Shown: in pieces, positions 1 to 64,000 of the stretch
Layout: every line of letters begins with the position of its first letter
How positions within the stretch are numbered: position 1 is the first letter of the stretch
Assembly (NCBI GenBank): GCA_024137785.1
Contig: JAHRHZ010000087.1
Coordinates: 10,795,415 to 10,859,414 of the forward strand
Direction: 5' to 3'
Length of the DNA stretch: 64,000 nucleotides
DNA from: Ginglymostoma cirratum
Taxonomy: Eukaryota
Program-made: the position numbers and the translations under genes
The notes under the pieces: model-generated
What the model was told of the DNA's origin: nothing
The model's database searches: none
What the model saw: the letters and a program-made list of their open reading frames with translations, nothing else

Positions 1-118
1 ATTTCAGAACCCTCTTCCCCTCCCCCATTTCTGATGAAGGGTTTCGGCCCGAAACGTCAAGTTTTCCTGCTCCTGTGATGCTGCTTGACCTGCTGTGTTC
101 ATCCAGCCCCATGCTTGC
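1..118 (+). mobile_element. Penelope-like element terminal repeat fragment carrying a minimal hammerhead ribozyme motif
   Basis: CTGATGA(31-37)-a-GGG tttcgg CCC-GAAA(51-54)-CGTC, followed by ttcctgctcctgtgatgctgc..ctgctgtgttc. The same family recurs at 2842, 13978, 22686 and 43802. Confidence 0.7.
28..61 (+). ncRNA. Minimal type I hammerhead ribozyme motif (putative)
   Basis: Intact CUGAUGA and GAAA cores, 3-bp helix II, palindromic ACGU helix III, GUC cleavage triplet at 56-58. Helix I is only about 3 bp (ttt/aag). Confidence 0.6.
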
Positions 119-2454
119 TAGTTACTGTGAAGGATTGGTGTGAAGTTCAACAAAGGCAAAGGGGCATTGTGTTGGCTATTCAATCGGGAATATATTGATA
201 CGCACTGAGCAAGGAATAGTGGAGCCAAGGAATATTGAGGTCTGAAGCCCAAAGAATCAGCAGGCTGGGAATTCAGGGTGAGGGAGTTGGCACTCGATAG
301 TGGCATGGCACTCACCTTTCCTGTCATGATGAGAACATTTAAACCTTTTAAATGCTGAATCTACGACTACAGGATCACGCTCCTGGTACTTGCCATCTCT
401 GAATTGCCACAACATGTGCTTGCTCTCAGAAATTGGACTATTCCTCCCTTTGCCAGCAATAATAATTTTACACAAGCCCTTAAAACCCCATGGCATTACT
501 TCCCATGATTGCCTTTGAGAAGCAGGTTTCTTTTTTCCCAGGGATGTGCCTCCTATGTTGAAACATCCTTGCCCCGTCCTACAAGTTGCAGATTGAATCC
601 ATTCTGGCTTCTGCAGGCCTTCCCTTTTTTTTCAACTTTGTAGAAATGTCAAGGCTTCCACAATCAGATGTGACTTCTGATTCTACGTGCCCCTCCGCCA
701 CCCCTACTCCTCTAATTTGTAAACAAACTGAAACAGGGCTGCTAATGCTGTGACTGGGTTAGCCATCCTTATAATATTGGGAATTGTAGGAGCCAGTTTG
801 CAAACAGCAGAGAATTCTTAGATAATGTACTTAGTGATGCCAGCAAGGGGAAAAAGTAGCCAAGATATCTGGAATGATCCCTTAATTTTGTTTTAAATAG
901 TTCGTGATTTTGACGTGATCTAACCTTATGCTATTTCCTCATAGTATGAACTTCTATAATGTTAACAAACTCCCTTTTGTTACAGTTTCTGTTTGGGTAT
1001 TATAGGACTCATTTGAACACAGCATCGAACCCACTCTTGTTTGGGGCCTGCCAAGTGCAATAATGCTGTTTTAGTGACGGAATACAGCTAACAGAACACC
1101 TAATGAAAAGTTGACTGGTTCCCAGCCCAACTAACTAAAATAGCTTTGGAATCAGATTTTGTCATTGATCAGTTAAAGTTTAAGTAATAGGGAGAGATGA
1201 TATTTCGAGATCATTCAGAGATATTTTAAGGTGAGATAATACACACAAATCAAACATGAACGTGAAATAAGACAAAATATAGGCCAAGGTACTTATGAGC
1301 AGTTTGAGTGCAGTAAGTGCAACAATTGTTTGTGATAGAATTCTAAGGAGAGGGAAGTAAACAAGGGCACAACTATTTGTTTTATATCATAACACCTCTG
1401 CTAACTCATCCCATAACAACATTGTTTGGAATCAAAATGTGATCTGGTATACAATTTGCCCATATGTCAGGAAATTGTAATGTGGCGAAGGAGAGGGATT
1501 GAGGTAAAGCGTGACAGAGGCAAAGTGAAAAGATATGTTGTTGGTGTAGATTTGACCCCTGTGGAAAGTAATCATTGTCAATGAGCCAAGTTAGTCTTTT
1601 TTTCCAGTTTATTCTTTAATCAGTCTGCCAGAAAGCTTTCTTTACACTGTTCTTTTACATGCACAGGAAGTAAACATTGCAGATAAAAGAGAGAATTAAT
1701 TAAGCTGTGCTATTTTCAAAATCCTATTTCCCGTTTAGAACGCTGGATAGGGTCACTGCAGCAGCTTGAAGAAGTCATTGATTATACATGCAACATATTC
1801 TATTAATCCAATGAGTTGAAGTGAAGTTGTATTTGCTGTTTTCAGATCATTTACGGAACGAGCATAACCACATTTCACGTGGTTTACCTCTGAATACTAA
1901 TTTGCTAAGGAAAATTGTCATAGTCAAAAAAAAAATGGATTTGGTCCTTTTCAAATAGGACTGACATTGTTTCACCCAGGCGCTGTTTAAAAATGATGGC
2001 ACTTAGCCATGCATTCCTGATTAGAGATGGGATGGAAGGGTGAAAAGAGGAACTATGCAAGGTCGATGAATGGCAGGAGGAGCAAGAGCTAAGCTCTGTG
2101 TGTGAGCAAAGACCGGTTGTCTGTTTATGGGCGCAAAGAAAGCAACTGAAACTAGGTTTGATTTGACTCCGGTCAACTGTTCAGGCCCTTCCCCTTTACA
2201 TTTTAATCCCATTTCAAATCAACCTGAGCTTTTATATTGCTGCTTGCTATTGTTGGGCTGCCATACTAAATGTTAAAGACCAAAGACACTGTTCCTTTGT
2301 TCATGATTATTTTTAATTGTTCTTTGGATGATTGTTTCAATGCTATCCAATACAATGGGAGCATAATTGAAATTAACTTGTGGGTTCTTCTCATCTTTAG
2401 GTTTAGATCAGTTAAGTCATTAATTTCTGTGTCTTCAGTCTTTCCTGTCTTTTT

Positions 2455-2576
2455 TTCCTTTCATTGCTAATGATTTTCTTTGCCCAATGTTTTTGCACGT
2501 TTCCTCTTTTTTTCAGATGATAATTCATCTACTTGCATGGAAATTATATTTATAAAGCTGCTGTAACAAATGATAT
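2455..2576. repeat. Copy A of a ~125 bp local duplication (copy B at 4709-4833)
   Basis: ttcctttcattgctaatgatttt...ttcagatga...ttcatctacttgcatggaaattatatttataaagctg...aatgatat aligns by eye with 4709-4833. Confidence 0.85.
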
Positions 2577-2841
2577 CTAACGCTTCCCTGATTATAATCC
2601 CTACGTGGTCAACTGAGCAATAGAATTCTTCTGGTGACTGTTACTACTGCTTTTGGTTGGTTAAACACAGCTATCCTTATGAGTACACTATGGGTTTAAC
2701 CAGCATCATAACTAAACATTTCCAGAGGTGAAAGTTTATTTAATTATATGAAAACAATTAGTGTATGGATGAAGATGAATAAACTAAATCATTTGAATAT
2801 GACAGTACACATGTCATATACACACCTCAATTAAAACTTGG

Positions 2842-3037
2842 AGATAGTAAGAACTGCCAATGCTGGAGTCAGAGATAATAGTGTGGAGCTGGAGGAACAC
2901 AGCAGGCCAGGCAGCATCAGAGGAGCAGGAAAGCTGACGTTTCGGGTCGCGAAGGGGTCCGGATCCGAAACATCAGCTTTCCTGCTCCTCTGATGCTACC
3001 TAGCCTGCTGTGTTCCTCCAGCTCCACACTGTGTTAC
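2842..3037 (-). mobile_element. Penelope-like terminal repeat inserted as a fold-back (inverted) pair
   Basis: Arms ~2878-2947 and ~2962-3031 are reverse complements. Flanked by a 14-bp TSD: caattaaaacttgg (2828-2841) / caattaaagcttgg (3038-3051). Confidence 0.8.
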
Positions 3038-3289
3038 CAATTAAAGCTTGGGTTGCCAATATGATATACCTGAACCTTTCAATTAAGCATCTGCTTATTT
3101 CATTTCTGTTGAGTATTTGACGTTTCTTCAGTTGTTTGAAGGAAGATGAAGATGGACTTTTCACAAAGATTGTAAACAGAAGCCTGCCCATGGAAGCCCA
3201 TCAAGCATGGAGTTATTGGTGGAAAGGTTGAGAACTGAGAATGCCAATATAAGCTGATGAGCAAAAGAAGCAATGGGGGGAAATCTTCT

Positions 3290-3500
3290 GTATGCACATG
3301 CTGTTATGATCTAGGTTGCACTACCTGGGTGTGTGGTGGAGGCAAATTTAATCATGATTTTCGAAAGAGAATTGAATTATTATCTGAGGGGATGGTTATA
3401 GGGCTACAAGGAAAAGGTGGGACTAGTTGAGTAGCTAGTCCAGAGATTCAACAAGAATTTGACCTGAGTACCCACCTTCATTATTGTAATCATTCTGTGA
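3290..3500 (+). mobile_element. Old CR1-type LINE 3' end fragment
   Basis: ctacctgggtgtgtggtggaggcaaatttaatcatgattttcgaaagagaattgaattattatctg resembles the CR1 ORF2 C-terminus (LP..VVEA....FKRELD) plus 3' UTR. Confidence 0.55.
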
Positions 3501-4708
3501 TTTGGTCCTGCACTTGTTTTCATCTATTCCTTGAGATGGATTAAATTCGGGCATGCATTAATGCAGCGGCACTGACCATGACTGCCTCGAAGCTAGTTAA
3601 AGTATTTAAACACAAAGGATACTTTGGGTTCTGTTGTGAAGTTTCTGATAATAATCAAAGGCTGCATTTATGAAAGGAGAGCCTAAAAATTCCGTGACAG
3701 AGGCACAGCTTTATAGCTGTCAAGTGGTTGCCACGGGCTCACTTTGGTAAGGGGTCTGGATGTGCTCATCTTACGGTGAAAGTACATCATATAACAAGTT
3801 GTTTTACGCTGCTCAGTAAGTGTGCATAGCGCCTTCCTGTTTGTCTATATCCTTTGCCAAATTGGTCTGCAAATATTATGTGCTGTGTTCAGTTTTTTTC
3901 AGCCATTTGACAGCCAAACCAATAGTAGTTGTAGGGACAGCTAGAGAATGCCACCCAAAAGTAAGTTGAATATTTTCAGTTTGATTTATTGTGAAAATAG
4001 GAGGAATAAAGGTGTTTCTTCCAGTTCTACCTTAGAACTGTGGCAACTGCAAGCCATCCTGATTGCTTTCCCATCTCTTCCCTCTAGTCTCTCCTGAGGT
4101 TCTCAGTTAATATCCATGCGGGCTGATCTTGCTACTCCCCTGGTACTATGTTAATGATCTTGATGGACCGGTTTGCGGTGATTCTGTCACTGGTCTCGTT
4201 AGTGTGTAGCATGTACTGCACTAGCATCACACTGCAGTTTGGACGTGATCCAATTTCTAAGCCAAGGAATCAATACCTCAGGAAAAAATTAACTTTTCAG
4301 TCCTTAGATATTACTGGATGGATCCTGATGTTTTGGAGGTAATTTTAGAATCTGAAACTATGCAATGAGATATCACCATTGTAAATGCACCTGTTTGTCC
4401 ATAACTCCCTTTTTAGCCATTTATTGTAAGTAGGGTAATCCCTTAACTAAATAGAGGGGGAGTATTTCAGACGAAAATGCGGCTTTTAATCTATAACATA
4501 ACTTCAGAAGCCCTCTCAAAATTGATGCATAGTAGTTTCAGTAAAATATCGTATGATCAATTTATTCTGTATAGCTACTCTCAATATTCAAGACTACAGC
4601 TCTCCATAACTCCTCTACAAGTGATGATTGCCATGACGGTCTCCCTGTTTTCAAAAGCTTCCAAGAAACCTTTCTCTTCAACTGTATCTTCCCCCACCCC
4701 CCCCACCA

Positions 4709-4833
4709 TTCCTTTCATTGCAAATGATTTTATTTGCTGCCCAGTGTTTTCACTTCTTCCCTCTTCAGATGATCTGATCATTCATCTGCTTGCATGGAAA
4801 TTATATTCATAAAGCTGTTATAAACAATGATAT
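4709..4833. repeat. Copy B of the ~125 bp local duplication
   Basis: ttcctttcattgcaaatgatttt...ttcagatgatctgatcattcatctgcttgcatggaaattatattcataaagctg...aatgatat. Confidence 0.85.
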
Positions 4834-7439
4834 TCATTACAGAAATGACCTTTCAGAATCACTCATGAGAACAATGATCATAATTCATCGTGGTATTTGG
4901 AGAATATGACTATCATTGATCTATCTGGAATGCCTGTTCCAAATATAGCTTGTGCTATCTTATCTTAAATTCTGTTAATTCTGCATAATTTTCCTTGCTC
5001 TTTTATTGACACTACTGTTTAATAAAGCTTCAAAGTATCTCATTATATCCATTTTAATGTTAATAGATTCCCATTGTATAACTTAATGTGTCTTCTAAAA
5101 TATCATGTATCATGTTACAAATTTTTCTTAAATCAGGTCTTCATACTAATGCTAAAGATTCTGATAATTTGTACTCCTTATCTGGGCCACATACATCAAA
5201 CTCTTGACAGGGAACCATTTTAATTGTGCGGCATGAAATCGTTGCGTACATCTGACAGCAAAATGTGTTTTCAGCCTAATTCTGAACAAAAGCTGGGTTT
5301 CAGCTTTCTTGGAAATTTATAGGGTAAGCCAACTGAAAGAAAACAAAGAATGTTGATGTCGTCTTGCTCTAATTTGTTACAGAGACAGCATTTCTAGTGG
5401 AATAATTCATGAAGAACTTTAGCATTTTCACAGCTGTTTGGTTTCCAAATATGCAGAATAAAATGGGAATAAAGGCATGAAAATGTGATGCAGAGGATCC
5501 CAAAATCTACCTTGATTATACTTCACTCAGTTGTTCTTTTTCAGAATCAGTGCCTTTTCATTAGGAAGTATACCTTTTGAAATGTTTTTTTTTAAGGGGT
5601 TATCGTCTATTCCAGGTTCTCTGTGATAAGTCATAACCACCATATAGACTTCTTGAGATCATCTTGACCTCTGACACTTTTCTAAATAGTCTGTGTGCTT
5701 TTGCATGCAGCAGAGGTTCTTTCATTCTCTGAAGCTTTGGTGCTTGCATTTTTGACAGCTTTCATTTATCAAAAGAAGCTCTTACAGATTTTTGTTATTC
5801 GTCTGAGAGTTTTTAGGTATGACACTTTTCAATCACTTACAGCTTTTCTAAAAGAAAATCCCTTTTATCACATTCATTGTAATGGATTATACAACAAAAC
5901 TGTGTGTGACAATCCTCATGTATGGAAGCAAAAATTTCTGTTAAAAAGATGTCTCATGAATGGAAAAAGGAGTGTGGAATGGTTCAGCATTGGTAAAGCA
6001 TGCTTATGCTTCAGGTGTGTGGCTCCCCAGAAAATAGACCAATATGAATGAATTACTATTGTATCCTGTGTTATTAGAAATGTAAACATATCAATTATTA
6101 GGATTGTGCAGTTACAAACAATGCCCAAAAGTAAATGATACTTATTGATAAGCTGAAAGAAATTCTGAGTTTTGCTTGGGTTGACATTTATTTTATTTCT
6201 TCACCTCGTACTATATATTTAAAATGGTTTCCCTTGCTCACCTCCCCAAGTTACTTGTTCCCATGGGACTGCTGAAGTGGTACTTTTGTGGTCCTTTACA
6301 AAGTTAAAGATCGAAACTGACCCTGCCCTATATTTAGATGGCTTGGAATGTCAGTGCACTCTGGCATTGGCTTTGGCTTTCTATCAATTCTGCCTCCTGC
6401 CTGGCTGCTATTAATTGGCAACAATTAAATTAATTTAAAAAGGCTAATATGCTAATGTCCTTTTTCCTTTACAAGCCAAGTGATTAGAATTCTCTGTGTG
6501 GTGCTAATTTTGCAGCTATCATTCTTCTCTTCTATGAGATATGTTCGTGTGGGAATCCTCAGCTGCGAGAATCTCATGTTTTGATTTGTTAATCGGGGTG
6601 TATTAAGCAAAATCCAGTTATCCAGTTGAGTCTGCTTATGGAATGTAACTGGTTTGAATAATCAACCTATGGTTCCTTTCATCTCTTTGCAATTGATCTC
6701 TTGCAGAGTACATATTGGAATTGGACTTCATATATGATGTTCTCGTAGATGTGCATTTTCTGTGCCACATCAACAATTCAGCTGTAATAAAGTGACCAGT
6801 TCCAGGACCTTTCCTTCCCCACTGAAGGTTTAAAAATACTGAAGGTAAGAAATGTATGGTGGAAAGCGGCACTTGTATCAAATCATGGTATTGTGTGACC
6901 AGAATAGCAAATAGATATAGCAAATGATAATTTAGGTTTCAGATGACACATAGTATATTGCCTGGCAGCAAATACAAGGTTGATTCCCTCAAAAACTGCT
7001 CTGTTAATTCTCTGTTGGGAATACTATATGAAAGATAAATATTTTTCCACAGAAAGTAAATGAAAATTAGGAAACACTCACCTGGCCTGTTCTAGCAAGT
7101 AAAATTATTGTGAAATACATGTAAGCTACTTGCCCAACCCCTACTTCCTTGCAGATGGCTTGTAGTCTAGAGAAACCTGAGGATTGCACAAGAATCACAG
7201 GAAGTTCCTATACAAATGTTAGGGTTGATTTTGTTCATATATTTTATCCTTTTCATTCTTCCTGTAAAATCAGATATTTTTAAAAATTCTATGTACAATT
7301 AGGCTAAAAGAAACAAACCCAAGCACTGAGATTTACTTACAGATGAAACAATTGAAAAATGTGGAATTCCTGCTGCACTTGTTTAGAATTTTTGTTAGCC
7401 TAAACTCTGTATAGTTTTAGTCTCCAGATTAAAAAATTA

Positions 7440-7800
7440 GTGAAGATCTGAAAAGGGTTTACAAAGATGATACAGGACCAGAAAGTTCAGGCTGGCATTC
7501 TTTCCTTTGCAAAGAAGGCTGACAGCGAATTGATAAAGGTCTTTTACCTTATCAAACCATTTCATTCTCTGAAATATAAACATCTTCCTACTAGAGGGGA
7601 GAGAGTGAGAGAGAGAGACAGAGGAAATGTAGAGAATACAAATGCAAGACAGTCGCCTAGTAAATCCAAAGGGACGTACAGGAGAAATTTCTTTATCTAA
7701 AGAGTGATGAGAAACTATATGTGAATTGGACTATCAAGGAGTATTGGAGCATTTGGTAGAGAGACCTTTTTAAGTGGAACCTAGAAAAGCATGAGGGATA
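7440..7800 (+). mobile_element. Highly decayed CR1 LINE ORF2 3' fragment
   Basis: aaaagggtttacaaagatgatacaggac (RFTKMI), aggagaaatttctttatctaaagagtgatgaga (RRNFF.QRV) motifs. Confidence 0.5.
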
Positions 7801-7811
7801 AAAGAATAATA

Positions 7812-8117
7812 GAGGCAGCACAGTGGCTCAGTAATTAGCACTGCTGCTTCACAATGCCAGGGACCCGGGTTCCACCCTTGGGCAACTGTCTGTGTAGAGT
7901 TTGCACATTCTCCCTGTGTCTGCACGGGTTTCCTCCCACAGTCCAAAGATGTGCAGGCTAGGTTATTGGCCATGCTAAATAGCCCATAGTGTTCAGGGAT
8001 GTGTGGATTAAGTGGGTTATAGGGGGTGGGTCTAGGTGGGATGCTCTGTGGGTCGGTATGGACATGTTGGGCCGAAGGGCCTGTTTCCACACTAGGAATT
8101 CTAGGACTTCTATGATT
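7812..8117 (+). mobile_element. HE1-type V-SINE (tRNA-derived head, V-core, CR1-like tail)
   Basis: Head ggcagcacagtggctcagtaattagcactgctgcttcac, core tgtgtagagtttgcacattctccctgtgtctgc..ttcctcccacagtccaaagatgtgcagg, tail gggccgaagggcctgtttcc..ttctatgatt. Confidence 0.9.
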
Positions 8118-8189
8118 TATATATGTCAAGAAGGTAGGTTAGAGATGGGCAGGGACTCATTGCTTTTTTTCTGGCGTTTAAACATTCTT

Positions 8190-8325
8190 AAGGAATTCTT
8201 CTTTCAGGGAATTGAGGAATATGTGGAACAGGCAGGAGTTCAGGCAGAGGATCAGACCCAAATGTATTGAATGGCAGAGCAGAGCTGAATGATCTCTGCC
8301 CACTTCTGTTTCTTACGTTCTTGTT
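8190..8325 (+). mobile_element. CR1-type 3' UTR fragment
   Basis: ggaattgaggaatatgtggaacaggcagga..gatcagacc..tattgaatggcagagcag..tcttacgttctt, a typical CR1 tail. Confidence 0.5.
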
Positions 8326-8413
8326 TAGAGTAGGTGAATTCCTAGTTTGAGAAATAACATAGTCACATTTGGAGTAAACCTTTGGGAGTGCTTTTCTTCC
8401 TCTTTCTCGTCAG

Positions 8414-8450
8414 GCTGTTCACGATGGCAGCAATAATTTGACACCTGGAG
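8414..8450 (+). other. Candidate 37-nt exon (AVHDGSNNLTPG), gene unidentified
   Basis: Strong polypyrimidine acceptor cttttcttcctctttctcgtcag and donor GAG|gtaagg. Only one frame is open. Confidence 0.3.
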
Positions 8451-9142
8451 GTAAGGATACCAACTGACTGCAAGATTTTGAATCCTCCAGTCCAAATCTT
8501 TTTATAGGAAATCACCAGTGTTGTTAACAAAATCTTCAATTTAGATGAAGGCAGTCGTTCAGTCACCAATTCTGAAGCTGTTTCAACTGGTGAATTCTGT
8601 ATTCCTGTGTCATTGAGACAGGGAAGATGAAAGGATAGATAGCAATGAGATTCATCTACAAGCATACTATGATCGTGGACCTTGCTTTAATTTTTCCACA
8701 ACAACAACCACCATAATAATCTGTACTCAGTCTACTTAGGCTCACTAATGAAGTAATATTTGAGATATGCAGTAAATGGCAAGCTGACCAGTGGCAGTCA
8801 ATATGCAGTTGTCGTCATCTTCTCTATTACGTACTCACTCTGACCTACCACAAGGTAAATCTGCAATGCCCTGATTTGTGAGCAGGCTACTGATGTTTTA
8901 TTCATAGGACGAACACTTGCCCTGTTGGGAAAAACGTAGCAGAATGAAAGGGCACTGCAATCATTCAGGGTGACAGGATCCACAAGGTTGTAGAAGCCAT
9001 CAGCCATTTCATTGATGTTATGAATTATAGAACTGTAAATGCTGCAGAGCATACTATTTGAGGCACTGAAGGCCAGAGTAGTAGCAGCAAGGAAGCCTAT
9101 GAAAATCAGTATAGCCTGGAAGAACTTGTGAAGAATCCAGAA

Positions 9143-9205
9143 CTGCAGGAAACAATACAGCCTGCAAATCTGCAGGAAACAATACAGCCTGCAGATCTTC
9201 AGGAA
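9143..9205. repeat. 27-bp tandem repeat, ~2.3 copies
   Basis: ctgcaggaaacaatacagcctgcaaat / ctgcaggaaacaatacagcctgcagat / cttcaggaa. Confidence 0.9.
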
Positions 9206-11642
9206 CAGATTGTCCTGAATGAACCTCACTCAGGAACAGTATTACCTAAGGTAGCAACTCTCCACCCAAAGGGCAGTGGACCCACTGGCACCATTAATGC
9301 CTCCAGTGCTGCATCCATCACATTGGATCCTCTAACTCCTTGATTCATGTTCTGTGAATTTCCACTACGGTAATCACTTTGTCCAGCTAATAAATTATCA
9401 ATGGCATCCAAGTGGCCAAGTGAAATCAGGATTCCATGTTAAAGGGACATCAGCATTAACTGGCAAAAGGCAAATCCAGGCATTATGCCAGGAAACAGCT
9501 TTCCAAAGAATGCTTAATGTCTGAAATTGTGTGTGCGCACACGTGTGTGTACTGCTGTTAGACACTGGAAGCAAAATGGCTCTTTTAAGAGTTAGTTAGA
9601 TTGTGATTCTCTATGAAAGTATATGTTAAATAGGCAGAATGACATTTTATTTATTTTTTTGTTGTTTGGGCAACTATAAACCACTAATAATTCTCCTCCC
9701 TTCATCCACCTGCCTCTTGAAGTCAGAGAACCTCGGATTTAAGTTTTTCGGCTCTGTAGCAGCATGTATGTGGAATAGCTATGTTCTGTAAAGGATTCTT
9801 CTCACTAATACTGCTGCAGATATGGCTGGAGTTTGAACGTACTCCAAAGTGGCCCTCAGATCTGTGTTACACACAATAAGGTCACCTAAATACAAAATCA
9901 GAATTTTCAGGTTATATTCTCATGCAACTAGAAGGTGTTTATGCTCAGCTTATTTTTAGTGCAGGACCTGAAATTTAACCCTCTGTAGACTTTCCAGCTC
10001 AGGAAGGATGTGCATTGGCAGTTTGACGTGCAAATTCTTATAGTATCGCCATCACTTTCTCACCATATTCTGCCACTTCCTGATTAAGTTCCTGCCTGTG
10101 GTGTTGTAGTGCTGGTTTGTGATGGCATTGGAAGCTTTGCCAGATTCTTGAGCATGCTTAAAAAGGTAGAAAAGAAACACCAGTTAAATACTCCTTCCAT
10201 TGTCAATTACATAGCAATACATTTTGTAGCATGATGCCACACTTAAGTGTTTGCCCCCGTGATAAAGAGTAAGTAAACCAGCGACTAGATGGATGAGATT
10301 TTATCCTTCCATGCTCAATTTTTGCTTATCTGATGCATCCGACTTTACAGCTTTACGTCTACAGCCCCACAATTAAGGTATCTATTCAAACCTGCTCAAT
10401 AACGTGTAGTTCCTGATTTAATTTGCCAACATGTTTTGGAGCAGAGAAATAGTTTTGGAAGTGTTGAGAGAAAATTCAGTCCAAGTTCAACAACTTAAAT
10501 CCAGACCAACTTCTAACTCTCCAACCTATCACCAGTAGCGATGAGTATCCCTTACACATGCAATGAGTACTCACTAACTGTAAACAGTTAACCTTCTTTA
10601 TTTATCCAATAAACAGAAACCTGTTGAAGCAGACCAACAAATCCCAGCAGATTGGACAGACTATCAGTGAAACACCATGGATGGGTAATTTGGTTTACGG
10701 GGTTAAGTTACAAAGTTGAAGATTTGCCCTAACTAGCCAGAATTGTACAGGACAGTAATTTGTTGCTATGTAAGCATTCAAGAATCTATAATATTGTCAG
10801 ACTGCTTTCATACAGACAGCATTCAAAGTTTAGTGAGGTATAAGATATATTTCATTAGTTTTTAAATTAAATTATTGGTGGGTAGCCTTGCCCTGGCTAA
10901 TTCCTTGTATTTAATGAATTATAAATTTGATGCCAATCTTTCTCGTGGACTGCTTTGATTTTTTTTTTTTTTTGTTTATTACTTCCAAAGTCACACTTTC
11001 AAAGTGAGTGCCCAGAGAAACCCACCTTACTATACAACACTACTCCTATTATCCCATCGGTGTGTGGGTTTTACTACTACTCATTATAATTAAAGACCTG
11101 GTTTTTTGCAAACCTTGAGGAATTTATAAATAAATGTGTACCTTTTTTTTAGAATGCTTCAGTTGCATGTAGCTGCTAGTTTCCTGTCACTGTCAGAATC
11201 ATCAAAAACAAATCAGCTCATCAAAGCTGCCTATTCAAACAGCTGTAAAAACCTGTACATCATTATTCTATTTGCAAACTATGAATTATCCTGGGAAAGA
11301 CCAAAAAAAGGGAAATCAAAAAACCTATGGCCAAGGCAAGAAAAACTCTGGAGAATTTATCTTCAACATCCTCAGGCAAGCGAGCAAGGCAAATCTTCCC
11401 AGTAGCTTGTAACTAATATAAGTAGAACAAGCCCAGAGAGATTCATTGATGTGCTACTCAAATGAGTGGAAAGTGCATCCTTTAACGTTTCAAGATCCTT
11501 GTGAAAAATCTAAGTTATTTATTTGAAATTAAATTCAGTGTCTTACTGTAATGTTCCAGCAAAAAATATTTGATATTTCCGATTTGAAACTCTATTAACA
11601 GATTAATGGCTATCTCACCCTGGATCCAAAATTTTGCGTTGT

Positions 11643-11960
11643 GAATTGAATTGAATAGGCTTTGTTGTCACATGTACTGAAATGAGAACAGTGAAAAGTT
11701 TATAAGTCACCACTTACAGCGCTGTCTTAAGTAAAGAATACCAAGGTACGGTCCTTAGTTACAGAATAGAGAAATGAAGAAGAGATGTTACGTTTGCAGC
11801 TATACACGGTAGAACCATTGATCAGAAAAACAAGAAGCAAAGTTAAAAAGGCCAGCATCACAGTCTCTCTCCCTGCAGCAGGCCACTGCAGGGCATTTCC
11901 AGGTGGTCTGACTGCTGACAGCCTCCACACTCTCCTCCAGGCCTCCTGGTCACCAACGTC
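11643..11960 (-). mobile_element. Probable retroelement 3' end (Rex/RTE-like tail)
   Basis: Short (gaatt)n tail followed by ttgttgtcacatgtact..acagtgaaaag, resembling the antisense 3' end of fish LINE/SINE families. Confidence 0.35.
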
Positions 11961-12049
11961 CCTGCTTCTGGCTGTCAGCATCTATTGTCTCACTAATCGT
12001 TCTGAATCCCAGATTTGGAAAACCATTTCTAATGTGACGCCCATAAATA

Positions 12050-12575
12050 TTACTTAAGCTGTTTGGCACACAAATAGTTTTGTTATGTAGCTTTACCAGG
12101 TTGACACCTTTTAGGCATTCCTGGTGCTGCTACTGGTATCCTCTCCTGCAGTATTATTATTATTAGTACTGGGGTTGATCCCCTGGTATGATGATAGTAG
12201 AGTGAAAGATATGCCAGGCCATGAAGTTACAGATTGTGTTGGAGAATCATTCTGCTGTTGCTAATAGCCCACAAGGCCTCTTGGGTGCCCAGCTTGAGTT
12301 GCTAGATTTGTTCAAAGGCTATACCATTTGAAACGCTGTGATAGTCAACACAGAACATGATTGAGGGTATTCTCAGTACGAGCACAGGACTTTGTCTCCA
12401 TGGACTGTGCAGTGTTCACTCTTACAGTTACTGTCATGGACAGGTGCATCTGTGTTAGGCAGTTTGGTAAGGGCGAGGTAAAGTACGTTTTTCTCGTTGG
12501 TTCCTTCAGCATCTGTTGCCAACTTAATCTAGCAGCAATCTCCTTTGACTTGACAAACTCAATCAATAGTGCTGA
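12050..12575 (-). mobile_element. Decayed LINE (CR1-group) fragment, same family as 47820-49415
   Basis: The reverse complement contains ctgaaggaaccaacgagaaaaacgtacttt, matching ctgagggaaccaacaagatggaaaaacatacttt at ~48463-48496. Confidence 0.65.
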
Positions 12576-12584
12576 TCTACTAGT

Positions 12585-13128
12585 ATTTAGTGAGGCTTCA
12601 TCTGGAGTAATGTGTCCAGTTCTGATCGCCCTGTTATAGGAAGGATATTATTAAGCTAGAGAGGGTTCAGAGGAGATTTAGCAGGATGTCAATAGGAATG
12701 GAAGGCTTGAGTTATAAGTAGAGGCTGGATAGACTGGGACTTTTTTTAAAAAATGGAGCATAGTAGGTTGAGGGGTGACCTTTAGAGGTTTATAAAATCA
12801 GAAGGGGAATAGATAAGGTGAATGACCAAGTGTCTTTCCCTAGGGTGGGGTTTCAAGACTAGGGGCATATTTTTAAATGTGAGAGGAGAAAGATTTTAAA
12901 AAAGATGAGGGGTAGTTTGTGTGGAATGAACTTTTGGAGAAAGTGGTGGATGTGTGTACAGTTACAATGTTTAAAAGACATCTGAATAGGTACATGAATA
13001 AGAAATGTTTAGAGGGATGTGGGCCAAGTGCAGGCAGGTGAGACTAGTTTAGTTTGCAATTATGGTCAGCGTGGACTGGTTGGACCGAAGGGTCTGTTTC
13101 CATGCTATGTGGCTCTGACTATGATTCT
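12585..13128 (+). mobile_element. CR1 LINE, 5'-truncated (ORF2 C-terminus plus 3' UTR)
   Basis: LVRLHLE*CVQF.SP..RKDIIKLERVQRRFSRM, LRGDL.EVYKI motifs; tail ggaccgaagggtctgtttccatgctatg..ctatgattct. Confidence 0.9.
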
Positions 13129-13519
13129 GGTGGATTGAGGCTGGCCAAGTAAATTTCCTGTAGGATCCTCTGAATCACAAGAGGAGAGCAACTGTAATTA
13201 CATTAACAGAAACCAGGGTCGAATACATCAGGGATGAAAGGACGCCATCTCAATTTACTTGAAACAACATAAAAGACTAAAATTTCTATCATTTCTCTCT
13301 CAATGCTCTCCGCATTGCAGTTATGAATTAGTAAGAGCGGAGTAAGAGGTTAAATTCCAAATTAATTTAGTTTTAATACTTTTTAGCCAATTTTCATTTG
13401 AACATCCTACCTCGAAATTTGGTATGACCTGAAAATGTTTGTGGGGATCACAATTCATGACTAAATTCTGCCTTTTGCTTCCAATGCAAACAGTGCACAG
13501 AGAAAGTTGTTGCTTTACC

Positions 13520-13655
13520 TTTATTCATTCACGGGATGAGGGTGTTGCTGACTAGGCAGCATTTATTGCTCAGACGGCAATAAGAGTCAACCACGTTGCT
13601 GTGGGTCTGGAGTCACATGGGCCAGACCGGGTAAGGATGGCAGTCTCCTTCCCTA
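13520..13655 (-). mobile_element. Short retroposon fragment sharing its 3' tail with the LINE at 36300/39755
   Basis: ttattcattcacgggatgagggtgttgctgactaggcagcatttattgc is the reverse complement of the tail gcaataaatgctggc..catcc..tgaat seen at 40305-40350. Confidence 0.6.
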
Positions 13656-13977
13656 CTGCCAGAGGATTGTGGATTGCCCTCACTAAATTCAACACATTGG
13701 AGTGACACACTGTGAAGATCAGCATGCCTTAGCAACGTTGCAGAAAACAAGGCCTTCCAGGTGCCCTCAGTAGTATGGAAATTAAACCCATATTGGTGTA
13801 CTTATACATCACAAACCCACCATCCAGCCAAGTGAGAACACCTAACCTGCAGTGTGCTGCCTGTTCACTTACCTCAGTGTCAGGTATGATGTTGAGTGGC
13901 TGTACCCGCCTTGAGTAAGGGATGCAAATTTGAGCGAATAGTATGAGTTCAAGCTAGAGCTTCACTGAAGTCAGTTA

Positions 13978-14138
13978 TAGATAACACCATGTGGAGCTAG
14001 AGGAACATAGCAGGCCAGGCAGCATCAGAGGAGCAGGAAAGTTGATGTTTTGGGTCGGGACCCTTCTTAATTTCCTGCTCCTCTGCTGCCTGACCTGCTG
14101 TGTTCTTCCAGCTCCACACAGTGTTATCTCAGACTCCA
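13978..14138. mobile_element. Penelope-like terminal repeat, fold-back pair
   Basis: gtggagctagaggaacatagcaggccaggcagcatcagaggagcaggaaa is inverted relative to tttcctgctcctctgctgcctgacctgctgtgttcttccagctccacac. Confidence 0.8.
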
Positions 14139-17004
14139 CGCATGGTTACAAGCCCTCGCCGTATTGGAGGAGAGAGACTACACGATATGGATAACGTGCC
14201 AGTGGCAAGTTTGAAAGTATCAAAAATGGTGGTATGCTTATAACTAATTTCTCTCCTCACATTTATTTTCCACCACATTCCACAATCTCTCCTGCTATGC
14301 AACTAATATTTGGTATAACCATGCACTTCCTGCTTTCTTCCTCCACTTGGCACAATGCTGTCCTTGTGCTTTTCAACTTTCAGGTACCCAAGAATTGCAA
14401 GCTGCTCAGGCAAAGTTGCAGGGGTATGAAGTGGAAGAGGCAGAATAGACCTTTGATGAAAGGATAAATAGACACTCACTGGCTGTCTCACAGCCAATAT
14501 CCCAAACACTGACACTGCACAACTGAAAAGATCACTTTATGGCAGGATTGGCATGTGATGAGTGGTTTGCAGCCAAGTTAGAGAGTGGGTAGGTGGAGGT
14601 GCTGACTCACCAGATGACAGGATCACACATGCGTTCTGGTCTTGATGACTTGGATACAGACTTTAACTGAGCTGTATACAGAAAAAGGCCAATAGTTATT
14701 AACGCAACTGTTTGGTTCATTGTAAAGCCAGCCAGAAAATTGGGGTCACTGCTAGACTGCAGAGAGCCCAGCAACAATGTTGTCCGTGGCTTTCCATAAA
14801 ATTTGAAACCCATCATTTCCAGAATTGAGTTGGTAACTAACTCAATCAGCGCGATTGTAAATGGACCATGATGTCAACTCTGATAGGCCATCACTTCCGT
14901 TATGCCACAAGCAAAAACCACCCAACATTAGATTCCTGTCATTGAAACTTGACTGAGACCAGGAAAACTCAGCCTACTGCTAGCTACACATTCTCACTCT
15001 GCTCCCATTAACTGTAGCTGCAGGAACTGATGTTCAAAAGAGCTTGCAGGATCTCCCAACATATTGTCCCTTCAGCATATTGAGGGTTGCTGAGGAGGCA
15101 GCCTAGAGAAGTCCCAGTGGCTCCATGGAGCTTGAACCTGTTGTCTTCTCTCAGGAGAACAGCATTTGTCTTCACAACACTGCCTGCTCTGCCAGTGCCC
15201 TTGCTGTTGTCTGCTATTGAGCCAGTCTGGATTGCCATTATCCAGTTTGAGATGATTCAGTTGAAACTGGACCTTCTACAGCCAGAGGCGCTTCAGAGAA
15301 TTCTGCAATGTCACTTGTCATCTCAACAACTGAAAGTCAGCATCTGCCTACTGGCCACGTTACAAACTCAGGAACTGAAACGGTACTGGCAGTTAACTCA
15401 TTGTCATTCTGCATTTGTTGACCTTTGTGTGCAATACAGCTAGATTTAATCTATAAATTTGGTTTGAAATGTTTATTTTGAGATAGCTTTCAATTCAGTG
15501 GAATAGTCAAACATACGGTTCCTGAAGGAAGATTTGGGAACTGGGCTTACTGATAGCTCCGTTGAATGAGCTGATTTACAAACAGCCTGGCTAGTTATTT
15601 CCTCCCCCCATCTCTCTCTCCCACATATGTTATGTAATACATAGTGCAAAGTAGAATTGGCCATTTTGATTTTGAGTGTTCAGGTTAGGAAAAGGCATTC
15701 GGGGTGAACAGGGTTTCTCTGGAGTAAATCAACATTACTTGCTGCCTGGAGTTGCTATCTTTTTGCTCCTTATACTCCTAATGCCCACACAAATGACCTA
15801 CCCATATTGACAGCTGTCATGACTGACACCAAAAGTATGCATGCGTGACATAGATGCCAGTTTTGTCCCAAAACGGTGCCTGTCCTGGTGAAAATAAATA
15901 TAGGAGCTATGTGACTGAATTTTGTTACACCTTTACTTGTTTTTAGTATAAACCGCACAAGCGGCTGCCGTTTTAGTGATTCAGAATGTGATCTTGCACA
16001 TGTTTACTTAATGTTTTGAACACACTGAATGCAGCTGTGCTTGGAGTGAATGGCTCATTAGCTCACAGTTTTGTGCCTTTGGGATTAAGCTTTGGGATTA
16101 TCCAATATTGCGCACCACAGGTGGTTTGCAGTAGAGATGTTTCGTTTTGACTTTGTAACTGGAATAGAATGTGGCTTCATTGATTCTTAAAATACATGGC
16201 TCATGATTTTGGCAAGGAGTATTTTCCTCCTTCCCATTCAATATTTCAGCCCTGTATTTTCAAGACACTGGAATCTTCAGCATAGCAACAATAGAGTATG
16301 ATTTGTGTAGAGACCAAATACATCTGATATTTCTGCTTTCCATTTCCTTTATTTTTAATGAGACTGCTTTGAAACAATTCATCCAATTTGACAACTTACA
16401 TTTTTGCTCTCTAAAAACGAGTATTGATCTGCTGTTCATACTATTAATATGTATTTCATTACTTGAATTGTCACTGATTTCAGACAATTTTTGGTACTCT
16501 GGACATAATATTTGCTGTGTCTAACACCTGTGAATGTTAGATGAGGACAGGGTTTAAAATGGTTATGATTCCCCCGGTGGTAAAATAACTACCCCCCTGG
16601 GTGAGGTTTCAGAAGGTGACACAACTCCATGGAACTGTACCAATAAATTACATAGCAATATATAGAGGTTACAATCCCAAAAAAAAGAACAATGACTGCA
16701 ACCAGTCAATGCTGGTATTTATCTTCAGCATAGGCAAATAATTACAATAAGAAATAAAGACTTGCACGTGTGTGAGCCTTGCATGGCATCCCAAACAAAG
16801 TACTTTTGTAGTTAATTAGGTACTTCATTTTAAGTGTAATTGTTGTCGTCAATTGGAAGCCACGTTGCACACAGCAAGCTCCTTTTAAAGATAATGACCA
16901 GATGATCTTGTTTGTTCAAAAATGATTGCTGAGGGACAGTAATTGATTGGGGTACTAGGATTACTTTTCCTGCTTCTCTTCAAAATGCCATTTTTTCTTT
17001 AATG

Positions 17005-18165
17005 CAGGGAGTTCTGCTACAATGCAATAGTTGCGTTCCTGTGCAACATTGCGTTTATAGAAATAATGGGGTAGACCACCAAAAATAACACTCAAAATCA
17101 CTCAAAAATCTAACACAGGATAACACAATTTGAATAAATGCTTAATTCATATCTAATAATGAAATAAAAGTAAATTTAATACCTTGAAAAATGCCAAGAT
17201 GACTTGATGGGGGAGAAGGTTTTGTGGTTGCTCTGTTGTTAATGCAGGGGCTGAGGGTTGTCATCACCTTCAGGTGCAATTGTAGTTGCAGGGTTAGGGT
17301 GAAACATAGTTATTCCAGAGTGGATTGCTGTGGTTCATTGTCTTCTGACTTTTTTTCTTGGGGGTTGGCTTAAAAAAAGGCATTCAGTTCTTGCTGCTTT
17401 GCTTTTCTTTCATGAAGTTGTTGTTCATAGGGTGCCAAATAAATCTTACTCCACGAACTACTGTTACCCTGTTGTGTTCTACGTTGTAATCGTTGTCCTC
17501 CAAGAGCTCCAACTACTTCTCCATTTCCCTCGGGATAACAGAAGTGGAAAGCCCTCATGGTGCCGCATCGTGGAGTTCTTCATCTTCTTCTCCAGCTTCC
17601 CCATCCCTGCACCACGCACCCCCCCCACCCCCACCCCCAACCCCAGCAACAAGTTGTTGTAGATCAGCTGTAGAGAGGTCTTCACCGTGGGACTCGAGCA
17701 GCTCTTCAACATCCTCACTCTCCACTTCTCCAAATCCAACTTACTCTGCGAGATCAACGCAATGTTCTTTGATTCTTGGGAGCTCCTCTGACAGATCAAA
17801 TGTTTTAAAACCATGAAAAAAATCTGGGAGAAGCTTCCACCAAACTGCATGCAAGCAGTCCTTACTGACATCACCCCAGCCCTCCACAATAACGTCAATT
17901 GCATTCTTGATTTTAAAGCTCTTCCAAATTGAAGAACACAGTCCTTATCCCCCCTCAGTGGCTGCAGTCACCCTCTTGTATGTATGCCTTAAAAAATAAG
18001 TGTTAAAAGCTACTATTGTACCCTGTCCATTGGTTGAAGGAGAGAGGTTGGAATCAATGGATATAACCAACACAAGTTTGCAATTTAGGAATAGCATTCC
18101 CTATTCATCAGTTGCATTATGACCAATTTGTGTTGCTGGAACACGCGTTGTAGCAGAACCCCCTC
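17005..18165 (-). mobile_element. Tigger/pogo DNA transposon, internal-deletion derivative with transposase C-terminal relic
   Basis: TIRs cagggagttctgctacaatgc / gcgttgtagcagaaccccctc with TG/TA flanks. The minus strand reads WKSFKIKNAIDVIVEGWGDVSKDCLHAVWWKLLP..GFGEVESEDVEELLESHGEDLSTADL. Confidence 0.9.
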
Positions 18166-18210
18166 TATTTCACCCACCTGAGGGAGCAGAGAGGACTTTG
18201 ATTTACCATC

Positions 18211-19005
18211 TCAGGTTGGCAACTGTGATTTGAGTGAGTTCCTAGAAGTTTTAGCATGAGACTGGCCCCCACAATCTGGCTAATATTTAGCTGACACATC
18301 TGTCCTTGTGATACACTACCTTCCTACATCAGTTGGAAAGCAAAAATGCTCTTGCCTAATTGAATAATGTTCGACTGTTAGCCAAACAGCCATTTTTCAA
18401 TTTATTTTATATCTGGGTATAGAGAAATGAGAGAAACTACTTTACTTTATGACCTAGTTGTGGCAATTTTAAAATATCCACTTTGAGTCTTGTGTAGAGT
18501 AATTATAGATTGTGTTCAAGTGTATGTTGTGCACAAGCTCCATCCAGTTTTTTTGGGTGTAGCTTCTCCACTAATACAAATGTTTCGGTTTCTAATTCTC
18601 AATCTGATGCAGCCCCACCCCTTCTTATCTCAATCTTGGCCTTGGGTCTACTGGTTTCTATAGCAACTCGAGCTGCAGTTTTCTGTTCTCTCCACAGTCT
18701 GAGTAGCAATGCATAATTGTCACAACTTTCATTCTTAGCCAGATTCCCACAAGATTGGAAACTTATCCCATCATTCCTATAGTATTATTTGATCATGCTT
18801 TCAGTGCGCATAGCTGCATTTGTCTATTCTAAGCTATGAGTCTGCATTTAACAATCCTAATATATTGTCTCACTTCAGTCCCCTTTGGGATTTTGTGATT
18901 TTTTTTTTTTTTTTTCTTCCTCCACGATTTGCGTATCGCAGTGTCTTGGAGATTGATCTTCAATTCCCGAGGGCTCCAGGCAAATCCTAGAGGATTGTCG
19001 ACCTA
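18211..19005. mobile_element. Non-autonomous hAT-like (Tip100-type ends) DNA element
   Basis: Degenerate TIRs tcaggttggcaac / attgtcgaccta, with 8-bp flanks ttaccatc (18203-18210) / ttaacatt (19006-19013). It interrupts the DeuSINE. Confidence 0.5.
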
Positions 19006-19779
19006 TTAACATTTCATCTTAAAGATGGCATCTCCAACAACGCAAAGCTGTTGTCACCGCACTAAAGTGTCAGCCAAAGTTTTAGCGCTGTTTAGTTTTA
19101 CAACTGTCATGTTCAAAGGTGACAGTGCTACTAATTAAACTATGACTGACTTAATTCTTCTTCCTCTTTCCATATACTTTTAACCCCCATTTGTGGTATC
19201 CACTTATTCCATCCAATCTTATCTTGAATCGTAATATTTCGGACTCCACCTGACTGTGAATTCCAAAGACACTGAACTGTGGTTGAAGATGCATCTTGTC
19301 CTGAAGATGTGTATCGGTTCTTGCATTTTGTCTTGTATTTAGTCTATGCGAACTCATCCTGATTTTGGAAAAATAAGTCCATTTCTGTGTATCTTGACTC
19401 AACATACATAATTTTAAACAATACTATCATATTTCTCCATAAACTTTTTTTACTGAAAGTAAAATCAAGTTCCCTATTTCCCCGCATTGGACAGTATTCT
19501 AGTAAGTGTCTATTTAAACCTTTTTATTTCAAACCCTCAGTGTCTTTGTTACATTATATTGTACATAGTATCCTTTACTGAATTGTTCAAGTTTTATTTT
19601 GGGTCATTGCTCGTTATCTTTCGACTTTCTTTCTGTTTCGTTACAAAACTCAGAAAACCATGATCTATTTGACATTTTTACCCACCTGATTCACTGCTCC
19701 CCTTTTTTTGCACTGTGGTCCTGTACTGTCCAATTCCTGTGCTCTTTCATATCACTAAAATTAAGCAGCTTGTGTTTGA

Positions 19780-20340
19780 GCACATTTACAAACAATAAAT
19801 ATCTCTATACTTCAAATTATCACAGATGGACCAAAACAAAACTGATACTGAGCTAAATAAGGACCCGTTGAGATGGCTGACTTAGCATGACCTAGCAATA
19901 AGTGTAGGCTTCAGTGGGTGTCTTAGAAGGTGATACTGAACAATTTAGGAAGGGAATTCCAGAATTTGGGGTCTACACAGCTGAAGGCATAGTCACCAAT
20001 GGTGGCATGAAGGAAGTGGAGGATGGGCAAGACAACAGTGTTGGAATAATGCAGAATTCCTGGAGAGTTGAAGAACTAGAGGTAGGTGCAGGCATGGGGA
20101 GCAACAGAGCCACTGAGTGATTTGTATGCTGGGAGTTGAAAACTGCAGGAGTTTCCAGAGTTGAAGCCAATGTAGGTCAGGGAGTTTTGGAATGGTAAGT
20201 GAATGGGAGTGGTGAGGGTTAAAATATGGGCAGCAGATTAAGATGCATGATGTTTATAGAGGGCAAAATTTTAATATCTGGTAAGATATTGCCAAAATAC
20301 CTGAGACTGAATGGAACTAGGGAACAGGTGATGATTCCCA
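19780..20340 (-). mobile_element. L2-type LINE 3' fragment
   Basis: tttaggaagggaattccagaatttggggtctacacagctgaaggc = antisense AFSCV.P..WNSLP motif. The same family occurs at 56930 and 61040. Confidence 0.65.
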
Positions 20341-20947
20341 GAATGAAAAAAAAGTCAGACTTGTGAATGACCTGTATCATGGTTTGATTCATCTTATATA
20401 TCTCCAAATGAAGCTCCAGCACATGCGTGCATGTGGAACAAGTGATCAGGAATGTTGGACTTTTGTGATATGTATGTTTAAAATAAAACCAACTGGTAAG
20501 GTATATGCCTGAAAATACAGTGCAGGTGAGGTCTTAATGATTAATATTTTGTTGCTTAATAAGCTTATTGAAAGTAATGGAACCAAGAAGGATAGATTGA
20601 TAGATCATGACTGACCTGTATCTTGACTGTAACTGATTAGAAGAATCTACTGAGGGGTCCATGGGCCTATTTTTTTTCCAATAGGTTTCTCATTCCAGGT
20701 AATTTGGATATGTTTTAGTCTTAAAAGAATTTCTCAAATATTTGAGTTTACATTTTTCATGGTGATTGTGGGAGTAATGAAGTATCATAAGTTAGTTCTA
20801 ATGGAGATGGCTTTCTGGCATCCAGTCTAGAAGGAACGACTACAGTCCAAGGGAGACGTTACCTGCAGGTTAGAACTTAGTATGTCAACATGATTGAAAA
20901 TGTTCTATAAAAGCTGAATAACACAGATTCTGGTGATCTTTAAAGTA

Positions 20948-21390
20948 TCATAGATGCATAGAGGTTAATAGCATGGAAACGGGCCATTTGGTCCAATTTG
21001 TCCATGCTGTCCACTTCTTTTTTTTTTCACAATTCATTTTAGTCCCATCTGCCTGTTTTTTGGTCCATATCTCTCCATACCTAGTCCATCCATGTACAAA
21101 ATTGTACTCTCCTTCACCACTACCTCTGGCAGCCTGTTCCACTGTCTGTGTGGGAGGAAAAAAATTGCCCCGGACCCACTTGTATCTCTCCCTTCTCACC
21201 TTAAACCCAAGCCCTCTAGTTTTAGACTTCACTACTATGGAGGAAAGCTGTTGGCTATCTACCTTTATCTATGCTTCTCATGACTTTATAGACCTCTATA
21301 ATGTTACTCCTGCAGTCTCCTATGCTCTGGGGGGAAAGGTCCCAGCCTATCTAGCCTCTCCTTATAAGTCAAATCTTCCAGTTTTGTAAT
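20948..21390 (-). mobile_element. CR1 LINE 3' fragment
   Basis: Minus ORF KSKTRGLGFKVRRERYK..RGNFF; tail tcatagatgcatagag..catggaaacgggcc. Confidence 0.85.
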
Positions 21391-22685
21391 AATGGACATC
21401 TAATAACCTTTTTAAAGCCAAGCTTTAAAAAAAAGTTGGAATGTTGCTGAAATCTGGTTTTTGAATCAAAGTACCAACCATTTTGGCAATTAGTAGCATG
21501 AGGTAATTCTTTGTTTTGTTACACACCACATTTTCACCTTACGGAAAATAAGTTGTAAACAGAATATATTCAATAAATGAGAGACGAGGAGTTGCTTAAT
21601 ACTTCAGGACATGAAAGCGCTATATAAAAAGCTGGTTACTTCAATACAAGGATGAGATTGAACACAGCAGGTGCTGAGGAAAGTAAGATTATCAACGTCA
21701 CAATAGCAAAGTATTAGATATGACCTGCAATAACAAATGTGGCATGGAGATGATAACTAGTGGGTTATTTTAAATAATTTCATCCAGATCATGGAGTTTA
21801 ATTCTATGGGCATCTGATTTGTATTTAAGCTGCTTAATGCCCAAAGTAGCTTGTATTTCAGAATCCATGTAAGAGCATAGCTGTGCATGTGTGTACTTTT
21901 TCCGTATATATGTTTCCATTTTACACTTGCATTTCAGAATTACAGTTTCATATATTCTTAACTTCTGTGACTGAATATTTTCTGGAAAATTTTAACAAAA
22001 AAAGCTCTATTGCATGTGAATAAGTTGACCTTGTTCAGTGGGCATAAAATGTATTTTCCTTCATAGTCCAAAAAAAGTTTTGAACTTGTTCTTGTCCCTA
22101 GATGCTGGCTGACTGTGACAATTTGTCCTATAGTTGGTCACCATTGTTGCCCTTCCATTTAAGAGAAGGTTGGAACTTTGATTGGTCTCATATTTCAGCT
22201 TGAAATTAAGCTGTGTCCATGGAGGTAATTAATCACTTATTCAGACCAGCCTTTGTATAACCCTGGGATAAGACCAATACTAAACGTTCTTTACAGTGCT
22301 CTCCTTTCAGAGAGGTACACTTTTAAAGACACACAAATTGACTGCATGGGAAAACAGTTATTGAAATACAGAACACTCTTGTAGTTGAAGAAATGAACCT
22401 TTTTGAAAATCTGTTTTCTTTATTCAACATTCACAGATCAGTCATGACATCCACAAGAATTACTTGTATAAATTTTCTATTCTGGATATTTCAAAACAAA
22501 CTGCTTTAGTGTTCTTGTGGAATTTTCAGTTTTCTTTATCCCTGAATTCAAATAAAATGTTTCTAAATTGAGCAGAAACTTCATGACCTCAAGATCCAGC
22601 TGATCCAAAAGACAGTTTAATGAATCCTATTTTCATACCCTAATTAATTTATATTCCTTTATAAAGTGTTCCATTGTCTGTAGAT

Positions 22686-22838
22686 AGTAAGAACTGCCAG
22701 TGTTGCAGTCAGAGATAAGTGTGGAGCTGGAGAAGCACAGCGGACCAGGCAACATCAGAGGAGCAGGAAAGTTGACGTTTCAGGTTGGGTCCCAACCTGA
22801 AACGTCAACTTTCCTGCTCCTCTGATGCTGCCTGGCTC
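22686..22838 (-). mobile_element. Penelope-like terminal repeat, fold-back pair
   Basis: Near-perfect hairpin centred at gacgtttcaggttggg-t-cccaacctgaaacgtc. 16-bp TSD tccattgtctgtagat (22670-22685) / tccattgtctatagat (22839-22854). Confidence 0.85.
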
Positions 22839-23057
22839 TCCATTGTCTATAGATTCCCTTTTTAAATATCAGTAATGGCATATTTACTTTAAGAATAATT
22901 TTTTAAATTGTATCCTCCCACAGAAGAATGTTTCAGGACAAAGCATAGATAAATATAAGAGCTGCAAAATGCTGCTTGCTAACATATGGAGTTTTGGCTG
23001 TTATCTTCAGGTGGTAAATTTTTCTTAAAATTTAATCTTTTTTTCTTTTCCTTTCGT

Positions 23058-23078
23058 TCTCTCTCTCTCTCTCTCTCT
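23058..23078. repeat. (CT)n microsatellite
   Basis: About 10 CT units. Confidence 0.9.
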
Positions 23079-24304
23079 TTTTTAAAATTTATTTTTCTGT
23101 AAAATCTATCAAAATTGTCTGATACTTAATCTGCTTTTAGAAAAAAAGGTTTGAAGCATAAAATAGATATTTTTCAGTCTGCGAACAACTACGGTTCAGT
23201 CCTAGCATTCATATCATGCAGTCAAAGGGTTTTGGTTCCAAGTCCAACACCAGGGATCAATATAAAATTCAGGCTGATGCTCTTGTGCACTAATAAGGGG
23301 TGACATCTCCTCATCAAAAAGTTACATGTGTTACTAAGTGCCAACTTTAATATTCTATGTGGGGTTAAAACTGACAGTGCAGTGAAAATACAGTTAATTC
23401 TTAACACATTGGGAGATTGACGATGAGCTGCTATTTTTAATGAGATTAGTGGCTGAGATGCACAATTTACAGATTTCTTCCTTGTCACCTTGCATTATTT
23501 GAGAATTAATAACAGAATGCACATTAAACTTGTAGTTATTTTGAGAGCAATATTGGCCCGACTATGTGCCTTAACACTGTCCAATATAAGAATTTCCTTT
23601 CTGGAAACCAATATATGTTTTTCTGAATGCCTGTCTCTTTGCTTTGTCAGTTAAGACAATTGTTGTTATCAAGGGAGATACACTTTTTTTTTCTTTTGAC
23701 ATTATTTAAAGGGCAGCATTAATACAAATGGTCGTCTTTGAGATAAAAATCATCTTGGATCTTTATTATGTCACCAAAGCTGGTTGGTCGCTTGTTTAGT
23801 TTCGGCTTGCAACAAAACAGTTATATTTTTTCATGTGGACATGTAACCCAAAAGAGAAAAGGCCAAGAGCTCAATTTCATAATGAGATGTGGTAGGCAGT
23901 TCCTTTTTTATTCATGTTTTCAATTGAACAATTGGGTCATCGAATTAAATTGTACGGTGTCAAGTTTCCCAACATTTTCAAAGTATAAGTGGTATAATTG
24001 CCTGTTGGTAATGGCTAAAAGTAATGCCACTAGCAACAGCTTAATTTTTCACTTTGGTTTTGAGTCCTCTCCAAGAAACAAATGTCAACAGTAAGAAGCT
24101 AACCCATGATTCATTTCTTATGAATTATAGTAACCAACGTATACAAGGAAATGATTTTCTCACACCTGTGGCTATGTGGCTAATGCTTGTCATCTTGTCA
24201 ACCTTTGTATGCAGCAGCTGAAATATGGCTTTTTGAGGTAGCATAACTTGCTGGGGTGAGATTTCATTGAACTTAAGGATTTTTGAGTCATTTGGTTTAA
24301 TCAC

Positions 24305-24750
24305 GACCTTCCAAAGCCACAATTCCTAGCCCCAAGAGGGACAAGGGCAGCAGATACATAGAAAGACCACCACCTGCAGGTTCCCCTCCAAATCAGGCAC
24401 CATCTTGGTTTGGAACAAAATCACTGTTCCTTCACTACTACTGTGTCCAAATCCTGGAACTCTCACTCACTGTCCTGTTGGAGGAGATCTGCCAGCTGCA
24501 GTATGGAGTCATAGAGTCCTATAGCTGATCAAGATCCTACTGCAATTTCTGATAACATTCCTCACTGTCCACAATACCGCCTATTTCAGTGTCATTCACA
24601 AACTTAGTAATCAGCCAAATCATTGACCCTGAGGCACACCACTAGTCACAGACCTCTAGTCCAATAAGCATTCTTCCACTATAACTCTCTGCTTCCTACC
24701 ATCAAGCAGTTCAAGAAGGCTACTCACTACCACCTTCTCAAAGGCAATCG
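24305..24750 (+). mobile_element. LINE 3' fragment (same family as 39755-40355) interrupted by an antisense CR1 piece at ~24505-24705
   Basis: ccttccaaagccac..ggacaagggcagcagatacata..accaccacctgcaggttcccctcc, resuming at gcagttcaagaaggctactcactaccaccttctc. The insert resembles 56240-56410. Confidence 0.65.
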
Positions 24751-25639
24751 GGGTTATCGGTTTTAGTTTGTGATCACAGTTATTCAAATATAGTCAGTTG
24801 AATATTTGGAAGGAATTTTCAGATAGGTGATTGAGTTTAAGAAGTAGTAGTTTAGATATGTTACATTAATTAATGAGACAAAGGAAATAAAATGTGCTCA
24901 TTTGTTATAGCTCATTTACTGATCTTGAAGCCATTCTGTTGAATAGAGAAGCAGGAGCAGTGGTTTTGGAGTGGTGCACTGAATGTTCCTGATGGCTTGC
25001 AGTTTTTGGTAGCATTCGATGGCAACCATCTTTTTATTTGTCCCGAGAGATGATGCAGGGGAACTCCTAACCTCAATCTCGCTCTTGCTGTCCCTCACAC
25101 TCTGTCTTTTGCACTCTGCCACACTCCTCCTCACTTATTAATCACCTTACTTTGGAAGCTGGCTGTTTGTCCTGTCAATCACCTGTCTGAATCCTTTTTC
25201 AGTGAGACATTTGTCACCTCCGTGATTCAACCCTTTTGTTTTCATATGTTAGAAATTTTGAAGGTTAGTTACTGCAGTAGTTAAATGAAATCTCACAACA
25301 CAGTAAGTACCAGGAATATTCAGTATTTAAAGAGAGCCCAATATCCAGCTGGATGGGCAATAAATGCTTAACTAATCTATACCCACATCCTTTGAATAAA
25401 CAAAACGTTTGGAGAATGAGCAACATTCATAATAGGCATTAGAGGGAAGAATGTTAGAATCTCATTATAATCAACACCTAGCATTTATAAGCAATGAAAT
25501 TGATTGCTCACTCTCATTGTGATATATCTATGAACGAGAACAAAATAACCTGGGAAATTAGAGGAGTACATAAAAGCTGCCACTCCCCTCAAATTTGATA
25601 AGCATCAGGTTTTGAACCTAGCTTATATTTTATGAACAG

Positions 25640-25751
25640 GACAAACTGCATGCTCCTGATGTACGTGTGACGAGGCTAGTGTTTGATTCGTGGAGAGGGA
25701 CGTTAGGCCACGGGCCAAACACACCATTAGCCTTGAATTTGCTGGGATCAG
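25640..25751 (+). other. Candidate 112-nt exon (DKLHAPDVRVTRLVFDSWRGTLGHGPNTPLALNLLGS), gene unidentified
   Basis: Acceptor cag, perfect donor CAG|gtaagt, a single open frame, and several retained CpGs in CpG-poor surroundings. Confidence 0.35.
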
Positions 25752-25987
25752 GTAAGTTTCAATATTAAAGTCGGCTACCTGTAAATGTCCTGCTTTTAAT
25801 CACAATTTGCCACTGGAGAAATAGGGAATGGTATACTGCTACAAGATTTCTAAATCTGCTATGTTTTAAAGGTACCATCAGTCTTCAAGTGACTGAAATT
25901 GAAGCAAGTGCAAGAAGTGATGGCAGCCACTGGCATGCCACCAGATTTTCTCCTGCTATATGGCTATCTTTCTGGAGAAAATATGAA

Positions 25988-26018
25988 GCTTCTTGGCCTT
26001 TTGGCTAAGATCAAGCGT
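25988..26018 (+). pseudogene. RNU2: U2 snRNA 5' fragment (about nt 4-34)
   Basis: gcttcttggccttttggctaagatcaagcgt vs U2 GCTTCTCGGCCTTTTGGCTAAGATCAAGTGT: 29/31 identical. Confidence 0.92.
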
Positions 26019-26165
26019 CAAGTTATGAGTTATAAGAGCTATTGAGATTGTCGCTGGATCATGATTGGATGTTGGAAGACCTGTTAGTTGAGCTGACCGG
26101 CTATTGGTGAATCTTTATGCTGTCTTCAGCCTAACGCTAATTCAGGAAAAAGCCAACCTAGAGCT

Positions 26166-27390
26166 ATGGATTCAGCACGCACCCGTGCCCCAGGTCAGGA
26201 GGTGGCCTGGAAGAAGCTGCACCGGTTGATTGGATGTTTTTTGTGAAGAGGGTTCTGCTGGACTGCTGTGGATTCCAAGCGGCAGACATCTCCTGCCTGC
26301 AAGATTTCCCCAGCGGTGGATATTTTGATGTGACTTCCCCAAATCCCTGGCAAGATACGTGAAAATGGAGAGGAGCAGCAGTGATGTGACGGACCCCTTC
26401 AGGATCTGGACCAGTGAACAGCAGGTTAAGGTAACCCTGAGGGCAGATGTGGATGAGAACATCCTCCGCCCATCGTCCAGATTTGTATTTAGTGGGAGCT
26501 GAGGCTACCTGACATATGCAGGGCACCCCAAGGTGTGTCAGACCTGCGGGAGGTCAGCGCACGTGGTGGAAGAGTGCACTGTGACCCTGTGCAGGACCTG
26601 GTATGGAGGAGGGACACCTGGCAAAGGACTGCCAAAAGACACAGAATTGTAACCATTGTGGAGAAGCAGGCCATCTGTATATGATATGCTCAGGACAGGG
26701 GGCTGCACCTGCTCAGATGGTGAGTGGGAGCAATGTGGGCCGAACCCTCCCAAAGAACAGTAAAGTGCCACCCTCCAGCGGGGAAAACTAACAGGCAGGC
26801 ATGCAGCAGGAGGGTCAAGCTGCAGAAGAGAGACATGGAGCCAGCGCAGAGGCAGAACAGACTCCTCCCCCTCACGAGAATCTGAGTCGATGGAGGAGGA
26901 GGTGATGAAGGAGTCAGAGGAGTGGAAAATGGTCAAGAAAAAACCTCACCAGGCCCCCATATCCCAACAACAGAACAGGAAGCGGCAGCTACAGGATGGC
27001 CAAAGAAGCTCCTCTGATGAAGAGGATTCAGAGGGAGGGCCATCATCAAAAAAGGAGGATCAAGGTTACCAGGGATAAACAGAGGTACTACCCTGCCCAA
27101 AAATGGTGGATGTCAGCAGATCCCTGGCAAAACTCAGCCGTCCATTGTCGGGAACCTGGGGGCTCCCTCCACGTCACAGCTCCAGGTAATCGAGAGTAGC
27201 AGCACTTCAAGTAAGGAGCTGGGGACGACAGCTCCACCTCCGCCCCCCCCCCAGACGGGAAATGGCCCGAGAGACGAACTGAACAGCTACCTCAGCCCTG
27301 CGAGAGTCCAACTGTTTGCCCACATTATGGGGATGCAGGGACTACCGCAGTGATAAGATCTCAAGAAAACGGACATCATGCTCTAACCAT
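26166..27390 (+). pseudogene. Tx1 ORF1 (ZCCHC3-like zinc-knuckle RNA-binding protein), frameshifted
   Basis: MFFVKRVLLDCCGFQAADISCLQDFPSGGYFDVT (from 26234); YAGHPKVCQTCGRSAHVVEEC..C..EEGHLAKDC..CNHCGEAGHLYMIC; charged low-complexity tail. Confidence 0.85.
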
Positions 27391-27404
27391 TGTATCAACC
27401 TAAA

Positions 27405-30132
27405 ATGGGTTTTGTAAACTGTAAATACTAAGGTGGGTAGAGTTAAATCTACCACGTGATGTAATTCCACATTAGCTTACCTGGCCTACATTAAAGCAGA
27501 CCTCCTGCTTCTGCAGGAGTGTGGGATACTGCACCTCAGCAGCGACAGGAAATGGTCGAGCTTGTGGGCCTATTGGCCTTCAATTTGCTTGGTGAGCAAA
27601 GATTGCTGCTCCTCCTGCCTGGGTAGTCTGCTGTGAGGAGTCAACTTCACCGTCTCTGAAGTTAAGGAGGTGGTGTGTGAGTGCCTCCTCCTGGCAGACA
27701 TTATGTAGAGGAACGCTCCCCAAGACTGACTAATGTGTACATCCCAGTGGTAAAGAGTGAGCGTTTGGCCATCATGCAACAGCTTCCACTCCAGCTGGCT
27801 ACACCCAGGCAGGTCATTCTGGCGGAGACTTCAACTGCATCATCAATGCAGATGGAAGATCCTGTGTGGGGTCAAGCCAGTGTTCTTCTCTAACCACTGC
27901 CTTATGTTGGCCAACTGTCACCTACAGGATGACCAGCAGGCTGGCAAGGGAATGTGGAAGCTTAATGTGAAACTGTTGACCCCAGAAAACATTGGAGGAG
28001 CTCAAAAGAGATTACACGGGTTGGAGAACCGTGAAGCCCATCTTTGAGTCTCTAGGGGGTATGGTGGAAACGGTCAAAGCGAACATGAAGAAGTTCTTTA
28101 CCTTCAAAGGTGTTCAGAAGGCGAGAGAGAGGTGGAGAAAACTGAAACAACTCCAGAAAAGGATGCAGAACCTGCTCCTGCTGCAGACAATGAGGGTCGA
28201 TGTCACGGATGATCTCTAGGAGGTGAAGAGCCAGCAAGTTTCACGCTTCGCCTCAGTGGCCACCAAGTTAATCTTCTGGTCCAGGGTCTGCTCTTTGGAG
28301 CAGGATGAGAACTGCTTGCGTGCCTTGCAGAAGATGCACAAGGAGAGCTCTGTGCTCAGCAGCCTGAAGGAAGATGATGGTTTGGTAATGTCATCTCAGT
28401 CTGACATCCTGTAGATCATCAGATCTTTTTGTGCCAGACTGTATGACATGAAGCCCACAGGCAGCGTGGCCTCCCAGTCATTCCTGCCCTCTATCATTGA
28501 GATCTTGGATGACAACAAACCGGAGAGGCTGGACCAGCCACTATCGCTGGATGAGCTGACCAAGGCCCTCCAGTCTGTGGAAAAGAATAAAACTCCCGGA
28601 AGTGATGGCTTACTGGCCGAGTTGTATTCCGCTCTGTGGGACTTTATTGGCCAGGACCTGCTGGAGGTGTAGAACAGTATGCTTCGGGTAAGTACCATGT
28701 GTGAATCCGCGAGGAAAGGCATCATCACCCTCATCGACAAGCAGAAGAGGGAGAGAGAAGAAATTAGAAATTGGTGACCAATTTTGCTGTTGAACGTAGA
28801 TTATAAAATCCTGTCTAAGGTCATGGCCAACCGGGCCAGATCTGCTGTGGGATTGTTAATTCACCCCGACCCAACCTGGGCAGGAAGATTGCTGAGAACC
28901 TTGCGCTCCTCAGGGATAAGGGATACAATCACCTACGTGCAGGACCGAGGGATAGATACCTGCCTCATCAGCCTGGACCAGGATACTGTGCACGTGCATG
29001 AGTGGTGTTCTCTCCAAATTGGGCTTCGGGGAGGAAATCTGCAATTGGATCCGACTGCTCTCCACCAACATTGTTAGCACAGTCTCCATCAATGGGTGGG
29101 AATCAGAAAGCTTCCCAATCTAGAATCAGACAGGGCTGCCCACTCACCTGTCTTTTTTTGTATGCTGCATAGAGTCCTTTCCTGAGTCCGTCAGGAAAGA
29201 TGCGAGCCTGAGAGGGGTGACTGTTCCAGGCAGTGGAGGCCTGCAGGTCAAATTCTTGCTGTAAATGGATGAAGTGGCCGTTTTCTGCTCGGATCCCCAA
29301 TGCTGCCCTCACCCTGATGGCCAACTGTGTGTGTGGCTGCGTCAATATGTGCATAGATCCTCAGTACGCAGGTGCCAAGTGTCACTACTTACTGAGATTC
29401 TACCTGTGCCTGGTGTTGTGCAGGATAGGCTTGGCCTCATTGCCGTGGAATGCTCCAAGTAGTTGGATTATCGCATACCACCTTTCGTTCGGGGAGAAAT
29501 TTGTGAAGAAAAATACCTTTGACCATAAGTCCACGAGGCAGTGGTCAGCACGTAGTGTCCTCGAGAGCCTTCAGGAAAAGGAGAGGGTGAATCTTGTCGA
29601 GTGGTTCCCTGTGCAGACTGCCCAAGCCATTTGGCAGAATGCCTCATCACCGGCGCTTTCCAACAAGCACCAGGACATTGCTTGGCTGGTGATGGTGAGA
29701 AAGGCTCTGCCTGCGAGATTCTTCATGCACGCTTAGACTCTCTGTGCCACCACACACTGCCCTCAAAGTGGCTGCAGCGGGGGTGAGACTGTCAAACACC
29801 ACCTTCTGGAATGTGCTTATGCGAAGGAGGGAAATGCAATGGTTTTTGTTGAGGTTTGTCCCAAACAACTCCGTGACGCAGGACTCTGTGCTATACGGTC
29901 TGTTTCCCAGGACATACACCAAGACCAACATCACCTGTGCCTGGAGGACCATCAACGCGATGAAAGATGCACTTTGGTCTGTCTGAAACTTGCTGGTCTT
30001 CCAGTTGAAAGAATTGACCCCGACTGAGTGTTGCAGACTGGCTCGTTTCGAGGTCTCGGACTATGTGCTGAGGGACATAATAAAGCTTAGGACCGCTACC
30101 ACATTGGCACAGTGGGGAAAGACCACTGTGTA
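27405..30132 (+). pseudogene. Tx1 ORF2 (APE endonuclease, reverse transcriptase, zinc-binding C-terminus), disrupted
   Basis: DLLLLQE, NVYIP, GDFNC, (S)NHCL, GMWKLN, KTPGSDGL..ELY, LLNVDYKILSKV, SLDQ, RQGCP, MDEVAVF, CPQSGC..ETVKHHLLEC. Many stops and frameshifts; deletions near 27865 and 29298. Confidence 0.92.
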
Positions 30133-30659
30133 AAGTCCTTCTGCCAAAGCAAAGCAGGGGGTCCATTCAGTAACCAGACCCTGCCGATGCCTCAGCTAAA
30201 TGCCAAGAGTTTAATTGTAAAAATAGAGAAGGACAGATGCCAATATTTATTTCATTTGCTGTAAGTAATGACCGTATAGATCGGAGTGGCTACATTTAAC
30301 TGTGTATGCACATAAAGATTTCCTTCCATGAATAAAGTATATTTTTGCAATTAAAAAATGAGGCATGAGTGGAATGTTCCTCTAATGAGGTCGGAGGGGG
30401 AGAACAAGCTATACAACTGCCCAAACACACTCGTCTTCAACCAGAAACCACATTGGTGCAAGATAACACTGGAACTAACATTTACCCGATCTTTCTTTCT
30501 TTTAGAGCACAGGTTTGGTCCATGTCTTTCTGTGCTCAATTGAAACTCCACTTAATGCATTCTACCTATATATTAAATACAGTGGACATGCAATTAACAT
30601 AGATGAAGCTATCCGTATAAATTAACACACTTCTGCAGAATAAGAAGTTTAATGACTTG

Positions 30660-31060
30660 ACCACAGAATCACCAAATTTGTTAAAGGGCAGAAGGAGGCC
30701 ATTCAGCCCATCATGCCTGCACTGGTTCTGTTACGTAATGCCAATCTCCTGCCTTTTCCCCATATTCCTGTATGCCATTTTTATTCAAATAACCATGCCC
30801 TCTTGAATGCCTCAACTGAACCTGCTTCCACGACATTTCCAAGCAGTGCATTCCATAACCCAACTACTTGCTGCATTTTTTTCTCCCATCACCCTTGCTT
30901 CATTCGCACATTGCTTTAAATTATACAGAAAAAAAGAACGAGAGAGCATAAGTGGAACAGCTTCTCCCTATCAACTCTGTCAAGCCCACTCATGATTTTG
31001 AAAACCTCAATCAAATCTCCCCTCATTCCCAGCTTCTTCCATCTATCTTCATAACTGAGA
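30660..31060 (-). mobile_element. Old CR1 LINE 3' fragment
   Basis: Minus ORF LSYEDRWKKLGMRGDLIEVFKIMSGLDRVDREKLF. Confidence 0.85.
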
Positions 31061-31554
31061 GATAACTGATCAGGGCAGGCAAGGTAAGAAAAGATCCACA
31101 TACAGGAAAAACAAAAGGTGTAATGTAATGTTAAACCATTTCTCAGAATTAATTATTATCTAAGATGCAGATGATTCCAATTTTATGTTAATTTAATGTG
31201 TTAATTATCCTAATTTTTAGACAATCTGTTTAGAAAAGATGAAAAAAACAGAAGAATCTTGTGTTTGAACCACATTTGGTTCGGCTTTAACAATAACAGA
31301 AAGGAAGACTATCTGACTTGAAAATGCATAGTTTATTAGACAAAATTTGTCTTCATTGTACTGGCCAGTTGAAAAATTTGTCAACTTGGCATTGGCACAG
31401 ATTTTAAGGGTTGTTTGAGCTCTTAGTAATGTCTCTGACCATGAGAGGTTCTGTTGTGCATGTTCTCTTCTCACAGCCAGGGTGGCAGTACAGGAAATGG
31501 CCTGGAGGAAGGGGCAAGATATGAGCAGGCTTCCTTTGCATTGTAGTTTTTAAA

Positions 31555-31670
31555 AGAAGCAAAATAGTGTGAATGCTGGGAATCTGAAATAAAAACAGGA
31601 AATGATGAAAATACTGGAGTCAGGCAACTTGTGTGGAGAGGTGAACTGATTTACTTTTCGTTAGACTTGG
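31555..31670 (-). mobile_element. Older Penelope-like terminal repeat fragment
   Basis: tgaatgctgggaatctgaaataaaaacaggaaatg..gtcaggcaacttgtgtggagag, related to 56790-56925. Confidence 0.5.
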
Positions 31671-34600
31671 GAAAAGTAACAGCTGCAACAGATTTTAACT
31701 GAGTAAAGATGTAACAATTGCCCTTTTTACCCTCTCCCTTCCCAATGTTCAAGTCCAAATGATCCCTTTTAATGTAACAGTTGAATAACTTGTACTACTT
31801 TTTATTATATTGTACTCATTGCTGATAATATGGCCTGATGTATGATGGAGAGACCAAACGCAGATTGGTCTGTTGAGTCTGCAAAGTCTGAGCTGAGTTT
31901 ATCATGTTAGTTTTCTGCTCTTAGTGTAGGAATGAAGCTCAGCATAAGTTTGAGTAACAATGCCTCATCTTTCAATTAGGCACTGCAAAACATATTGGAT
32001 TTAACAATGAGTTGAACAATTTCAGATTGTTATCTTGCCTCCAATTATTTTCTGTTTTGTGCTTTTATTTTACGATTGTGGATGTTGGTGATGAATCTAT
32101 TATTCCTATTTTATGCCTCCTCTGGATACATTTTTGATTTCTTTCATTGCCTTATTACAATATCTCTTTATTTGCCATTTTCACTGACCTTTTCATAGCA
32201 TTCATAACTTTGGGGCAGTTACTATCCAAGAGAGGCCATTTCAGAAATAGTTCAGGAACGGATTGGCATTCCCTTTACCCTTTGTCTATGGGGCTCAGTT
32301 ATACAAGTTTTTTTTTCTCTGGTTTCAACCAAAAGTGTTTTGTTTTTAACCAAGCCTGGAAGGTATATCTTTGCGCCCATTTATTTTTGTAGGGGCATAG
32401 GCAGGGGTGTTCCCAAAATACATTCCATTACAACCTCGGTGGGATAGGATATGGAGGATTTAAAAAAAAAACAACCCTAAATCATCAGAAAGAAAAACAG
32501 GAACTGAAAAAGTTGTGTTTTTAAAAAAAAAACATATATCCCAAAAAACAATGAGCACTTGAGAATTTACAGAACTTCCAAGCTTGTCTGATCTAATATC
32601 TGTGATTTGTGCCTTTTATAACGCCTAGCAACACAAGTTGCTTCATTTCTACAGCCAGTGATTGAATTGCATAACTGAAACATGATATGGAAAATGTGAT
32701 GTGGCTTCATCTTTAATACCATTTAATTTCTATTTGGCTAATCATATTTGGGTGTGATTGTTAAATGTTCATTATCTGTCAGAAATGATGTAGCCTATCA
32801 GACTCTAAAATGGGTACAAATTTAATACTAATGATGCCTTCCCAATTCCCAACCATGTGTTCAATTTGAGTACATTACTATTGAGTAAAATCATCTCTGT
32901 TGATATTAACCACAGTATGATTAATTCTGTGTCACCTTTTTTTCCATTTCTATACTGAGTAGCAATTGGACATAGAATTATTAGTGATGTACTTCAACTT
33001 TCGTACCGTGTTCTTCATCAGAAGTTTTTTTTTAAAGATGCAAAATGGTCATCCTAACACTCATTGTTATCTAGATTATATGCTTGACCATAAAATGAAT
33101 GAATTTGAAATACCGAAGCAGGCTTAGCTCTCACTCAGATCCTATTCTGTGTAACTAAAGGTGAACTGTCTGTGTGGAAGATCAAAAACTAAGGAGTGTG
33201 CATTCTTCAAAGACCAGACTCTTTTTTCTGAAAAAAGACCACACCAGCTGGACTGAGGAAAAAAGTCTCCAGGTAACATAGTTAATTCTATCGGAATACC
33301 GACTATCAGAAATGTTCTGCTCTTGACTCAATACAGAATTTTGTTCAAAGCATGAAATATGGATTGAAATAATTCTTTCATGGAAAATAACCTGATTCAA
33401 GTATCATAATGTTATATTATGGTCATCAGTGCTGCAGAAAATGAGCAGATTGCTCTTTGATTCATTTCTTTCACCAATCAAGAATCTGTCAACTGAGAAG
33501 CAAAGGCTACTGATTACCTATTCACCTGTGAGATTTTGATGGCCCAGTAAATCATGACATTGTGTGTAAAGGATTTATTTTGGTAAAATGTAACTTCTAT
33601 TGTTAGTCTTGATTGAGCTGTAAGACAGGTGCTGTTGACTTAACTCTTGGCAATTAAATTCATGAGCACACTGTGGTCAACCATTGGAAAGCAGATATTT
33701 GTATTCCCTCAATGAGGCTAATCACATTTTCTACTTAGCATACCCACTCTCGCCTGAGGTGTAGTGATCCTTAGGTTAAGCCACTACCCCTCATCTCTGT
33801 CTAAAAGAACAGCCCTATGATCCGTTAAAACTACAGTGATTTAGCTTTTTAGATGTTTAGTAATGAGAAGATGTAATTTGACTGGCGTCTGCGTGCTTCC
33901 CCCACCTTCCGCAACCTGTCTTGAGTACCTCCATAACCCTGCAGGCTTTTCTGGAAAATCTGTTTTCTTTGCTTTTTTGTTTTCTTTGCTCTCACCTCAG
34001 ATTTATGAAATGTTTACATCCAAATGAATTGAGTAAAAGTATTTTTCTAGATTATAAAACAGTGCAATTTGTAAAATAAAGTGTAAATGAGCAACAAAAC
34101 CTTTTGTGACTGGATACACAAATTTTTAAGGTGACTTGGTAAATCATGAAGTGGGCTTTGTTTAAGAAAAACACAAGGATTAATTATATTTAAAGTTGAT
34201 TAAGTATAACTGAAATGCAAAGAGAACTGAATTTTCATGGCGCTAAATTGATTCTAGAGATGTTTAAGAACATTGAAGGATCTTTGTACAGATTCAAACC
34301 ACCATTTCTGATAGTTCTCATTATTTTTTAATTGACTGGGGAATAAGTGTTATATGAATTGTACCGTGCGAAATCCAAACTCAACAGGAGCATTTGAAAT
34401 TAATGCTGTGTTCAAACAGACCCCATTTCCACAAATCAAATGGCCTTTAACGTGGAGTGTGGAATTATACAGGAGGCATGGTACTTGTGAAGGCTGGATT
34501 AAAATCAGTTTGTGTCAAGATCTGAAGTTATTTACGTGCCTTTAATCATGAAATAAAACTGACTGCAGCTGTTAGTGAAAAACAAAGAAAACCATTGTTG

Positions 34601-34699
34601 TGGAGTGCATTGATTAGCAGACCATCTGGTGTAGTTTAGGAAAAAAACGTCATTAACCATATTTGGTTTTTCATTTTCAGTAACAATCACTGTTGATGC

Positions 34700-35522
34700 T
34701 TCAGTGTGATTTGGACAAGTTGAGTAACTGGGCAAATGTATGCCAGATGAAGTATGCTGTAGATAAATATGAGATTATCAATTTAGGTAGCAATAACAGG
34801 AAGGCGGATTATTATTCAATGACAAAAGATTGAGCAAAAGGAAGGGGCAATGCAATCTTGGTGTCCTTATACACCAGTCACTGAAAGTAAGCGGGTGCAG
34901 CAGACTAATGCTATGTTGGCCTTCATAGTGAGAGAATTTGAGCACAGGAGCAGGGATGTCTTTCTTCAATTTGATCTTAGTGAGACTACACCTGGAGTAT
35001 TGCGTGCTGTTTTGGCCCCTCTATCTGAGGGAGGATGTTCTTGCTGTGGAAGGAGTGCATCAAAGGTTTACCAGATTGATCGCTGGGATAGCAGGACTGA
35101 TGTATGAAGAGAGACTGAGATTTAGAAGAACAAGGGGGTGAAATCTCCTAGAGACTTGTAAAATTTTGAATGAACTAGACAGAGTGAATGTAGGAAGGAT
35201 GTTCCTGATGACTAACAAGGGGGTCCAGAAACAGGCAGCAGCCGAAGTATATGCAGTAGGCCATTTAGGATGGAGATAAGAAGAAATTTCCTCACTAAAG
35301 AGTGGTGAACCTGTTGAATTCTCTGCCACAGGAAGTGGTTGAGACCTAAAGACTGGATGTTTTCAGGAAGGAGTTAGATGGAGTTGGATACAGTTCTTTG
35401 AGCTCCCTGGATCAAAGGATGTGGGGTGAAAGTGGGAACAGGGTATTGAGTCGGATAACCAGCTTGACACAACGAATGACAGAGTAGGTTGAAAGGACCG
35501 AATTGCCTATTCCTGGTTCTAT
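34700..35522 (+). mobile_element. CR1 LINE 3' fragment
   Basis: LVRLHLEYCVLFWPLYLREDVLAVEGVHQRFTRLIAG..MYEERL; 3' UTR ending gaccgaattgcctattcctggttctat. Confidence 0.9.
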
Positions 35523-36299
35523 TTGCCAATTCTCAAAGGCTTCTTTTACAGTTGAACCCATCATGAATGCTTGAGTTTCACATTTCAAAATCAATTATGT
35601 CTGTAGTCACATTTTGGTTTTCAAGAGATTGTTCAAGGATAAACTGTCTTCACGTGGTTAGTGAATAGAACTTTGTCTGATAAACCCATTGATCATGTGA
35701 GGGAATTAAAACAAGTTGAGTCTGTTAAGACATGAATAGTTTTAAGTTGAATATATACTTTGTACGCTAAGGATAGGAAGACAAGGTTTAGGTTCATTCT
35801 TGTGTTCTTGGTTAATGCTAAGAAGTCTGGAGGTCTGTTTTAGTAAGGTTTTAAACCTACAAGGTGAACAGTTCTGTACATTTTAGTAAAAGCAGAGAAA
35901 AGAAATTGCTGTTGCTTAGTGACAGGTCCAATAACATAAAGACAAAATAATTCAAACTCTGTGTGTGATGTGGGTCAGGGAGTGAAGAACTGCAGGTTGG
36001 AGTTAAAATCATAATCAGTTTAATTTGCAGTTTGTCTGGAATGCCTCAGTGACCGATACTTGCTGAAGGAACAAAACATTTATTGATTGCACGGAAGTTC
36101 AGTGAAAGGAAACTGGTGGCAGCTATACCAGCCTGAGTCTGACCACTAAGTTGTCTTCTGGAGATACTGGTGACTCTTCACTGAGGTTTGAGTATCTGTA
36201 AGGATATTGCTGGGATATAAACAGTATCGTGAATGAGTCTTTTCCTGATATCTACAGTAAAAACTTTCCAATTATTTTTAATCTGTCTAGTGTATTTTC

Positions 36300-37045
36300 T
36301 TTTAAATTCATTTGTGGGATCTGGGCTTCGCTGGTTGGCCAGCATTTATTGCCTGTCCGCAACTGCCCTTGAGAAGATGGTGGTGAGCTACTGCCTTGAA
36401 CTAGCGCAGCCCACCTGCTGTGGGTTGATCCATAATGCCACCAGGGAGGAAATTCTATGATTTCTTCCCTAATGACAGAGAAGGGATGACTATATATTTC
36501 CAAGTCAGGATAGTGAGTAGCTTGGAGGGGAACTTGCAGGTGGTGGTGTTCCCATGTCTCTGTAGCCTTTGTCCTTCTAGGTGGTAGTGGCTGTGGGTTT
36601 GGAAGCTGCTGTCTGAGGTTCCTGGGTGACTTACCACAGCACATCTACTGCAGCATCAGTGGTGGAGAGTGGATGTTTGTGGATGCAGTGCTAATCAAGT
36701 AGACTGCTTATTCCTGAATGGTATCAAGCTTCTTGAGTGTTGTTAGAGCTGCACCCATCCAGGCTAGTGGGAAGTATTCTAGCACACTCCTGACTTGTGA
36801 CTTATAGATGATAGACAGACAGGCTTTGAGGAGTCAGGAGGTGAGGCACTCACCACAGTATCTCTAGCTTCTGACCTGTTCTTGTAGCCACTATGTGTGT
36901 TTGTTTATTTGGCAAGTCCAGATGAGGTTCTGGTCAATGGTAACCCCTAGGATGTTGATAGTGGGGGATTCAGTGATGGTAACACCATTGAATATCAAGG
37001 GGTAGTGGTTAGATTGTCTCTTATTGGAGATGGTTATTGCCTGAC
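36300..37045 (-). mobile_element. LINE 3' fragment (CR1-group family also at 39755 and 47820)
   Basis: Minus ORF LRQQLPNPQPLPPRRTKATETWEHHHLQVP; antisense of 39755-40355. Confidence 0.8.
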
Positions 37046-37089
37046 AAAATATAACTTGTATTCTTTGTGTTTAATAAGTATTTTGTTCC

Positions 37090-37500
37090 TTATGTTGAAG
37101 GTACAGCTGGAGTACTGTGTATAGTTGTGACATCATCAAATAATGCACCTATAAAATAGTACAGGGAGGTTTACTAGGTTAGCAATTCAGTTAAGAGGAG
37201 CAATTGAAACATTTTAGGTCTGAAAATGAACTGTTTAGAGACCCTAAAAAAAAAAATTGTCAAGATGGTGGGACATTTTAAGAAAATAGGTGAAAAATAT
37301 TTTGTGTATTGAATGGCTATAACTACAGGCCATAGATTCAAAATCATTGGCAAAAGACCATGAAGTAAAGTGACATCCTTTCACATATTGTTAGGATCTG
37401 TAATGTACTAGCTGGAAAAAGGGTTTTCCATAAATAATTTTAAGAGGGAGTTGAACAGGTGTTTGTGAATATTAAGGGAACAGGTAAGAGTGATTGGCGA
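37090..37500 (+). mobile_element. Highly decayed CR1 fragment
   Basis: cagctggagtactgtgtatagtt (QLEYCV), gtacagggaggtttactagg, actacaggccatagattcaaaatc. Confidence 0.5.
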
Positions 37501-37849
37501 GCAAAATTCCCACATTGGAATATCTAGTACTCTTGGCAAAGTAGTGATGTAGACTTGGGTCACAGATTCTCATTTGATAGTCTACGTTTTCAATCACTTT
37601 ATCTTAACAGAATTTTGTTTTTGAAATCCCATTTTACATGCTTGATGCAACAAAGAGATGCTCAGATAGTATGAATGCTGGCAACTATTTCCGACACAAA
37701 TGTGAGACTATGTGCAAACATAGCCTTTCTAATCTGGCTTCCACGATACAGAATTTTTCTCATCCCACTGAATTGTTTCAGCCTTTGAGTCTCATTTACC
37801 AACAGCCATGTTCTATCCAAAATCCCTGGTGATGGTTACCGCTGGTAAT

Positions 37850-39660
37850 TTGCACGTAAGCTTAAGTCTCTCACTCAGGTCATGGAAGCCCTGATGGTCA
37901 TAGAGACTGATTCTCTTAAATCCTTTTAAATGCTTGGGTGGGTGGGCTTTAGCAACACTGAAACAGAGGCACTTGTCCAATATACAATCTCTACCCATCC
38001 TTCCTTCAATTCTCTTCCCTTTCTAGCTGTGTAATTCACACAACAATATAATCTCAGCTCTAAATTTCGGAAACCTGCTACAACATCGGTGTCCATTTGA
38101 TAAACTTCCAAACAGAACACTGCTGTATCATGAAATGCCGAACAGAAAACAGATTGAGATCTGACCCCACTGCAACAAGCTTTCTACATTCACCTCGCTT
38201 CTTCACTGTTGATCCCTGTTTTAACCTCCGATCGTATCGGGCACTGCCCTGGAGCAACATTTCTGTAATCCTAGTAATTTGCTAAAGGACAGACTGCTGA
38301 GCAGCTGAGAGACCTTGTGAGCACTGCAATTCGAGTGCTGTGATGGTAGCTGTTTGAGTCTGCATGGCAACAAGCTTGGTCTCCATGACAACAGATAAGA
38401 TTTCATGACCCAGGCCTGAGCTTCCACTGCATTACTTGGATGTTCAGTGGATTTTGCCTGCGTCACGATGGAAACAGAGACATTGACCATCAGATACCAC
38501 TTTATGGTTTGGTCTTCAAATGCTTGCAAGGAGCTAGCCATCACTTTGGTGCCGGAAAGGATGGACACTCATTGTTTTATTCAAAGCTTGAGCCAAATTC
38601 CTTACTGCGGCTTGACAACACTGGCATGGCCTGTAAGAGGCCTTGGTGCAACAAGTCAATGCTGAAGATAAATGGGAGCAGTGGGGAAAATCCATGCCTA
38701 AAATCCCAAAAACACTTGGGGGAAATTCCTGGCATATTACACCAGTTTGTTTTATCAGCCTTCAAAATCTGGAGAGTACAACTCTCAATGCAAGAAGCCC
38801 TCATCTGTAGGAACAATGTAGGCACTTCAGAAACAATATATTCGGTGATATTAACATTTCCTCAAAAATTTCAGTTGACTCCTGTTGGGCTTCTTTCCAA
38901 GCATCAAGCCTGGTCTTGACTTAATTAACAATTGATGTAATAGTTCTTTCATGTTTGCTAAATTGGGTAAAAACTTCCCCAGTTGACTCACCATTCCCAT
39001 AAATCACTGAAGCTCTGAGATTTTGAGGAGGTGGAACTTCTGTAATCCACCCTCATTTTCTGAAGATGTGCTGTTATCCCTGATGTGCATACAATGTGCC
39101 CTCTGATTTTTAGTTGTTGATTGTGGGGCTTTTATTTGTTATTGACTGTAGGACCTCCTCTGTATTGGCATTGTATGCCTGCTCTCACTCCAGTATCATA
39201 CTCTGTTGTAATGAACCCATGAACTAGGATGCTAACCATTTGGCAAAGTGCTCACCCCAAACCTTCCCGGATATTTGTCACCTTGGGACAGCTTTGTACT
39301 TCACCTCCACACGTATGTGAAGCATGTCTCTGAGTAAACGAATAGGCAGGGCAGAATCTTAGAGGTCTGTGATGTGGGCGATGGCAAGATTTGTGGCAGA
39401 ATTGGATAGAAGCCTGGTGAGATTCATCTTGTTTTACTTTTCTGAAGAGGCATAGCAAAATTCTCACTGAGCAGCAGCGAGATGCCAGTCAATGTGAACG
39501 AATGCTTGTTAACACAAGAAACTCGCATCATTGACATTCAGCCACTGGCTTACCAAAATTCACTGAACAAGCTAGACATTGGGAAAATTCAACAAGGAAC
39601 CCAGATGGTGTACCTTGCAGTTTCAGCTTGCCACTTCCTCCAAATTGCCTCCATATTGAC
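37850..39660 (-). mobile_element. Gypsy LTR-retrotransposon pol relic (RT to RNase H to integrase), heavily decayed
   Basis: The minus strand at ~39040-38930 reads EVPPPQN..ELQ*FMGMVSQLGKFLPNLANMKELLHQL. Integrase-like VGSDL..FSVRHFMI..LEVYQM at ~38180-38080. Confidence 0.75.
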
Positions 39661-39754
39661 TGTGACCAAACCACAGCTCAGGGCATGATCAACTGGTATC
39701 AGTTGCACACAGACTTCCTCTATGGGCATTTGACCTTCAATTACCATTAGCCAG

Positions 39755-40355
39755 AAATGGAATGAGATTAGTTATGTAAGTAGTGGCCACAAGAGCGGGT
39801 CAGAGGGTAGGAATATCGCAGCGAGTAGCACCCACTGACACCCTAAAACCTGTCACCCATCTACAAGGCACAAGGCAGGAGTGAGATGGAATATGCCTGG
39901 ACGAATACAGTTCCAACAACACTCTGTTTGATACTATCCAAGACACAGCAGCTGCTTGATTGTCATAACATACACAAATATCCACTCTTTCCGCTACCGA
40001 GGCTCAACAGCAGCAGTGTGTACTATCTACAAGATGCTGTGCAGAAATTCACCAAGGCTCCTTGGACAGTATCTTCCAAACCCATGACCACTATGATTTT
40101 AAAAAAGACAAGGACAGCGGATATATAGGAAAACCATTGCCCGTAATTTCCCCTTCAAGCCATTTTCCATCCTGGCTTGGAAATCTATAACTGTTCCTTA
40201 ATGGAACTCCTTCCCTAATGACATTGTGGATATTCTTACAGCAAATGAACTACAGCTCAAGAAAGCTGCTCACTACCACCTTTTCCATGTTAACTAGGGG
40301 GCAAGCAATAAATGCTGGCTCAGCAGTCACATCTAAATCCTATGAGTGAATTTTT
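39755..40355 (+). mobile_element. LINE 3' fragment (CR1-group)
   Basis: YKAQGRSEMEYAW-like segment, cagcagcagtgtgtactatctacaagatgc, tail gcaataaatgctggc..atcctatgagtgaat. Confidence 0.8.
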
Positions 40356-40443
40356 AAAATGTCATGGAATTGCACTCTGTACCTGTACCTTGCAGAATCA
40401 TTGATTGTCCACCCCCTTTGCTTACGTCGCACTCGCCTCATAG

Positions 40444-40580
40444 GCCAAGGCCAGCAGCTGAACAGTCCTCTTTGGGTTCCTACTGAGCGAACCTGCGTTC
40501 AGAGACTTGATGGCTACTATTCCATGGATCATGTTTACTCTTTTCTCTACAACTACAACACACGACTAACCTTCTTCTCG
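40444..40580 (+). other. Candidate 137-nt exon (QGQQLNSPLWVPTERTCVQRLDGYYSMDHVYSFLYNYNTRLTFFS), gene unidentified
   Basis: Acceptor cgcctcatag, donor G|gtgggt, CpG-retaining, phase-compatible with 25640-25751. An open minus-strand frame ending at a gtaagc donor also exists, so the strand is uncertain. Confidence 0.3.
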
Positions 40581-43379
40581 GTGGGTAAAAACACAGGATG
40601 CCTTTTGAGTGCAGTATGCATGTGTGACCCACAACAGTACTGTTGTATGTCATCTAAGTACCCTATCGGATCATCATTTTACAATGAACGATGGGCACCT
40701 CTGGAAGAATTGTGTATGTTAACTTATTTACTTAAAATGTTTCAAAAAGCTCTTGATGATGATCAGGGGCAATGGGAACATGATGCTGATGGGAGACATA
40801 CTTGGTGATAGCAATTCATTGGGGAGCTATCCTGATATAGCTCTTCCCTATTTTCTCACTTTTTCAGCAGCAAGCCCACCAGAGGGTAGTCACAGGGGCA
40901 AGAGTATCAAAACGAAAAGGTGAGCCTAAAGCAGATATGAATAGGAACAGTAGAAGCATTACCAACACTGCCCCCATTTCATATATGACCTATTAGCATA
41001 TCCTTTACACTGTTAGCCCTTTTGTCATTTAGTTTCACAAGTCAGAGATCCCTTTTTGTTCTTTCCTGCCTTTCTTTGCATCTGTACTTAAAATATTGTA
41101 CATGTCCATGTTCTTTTTTTCCTCAGGAAAAGTCATCTATCTAAATCATTACCTTTTGTTTTCTATTCATATGCTGCCTGACCTGTTGCATATCACTTTG
41201 ATTTTGATTAAACACAAAGCTTAACTCAATGGAAATTAAAACACTTTATCATCGTTTGAGTGACTTTAACCTGCAAAGATGGCTTTGCTTGAAGATCACA
41301 AATATTGAAATCCTTTCAAATGTATACTGCAGCTCCACAATGTGACTTTTTTTAAGAAGATAGTGTAGCTTTAAACACTACAGTAAAGTTATTGCTCAGA
41401 AGCTACAGATTCATTTGTGGTATTAGGTGCTCCACATTTATTCAGTAACATTCATGTGGCTGCTTGTACTTAATCATAAACTTAGCTGTTCTGGAAACCC
41501 ACTAATTCTCTGTTTCACCTATCTGTGCAATTATCTTGCAGTTGTCAGAGGAAGGATGTATGCTTTAATATAGTTTGTTCTGTAACTATTCCCAGTAATT
41601 TACAGCCGCTTCCTGTTGCAGCTCTCGTTTATCATTCTGATAGGTCCCAGTGCAACTTGTGTCTGAAATATTGCTGTATGCAAACCATGAGAAATTAATC
41701 ATGCTACACCCTGGACCCGGTAAATAAACATAGACTCAATTTTTAACTCCTGAGAACCAGTCATTTCCTCCAGCCTGGCAGAAAGTAGGTGAACGATCAA
41801 TTAAAATGAGGCAGACATTTACCCGCTTTGATTCTACCATGCCCTGATCTTGTCTTGTTCTTTGATCAAACAAGAGACCCTCAAGAAGCCTCAGGATCTA
41901 GAGCAAGCCTGAAGATGTCACCAGTGCCTGGCTGTCAGTTTTAGTCAAAGGGCTGAAGAGCAGGGTAGTGATGGTCTCCTCTTCAGGTCAGACCTGGTGG
42001 AAGCTGATCTGTGGACAGTAGAGGACCATGTACTGAAATGATAAGATTTTAGGCCTCTTTCCAGCCACACCTCATTCATGCCACCCCACCCCCATTGCCA
42101 GTACCAACCAAGTTTGGGAAGTCAGTGAAACATTTGTGACATTGAGGCTTGGTTAATGAGATCAGCTGGAAGAAAAGGAAATGCTTGCTAGCTCATTTTC
42201 TTGAAAATTAACTTGCTTCGTACGTCTTTGTTTTCTCAGTTTGTTTTGTAGCTTTAGGCTAATGGCTTGACTCTTGTGTAGCTTGTGTTATTTTGTTAGG
42301 ATCAGTGATGAATTCACTGTGGAAGCTGCCTACTGATACCTTGAGGGTTTGAGGATGCTGAAACGAATATGAACAATCAGCCGTTTGTTAGCAAAGCAAT
42401 CTGTATTGTCTGGGCAGGAATTAACTATGGAATGGTTCTGGTGTTCAAAGGAGCTATTAATGTTGTGCAATGATCCCTAAAAGATACAAACTGAGCAAAT
42501 TGATTAAAATTCAAACTTTTTTTTTGCTGCTGCCGCAACTGTTCTTAAAAGGAATGGCATTTATAAAGCTTTGATATGTCTAGCACTGTACCATTGAGAC
42601 TTGTGTGTCATCCATGATTGATTTTTAAAGTTATGCACCCTCATTGACTGCATTTCACTGATCTGTGGCTGCGTTACTGAATTAAACTGTGCAGCAACAG
42701 AGCACTACCCTTGAAAACTGATAGGGTCAGTCCCAAACCCAAAGTATAGTGACGTCCTGGAGAAAGAGACAATATAAGAAGCTGAAAATGACTACAATTG
42801 AAACACAAAAATACTATGCAGTTCAAGAGAATACACGTGTGATACAAACTGAAATGCTAATGCATAGGGCTGAAATGTCCCAGAATTTGGCTTAGTGTCA
42901 GTTTTGGGCAATTGTGCGGAGGGTTTCTCTCTGTTTGCTGTAGTGACGTTTTTCATACAATTCTCTGCTGCTCACCTCATTAAGTATGCACAGTGCCTCC
43001 TGCTCATTTTGCACTTAGTAGCAGCGGAAGTGTTTGCCATTGTACAGGCTTTGTGACGTTCGTGCTGCAGGTGCTATATTTCAATCCCAGCTGGGTACCA
43101 TGTCAAATGCTGCCAGCCTTGTCTGAAGTCACCAGCCGCATCAGCGTCGCGTCACGTCCAGTCTGAAGGAATGTGCAGCAATGCCTCAAACTCGACCACC
43201 TGTGCTCTGCAAGGGAAAGTGCCACCATTTTCTTCTACCTCTCACTCGCTCTAACTCTGCTATTACATCCTAAAGGTCCAACACACTCTGGATATTGCAT
43301 GCACCATCTTCCCTCAATGTGTCTTGCTCACCTCCCCACCAACCCTCTGCTCTGTGATGCTTCCTACTCGCTCACTCGA

Positions 43380-43555
43380 CGGTTTCCTCCCACAGTCCAA
43401 AGTTGTGCAGGTTAGGTGGATTAGCCATGGGAAATGTAGGTTTACAGGGATAGAGTGGGGCGGGCAGTGGTGTGTCCAGGTGGGATGCTCTTTGGAGATT
43501 CGGTGTGGACTTGTTGGCCTGAATGGCCTGTTTCCATGCTGTAGGGATTCTATGG
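43380..43555 (+). mobile_element. HE1-type SINE, 5'-truncated
   Basis: ggtttcctcccacagtccaaagttgtgcaggttaggtggattagccatg..gaatggcctgtttccatgctgtagggattctatg. Confidence 0.85.
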
Positions 43556-43801
43556 ACACCTCACCAGCCTGGCTGGCTGACAGTGGACAAAACCCCAGAC
43601 TGACGTGATTCCCCTTGACTGGATTGAGAACTGCTCTTCAGATCTGAGACATGGCCATTTAGTTGAAGCACGTGTTGTGTTTGCTGTGTAAGCTGTTGCC
43701 AGATGCTATACATGTGACTGTGACATAGAACATTAGTGTACAGCAGCATGTCCAACTCCTTGACTTGTCATTGCTGATAAATATGACAGTTTACCTGGTT
43801 A

Positions 43802-43912
43802 AGATAGTAAGAACTGCAGATGCTGGAGTCAGAGATCAGTGTGGAGCTGGAGGAACACAGCAGGTCAGGCAGCATCAGAAGAGCAGGCAAGCTGGCTTTT
43901 CGGGTTGGGACC
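43802..43912 (-). mobile_element. Penelope-like terminal repeat, single arm truncated in hammerhead helix II
   Basis: agatagtaagaactgcagatgctggagtcagag..cgggttgggacc; 11-bp TSD ttacctggtta (43791-43801) / ttacctggcta (43913-43923). Confidence 0.8.
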
Positions 43913-46439
43913 TTACCTGGCTACCTGTCAATGCTGCAAGACCTGGCTAAGTTGTGAGCATCTAAGTAAGCACAAAGTGGTTGAACACTAAGAAAGCAAA
44001 GTAAGAGTGCTAAGATGCGCCCTGTCTGAAACATGAAATGAGTGCCTGTCGTTGCATGCAAAGCAACCTGGTAGTAGCATTGCAGTGTGAAGGGTCGATG
44101 AATTATTGCAGTTTGAACTCACCTGGTACAAGATTTTTGGCATAAATACAAATATGCTTAGTACTGCATTTTTCAATCATGGATTATGCTGTGGAAACTG
44201 TAGGGATGTTTTTCTCATTAAAACTTTAAGTCCTAAAAAGCTTCCAAGTTGACAAAGGAATTGAGGCTTGTTCTAGAAATGCCATCTAGAGGATTGATAA
44301 GTAACTGAGTGGTAGTAGGCAGTTTATGTAGCATTTAAGAGACTGCATGATATTTAGAGGCTACTACTTGATCTAATCAAACCTTTTTTAATAATTAGTA
44401 GTTGGTTTTTCAGCAAATTATTCATTGCAGTGATTTTGGGCATCGCTGACTATTCACCTTGCTGCTGGAGGTTTGAAGAGAACTTTGTCCCAAAATGTTT
44501 GTTTGAAATATCAAGATTTCACCAAAATGCTCTCCATACTTATTCTAGAATTTCTTTTGAGGGCTCCACTGAAAAGAGGTGAACGTAGTGTTTCTCTGCC
44601 TCGCTTGGTAGCTGGTAAAAATTGACAGGAGAAAGGGAGTGCTTGAACATCAGTGACTTGATGGTGATTGCCTTACTCCTCAGGAGGAAAGAAAGGAGAA
44701 TAGCAGGACAGGCAGTGAAGCACCGGCTCCAAGGAAGAGAGGAATATGAGTGCAGTTTGGAAAACTTTTCTCTGTGTACAATGACACCTCTAAGAACTTT
44801 TCATTCTGTTTCTGAGTCATCCTTGAATATGCCGTACAGTGCCTGCCAGCCATCCCATCTCTCACCACGGTGGGTGGGTGAGGCCCACATGCACAGCTCT
44901 GTGAATTCACAACCAGTCAATGATTGTGCTCTAAACCTGCAGATTGTCGCTTAACCTAATGCAGACAAGTTCAAATAATGGAAGTGGACAAATTATTATA
45001 TAGAAAACAGACTGAAAATTATGGGCTACAAGCTGACATTCATGTTGTGCCTGTTTTTAACCTTTCACAATAACCCCTTAAACCTAATTTAAGACCATTT
45101 TTGATTTACAGCAACATTCATCAATTACATTCCTGCTGCAGGTACCTGGAAATATAAAAATACAAATGTATCACAAACATGATTGTTACCTGTTGCCATT
45201 ATTACCTTTTGGTAGTAACTGCTAACAGAACTGACAATACTTCTCATGAGTAATTAAATGGTACTCCACATGAGTCCCATAAGTAAAGTAGTATAATATA
45301 ATCATTATAGTTGTTCCAATGATGGTAGACATAAAGCCATCGTTTAACCAGTCCTATATCCGTTGACATAAAACATTAAAGAAATTGTCCCTTGTTTGCT
45401 AGTAGTCTTGTTATGGTTCCTTTGCTGACAGGATTAACTCTTTCCCCTGAGCTCATGTCAGCCGGCTACCATCAATACTAGAACTGCATGCAAGTGTACA
45501 TCTTTTGGGATTAGTATGTTACTCTTGGGACGAAACTGGCAATAACAGAACTACTGGTGGAAAAATGAAATGCAAATTAATATCACCAGCGTGAACATCT
45601 CCACAGACCTAGGGAAACTGTGGAAATAAAATGTCACCTTTTATGTTGGGCTGAGGGATGTTTTTGAAGTTGGGTTACTGGTCTCCATGAAACGTCATTC
45701 CAATCGTATTGTTTTAGTATAGCTGCTAAACGGTGAAGTTGTAAGGGGGAGAAAAGATCTAATTGCCAGATACAGTTCTTCAAAAATATCTCCCATAAAT
45801 TGATTGTTTCAACTACCATAAACCAGTGGGCTAGAATTTATAGCTACAGGTCAGGCGGATCACCTCCCATCCTCCCATATGAACATAGATTATGTTGTGA
45901 TGATGTCGGGTTTGTGATGGGATATAATCATGCTGGTCTCATCTTTACAGGAAATGAGCAGGGACCAAAATTCAGAAGTCTGCCTGCCATTTTTAAATTG
46001 CCACCGCTTCATAAAGTACCACTTGAATGCAATTTTTGCTGCTGTATTTTTGTTTGAGCAGGATATGCTTGGGAGTGCTTCACAGCAGGTCCGATGAAGC
46101 AGTACACAGCAGAAGAGGAGACCTGCCAGAGAGAGCGTGGTGTTTTGCATAATCAGAATCTGCTGGTGAAAACAGCTGTGTGTGGATAATTTTTAAGTTT
46201 GTTATTTTTGTTTGACTTTGTGTAGCCTTCAGTTTTTAAAAAAAAGAGTAATACAGACAGCAGGGGCTCTCTTAAATTTATAACTGTGACCAGTTTCCTG
46301 TTAGTGGCATAACTTGCATTGATGTCCTGGTTAGACATGTATTTCCTCACTCTGTATCATCAATCAGCTACTTTCCAGCCAGATGCTGCTATTTGGCAAG
46401 ATCCGATGAAAAGTATTGAGAAGAATATCCATCCTTTTG

Positions 46440-46573
46440 TAAGGAAGGGTCACAGGACCCAAAACATTAACTCTGTTTTTTTTCCCCTCACAGATGCTGC
46501 CAGACCTGCTGAGTTTTTCCAGCAACTTTGTCCTTGTTTCTGATTTACAGCATTCGCAGTTCTTTTGGCTTTT
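46440..46573 (+). mobile_element. Second Penelope-like terminal repeat subfamily, degenerate hammerhead
   Basis: ggaagggtcacaggacccaaaacattaactct..cagatgctgccagacctgctgagtttttccagc..gcagttcttttgg; flanks tatccatccttt / tatccattcttt resemble a TSD. Confidence 0.65.
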
Positions 46574-46727
46574 ATCCATTCTTTTTTGTTGTTTGAGAGA
46601 AAGGTATTAGCTAAGAAACATGGAGAACGCTGCCTGATTTGAAATACTACCATGATGTCTTCAACATCCACAGAGTTATCTGATTGGAAGGAAGCAATTA
46701 GACATACAATAAAGTGTCAGAACTAAG

Positions 46728-46900
46728 CATAAGAACCTAAGAAATAAGGGCAGGATTAGACCGTGTCCTGCTTGTGTATGCTGCGCAATCTAATATGATC
46801 ATGACTAATCTGCTATCTTGACTTCACTTTCCCACCTGTTCTCATATGCTTTGATTCCCTGAGAGATCAAACATTTATCAATACAAGCTTTGAATGTATT
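46728..46900 (-). mobile_element. CR1 3' tail fragment
   Basis: cataagaacctaagaaataagggcaggattagacc..aatatgatcatgactaatct. Confidence 0.55.
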
Positions 46901-47819
46901 TTGTCACAACTGTATGATTTATAATGTTTAAAAATTTTGAAAGCAAAGCACATCTGCCTGCTAAAATGAACCCAGAATCCTGCAGAATGGCTCCTGTAAA
47001 TTACATGATAATCTTTGTAATTCACTTAAACTAGAGAGAATAGACAGGCTGATGTGCTGTGTCAACATGAACAAACTGAGATGGTTAGACTTCAATTAAC
47101 CCTTAGAGAATACAAATGGATCCATTTTAAAGGTGAGAGAGAAAGCAGGAAACCAGAAGATTCATAGAGGAATTCAGTAAAATTAAAATTGTTTTGTAGA
47201 AAAATGATTGATCAAGTTTAACATAGCCACTTTAAAGTTTTATCCGTATGAACTCGGCGACATCATTTTAATCAGAACTCCCTCAGAAGGATGCCAACAG
47301 AAACTATCAGAGGGACAGTTCTCAGCCTAAGGACGCAAAAGGGAAAAGGCAACCCAGCTTTAGGGACTGCTGCAGAGAACCAGGCTACCAAGGAGTACAA
47401 CCTGCAGTGCCATCAAAGCAAATAAGGAGGCTTGGTTCCCTCCCAAAATCTGTTCTATTCAGTCTCTCTGTGGAGACCTCTGACTATTCAACTACAGAAG
47501 CCATCGACTGCTGCTGATATTCAGTCTTCACGTTTTCAATATGTTCACTTCAGAAAGAGAACCTTAAGTAACAGGCCTACAGCAATATCAGAATTTTAAC
47601 TTTCAAAAGTATCTTTTCGTTCGTACCTACTTTCAACCATCGAATCTGTGTTTTAGCTAGCAACTATGGCTTTTTTAACTTAGTAACTTTCAACAATTTT
47701 TAACATCAGACTAACTCTTAATCTTATTTAAGATAAAGCTTTGCTTCTGTTTTTTTTAAAATTGGAGTATCATAAAAAGGTGGCTGGATGATCTATACAA
47801 ACTTACACTGTGGGCCCAC

Positions 47820-49415
47820 ATGGAAAGAAAGTCTGCAGTTGTTACCTGGACTGAGCTACATATGACAAGACCCACACCAATATGGTTGACTCCCGTGCCC
47901 TCTGAAATGGCCTAAAAAGTCACCATGTTTTGTCAGCTACTACAAAATCCAAAGGAATACAACTGGACCAAGGACCTGATATGACTAAGGCACTGGAAAC
48001 AACAATGGAAAATGGAGTCTAGTGCCAACGTTGGGAGAGCTATCTCCCCAGACTAGTCAAGCAACTGCCTAATGGTCATACTTGTGGAATCATGCTTTAT
48101 ACACGCTGACACCATCACCATCCCTGTCCCACCAGCAGGACAGACAGCAGACGGTGATACAGCTGCATACAGATGGCCCTTGGAGTGTTCAACATTGACT
48201 CCAGACCACATGAAGTCTCTAGGCTTCATGTAAATGTCAGTAAGGAAACTTCCTGATTACCATGTTCCCTGCCCCAGCTGACACATCACATTGGTACTCC
48301 TCCATGTTGAACAACAATTTGAGGAAGCAGTGAGGGTGCTAAGAGAACAGGTGGATGGAGGTTGTCAACATCTGTCTCCAGAAATCGCTCAGCAGCATCA
48401 CTACTGACTGAGCTGGTCTCACTCTAAACAGCATTGCTATGAGACTGGGTCTGTCGCAAAGGCTGAGGGAACCAACAAGATGGAAAAACATACTTTAACA
48501 CAAAATGCAACTTCTGACTCAGCATATCTCTCACTCTACCATTCTCATCAGGCTAGGTGATCAATGCTGCTTCAATGAATGCAGGAGTGCATGCCGGAAG
48601 CAGTACCAGGCATGCCTAAAAAAACTACATGCTGAAACTAAACTGTAATGCTACTTGTGTGCTAAACAGCATAAGTAGCAAGTATTAACCAGCATGAATT
48701 AGAACAGCCAACAGATCAGATCTAAGCTCTACAGTCCAGGTGGTAGACAATTCAACCGTTCACTGGAAAAGGAGACTCCATAATCGACTCCATAATCGAC
48801 TCCATAATCGACTCCATAATCGACTCCATCTCCAATGATGAGGGAGCCAGCAGGTCAGTGGAAGAGACGGCAAAAGCATTTGCAGAAATCTTCAGCCATA
48901 AGTGTCAAGTGAATGATGTGCCTCTGTCTCCCTTTAGAGGTCCCCAGCAGTCAGATGCCAATTTCAGCTAATTTAACTCATCCCATACGTTAAGAAGAAA
49001 TGGTTGGAGGTACTGGGTACTGAAAAGGTTATGGGCCTGTACAACATTCCAGCAATAGTACTGAAGACCTGTGTTCTAGGACCTACTGCACACGTAGCCA
49101 AGTTATTCCTGTAAATGTACAACAACACTGGCATCTTCCTGATGATGTGAAAATTGCCCAGGTAAGTCCTGTATACAAATAGCAGGCCAAATCCAATCCA
49201 GTCAATTACTCTCCCATCAGTCTACATGCTAACAGAAGTAAAGTGACGGAAGAGGCTATAAGGCTGAACTTCCTCAGTAATAACTTTCTCACTGATGTCC
49301 AGTTTGGGTTCTGCCAGTGTCACTTAGTTCCTGACATCCTGGTAGCCTTGGTTCAAACATGGACAAAATGCCAATTTCCAGAGGTGGGGGGAAAGTGATT
49401 GCCCTTGACATCATG
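47820..49415 (+). mobile_element. Decayed LINE (CR1-group) endonuclease-to-RT region
   Basis: K.MG.YNIPAIVLKTC, KIAQVSPVYK*QAKSNPVNYSPISL, QFGF, VIALDI motifs. Confidence 0.8.
48774..48829. repeat. Perfect 12-bp tandem repeat (gactccataatc) x4.7
   Basis: Directly visible, no mismatches. Confidence 0.95.
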
Positions 49416-49984
49416 AATCAATTATAGAAAAAAAATGTTATTTGACTTAGTTTCTACGAGCAAATGGTATTTGCTTCAAAATCACAGCATGAACACTGAT
49501 GAAGAAGGTCAGATGCTCGTTTCGGCTGACATAGAGTCAATGTGACACAGGAGGAGGTCTTTCAGCTCACCGTGCTCATTCCTGTTCTCTGGAGCAACCC
49601 CTTTAGCGCTATTCCTCACTAGTTCCATTGCAGCCTTTTAATTTTTGCATAAAATATGTACTTAAAAAAAACCTGTAGTCCCTTTAAAGTGTCTGACTAT
49701 ATCTAGATTGTTCACCTCTAATTTAGAAAGCCTGTTGATATGTTAATCAAATTTCACAAAGAATAATTGTTTGACATTATTCATGAGTTTGATTTCTTTT
49801 CTGAAGTAAGTCTTTTCCCTTTGTCCCTCTTTTTAGTTTAGTTTAAAGTAGTATTCTATATTTACGTTCACTATATAATTTAATGTTTTATAGCTCCATA
49901 ATGTCACCTCTCTTTGAAGACAAAGAAGCTGGATGCACCCACAATTCTTCCACATGTAATGATCCTTTGATTTTTGTTATTATT

Positions 49985-50350
49985 TTGCTCAAAGGATGTG
50001 GGCATCGCTCATTGGACACACATTTATTGTCCATCCCTAATTGACCATGTCAATTCCTTTGGATTGGAATGGATGGACGTGGATCATATAGTTGTTATGC
50101 AGTGAGTTCTGAGATTTTTGACTGTCAGTGAAGGGACAGTGATCAGTCCAACTCCAGGATTTTGCGTGACTTTGGAGGTGTTCGGTGTTCCCATGCATCT
50201 GCTCCCCTTGTCGTCCTCCTTAGTTGGTCGTAGGTTGCTGTTGAAGAAGCCATGGTGATTTGCTGTATTGCTCCTTTATGGATGGTGCACACTATTGCCA
50301 CTGTTTGACAGTGATAGAGGAATAAATGTTGATTGTCCTGATCAGTCCTG
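49985..50350 (-). mobile_element. LINE 3' fragment (same family as 36300)
   Basis: ggatgtgggcatcgct..catttattgtccatccctaattg; gtgttcccatgcatctgctccccttgtc. Confidence 0.7.
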
Positions 50351-53300
50351 TCTTCCATTCACATTCTGGGCCTGATTTTCTCAACTTGTATCATTAATGG
50401 CTGGAGGTCAATATTGCAATCCAAGAACTGGTCTAAGAGTATTATACAGTTTCAGCATTTTATCATCTAACGTTTAACACCATCACTCTATTTACTTCAT
50501 TACACTGACCGCGGATGGTGTGAATTTTGATTAAATCTGGTACAAAAAAGGGCATAGTCCAAGGAAGAACAGATTTTTTTTCCAAATGTTTGTGTCTGGA
50601 TCCTGAAAAAAAATCTTGACATTGAGAAATAATTTTGTGGATTGTCTATACTGTGGTGCAATTTGTCACACTTTTCAAAGTGTGAGCAGACTGTTCAGAG
50701 CAAGTTGTTGAATATAGCATTGGCATGAAGCCTCTCAGTAAGATGGAAACACTTAAAAAATCTGTATTTTCAACTGTGTAGTCATAGGACATCAAGTAGA
50801 CAGGGAAACAGCTTGAAGAAGAACTTTCTTGAAGAAGAAATGCATAATTATAGTTAGCACAACGTTCCAAAGGTATGCATCTACTGAATGACCTATTCGT
50901 TGATGATTACTGTATTAGTGACTGATAAATATTGCATTAAATCTGTGAAAATTCTTATTGTTTGCAACTTCATCCTGAGTTATTTTGACACGTATTATGG
51001 AATACTTGCATTGCTATTTTCCCTCGCTACGTGATTCTGTGCATTCGGTGATATTAAATTTCATATTCAGTAAGTGGGCATAATAATTGAGTTACATAAA
51101 ATGCAAGTCCCAGGTGTCTCCTCAGAAACAAGTGCCTCTCTTTCACTTAGTATTGTATGCACATTGTTTGCATTGAGCTTCTGAATCCAAGCTGCTAATA
51201 TAAGTTACGCAGCTGGGCCTCTGAATAAAAATGTTGTTTAGTGTCATGTGCAGCAAATCCACCTGATGTAACTCTTCCAACGAGTACCTATTTCTCCCCA
51301 TCAACCAATATATTACCCACACTTGGGTTACGTACTGCGTCACGCCACTTAATCTTTATACTTTTTCAGGAAATTTTGTTAAATAGCTCTTAAGTGAAGT
51401 GTCACTACACCATTTCGTTGTCGACTTGGAACGTTGTCAAAATTTTTAAAAAAGGCAAAATCCTTTCCTTATTTTAATGGGTATTTAATTGGTTATTAAA
51501 GCACATGTCAGGATTGGCATTGAAGGCTTTGTCTCATTTACGCAAGATTAACATGAGCATGACACATCTTTAATTTTCAGCTTTTCTTATTCTTTTACAA
51601 ACCAAAATTGCTGCGCTAAACATTTTTGTCCTTGAAATAATATACTTTGGGTAATGAACAGTAATGGAGAAAGGTTTGTTTTTCTGAACAGAATCTGGTA
51701 AGTAATCAATGCAATGTCTGATTCTATAATTTTTCATGATTAATGATTCTGAAACTAATCACAATATGTTAACAGTGGGAAGCAAATTAGACAATCTATA
51801 TAAACAGTACACTTTTTTGTGGTGATCACCTTGAGAAATGCTTTTAACTAGTTTAAAAATAACCATGTTGCATTCTAGAAGAATAATCACTAAATACGAC
51901 ACCTGCAAAACTTCTGTTTCCAAAGTTAAGCTAATACAGTAAAGAGTGCTGATTGATTTTAAATTTTTTTTTCTTGTGGGATCGTAGTCCTTTTTTAATG
52001 ACAAAGTTTTTATTCTGTGTTATACCATTACTATTGCGTCAGATCTTATTTTCAATCATGGCTGTAGTCCAAAGACATCAAAAGCATTCGACCTCTTGAC
52101 TCCACCCTTTATAGCAGAATGCAACTTTTCTGATCCATCACAAACAGGTGAATCAACTTCCATTTGTAGGATTACAAACTAGAATTTTTCATAATGTATC
52201 TTCGAAATATATTTCTGGTCTTAGTTGCAGATCGTGTTTCCAAGACTTCAGCCTTGAAATGCACCTCACAACCATAAGTATTTAAAAAACTACCTCCAAA
52301 CAGGATTTTTTGTTATGCAAACCATTAACTTGTATCTCTTTCAATTAACACAGTATTGCCCAATGCTTGAATGAATAAAAAGAATTTTAGCATAGGGTTG
52401 TTGCTGGCAGAGTGCCATGCAAGAGGTTTGTGATAAATACAGTCCTTCTCTCTTAGCTGACCAAAACTAAGCAAAACAGTAGACAAAGAAAAAAAGATAA
52501 AGATGATTTCTTCAATTAACAATTACAAGTGTATTGCTAACATTTATTATAATACAATATGGAAAGTACTTCAGAAGCTAAGCAATAACAAACAAGTAAA
52601 ATATTATAAAGAACCAAGTACTCTAACATTTGGCATGTTCATTCTCGTATATTTTCCCTTTACTGGGATCTTCCAAAACTTTAAGCTTCATATCTTATGA
52701 TGCAATTTCTAATGGGCAGATTTTCCTTGAGCTTTGTAGGAAGTGTTGTACCGTCATGAGACAGGTACACATGAAGAGAATAATGAAAGTCTGTAACAGG
52801 ATGGTGAAATAGGGTGGTTGAGACCAGGAAATTGGACTGAGTTAAGGAACAACTGGATGCTGTAATTGGAAAATGGCAAGATGCTATTTTGGAATTTAAC
52901 ATTAAATAAGCTAAAGAATGCCATTCCTCTCAGTCTACTTTTTGAATCTGTGATTAAATCTATGTGCTAATTTTTCAGATATGAACAGCACAGCATGAGG
53001 CCTTGCCTACTGGAAATGCATATTGAGAAAAAGGCAGGTGCACTTTTTATTTTCTTTGCCCATATTATAGAAAATTATGTTTGCATATAATTTCCTGACA
53101 TTATCAAACAGGCTTTTTATTGGCAGCATTTGTCAGAAAATTGTTACTTTAGCATTCATCTGCTGCAAAACTAATGCATAATGACCGAGTATTACCAGTC
53201 CAGAGATATTCAATGGCCCAGACAAACAGTTGAATTAAACAGATTCTTCATCTGTGGAGCTACTGGACTAATTTTGCTGGATGAATCAACAAGGAGCCAT

Positions 53301-55359
53301 GTTTAGATGGAGTTTGGTCAGAGTACCAAGCTACAATGCTTTGGATTTACCTTTGGTTATGAGCAACAGGATTTTGAAATTAACCTTCACATTTCTGGAA
53401 TAATGTGGTGATCTTGTTCGTGTGGTCTATATATAATATGTTGGAAAACCTTTAGAGGACAGGTTGCAAGCATATTAACCGTGTCATTTTCTGATAGAAT
53501 AAATTGGTCTTAAATATTGGTCCTTATTTTGAATGGAGATTTACAAAACTATTTCAATTTTGGGGCTTGGAATAGTTAGTCTAAATACTGTTGTGTTAGT
53601 TTAAAAACTATTTCAGTAAAACTGATGTTAACAAGTATCATCATTGGTTTGGATTAATCCAATGCATATCATTGAAAATATTCCTATTCAAGAAATGCTA
53701 GAGAATGAAAATATTCAGCATGTTTTGTACTTAAAAGAATTTTGCATGGAAGAAACCATTGGCCAATAGATATTGTTGGTTTTACTTCTGTCTAAAATCA
53801 AATGTGGTTGTAAAAATGTTGTATGTAACACATCACACTTAAGCAGTTAGAGACCCAATCAACAGTGCAATCACTTTTTCTCAATTCCCCACAGAACCAG
53901 TAGATGATGCCATGCTATCCTGTTACATGGCACAGGCATGAAAAATGTGAAACCTTTTTGTCTTTTGAATGAAAATCACTGAGCCAAAATAGCACCATGA
54001 CATTGCAGTGCTGAAAGAACAGAAACATGGGTCCTGTAAGGAAAGCACAGGGCTTTTGGTTAGCATTTTTGTCATGATCTCTTGTCGGCTTTGTGCAGCT
54101 AATTAATTTCCTGCAGCTTAAAAGAACTGCAGTAAGGCACAAGGCAGCTTTAATACAAGGGGAGCTTGGTTCTTAGTGGCATTTACCCCATTATTTAAAG
54201 AACTGTTGTCTATTTAATGACTTTTTTTCTTATTTTACAGTGCTATCATCTATTTCAGGAACTAAATTACTGAAGTGATTTTTTTTTCAAATGAGGGTCT
54301 GTTGATAGCGATTACAAAATCAGTAATGCGTAGCCTTTCTCTAACATATTTTTGAAAGATCTGCATTAAAAGATTTATGTCAAACTGACTTTGTTCTATA
54401 TTACTAAACATGATGTCACAAAGAATAATTAGAGCTTTAATGGGTGAATTAAAATACGAAGCCTTTGGCTAGCCTATTATCTGGTGCTGCTATTATTTTG
54501 AATAGCTGAGCAGCAGGCTTCAAATACAGAGAATTATGGTCCACACCAGATTTGATGCTTCATTTGAAATAAATTCTATACTTCGACTGTAAGTACCCAA
54601 ACTGCAATTCCAATAGCAGGTAATTTTCTCCTGTATTGCCTTCATTCTGCATCTAAGTACCATTCCATATTAGTTCTGAAATTTTAGATGCAGAAGAGGC
54701 CATTGCTTACTGATATTGACAAAGACATTTAGCAGCAGCTCCCCACCAAAGATACTTTGCTGTGTTCCTTTATTCAATAAAACTACTTCGTGTGCCTATT
54801 TATTCTTGCCTTATGCTGAAGTTGATTCAATCTAGTAACAACAATTTGTCATTCTAAAAAATATACCCCGCTTGATTTTTTTTTTCCTTTGGATTTTCCA
54901 AGTTACTTATCTTCATTATATTATCTTGTCACTGGCATCATCATCATCACAGATCAATGTTTCACATTTTCTCCAATTGATTGGGATGATTTTAGGATGT
55001 GTCAAACAGATGTGCATTTGAAGAATGATGCACATTGAATCTGGATAAAAAGGAGGATTGAAGACCAGAAATCTGCTTTTACTTTAATACAATGAAGTGA
55101 GAGGTTACACATTGAGATACGAGACTACAGATGGACCTGTGCTTCTAATTATTCTTATAATGGAGTGTTAACAGCACATGTACAATATTTTCACTTTAGC
55201 TGACCCTCTGAATTGGTAAAATAAATAATTGTGCCCTTCTTAAATTTATCTTCGATAGTTGCAAAGCGTAAGTGCCACAATAACCATGCAAAGTAATGGG
55301 AGCAATGCTCTAAATGTTTATTTGCTTAATCTTTCTATGATCTGTTTACTGATTTATAC

Positions 55360-56462
55360 TAGTCAGAGCCCTACAGCTGTATGCCGTAGAAGCAAACTCT
55401 TTGGCCCAACTTGTCCATGCCAACCAGATGTCCTAAATTAATCTAGTCCCATTTGCCAGCACTTGACCACATATATCTGTAAGCTCTTCCAATTCATGTA
55501 CCCATCCAGATGCCTTTTAAATGTTGTCAATTGTACCAGCCTCCACCACTTGCCCTGGCAGCTCATTTCATACACACCACTCTGTGTGTTGAAAAAGTTG
55601 CCCCTCAGGTCCCTTTTATATCTTTCCCCTCTCACCTTAAACCTATGCCGTCTAGTTTTGGACTCCCCTACCCTGGGGAAAAGACTTGGCTACTTACTAT
55701 ATCCATGCTCCTCATGATTTTATAAACTTCTATATGGTCACCCCTCCAATGTTCCAGGGAAAATAGCCCCAGCCTATTCAGCTTCTCCCTATAGCTCAAA
55801 CCTTCCAACCCTGGCAACATCCTTGTAAATATTTTCTGAACCCTTCGAAGTTTCACAACATCCTCCCGATAGTAGGAGACCAGAATTGCAGACTAGTATT
55901 CCGAAAGTGGCTTAGCCAATGTCCTGTACAGACACAGCATGACCTCCCAGATTCTACAGTCCAATGCACTGACTGTTAAAGGCAAGCATACCTGACTATC
56001 CTGTTTACCTACAACTCCACTTTCAAGGAACTATGGACCTGCAATCCAAGGTCTCTTTGTTCAGCAGCACTCAACAGGACCTTACCGCTAAGTGTATCAT
56101 CAGTCCTGCCCTGATTTGCCTGTCCAAAATTCGGCACCTCACGTTTATCTAAATTAAACTCCAACTGCTACTCCTCGGCCCACTGGCCTATCTGATTAAA
56201 GTCCCGATGTACTCGGAGGTAACCAGCTTTGCTGTCCAATTTTGGTGTTCTCTGCAAACCTAGTAACCATACCGCCTATGTTCACATTCTAAATCGTTCA
56301 GGTAGGTGACAAAAAGCAGTAGACCCAGCACCAATCCTTGTGCCACACCACTGGTCAGAGGCCTCCAATCTGAAAAGCAATCCTCTACCACCACCTTCTG
56401 TCTCCTACCTTTTGAGCCAGTTCTGCATCCAAATGGCTAGTTGTCCCCATATTCCATGTGAC
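55360..56462 (-). mobile_element. CR1 LINE 3' portion
   Basis: Minus ORFs KLRRVQKIFTRMLPGLEGLSYREKLNRLGLFSLE..RGDHIEVYKIM and RGERYKRDLRGNFF; upstream fragment of the RT FA.DTK region (tttgcagagaacaccaaaattgg). Confidence 0.92.
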
Positions 56463-56789
56463 CTGTGACAAAAATTGAATCTTCGGGGAATAGTCAACAA
56501 AGGCTCCCAAGTACCTCTTAACTTTTGTTTTAAGGTGTGAAATGCATAGATATTATTTGACTCAATTTAACTCTGTTCCTTAATGGTCTAATTTTTCTGA
56601 CCAGTGTGCATTCTGTTGAGTTTGTAAATGTGCAAAGCGAAAAGCATTAGCATGAACAGAAGCTAGAAATTGATGAGGAATTGGACACCATTCTGATTTG
56701 GAATACCAAGTTCGAGTACTATCACTTGAATCCAACATGACTGGGCAAAAGACTTGTAGGACAACTTAGTGACATACTTAAACAAGAAA

Positions 56790-56925
56790 AAATCCAAAAG
56801 AACTGTGGATGCTGGAAATCAGGAACAAAAACAAAAATTGCTAGAAAATTTCAGCAGGTCTGGCAGCATCTGTGGAGAGAAAATCGACTTAAAATTCTGT
56901 GTCCAGTCACCTTCCTTCAGAACCT
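56790..56925 (-). mobile_element. Second Penelope-like terminal repeat subfamily
   Basis: Reverse complement of 46440-46573; ends ccagtcaccttccttcagaac (antisense CTGAAGGA core). Confidence 0.65.
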
Positions 56926-56929
56926 GTGT

Positions 56930-57082
56930 TGGATAGTTTAAGGGGAAATTTCTCTAATTTGGGGTTCAAGCAGCTGATGGAACAATCCTGAACAGTGGAG
57001 CAATTAAAATTGGGGATGCACAAGAGACCAGAATTAGAGGGCCACTAAGTGGTGTAAGGTTAGAGGAAGTTACGAAGATACC
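56930..57082 (-). mobile_element. L2-type LINE fragment
   Basis: tttaaggggaaatttctctaatttggggttcaagcagctgatgg, matching 19945-19990. Confidence 0.5.
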
Positions 57083-58623
57083 GATCAGCGGAAGGATGCA
57101 CTAATGGTGACCGATTTGCTTTGTTGCCTGTCAGAAAAAGCAGCTAAACCGCCTTCATTCAAGCATTGCAAACCAGTTGGAATGAAAAATGAAAGTGTTG
57201 CTAGGTGTTCCTTTGCAACTGATAACCCACTTACAATGGGTGCTTTTTTTTTTGTTGGTCGCCACCCAGTAATAAGTCCAGAAATCAAAGTGGTAGGTTT
57301 ATGAAGCTAAGATTGTGTAAGGATCTGTTGAGTGTCATTTTTTATTCTGTCTTTTAACAGCACAGTCATGAGATGAAAAGTCTAATGACAGCTGGAAAGG
57401 TGTTCAGCCAGGGAAAGTCAGCAGTCTATCTTTTAGTTAACTGTATATTTGTACCTTTCTAACATTTGTATTGGCTTGTGATCATAATTTCACAGCAGCA
57501 CTTAAAGCGCAAATGCTTTTAACAATGAGTATTTTTGTAATAGTTCTCACCAAACCACTCCTTGTGTCAATTAGAATCTGATATCAAACGAAGAAATCAT
57601 TTTTATTGCCAAGTTTAAGATTTGATGCTGGAGGTGTCTGTGAATTATTTATTTCCTTTATAGTGCTAAAATCCACTTGTTTTTCATTGATTTTCTGTGG
57701 AGGGTGTGGTGGAATCTGTGCCAAAAAAACCAAGCCCAGTTTTATTAGTAGTTGCTGTGCGTGATATTTGTTGCTGGATCCATTATTAAAATCTACTCTT
57801 ACTTGTCACTCTTATTTGATGGGAAATAGTTATCATTCTGCAGCTGAAAAGATGCTTCAGTATCATCGTTTCTTCAAACATCCGCATGATTTCGCTTTTC
57901 AACTTTTCTTCAGATAAAAGACTGAATGAGCATTGCTCTTTATGCAATTTATGTAATTTGACCATCAATTTAAGAAAACTATTTTAATTCAGACTTGGTT
58001 CAACTGAGTCTTATGACTCTGATCCAGATTTTATTTGACTTTGTATGATGCAATGGGCATTTAGAATTCTAATCAAGCTAGGTCAGTTAGAAATGTATGG
58101 CATGTCATCACTTAGGATCAACATTCCCTGTATGCTGGCCATTCCTAGGTTCCATGCACAATTGACTTCTGGTTTTGGATGTTGCTGTTGCACATGGACC
58201 TTGAGTCCGGGCCCTAATAAAGAAATTTAGGGAATGTTGCTTGCGATGTTGGGTGGGCGAGTGACACTGCCACTCCCTCATCTATGCTAGCACACTCTGT
58301 CTCCTTATCGCTGCAGGAAGCCTTGAGCTTCCATCTTCCCAACACCAATTCTTCAGACTGGTATCATTAACATGCCTGGCAATTGTAAATTTTCACATGA
58401 CATCCAAAATGTGCAGTTGTGAATACAGTATACAGAATTCACCCGTTATGCTACATTGTTTGAGTCAAGAACTCAAGTCGCAGCTCATTGATGATAGTTC
58501 ATTCTTATTTATGCTAATACTTTGTTTACACAAGGATAAATTAAAATCAACGCTGCTGTCTATTATCAGTTCTTGAGTAGTTGGAAGAAGATTAGGTAAG
58601 CTGAAATGAATGCTGAAACTTTC

Positions 58624-58659
58624 GATGACATGCAAATTTGTGAAGCATTCCATTTTTTT
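58624..58659 (+). pseudogene. RNU6: U6 snRNA 3'-terminal fragment
   Basis: gatgacatgcaaatttgtgaagcattccattttttt vs U6 GATGACACGCAAATTCGTGAAGCGTTCCATATTTTT: 32/36 identical, and three of the four differences are CpG transitions. Confidence 0.85.
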
Positions 58660-58673
58660 GACTTATAGCATTA

Positions 58674-59015
58674 GGGCGGCACAGTCGGTCTGTGGTTTGC
58701 ACTGCTGCTTCTCAACGCCAGGGACCTGTGTTCGATTCCACCCTCGGGTGACTGTCTGTGTAGAGTTTACGCATTCTCCCTGTGTCTGCGTGAGTTTCCT
58801 CTGGGTGCTCCGGTTTCCTCCCACAGTCCAAAGATGTGCAGGCTAGGTTAATTGGTCATGCTCAATTGCCTATAGTGTTCAGGGGTATGTAGATTAGGTG
58901 GGTTTATTGGGGGATGGGTCTGGGTGGGATGCTGTGTGGGTCGGTGTGGACTTGTTGGTCCGAAGGCCCTGTTTCCACACTGCAGGGATTCTATGGTCTA
59001 TGATGATCTATGATC
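58674..59015 (+). mobile_element. HE1-type V-SINE, full length
   Basis: gggcggcacagt.. head with B-box gttcgattcc, V-core, tail ccgaaggccctgtttccacactgcagggattctatg..ctatgat repeats. Confidence 0.92.
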
Positions 59016-59639
59016 TGAAGTACTGATCGGTACCTCTAAGCAAAATGCCATCTGATACGTTGATGCATTGTTTGTTTAGGTTTAAGTACATTGTAAGAGA
59101 TGTAGTTTTGTCACCATTTGGAATGAGCTACACTTCCAGAAGCACCAACAATGATACACTGTTCTTCATGTGGACAACATTCCCTGCAATGGTTGCTGTT
59201 TTATCATTAAACAACTACTTTCATTGACAGTTGAGGTTTTTAAAAATATTTCTTTGTATGTTCATACTTGTGATTTTGGTGCCTTTTCCATAATGTCTAA
59301 ATACACTTAACTCAGTGCCAAATGGACAAGAATATTGAATATCACAAAAGTACTGAATCACTTCAAATAAGGATGTCTGTAAGTGGCAATGAGTTTAGGA
59401 AGGCGTATTTAGCCCATTTTTCTTTTGGTCTATAACCATGCAATGTGATGTACACTTTCCAAGCGGAGTCCTCATTTGTTTTGTCTGTAAAGTAATCAGA
59501 AGTAATTATTCAGATAAAATCTGATCTAATAATTCTAAATGAAGTGAACATGTTTTTATGAATAATAGAATGAAACAATGAACTCTCATAGACTTTGTAT
59601 CTAATGAGTATCTTGAAGTCCATTCTTTGCTCAATGCCA

Positions 59640-60065
59640 ACTGTAACTCAGTTGGTAGAATTCTCACCTCTGAGATGGAAGATTTGTCAAGTTGAAGCTC
59701 TCATTTCAATGCAGCAATGAGGGAGAGTTGTCAGAGGTGCTTTTTTTTTTGTGGATTCAACATGAAATGAAACAAAGACCCTTTAAGCTCCCCTGTATGG
59801 ACATAAAACAAAGACCCATAGCTTGCAAAGACATGCAGGGGAGTAATCCCTGATAGCTATTCTTTTATGTTTTTCTCTCCTTGAACATCACTAAGGAGAG
59901 ACTATCTGGTCATTAATCTTTTTGCTGTTTGTAGGAGCTTGCTGTGTGCAAATTAACTGCATTGTTTCCTTCAACAGTAACTAAACTTCAGAAGTACCTT
60001 ATTGGTAAGTTAAGTGCTTTGGGACATCCTATGGTCAGAAGATGTGCAAACATGTCCGTCTTTCT
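59640..60065 (+). mobile_element. DeuSINE (SacSINE1-like), near full length
   Basis: tRNA-like head taactcagttggtagaattctcacctctgag, Deu domain catcactaa..tatctggtcatt..ttgctgtttgtaggagcttgctgtgtgcaaatt, L2-like tail gtgctttgggacatcct. Confidence 0.75.
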
Positions 60066-61039
60066 AAACTACATACTGGTTACATTCAACCCTCTAAATA
60101 GTGAATAGCTCGGCAAAACTTTGCATCTCCAGTTGTTCAGGTGCTGACTCAGATTTTCTTCAGCGGCAACAGAAGTCCCGCCACTGTGGCTGAAAGTGAT
60201 GAGCGACCTTGATTTGCTGGACAATGATACTTGAGGACCCATTGGATTCCACAGTACAGTTAAATAGCTAACTGTAGCTGCCATACAGTTAGGGATGGTG
60301 GCCTGCTGGCCAAATGAAAGTGCAGTGTGAAGACATCGGACGCTTTCTCACACCTTTTTTGCTTGCCTTTCTCTACTAAAATTCCAGCCTCTGATTTGTT
60401 ACCACATTTTTAGTACGGTAAATTATGAAGGAGCAATTTGTATAATGTCACAATGACAGTGTTCCATTGATCAGAGATCATAATATGAGACTGTAACTCT
60501 AGAATGATATATTAAGAGAACTCGAGGGGGAAATAGAATTTCTGAAGTGTTTATCCAATTCCTTGTTGAAAGTAGCAGTTTAGTCTACTTTTCATGCATT
60601 CCAGATCACAATAATGCAAAATGTTTTTATAAAACAAAAGTTGAAGCATGGAGTTAATTGGGTAGGATTAGGTTAGGTAACTCATTGCAGGGGGGAGAAA
60701 AGGCCATGATTTAATGGAATAAATATTGTGCTGTCTTCAGTTGTATTCTTTGTTTTTGTAATGTAATTAGGCTCTCTGTGTTTTACTTCTCACTCCTTTC
60801 AGACTATTTCTGAACTACGTTTGGTCCATACTCAGGCAAAGACCTGCCTTGCTCTGATTTACTTTTATGATCATTAAGATCAGCCTGTTAATGTCACATG
60901 AATGTTACATGAAAGGTTCCATATGGAATAGTTGGCTAGATTAAGATTCTACATTTGCAAGTTTCTGAAAGTTGGTGGTTTCTTCCAACTTTCCGTTTCT
61001 ATCCTCGAAAAGCACGGTACAAATAAAGTAACACTGGCA

Positions 61040-61650
61040 ACTTGGATAAAAGTAATCTGTTTGTGTTGGAAAATGTCTCAAGGTGCTCCATAAAGGCATA
61101 AGCAAACACAAATAGATGCTTAAATAGAAACAAAAAAAAAATATCAGGAGGTTGAGCAAAACGTTAGTTAAAGAGATGAATTTTAAGGAGAGTTTTAATA
61201 GATGAAATGGATCTAATGAGGGTTAGGAAAGGAATTCAACAGAATTAGATGTCAATGGCTATCGATGCAATCATGTTGATGCTGTCAACAGTGGGGGATG
61301 GAAACGTGCATAGGAGGCCAGAGACAATGGGATGGAGTGCTGTAAAGTTGAAGGAGCTTCCAGTGAAAGGTATGATGTTAACAAATTTTAATTGGGAGAT
61401 GTGGGTGAATTGGGGATTATTGACCAACAAAGAACATAATGATGAGTAAGCACATCTTGATGCAGGCTGTGTTGGGGTCAGCAGAGGTTTAGATCAATTG
61501 AAGTTCTTTGAAGGAAGTGGGAATGGGAGACCAGCAAGGTGGACATTGGGTGAGTTGAGTTTTGGAGTAGCAAAAGTAGGTTGAAAGTAACAAGCCATGT
61601 GGGTCAAGGCAAAGACAGACTAAGTGTCTTTGTGATATGAAAACAGTAAC
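61040..61650 (-). mobile_element. L2-type LINE 3' fragment
   Basis: aaaatgtctcaaggtgctccat..ggttaggaaaggaattcaacag; same family as 19780. Confidence 0.6.
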
Positions 61651-61696
61651 AAGTGAGCATTTATGATAGAACAACAACAATTAAACGTGAACAACA

Positions 61697-61852
61697 AAGC
61701 AAAAAAGTGTGAATGTTGTAAATCTAAATTGAGAAATTCCTGGTGATATTCAGTTCTGATAAAAGGGCATTAAACTGAAATTTTAACTCTGGCTCGCTCT
61801 CTCTCTACGAAGATGCTGCCTGCCTGACCTGTTGAGTCCTTCCAGCCATTTG
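61697..61852. mobile_element. Old Penelope-like terminal repeat, apparently two inverted partial arms
   Basis: aaagtgtgaatgttgtaaatct.. followed by gttctgataaaagggcattaaactgaaattttaactct..gatgctgcctg..acctgttgag..tccagc. Confidence 0.5.
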
Positions 61853-62688
61853 TCACAACTTGCAGTAATTACATGCGGGAACGGAATTGGGTTTTTTGAC
61901 TTAATGCCACAATAGGTGAAAAGAATACAGTTTCCCAACTGATATAATTTTATATATTACATCAGAAACCAATCAGTTGAATAATATGTCAAATTGCAAA
62001 GCTACACACAAGTACAATTCTCCAGCATTTTTCAGTGTCTTGAAATGTATTGGAAGTTGTTTGTGATATGTAGCCTGATTTAACTGAGGTATAGCAGGTA
62101 TGAGCAGTTATCTGATAGACTAGTAGTAGGCTGAATGATTTTCATTTTCCATACAAAACTTTGGCTAGACAGCTGAAGTTGGCAGGCAATTACATCCGTG
62201 GTATTTTGTCGAAATAGATTTTTGAAAAGTCAGTGGACAGAAAGTCCCTCGAGCTTAGTTGCACCGTCAGAGCACTCTGCCAAATTATGCATAAGTTCTG
62301 ATGTAGTTGATTCTTCTATGACAATACAGTACTGCTTTTTGTTTAGAGCCACTGACTTGCATCTTTCAGATACCTTTTGCTGAACTAATGTGTTTTCATA
62401 TTGTTTGATCTTGTTGGCTCAGTTACCAAGATCTTTTTGTGCAAAAATCCTACTTTTTTTAAACTAAAGATGTTTTCCTTTTCACTCTTTTATCTTCACC
62501 TGTACTTGCCTACCTGTAAGGCAGAGCGGTGTCTGAAGTTGTCTGTCACCATGGTTAAGGAAAAGAAAGATCAGGGATGGTAAACTGCTTGGTGTTTAGT
62601 TGATGGAAGATGAGTTGCTGTGTTTCACATTTCCATGGTGCATCTGTTCCCAGTGGGTGCAATAACTGATGTGTAAATTTGCACATAT

Positions 62689-63535
62689 GGGGCTGGATTT
62701 TCCAACAAATTATCATCACATGCAGATTATTACTCCACTCATTTTTTACATAATAAAAGAGCTACCCACTTTTCTGACAAGAGATTCCAGTCACAGGCTC
62801 CTTCTGAAATGCAAAGCTGTACTTGAATTCTGACGGATCTCTTGTGGCATTGAATTGTCAGGGAATACAAACCATGCCCACTTATCCCAGCACTCTGTTA
62901 CCATATTCTGAGTTTTAAAGGGCCACCATCACAAGCAGCCATTTTGACAGCTCCTGTAAAAGAGCAAGGGCACAAAGTTAGCATGCCAGGGGTGGAGTGT
63001 GTAAGATGCTGGGCGATAGGGTGCAAAGTGCAGGGCCCTAGGTGGCAAGAGGAATCAGTCAGGATGTGTGGGAGATATTGGGCTCAGCAGTGGAGTGATG
63101 CTTATTGATGTGGTGGTGGTAGGGAATATCAGGTTCAGGGAGGAATGTCAGGATGTCAGGTCGTCCGGTCTTGTGACAGAAGTGGGGAAGGTGGTTTGTT
63201 GTCATGTATGGGTGAGGAGAGTGTTGGTTCAGAGTCTGGAGATGTGTAGTTGGGGTTGGGGAGCTATTAATTTGCAGGTTAGTTGAATAGTTTCTTAAGC
63301 GTTAGGCTAGGTTTTTAACAGTCTAACTTTTCCTACGCAAGTACCTACTTAACTAAAATGCAACTCTCAATTCTTCAATTTAAATGGTTACTTTTGAGGT
63401 TAGCAATTGTACGGGCATTGCCTAGTGGAATCTTCAATTGTGTAGGCAATTCCTTTGGAGTCTGCTGCAACAGGAATGCCACAGGGTCCCTGTGCACAAC
63501 TCCCATCGCAGCTTCAAAAATGATTATCTTGCCAT
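62689..63535. mobile_element. Possible non-autonomous DNA element (Harbinger-like end)
   Basis: Starts ggggctggattttcc, with similar starts at 42867, 45828 and 50368. GC-richer interior; no coding evidence. Confidence 0.25.
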
Positions 63536-64000
63536 CGGAAAATGATTTGAGTATTGAATAGTGCTGCGATTCATGTCTGAAGCAATTTAACCAATGATTT
63601 GAACTGTTATGTCAATGTGTACTTTTTATGTACTAGTACCAATTTTCTGAAAGTCTCAACATTTGGAAGACTAAGTGGACCTGATGAAATTCTTAAAATA
63701 TATGATGGAATGCCATGTCACAAATAGCAGTAAATTTCTTCATTGATCTTCAAGTTACTAATGTGATATTAAATAATATTGACTATTAAACAATTGTAGA
63801 AGAATTGAAGAGCAATTCGAAAACTATTAGTTCACCAGGATAATGGTCAAAGTTTGCAATTCTATACTGTGAATCATTTTGTTTAACCAGATATCACAGA
63901 CTCTGCTCAACAGAATGAGATAGCCGGTTGCAAAATGAGACAGATAGTGATGGTGAGCAAGCAGGAGAACAGGATTGAGCTAGGTGATTCCTTTAAAGAG

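Follow-up and report, generated by a model that had tools for sequence, protein, structure and literature searches.

The window analysed here is a 64,000-nt stretch of the Ginglymostoma cirratum genome (GCA_024137785.1, contig JAHRHZ010000087.1:10,795,415-10,859,414, forward strand). At 25988-30358 it contains the remnant of a LINE, which carries a piece of U2 snRNA at its 5′ end and is bounded by a candidate target-site duplication (TSD). Its parts are as follows, in window coordinates.

25978..25989, plus strand: candidate left TSD, agreeing with the right copy at 10 of 12 letters; its last 2 nt overlap the U2 head
25988..26018, plus strand: U2 snRNA-derived head, U2 nt 4-34, 29/31 against the U2 gene L031; Rfam U2, E=6e-4
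26019..26165, plus strand: 5′ UTR of the family core, from the alignment of copies; the same core start bears U1 heads in relatives
26166..27353, plus strand: ORF1 remnant, ends approximate, from tblastn with the ORF1 of an on-target (U2-resident) relative; broken, with about 177 bp deleted
27405..30133, plus strand: ORF2 remnant, start approximate, with AP endonuclease, reverse transcriptase and zinc-binding region; tblastn 55-88% piecewise
30134..30358, plus strand: 3′ UTR (type A), which carries a poly(A) signal (30331-30336), ends in an A tail of 6 nt and has no U2 remainder behind it
30353..30364, plus strand: candidate right TSD, overlapping the A tail

The initial annotation described a U2 piece fused to a Tx1-type LINE, and this is confirmed: the head, compared with an intact U2 gene from the same genome (L031), is the sole U2 match in the 64-kb window. 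Its Rfam score of 28.7 bits lies below the U2 gathering score of 46, and no Rfam gathering score was reached anywhere in the window. A U2 remainder was sought 3′ of the A tail and not found, in agreement with the annotation; the 1-kb flanks, compared with promoter regions of U2 (five) and U1 (one) and with a CR1-like monomer, likewise gave no convincing match, the best being one of 22 nt (E=0.008) approximately 830 nt upstream.

Both ORFs are present behind the head, as had been described, but only as remnants; they align piecewise to the proteins of the on-target relative at 37-88% identity, with stops and frameshifts (tblastn), and relative to the family reference approximately 177 bp of ORF1 and approximately 189 and 451 bp of ORF2 are deleted. 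In the on-target relative, ORF1 encodes ZCCHC3-type RNA-binding domains and zinc knuckles, whilst ORF2 matches the Pfam families RVT_1, Exo_endo_phos and zf-RVT; the piecewise alignment of the window remnants to this ORF2 provides the Tx1-type features (AP endonuclease, reverse transcriptase). We take the element to be a Tx1 LINE, a label drawn in part from named distant matches; the closest named protein pieces among the matches listed are from Mobula (79%) and Heterodontus (75%), which fits a cartilaginous fish. The 3′ UTR is 80-86% identical to those of the other 39 scored copies (best 40 of the candidates). The window copy is a dead LINE and, as a single copy, an ordinary one.

The degenerate TSD that had been proposed outside the U2 piece is located where expected, overlapping the head by two letters; however, 13 of 126 pairings of mismatched flanks reach that score, and it is therefore not significant alone. 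For the family as a whole the TSDs are real, with a score of at least 8 in 22 of 64 copies versus 2.4% of 758 mismatched pairs; no strict target motif was seen at the off-target sites in the TSD list. In small shares of 11 sequencing runs no empty site was seen. Contigs from two runs of one other organism span window positions 30331-30717 (tail and 3′ flank) at approximately 94% identity, so that this organism seems to share the 3′ junction and the insertion seems older than that split.

The U2 head in related copies

Copies were sought in the same genome. Queries with the 5′ end turned up 101 and 149 preliminary candidates, and queries with the 3′ end 2492 and 340; these are not copy numbers, and the best 40 of each were scored. 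With a query restricted to the core, the best 40 places comprised one from the on-target family, four truncated within the core, and 35 at the core start. An adjacent U2 head scoring above the maximum of a control (500 random segments) is present in 22 of these 35, joined to the core at U2 nt 34 in 20 copies and at nt 35, with a spacer, in two. The others have weak U2 heads (two copies), adjacent U1 heads (seven, one of them weak) or none that is recognisable (four). In 12 of the 20 copies with the nt-34 junction the head starts at U2 nt 1-6. U2 promoter DNA was found in none of 54 upstream flanks, and neither U2 nor U1 follows any of 56 distinct 3′ ends (best score 12.6; control maximum 14.6; positive control 95).

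Since the nt-34 junction is fixed in 20/35 copies, the heads start near +1 and no upstream flank holds promoter DNA, the head belongs to the inserted unit and is inherited. This bears out two expectations of the initial annotation, namely that the head travels with the element from near U2 +1, and that no U2 remainder would follow at the 3′ end. A third expectation, that all full-length copies be U2-headed, fails in part, since the head is U1 in seven of the 35 near-full-length relatives. Head type tracks subfamily: wherever a copy with the window copy's type of 3′ UTR has a recognisable adjacent head, that head is U2 to nt 34, and U1 heads are confined to the B and C groups of copies.

Across the wider group the heads end at U2 nt 34, 35 and 48-58, and at U1 nt 21, 28, 31-33, 43 and 52-59. 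The long heads, which end at U2 nt 48, 51, 52 and 58, at U1 nt 52-59 and at CR1 nt ~53, terminate near the position expected for the nick plus a TSD. Some heads are stacked: in L130, L127, L240 and L236, U2 (with ends at nt 48, 51, 52 and 58) is followed by U1 and then the core; L125 has U1, then U2; and L109 has U1 (14-52), a CR1-like segment (1-~53), U2 (2-34) and the core. Full-length copies bear the first 31-58 nt of hosts which are also insertion targets.

Insertion sites in U2, U1 and CR1-like hosts

Keno, a U2-specific family of the Tx1 clade, was reportedly described by Kojima and Fujiwara in 2004. Its target lies 37 nt into U2 (PMC6136364). Among 30 U2 loci fetched from 43 U2 matches, the tail of a second family precedes the U2 remainder in seven, in every case at U2 nt 38-41. 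The window's own 3′ UTR type adjoins U2, at nt 39, at one of the 30 loci (L043/L091), which came from the U2 search and not from the census of 56 3′ ends; a 3′ junction at the Keno position is found at this locus, and neither in the window copy nor in any of the 56 flanks. No U2 5′ half was found in the 17 kb read upstream of L091. At four loci the 5′ structure of the second, on-target family consists of the U2 promoter, U2 nt 1-51 and then the family's UTR; a nick at nt 38 with a 5′ junction at nt 51 implies a 14-bp duplication.

No named Keno sequence was among the matches listed in the protein searches, and the U2-resident family of this genome served as the comparison. Its majority sequence differs from that of the window's subfamily by 9.5%, versus 12-20% from other groups (2878 non-CpG columns), these distances being biased because the reference used for alignment derives mainly from copies of the window's subfamily. 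In an unrooted FastTree phylogeny of 51 rows, each with 1400 or more non-CpG columns, these two separate from all other groups with a support of 1.0 (L091, L116 and L130 were among the rows below this limit and were left out). The proposed relationship to Keno is supported in that the window's subfamily is the closest tested relative of the on-target Keno-like family, and one of its copies adjoins the Keno site. Copies diverge from their own majority by 3.5% in the on-target family and by 8.4% in the window's subfamily; by this sequence measure the U2-resident family is the youngest of those compared. With the tree unrooted, a course from Keno-like targeting to a relaxed one would be conjecture.

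The on-target family (L094, L095, L097, L092, L096) has long open frames, with an ORF1 of 542 aa and ORF2 pieces of up to 794 aa; it is young, stands in tandem in some U2 loci, and the U2 loci that it occupies vary in sequence but have a promoter region in common. Some variant U2 loci (L143, L144, L148, and also upstream in L096) contain at their Keno site an approximately 115-bp non-coding insert with a U2-like start, twice in tandem in L148, which is a candidate U2-headed SINE riding on the on-target family. A U6 snRNA fragment occupies the Keno site of a further U2 locus (L146:1322-1428, minus strand; the same place as L048), with an apparent duplication of 13-14 bp, which suggests trans-mobilisation of U6 to the U2 target.

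In U1 loci, identified by means of the genome's own U1 genes, a tail of the group precedes seven of 35 U1 matches, at nt ~35-45 with scattered junctions; one of these loci has an intact U1 gene 13 kb away. No U1 5′ half was found within the 4.25 kb read upstream of the seven, so that they may be genes split by the insertion, whose 5′ halves are gone or lie farther off, or else copies made by 3′ read-through from sources within U1.

Common 3′ flanks of the group's copies are the 5′ ends of another LINE, presumably CR1-like; expected of such an element are an SGNH/GDSL esterase ORF1, followed by an endonuclease ORF, and a 5′ UTR made of monomers. The monomers here are approximately 119 nt long, and the ORF1 matches Pfam Lipase_GDSL_2 with E=2e-7 and 32.2 bits, just missing the cut-off of 32.9. 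A sense CR1-like ORF1 lies within 1.5 kb of eight of the 56 3′ flanks, with none antisense, as compared with one of 240 strand-windows in the control (p=8e-6; 6/54 and p=2e-4 without the two query loci), and three further flanks start directly in a CR1-like 5′ UTR monomer. In the reverse direction, with one CR1-like monomer as the query and 30 of 47 rows fetched, representing 26 elements, the group's tail occurs at one common site in seven elements (6/25 without the query). Among 22 CR1-like loci without a tail at the site, 16 start within -4 to +8 of a point 37 nt upstream of it, two start earlier, and four are without that segment. Two of the six reverse-test cases (L338 and L346) have a common inversion and may be one duplicated event. 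The motif TCTG stands at nt 39-42 in both U2 and the CR1-like site, in the same register, and is absent from U1 in that register, so that sequence and position are confounded in U2 and the CR1-like site.

These findings qualify the relaxed target specificity that had been claimed: none of the 56 ends lies in U2, but there is a strong bias to CR1-like 5′ ends (8/56) and U1 genes (7/35). The U1-gene cases and the six reverse-test CR1 cases belong to sister subfamilies, with types of 3′ UTR unlike that of the window copy. In L100, L111 and L338/L351, successive monomers of one CR1-like 5′ UTR have been struck by separate insertions of the Tx1 group. L129 and L101 are suggestive of 5′ transduction from CR1-like sources, the 3′ ends being missing for most.

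Origin of the head

We read the window copy as a dispersed, dead Tx1-type copy, of a subfamily near the U2-resident Keno-like family, whose U2 head would derive from a source resident in a U2 gene and driven by the U2 promoter (probability roughly 0.6). A copy of the group that lands just behind the active start site of a host gene would become such a source, and the host promoter would then yield a chimeric RNA, in which the host's start precedes the element. Reverse transcription running to the host's +1 would give daughters that bear the head wherever they insert, mostly at unrelated A/T-rich sites, the window copy being one such daughter. The nt-34 junction may have arisen through a target-site deletion of a few bases at a single source insertion. 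Because relatives sit ~35-45 bases into U2, U1 and CR1-like hosts, and bear the starts of those hosts, it is likely from the sequences that the group relies on the promoters of its hosts and has none itself. The positions in the hosts which give heads match (U2 nt 38; U1 nt ~35-45; CR1-like, 37 nt past the usual start).

A U2-resident master copy transcribed from the U2 promoter was also the mechanism of the initial annotation, which is likely in outline and too narrow. The fixed, inherited junction and the Keno-like kin favour it, whereas the window's core was not found at the U2 site in any of 13 candidates with a U2 promoter; what these contain is the on-target family, a U2 gene (intact or variant), a small insert, or just a head. 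Also counted against capture from a U2 gene are the nt-34 junction, which falls short both of nt 38, the position of the nick, and of nt 51, where on-target copies join at their 5′ end, and the occupation of variant U2 loci by on-target copies, whereas the heads resemble canonical U2. Just one intact canonical U2 gene with a promoter was found in the 4.36-Gb assembly, and U2 arrays may thus be collapsed or missing there.

The difference between junctions at nt 34 and nt 51 would be accounted for if the head had been acquired in a single event, through a template switch onto U2 snRNA or a joining of the two RNAs, with later sources using other upstream or internal promoters. The meeting of U1 and U2 heads with the same core position is consistent with such an event, as is the U6 fragment at the Keno site, in which the machinery handles snRNAs in trans; snRNA/L1 chimeras are known, and Kojima proposed template switching for SINEU (PMC4494074). 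Such chimeras reportedly do not, however, propagate themselves, as described for U6/L1 (10.1101/2025.02.02.635956), yet 20 copies have this junction and mostly start at U2 nt 1-6, and the hosts which give heads are themselves insertion targets at matching positions. Template switching is a fair rival, although we consider a single addition of this kind unlikely. The variety of head ends in the wider group (U2 to 34, 35 and 48-58; U1 to 21, 28, 31-33, 43 and 52-59) could instead suggest that a head is gained anew at each insertion, through a switch, once the element's transcript has been copied to its end, to some short, capped and plentiful RNA such as an snRNA or a paused transcript; the tracking of head type with subfamily, with U2 to nt 34 as every recognisable adjacent head on window-type 3′ UTR copies and U1 in B and C, renders this improbable. 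Least plausible is an insertion of the window copy in place, within a U2 gene or pseudogene whose promoter and 3′ half were lost later, which we regard as very improbable. The weakness of the window TSD by itself and the failure to see an empty site are compatible with it, and L091 and the U1 loci show that interrupted snRNA genes can lose halves; but neither flank of the window copy holds a promoter or U2 remainder, many unrelated loci have exactly this junction, and L099, L107, L112, L115 and L116 have clear TSDs outside the head.

Beyond transcription of a source from the U2 promoter, we tentatively suggest that the group may be a promoterless LINE that targets by position, ~35-45 bases behind active Pol II starts (U2, U1 and a LINE promoter), and that hops from host to host, stacking the captured starts. 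If position and not sequence guides the endonuclease, this would be a mode of targeting not found for Tx1 elements in the literature searched, in which there was also no report of Tx1 at U2 in sharks, nor of Tx1 elements that target U1 or CR1; Repbase Reports and the bulk of subscription papers lay outside that search.

Comparison with known systems

Keno is described as a U2-specific family of the Tx1 clade (PMC6136364, PMC4640811, PMC4494074). The shark subfamily resembles it in being an AP-endonuclease LINE, whose closest tested relative sits at the published Keno site and one copy of which adjoins that site; it differs in that none of 56 sampled 3′ ends lies in U2, and in its travelling U2 head ending at nt 34. 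The shark group differs further by inserting also in U1 genes and CR1-like 5′ ends. Weakened U2 specificity has been described for Utopia, which has 5′-truncated copies without flanking U2 (PMC4640811).

Keno relatives that lie outside U2 genes and are headed by U1 or U2 have already been described in crocodilians, where Tx1-Mar elements include Tx1-11_Crp, with a U2 head, and Tx1-2_Crp and Tx1-4_AMi, with U1 heads (PMC4494074). The group analysed here likewise comprises Keno-related Tx1 elements outside U2 genes, with U1/U2-derived 5′ heads and a preference for another transposon; the common flanks found here are 5′ ends of a CR1-like LINE, and the preference of Tx1-Mar is for Mariner-N4. For the crocodilian elements PMC4494074 invokes template switching, whereas insertions before U1 remainders and host-derived stacks in the shark point to insertion plus promoter capture. 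Recurrent stacked U1 and U2 heads are also a feature of SINEU-1, -2 and -3 (PMC4494074), the shark element differing from these as an autonomous-type LINE with ORF1 and ORF2. Reliance on a host promoter recalls R2, which is co-transcribed with 28S rDNA (cited in PMC4494074), and targeting by distance from a gene start recalls TRE5-A, which inserts position-specifically near tRNA genes (PMC5391098); these belong to other clades and depend on other polymerases, whilst the candidate starts here are those of Pol II and the site lies within the transcribed region.

It is the family, rather than the single copy in the window, that matters, as it bears on the transcription of snRNA-headed retroelements. 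Kojima 2015 (PMC4494074) leaves open the transcription of SINEU and the reason for repeated head addition. That the hosts supplying heads in the shark are also insertion targets at matching distances offers a testable answer, namely insertion, promoter capture and re-export. If the group does target by position and hop between host promoters, this would also explain the recurrent U1 and U2 heads and the transcription of the crocodilian SINEU and Tx1-Mar elements.
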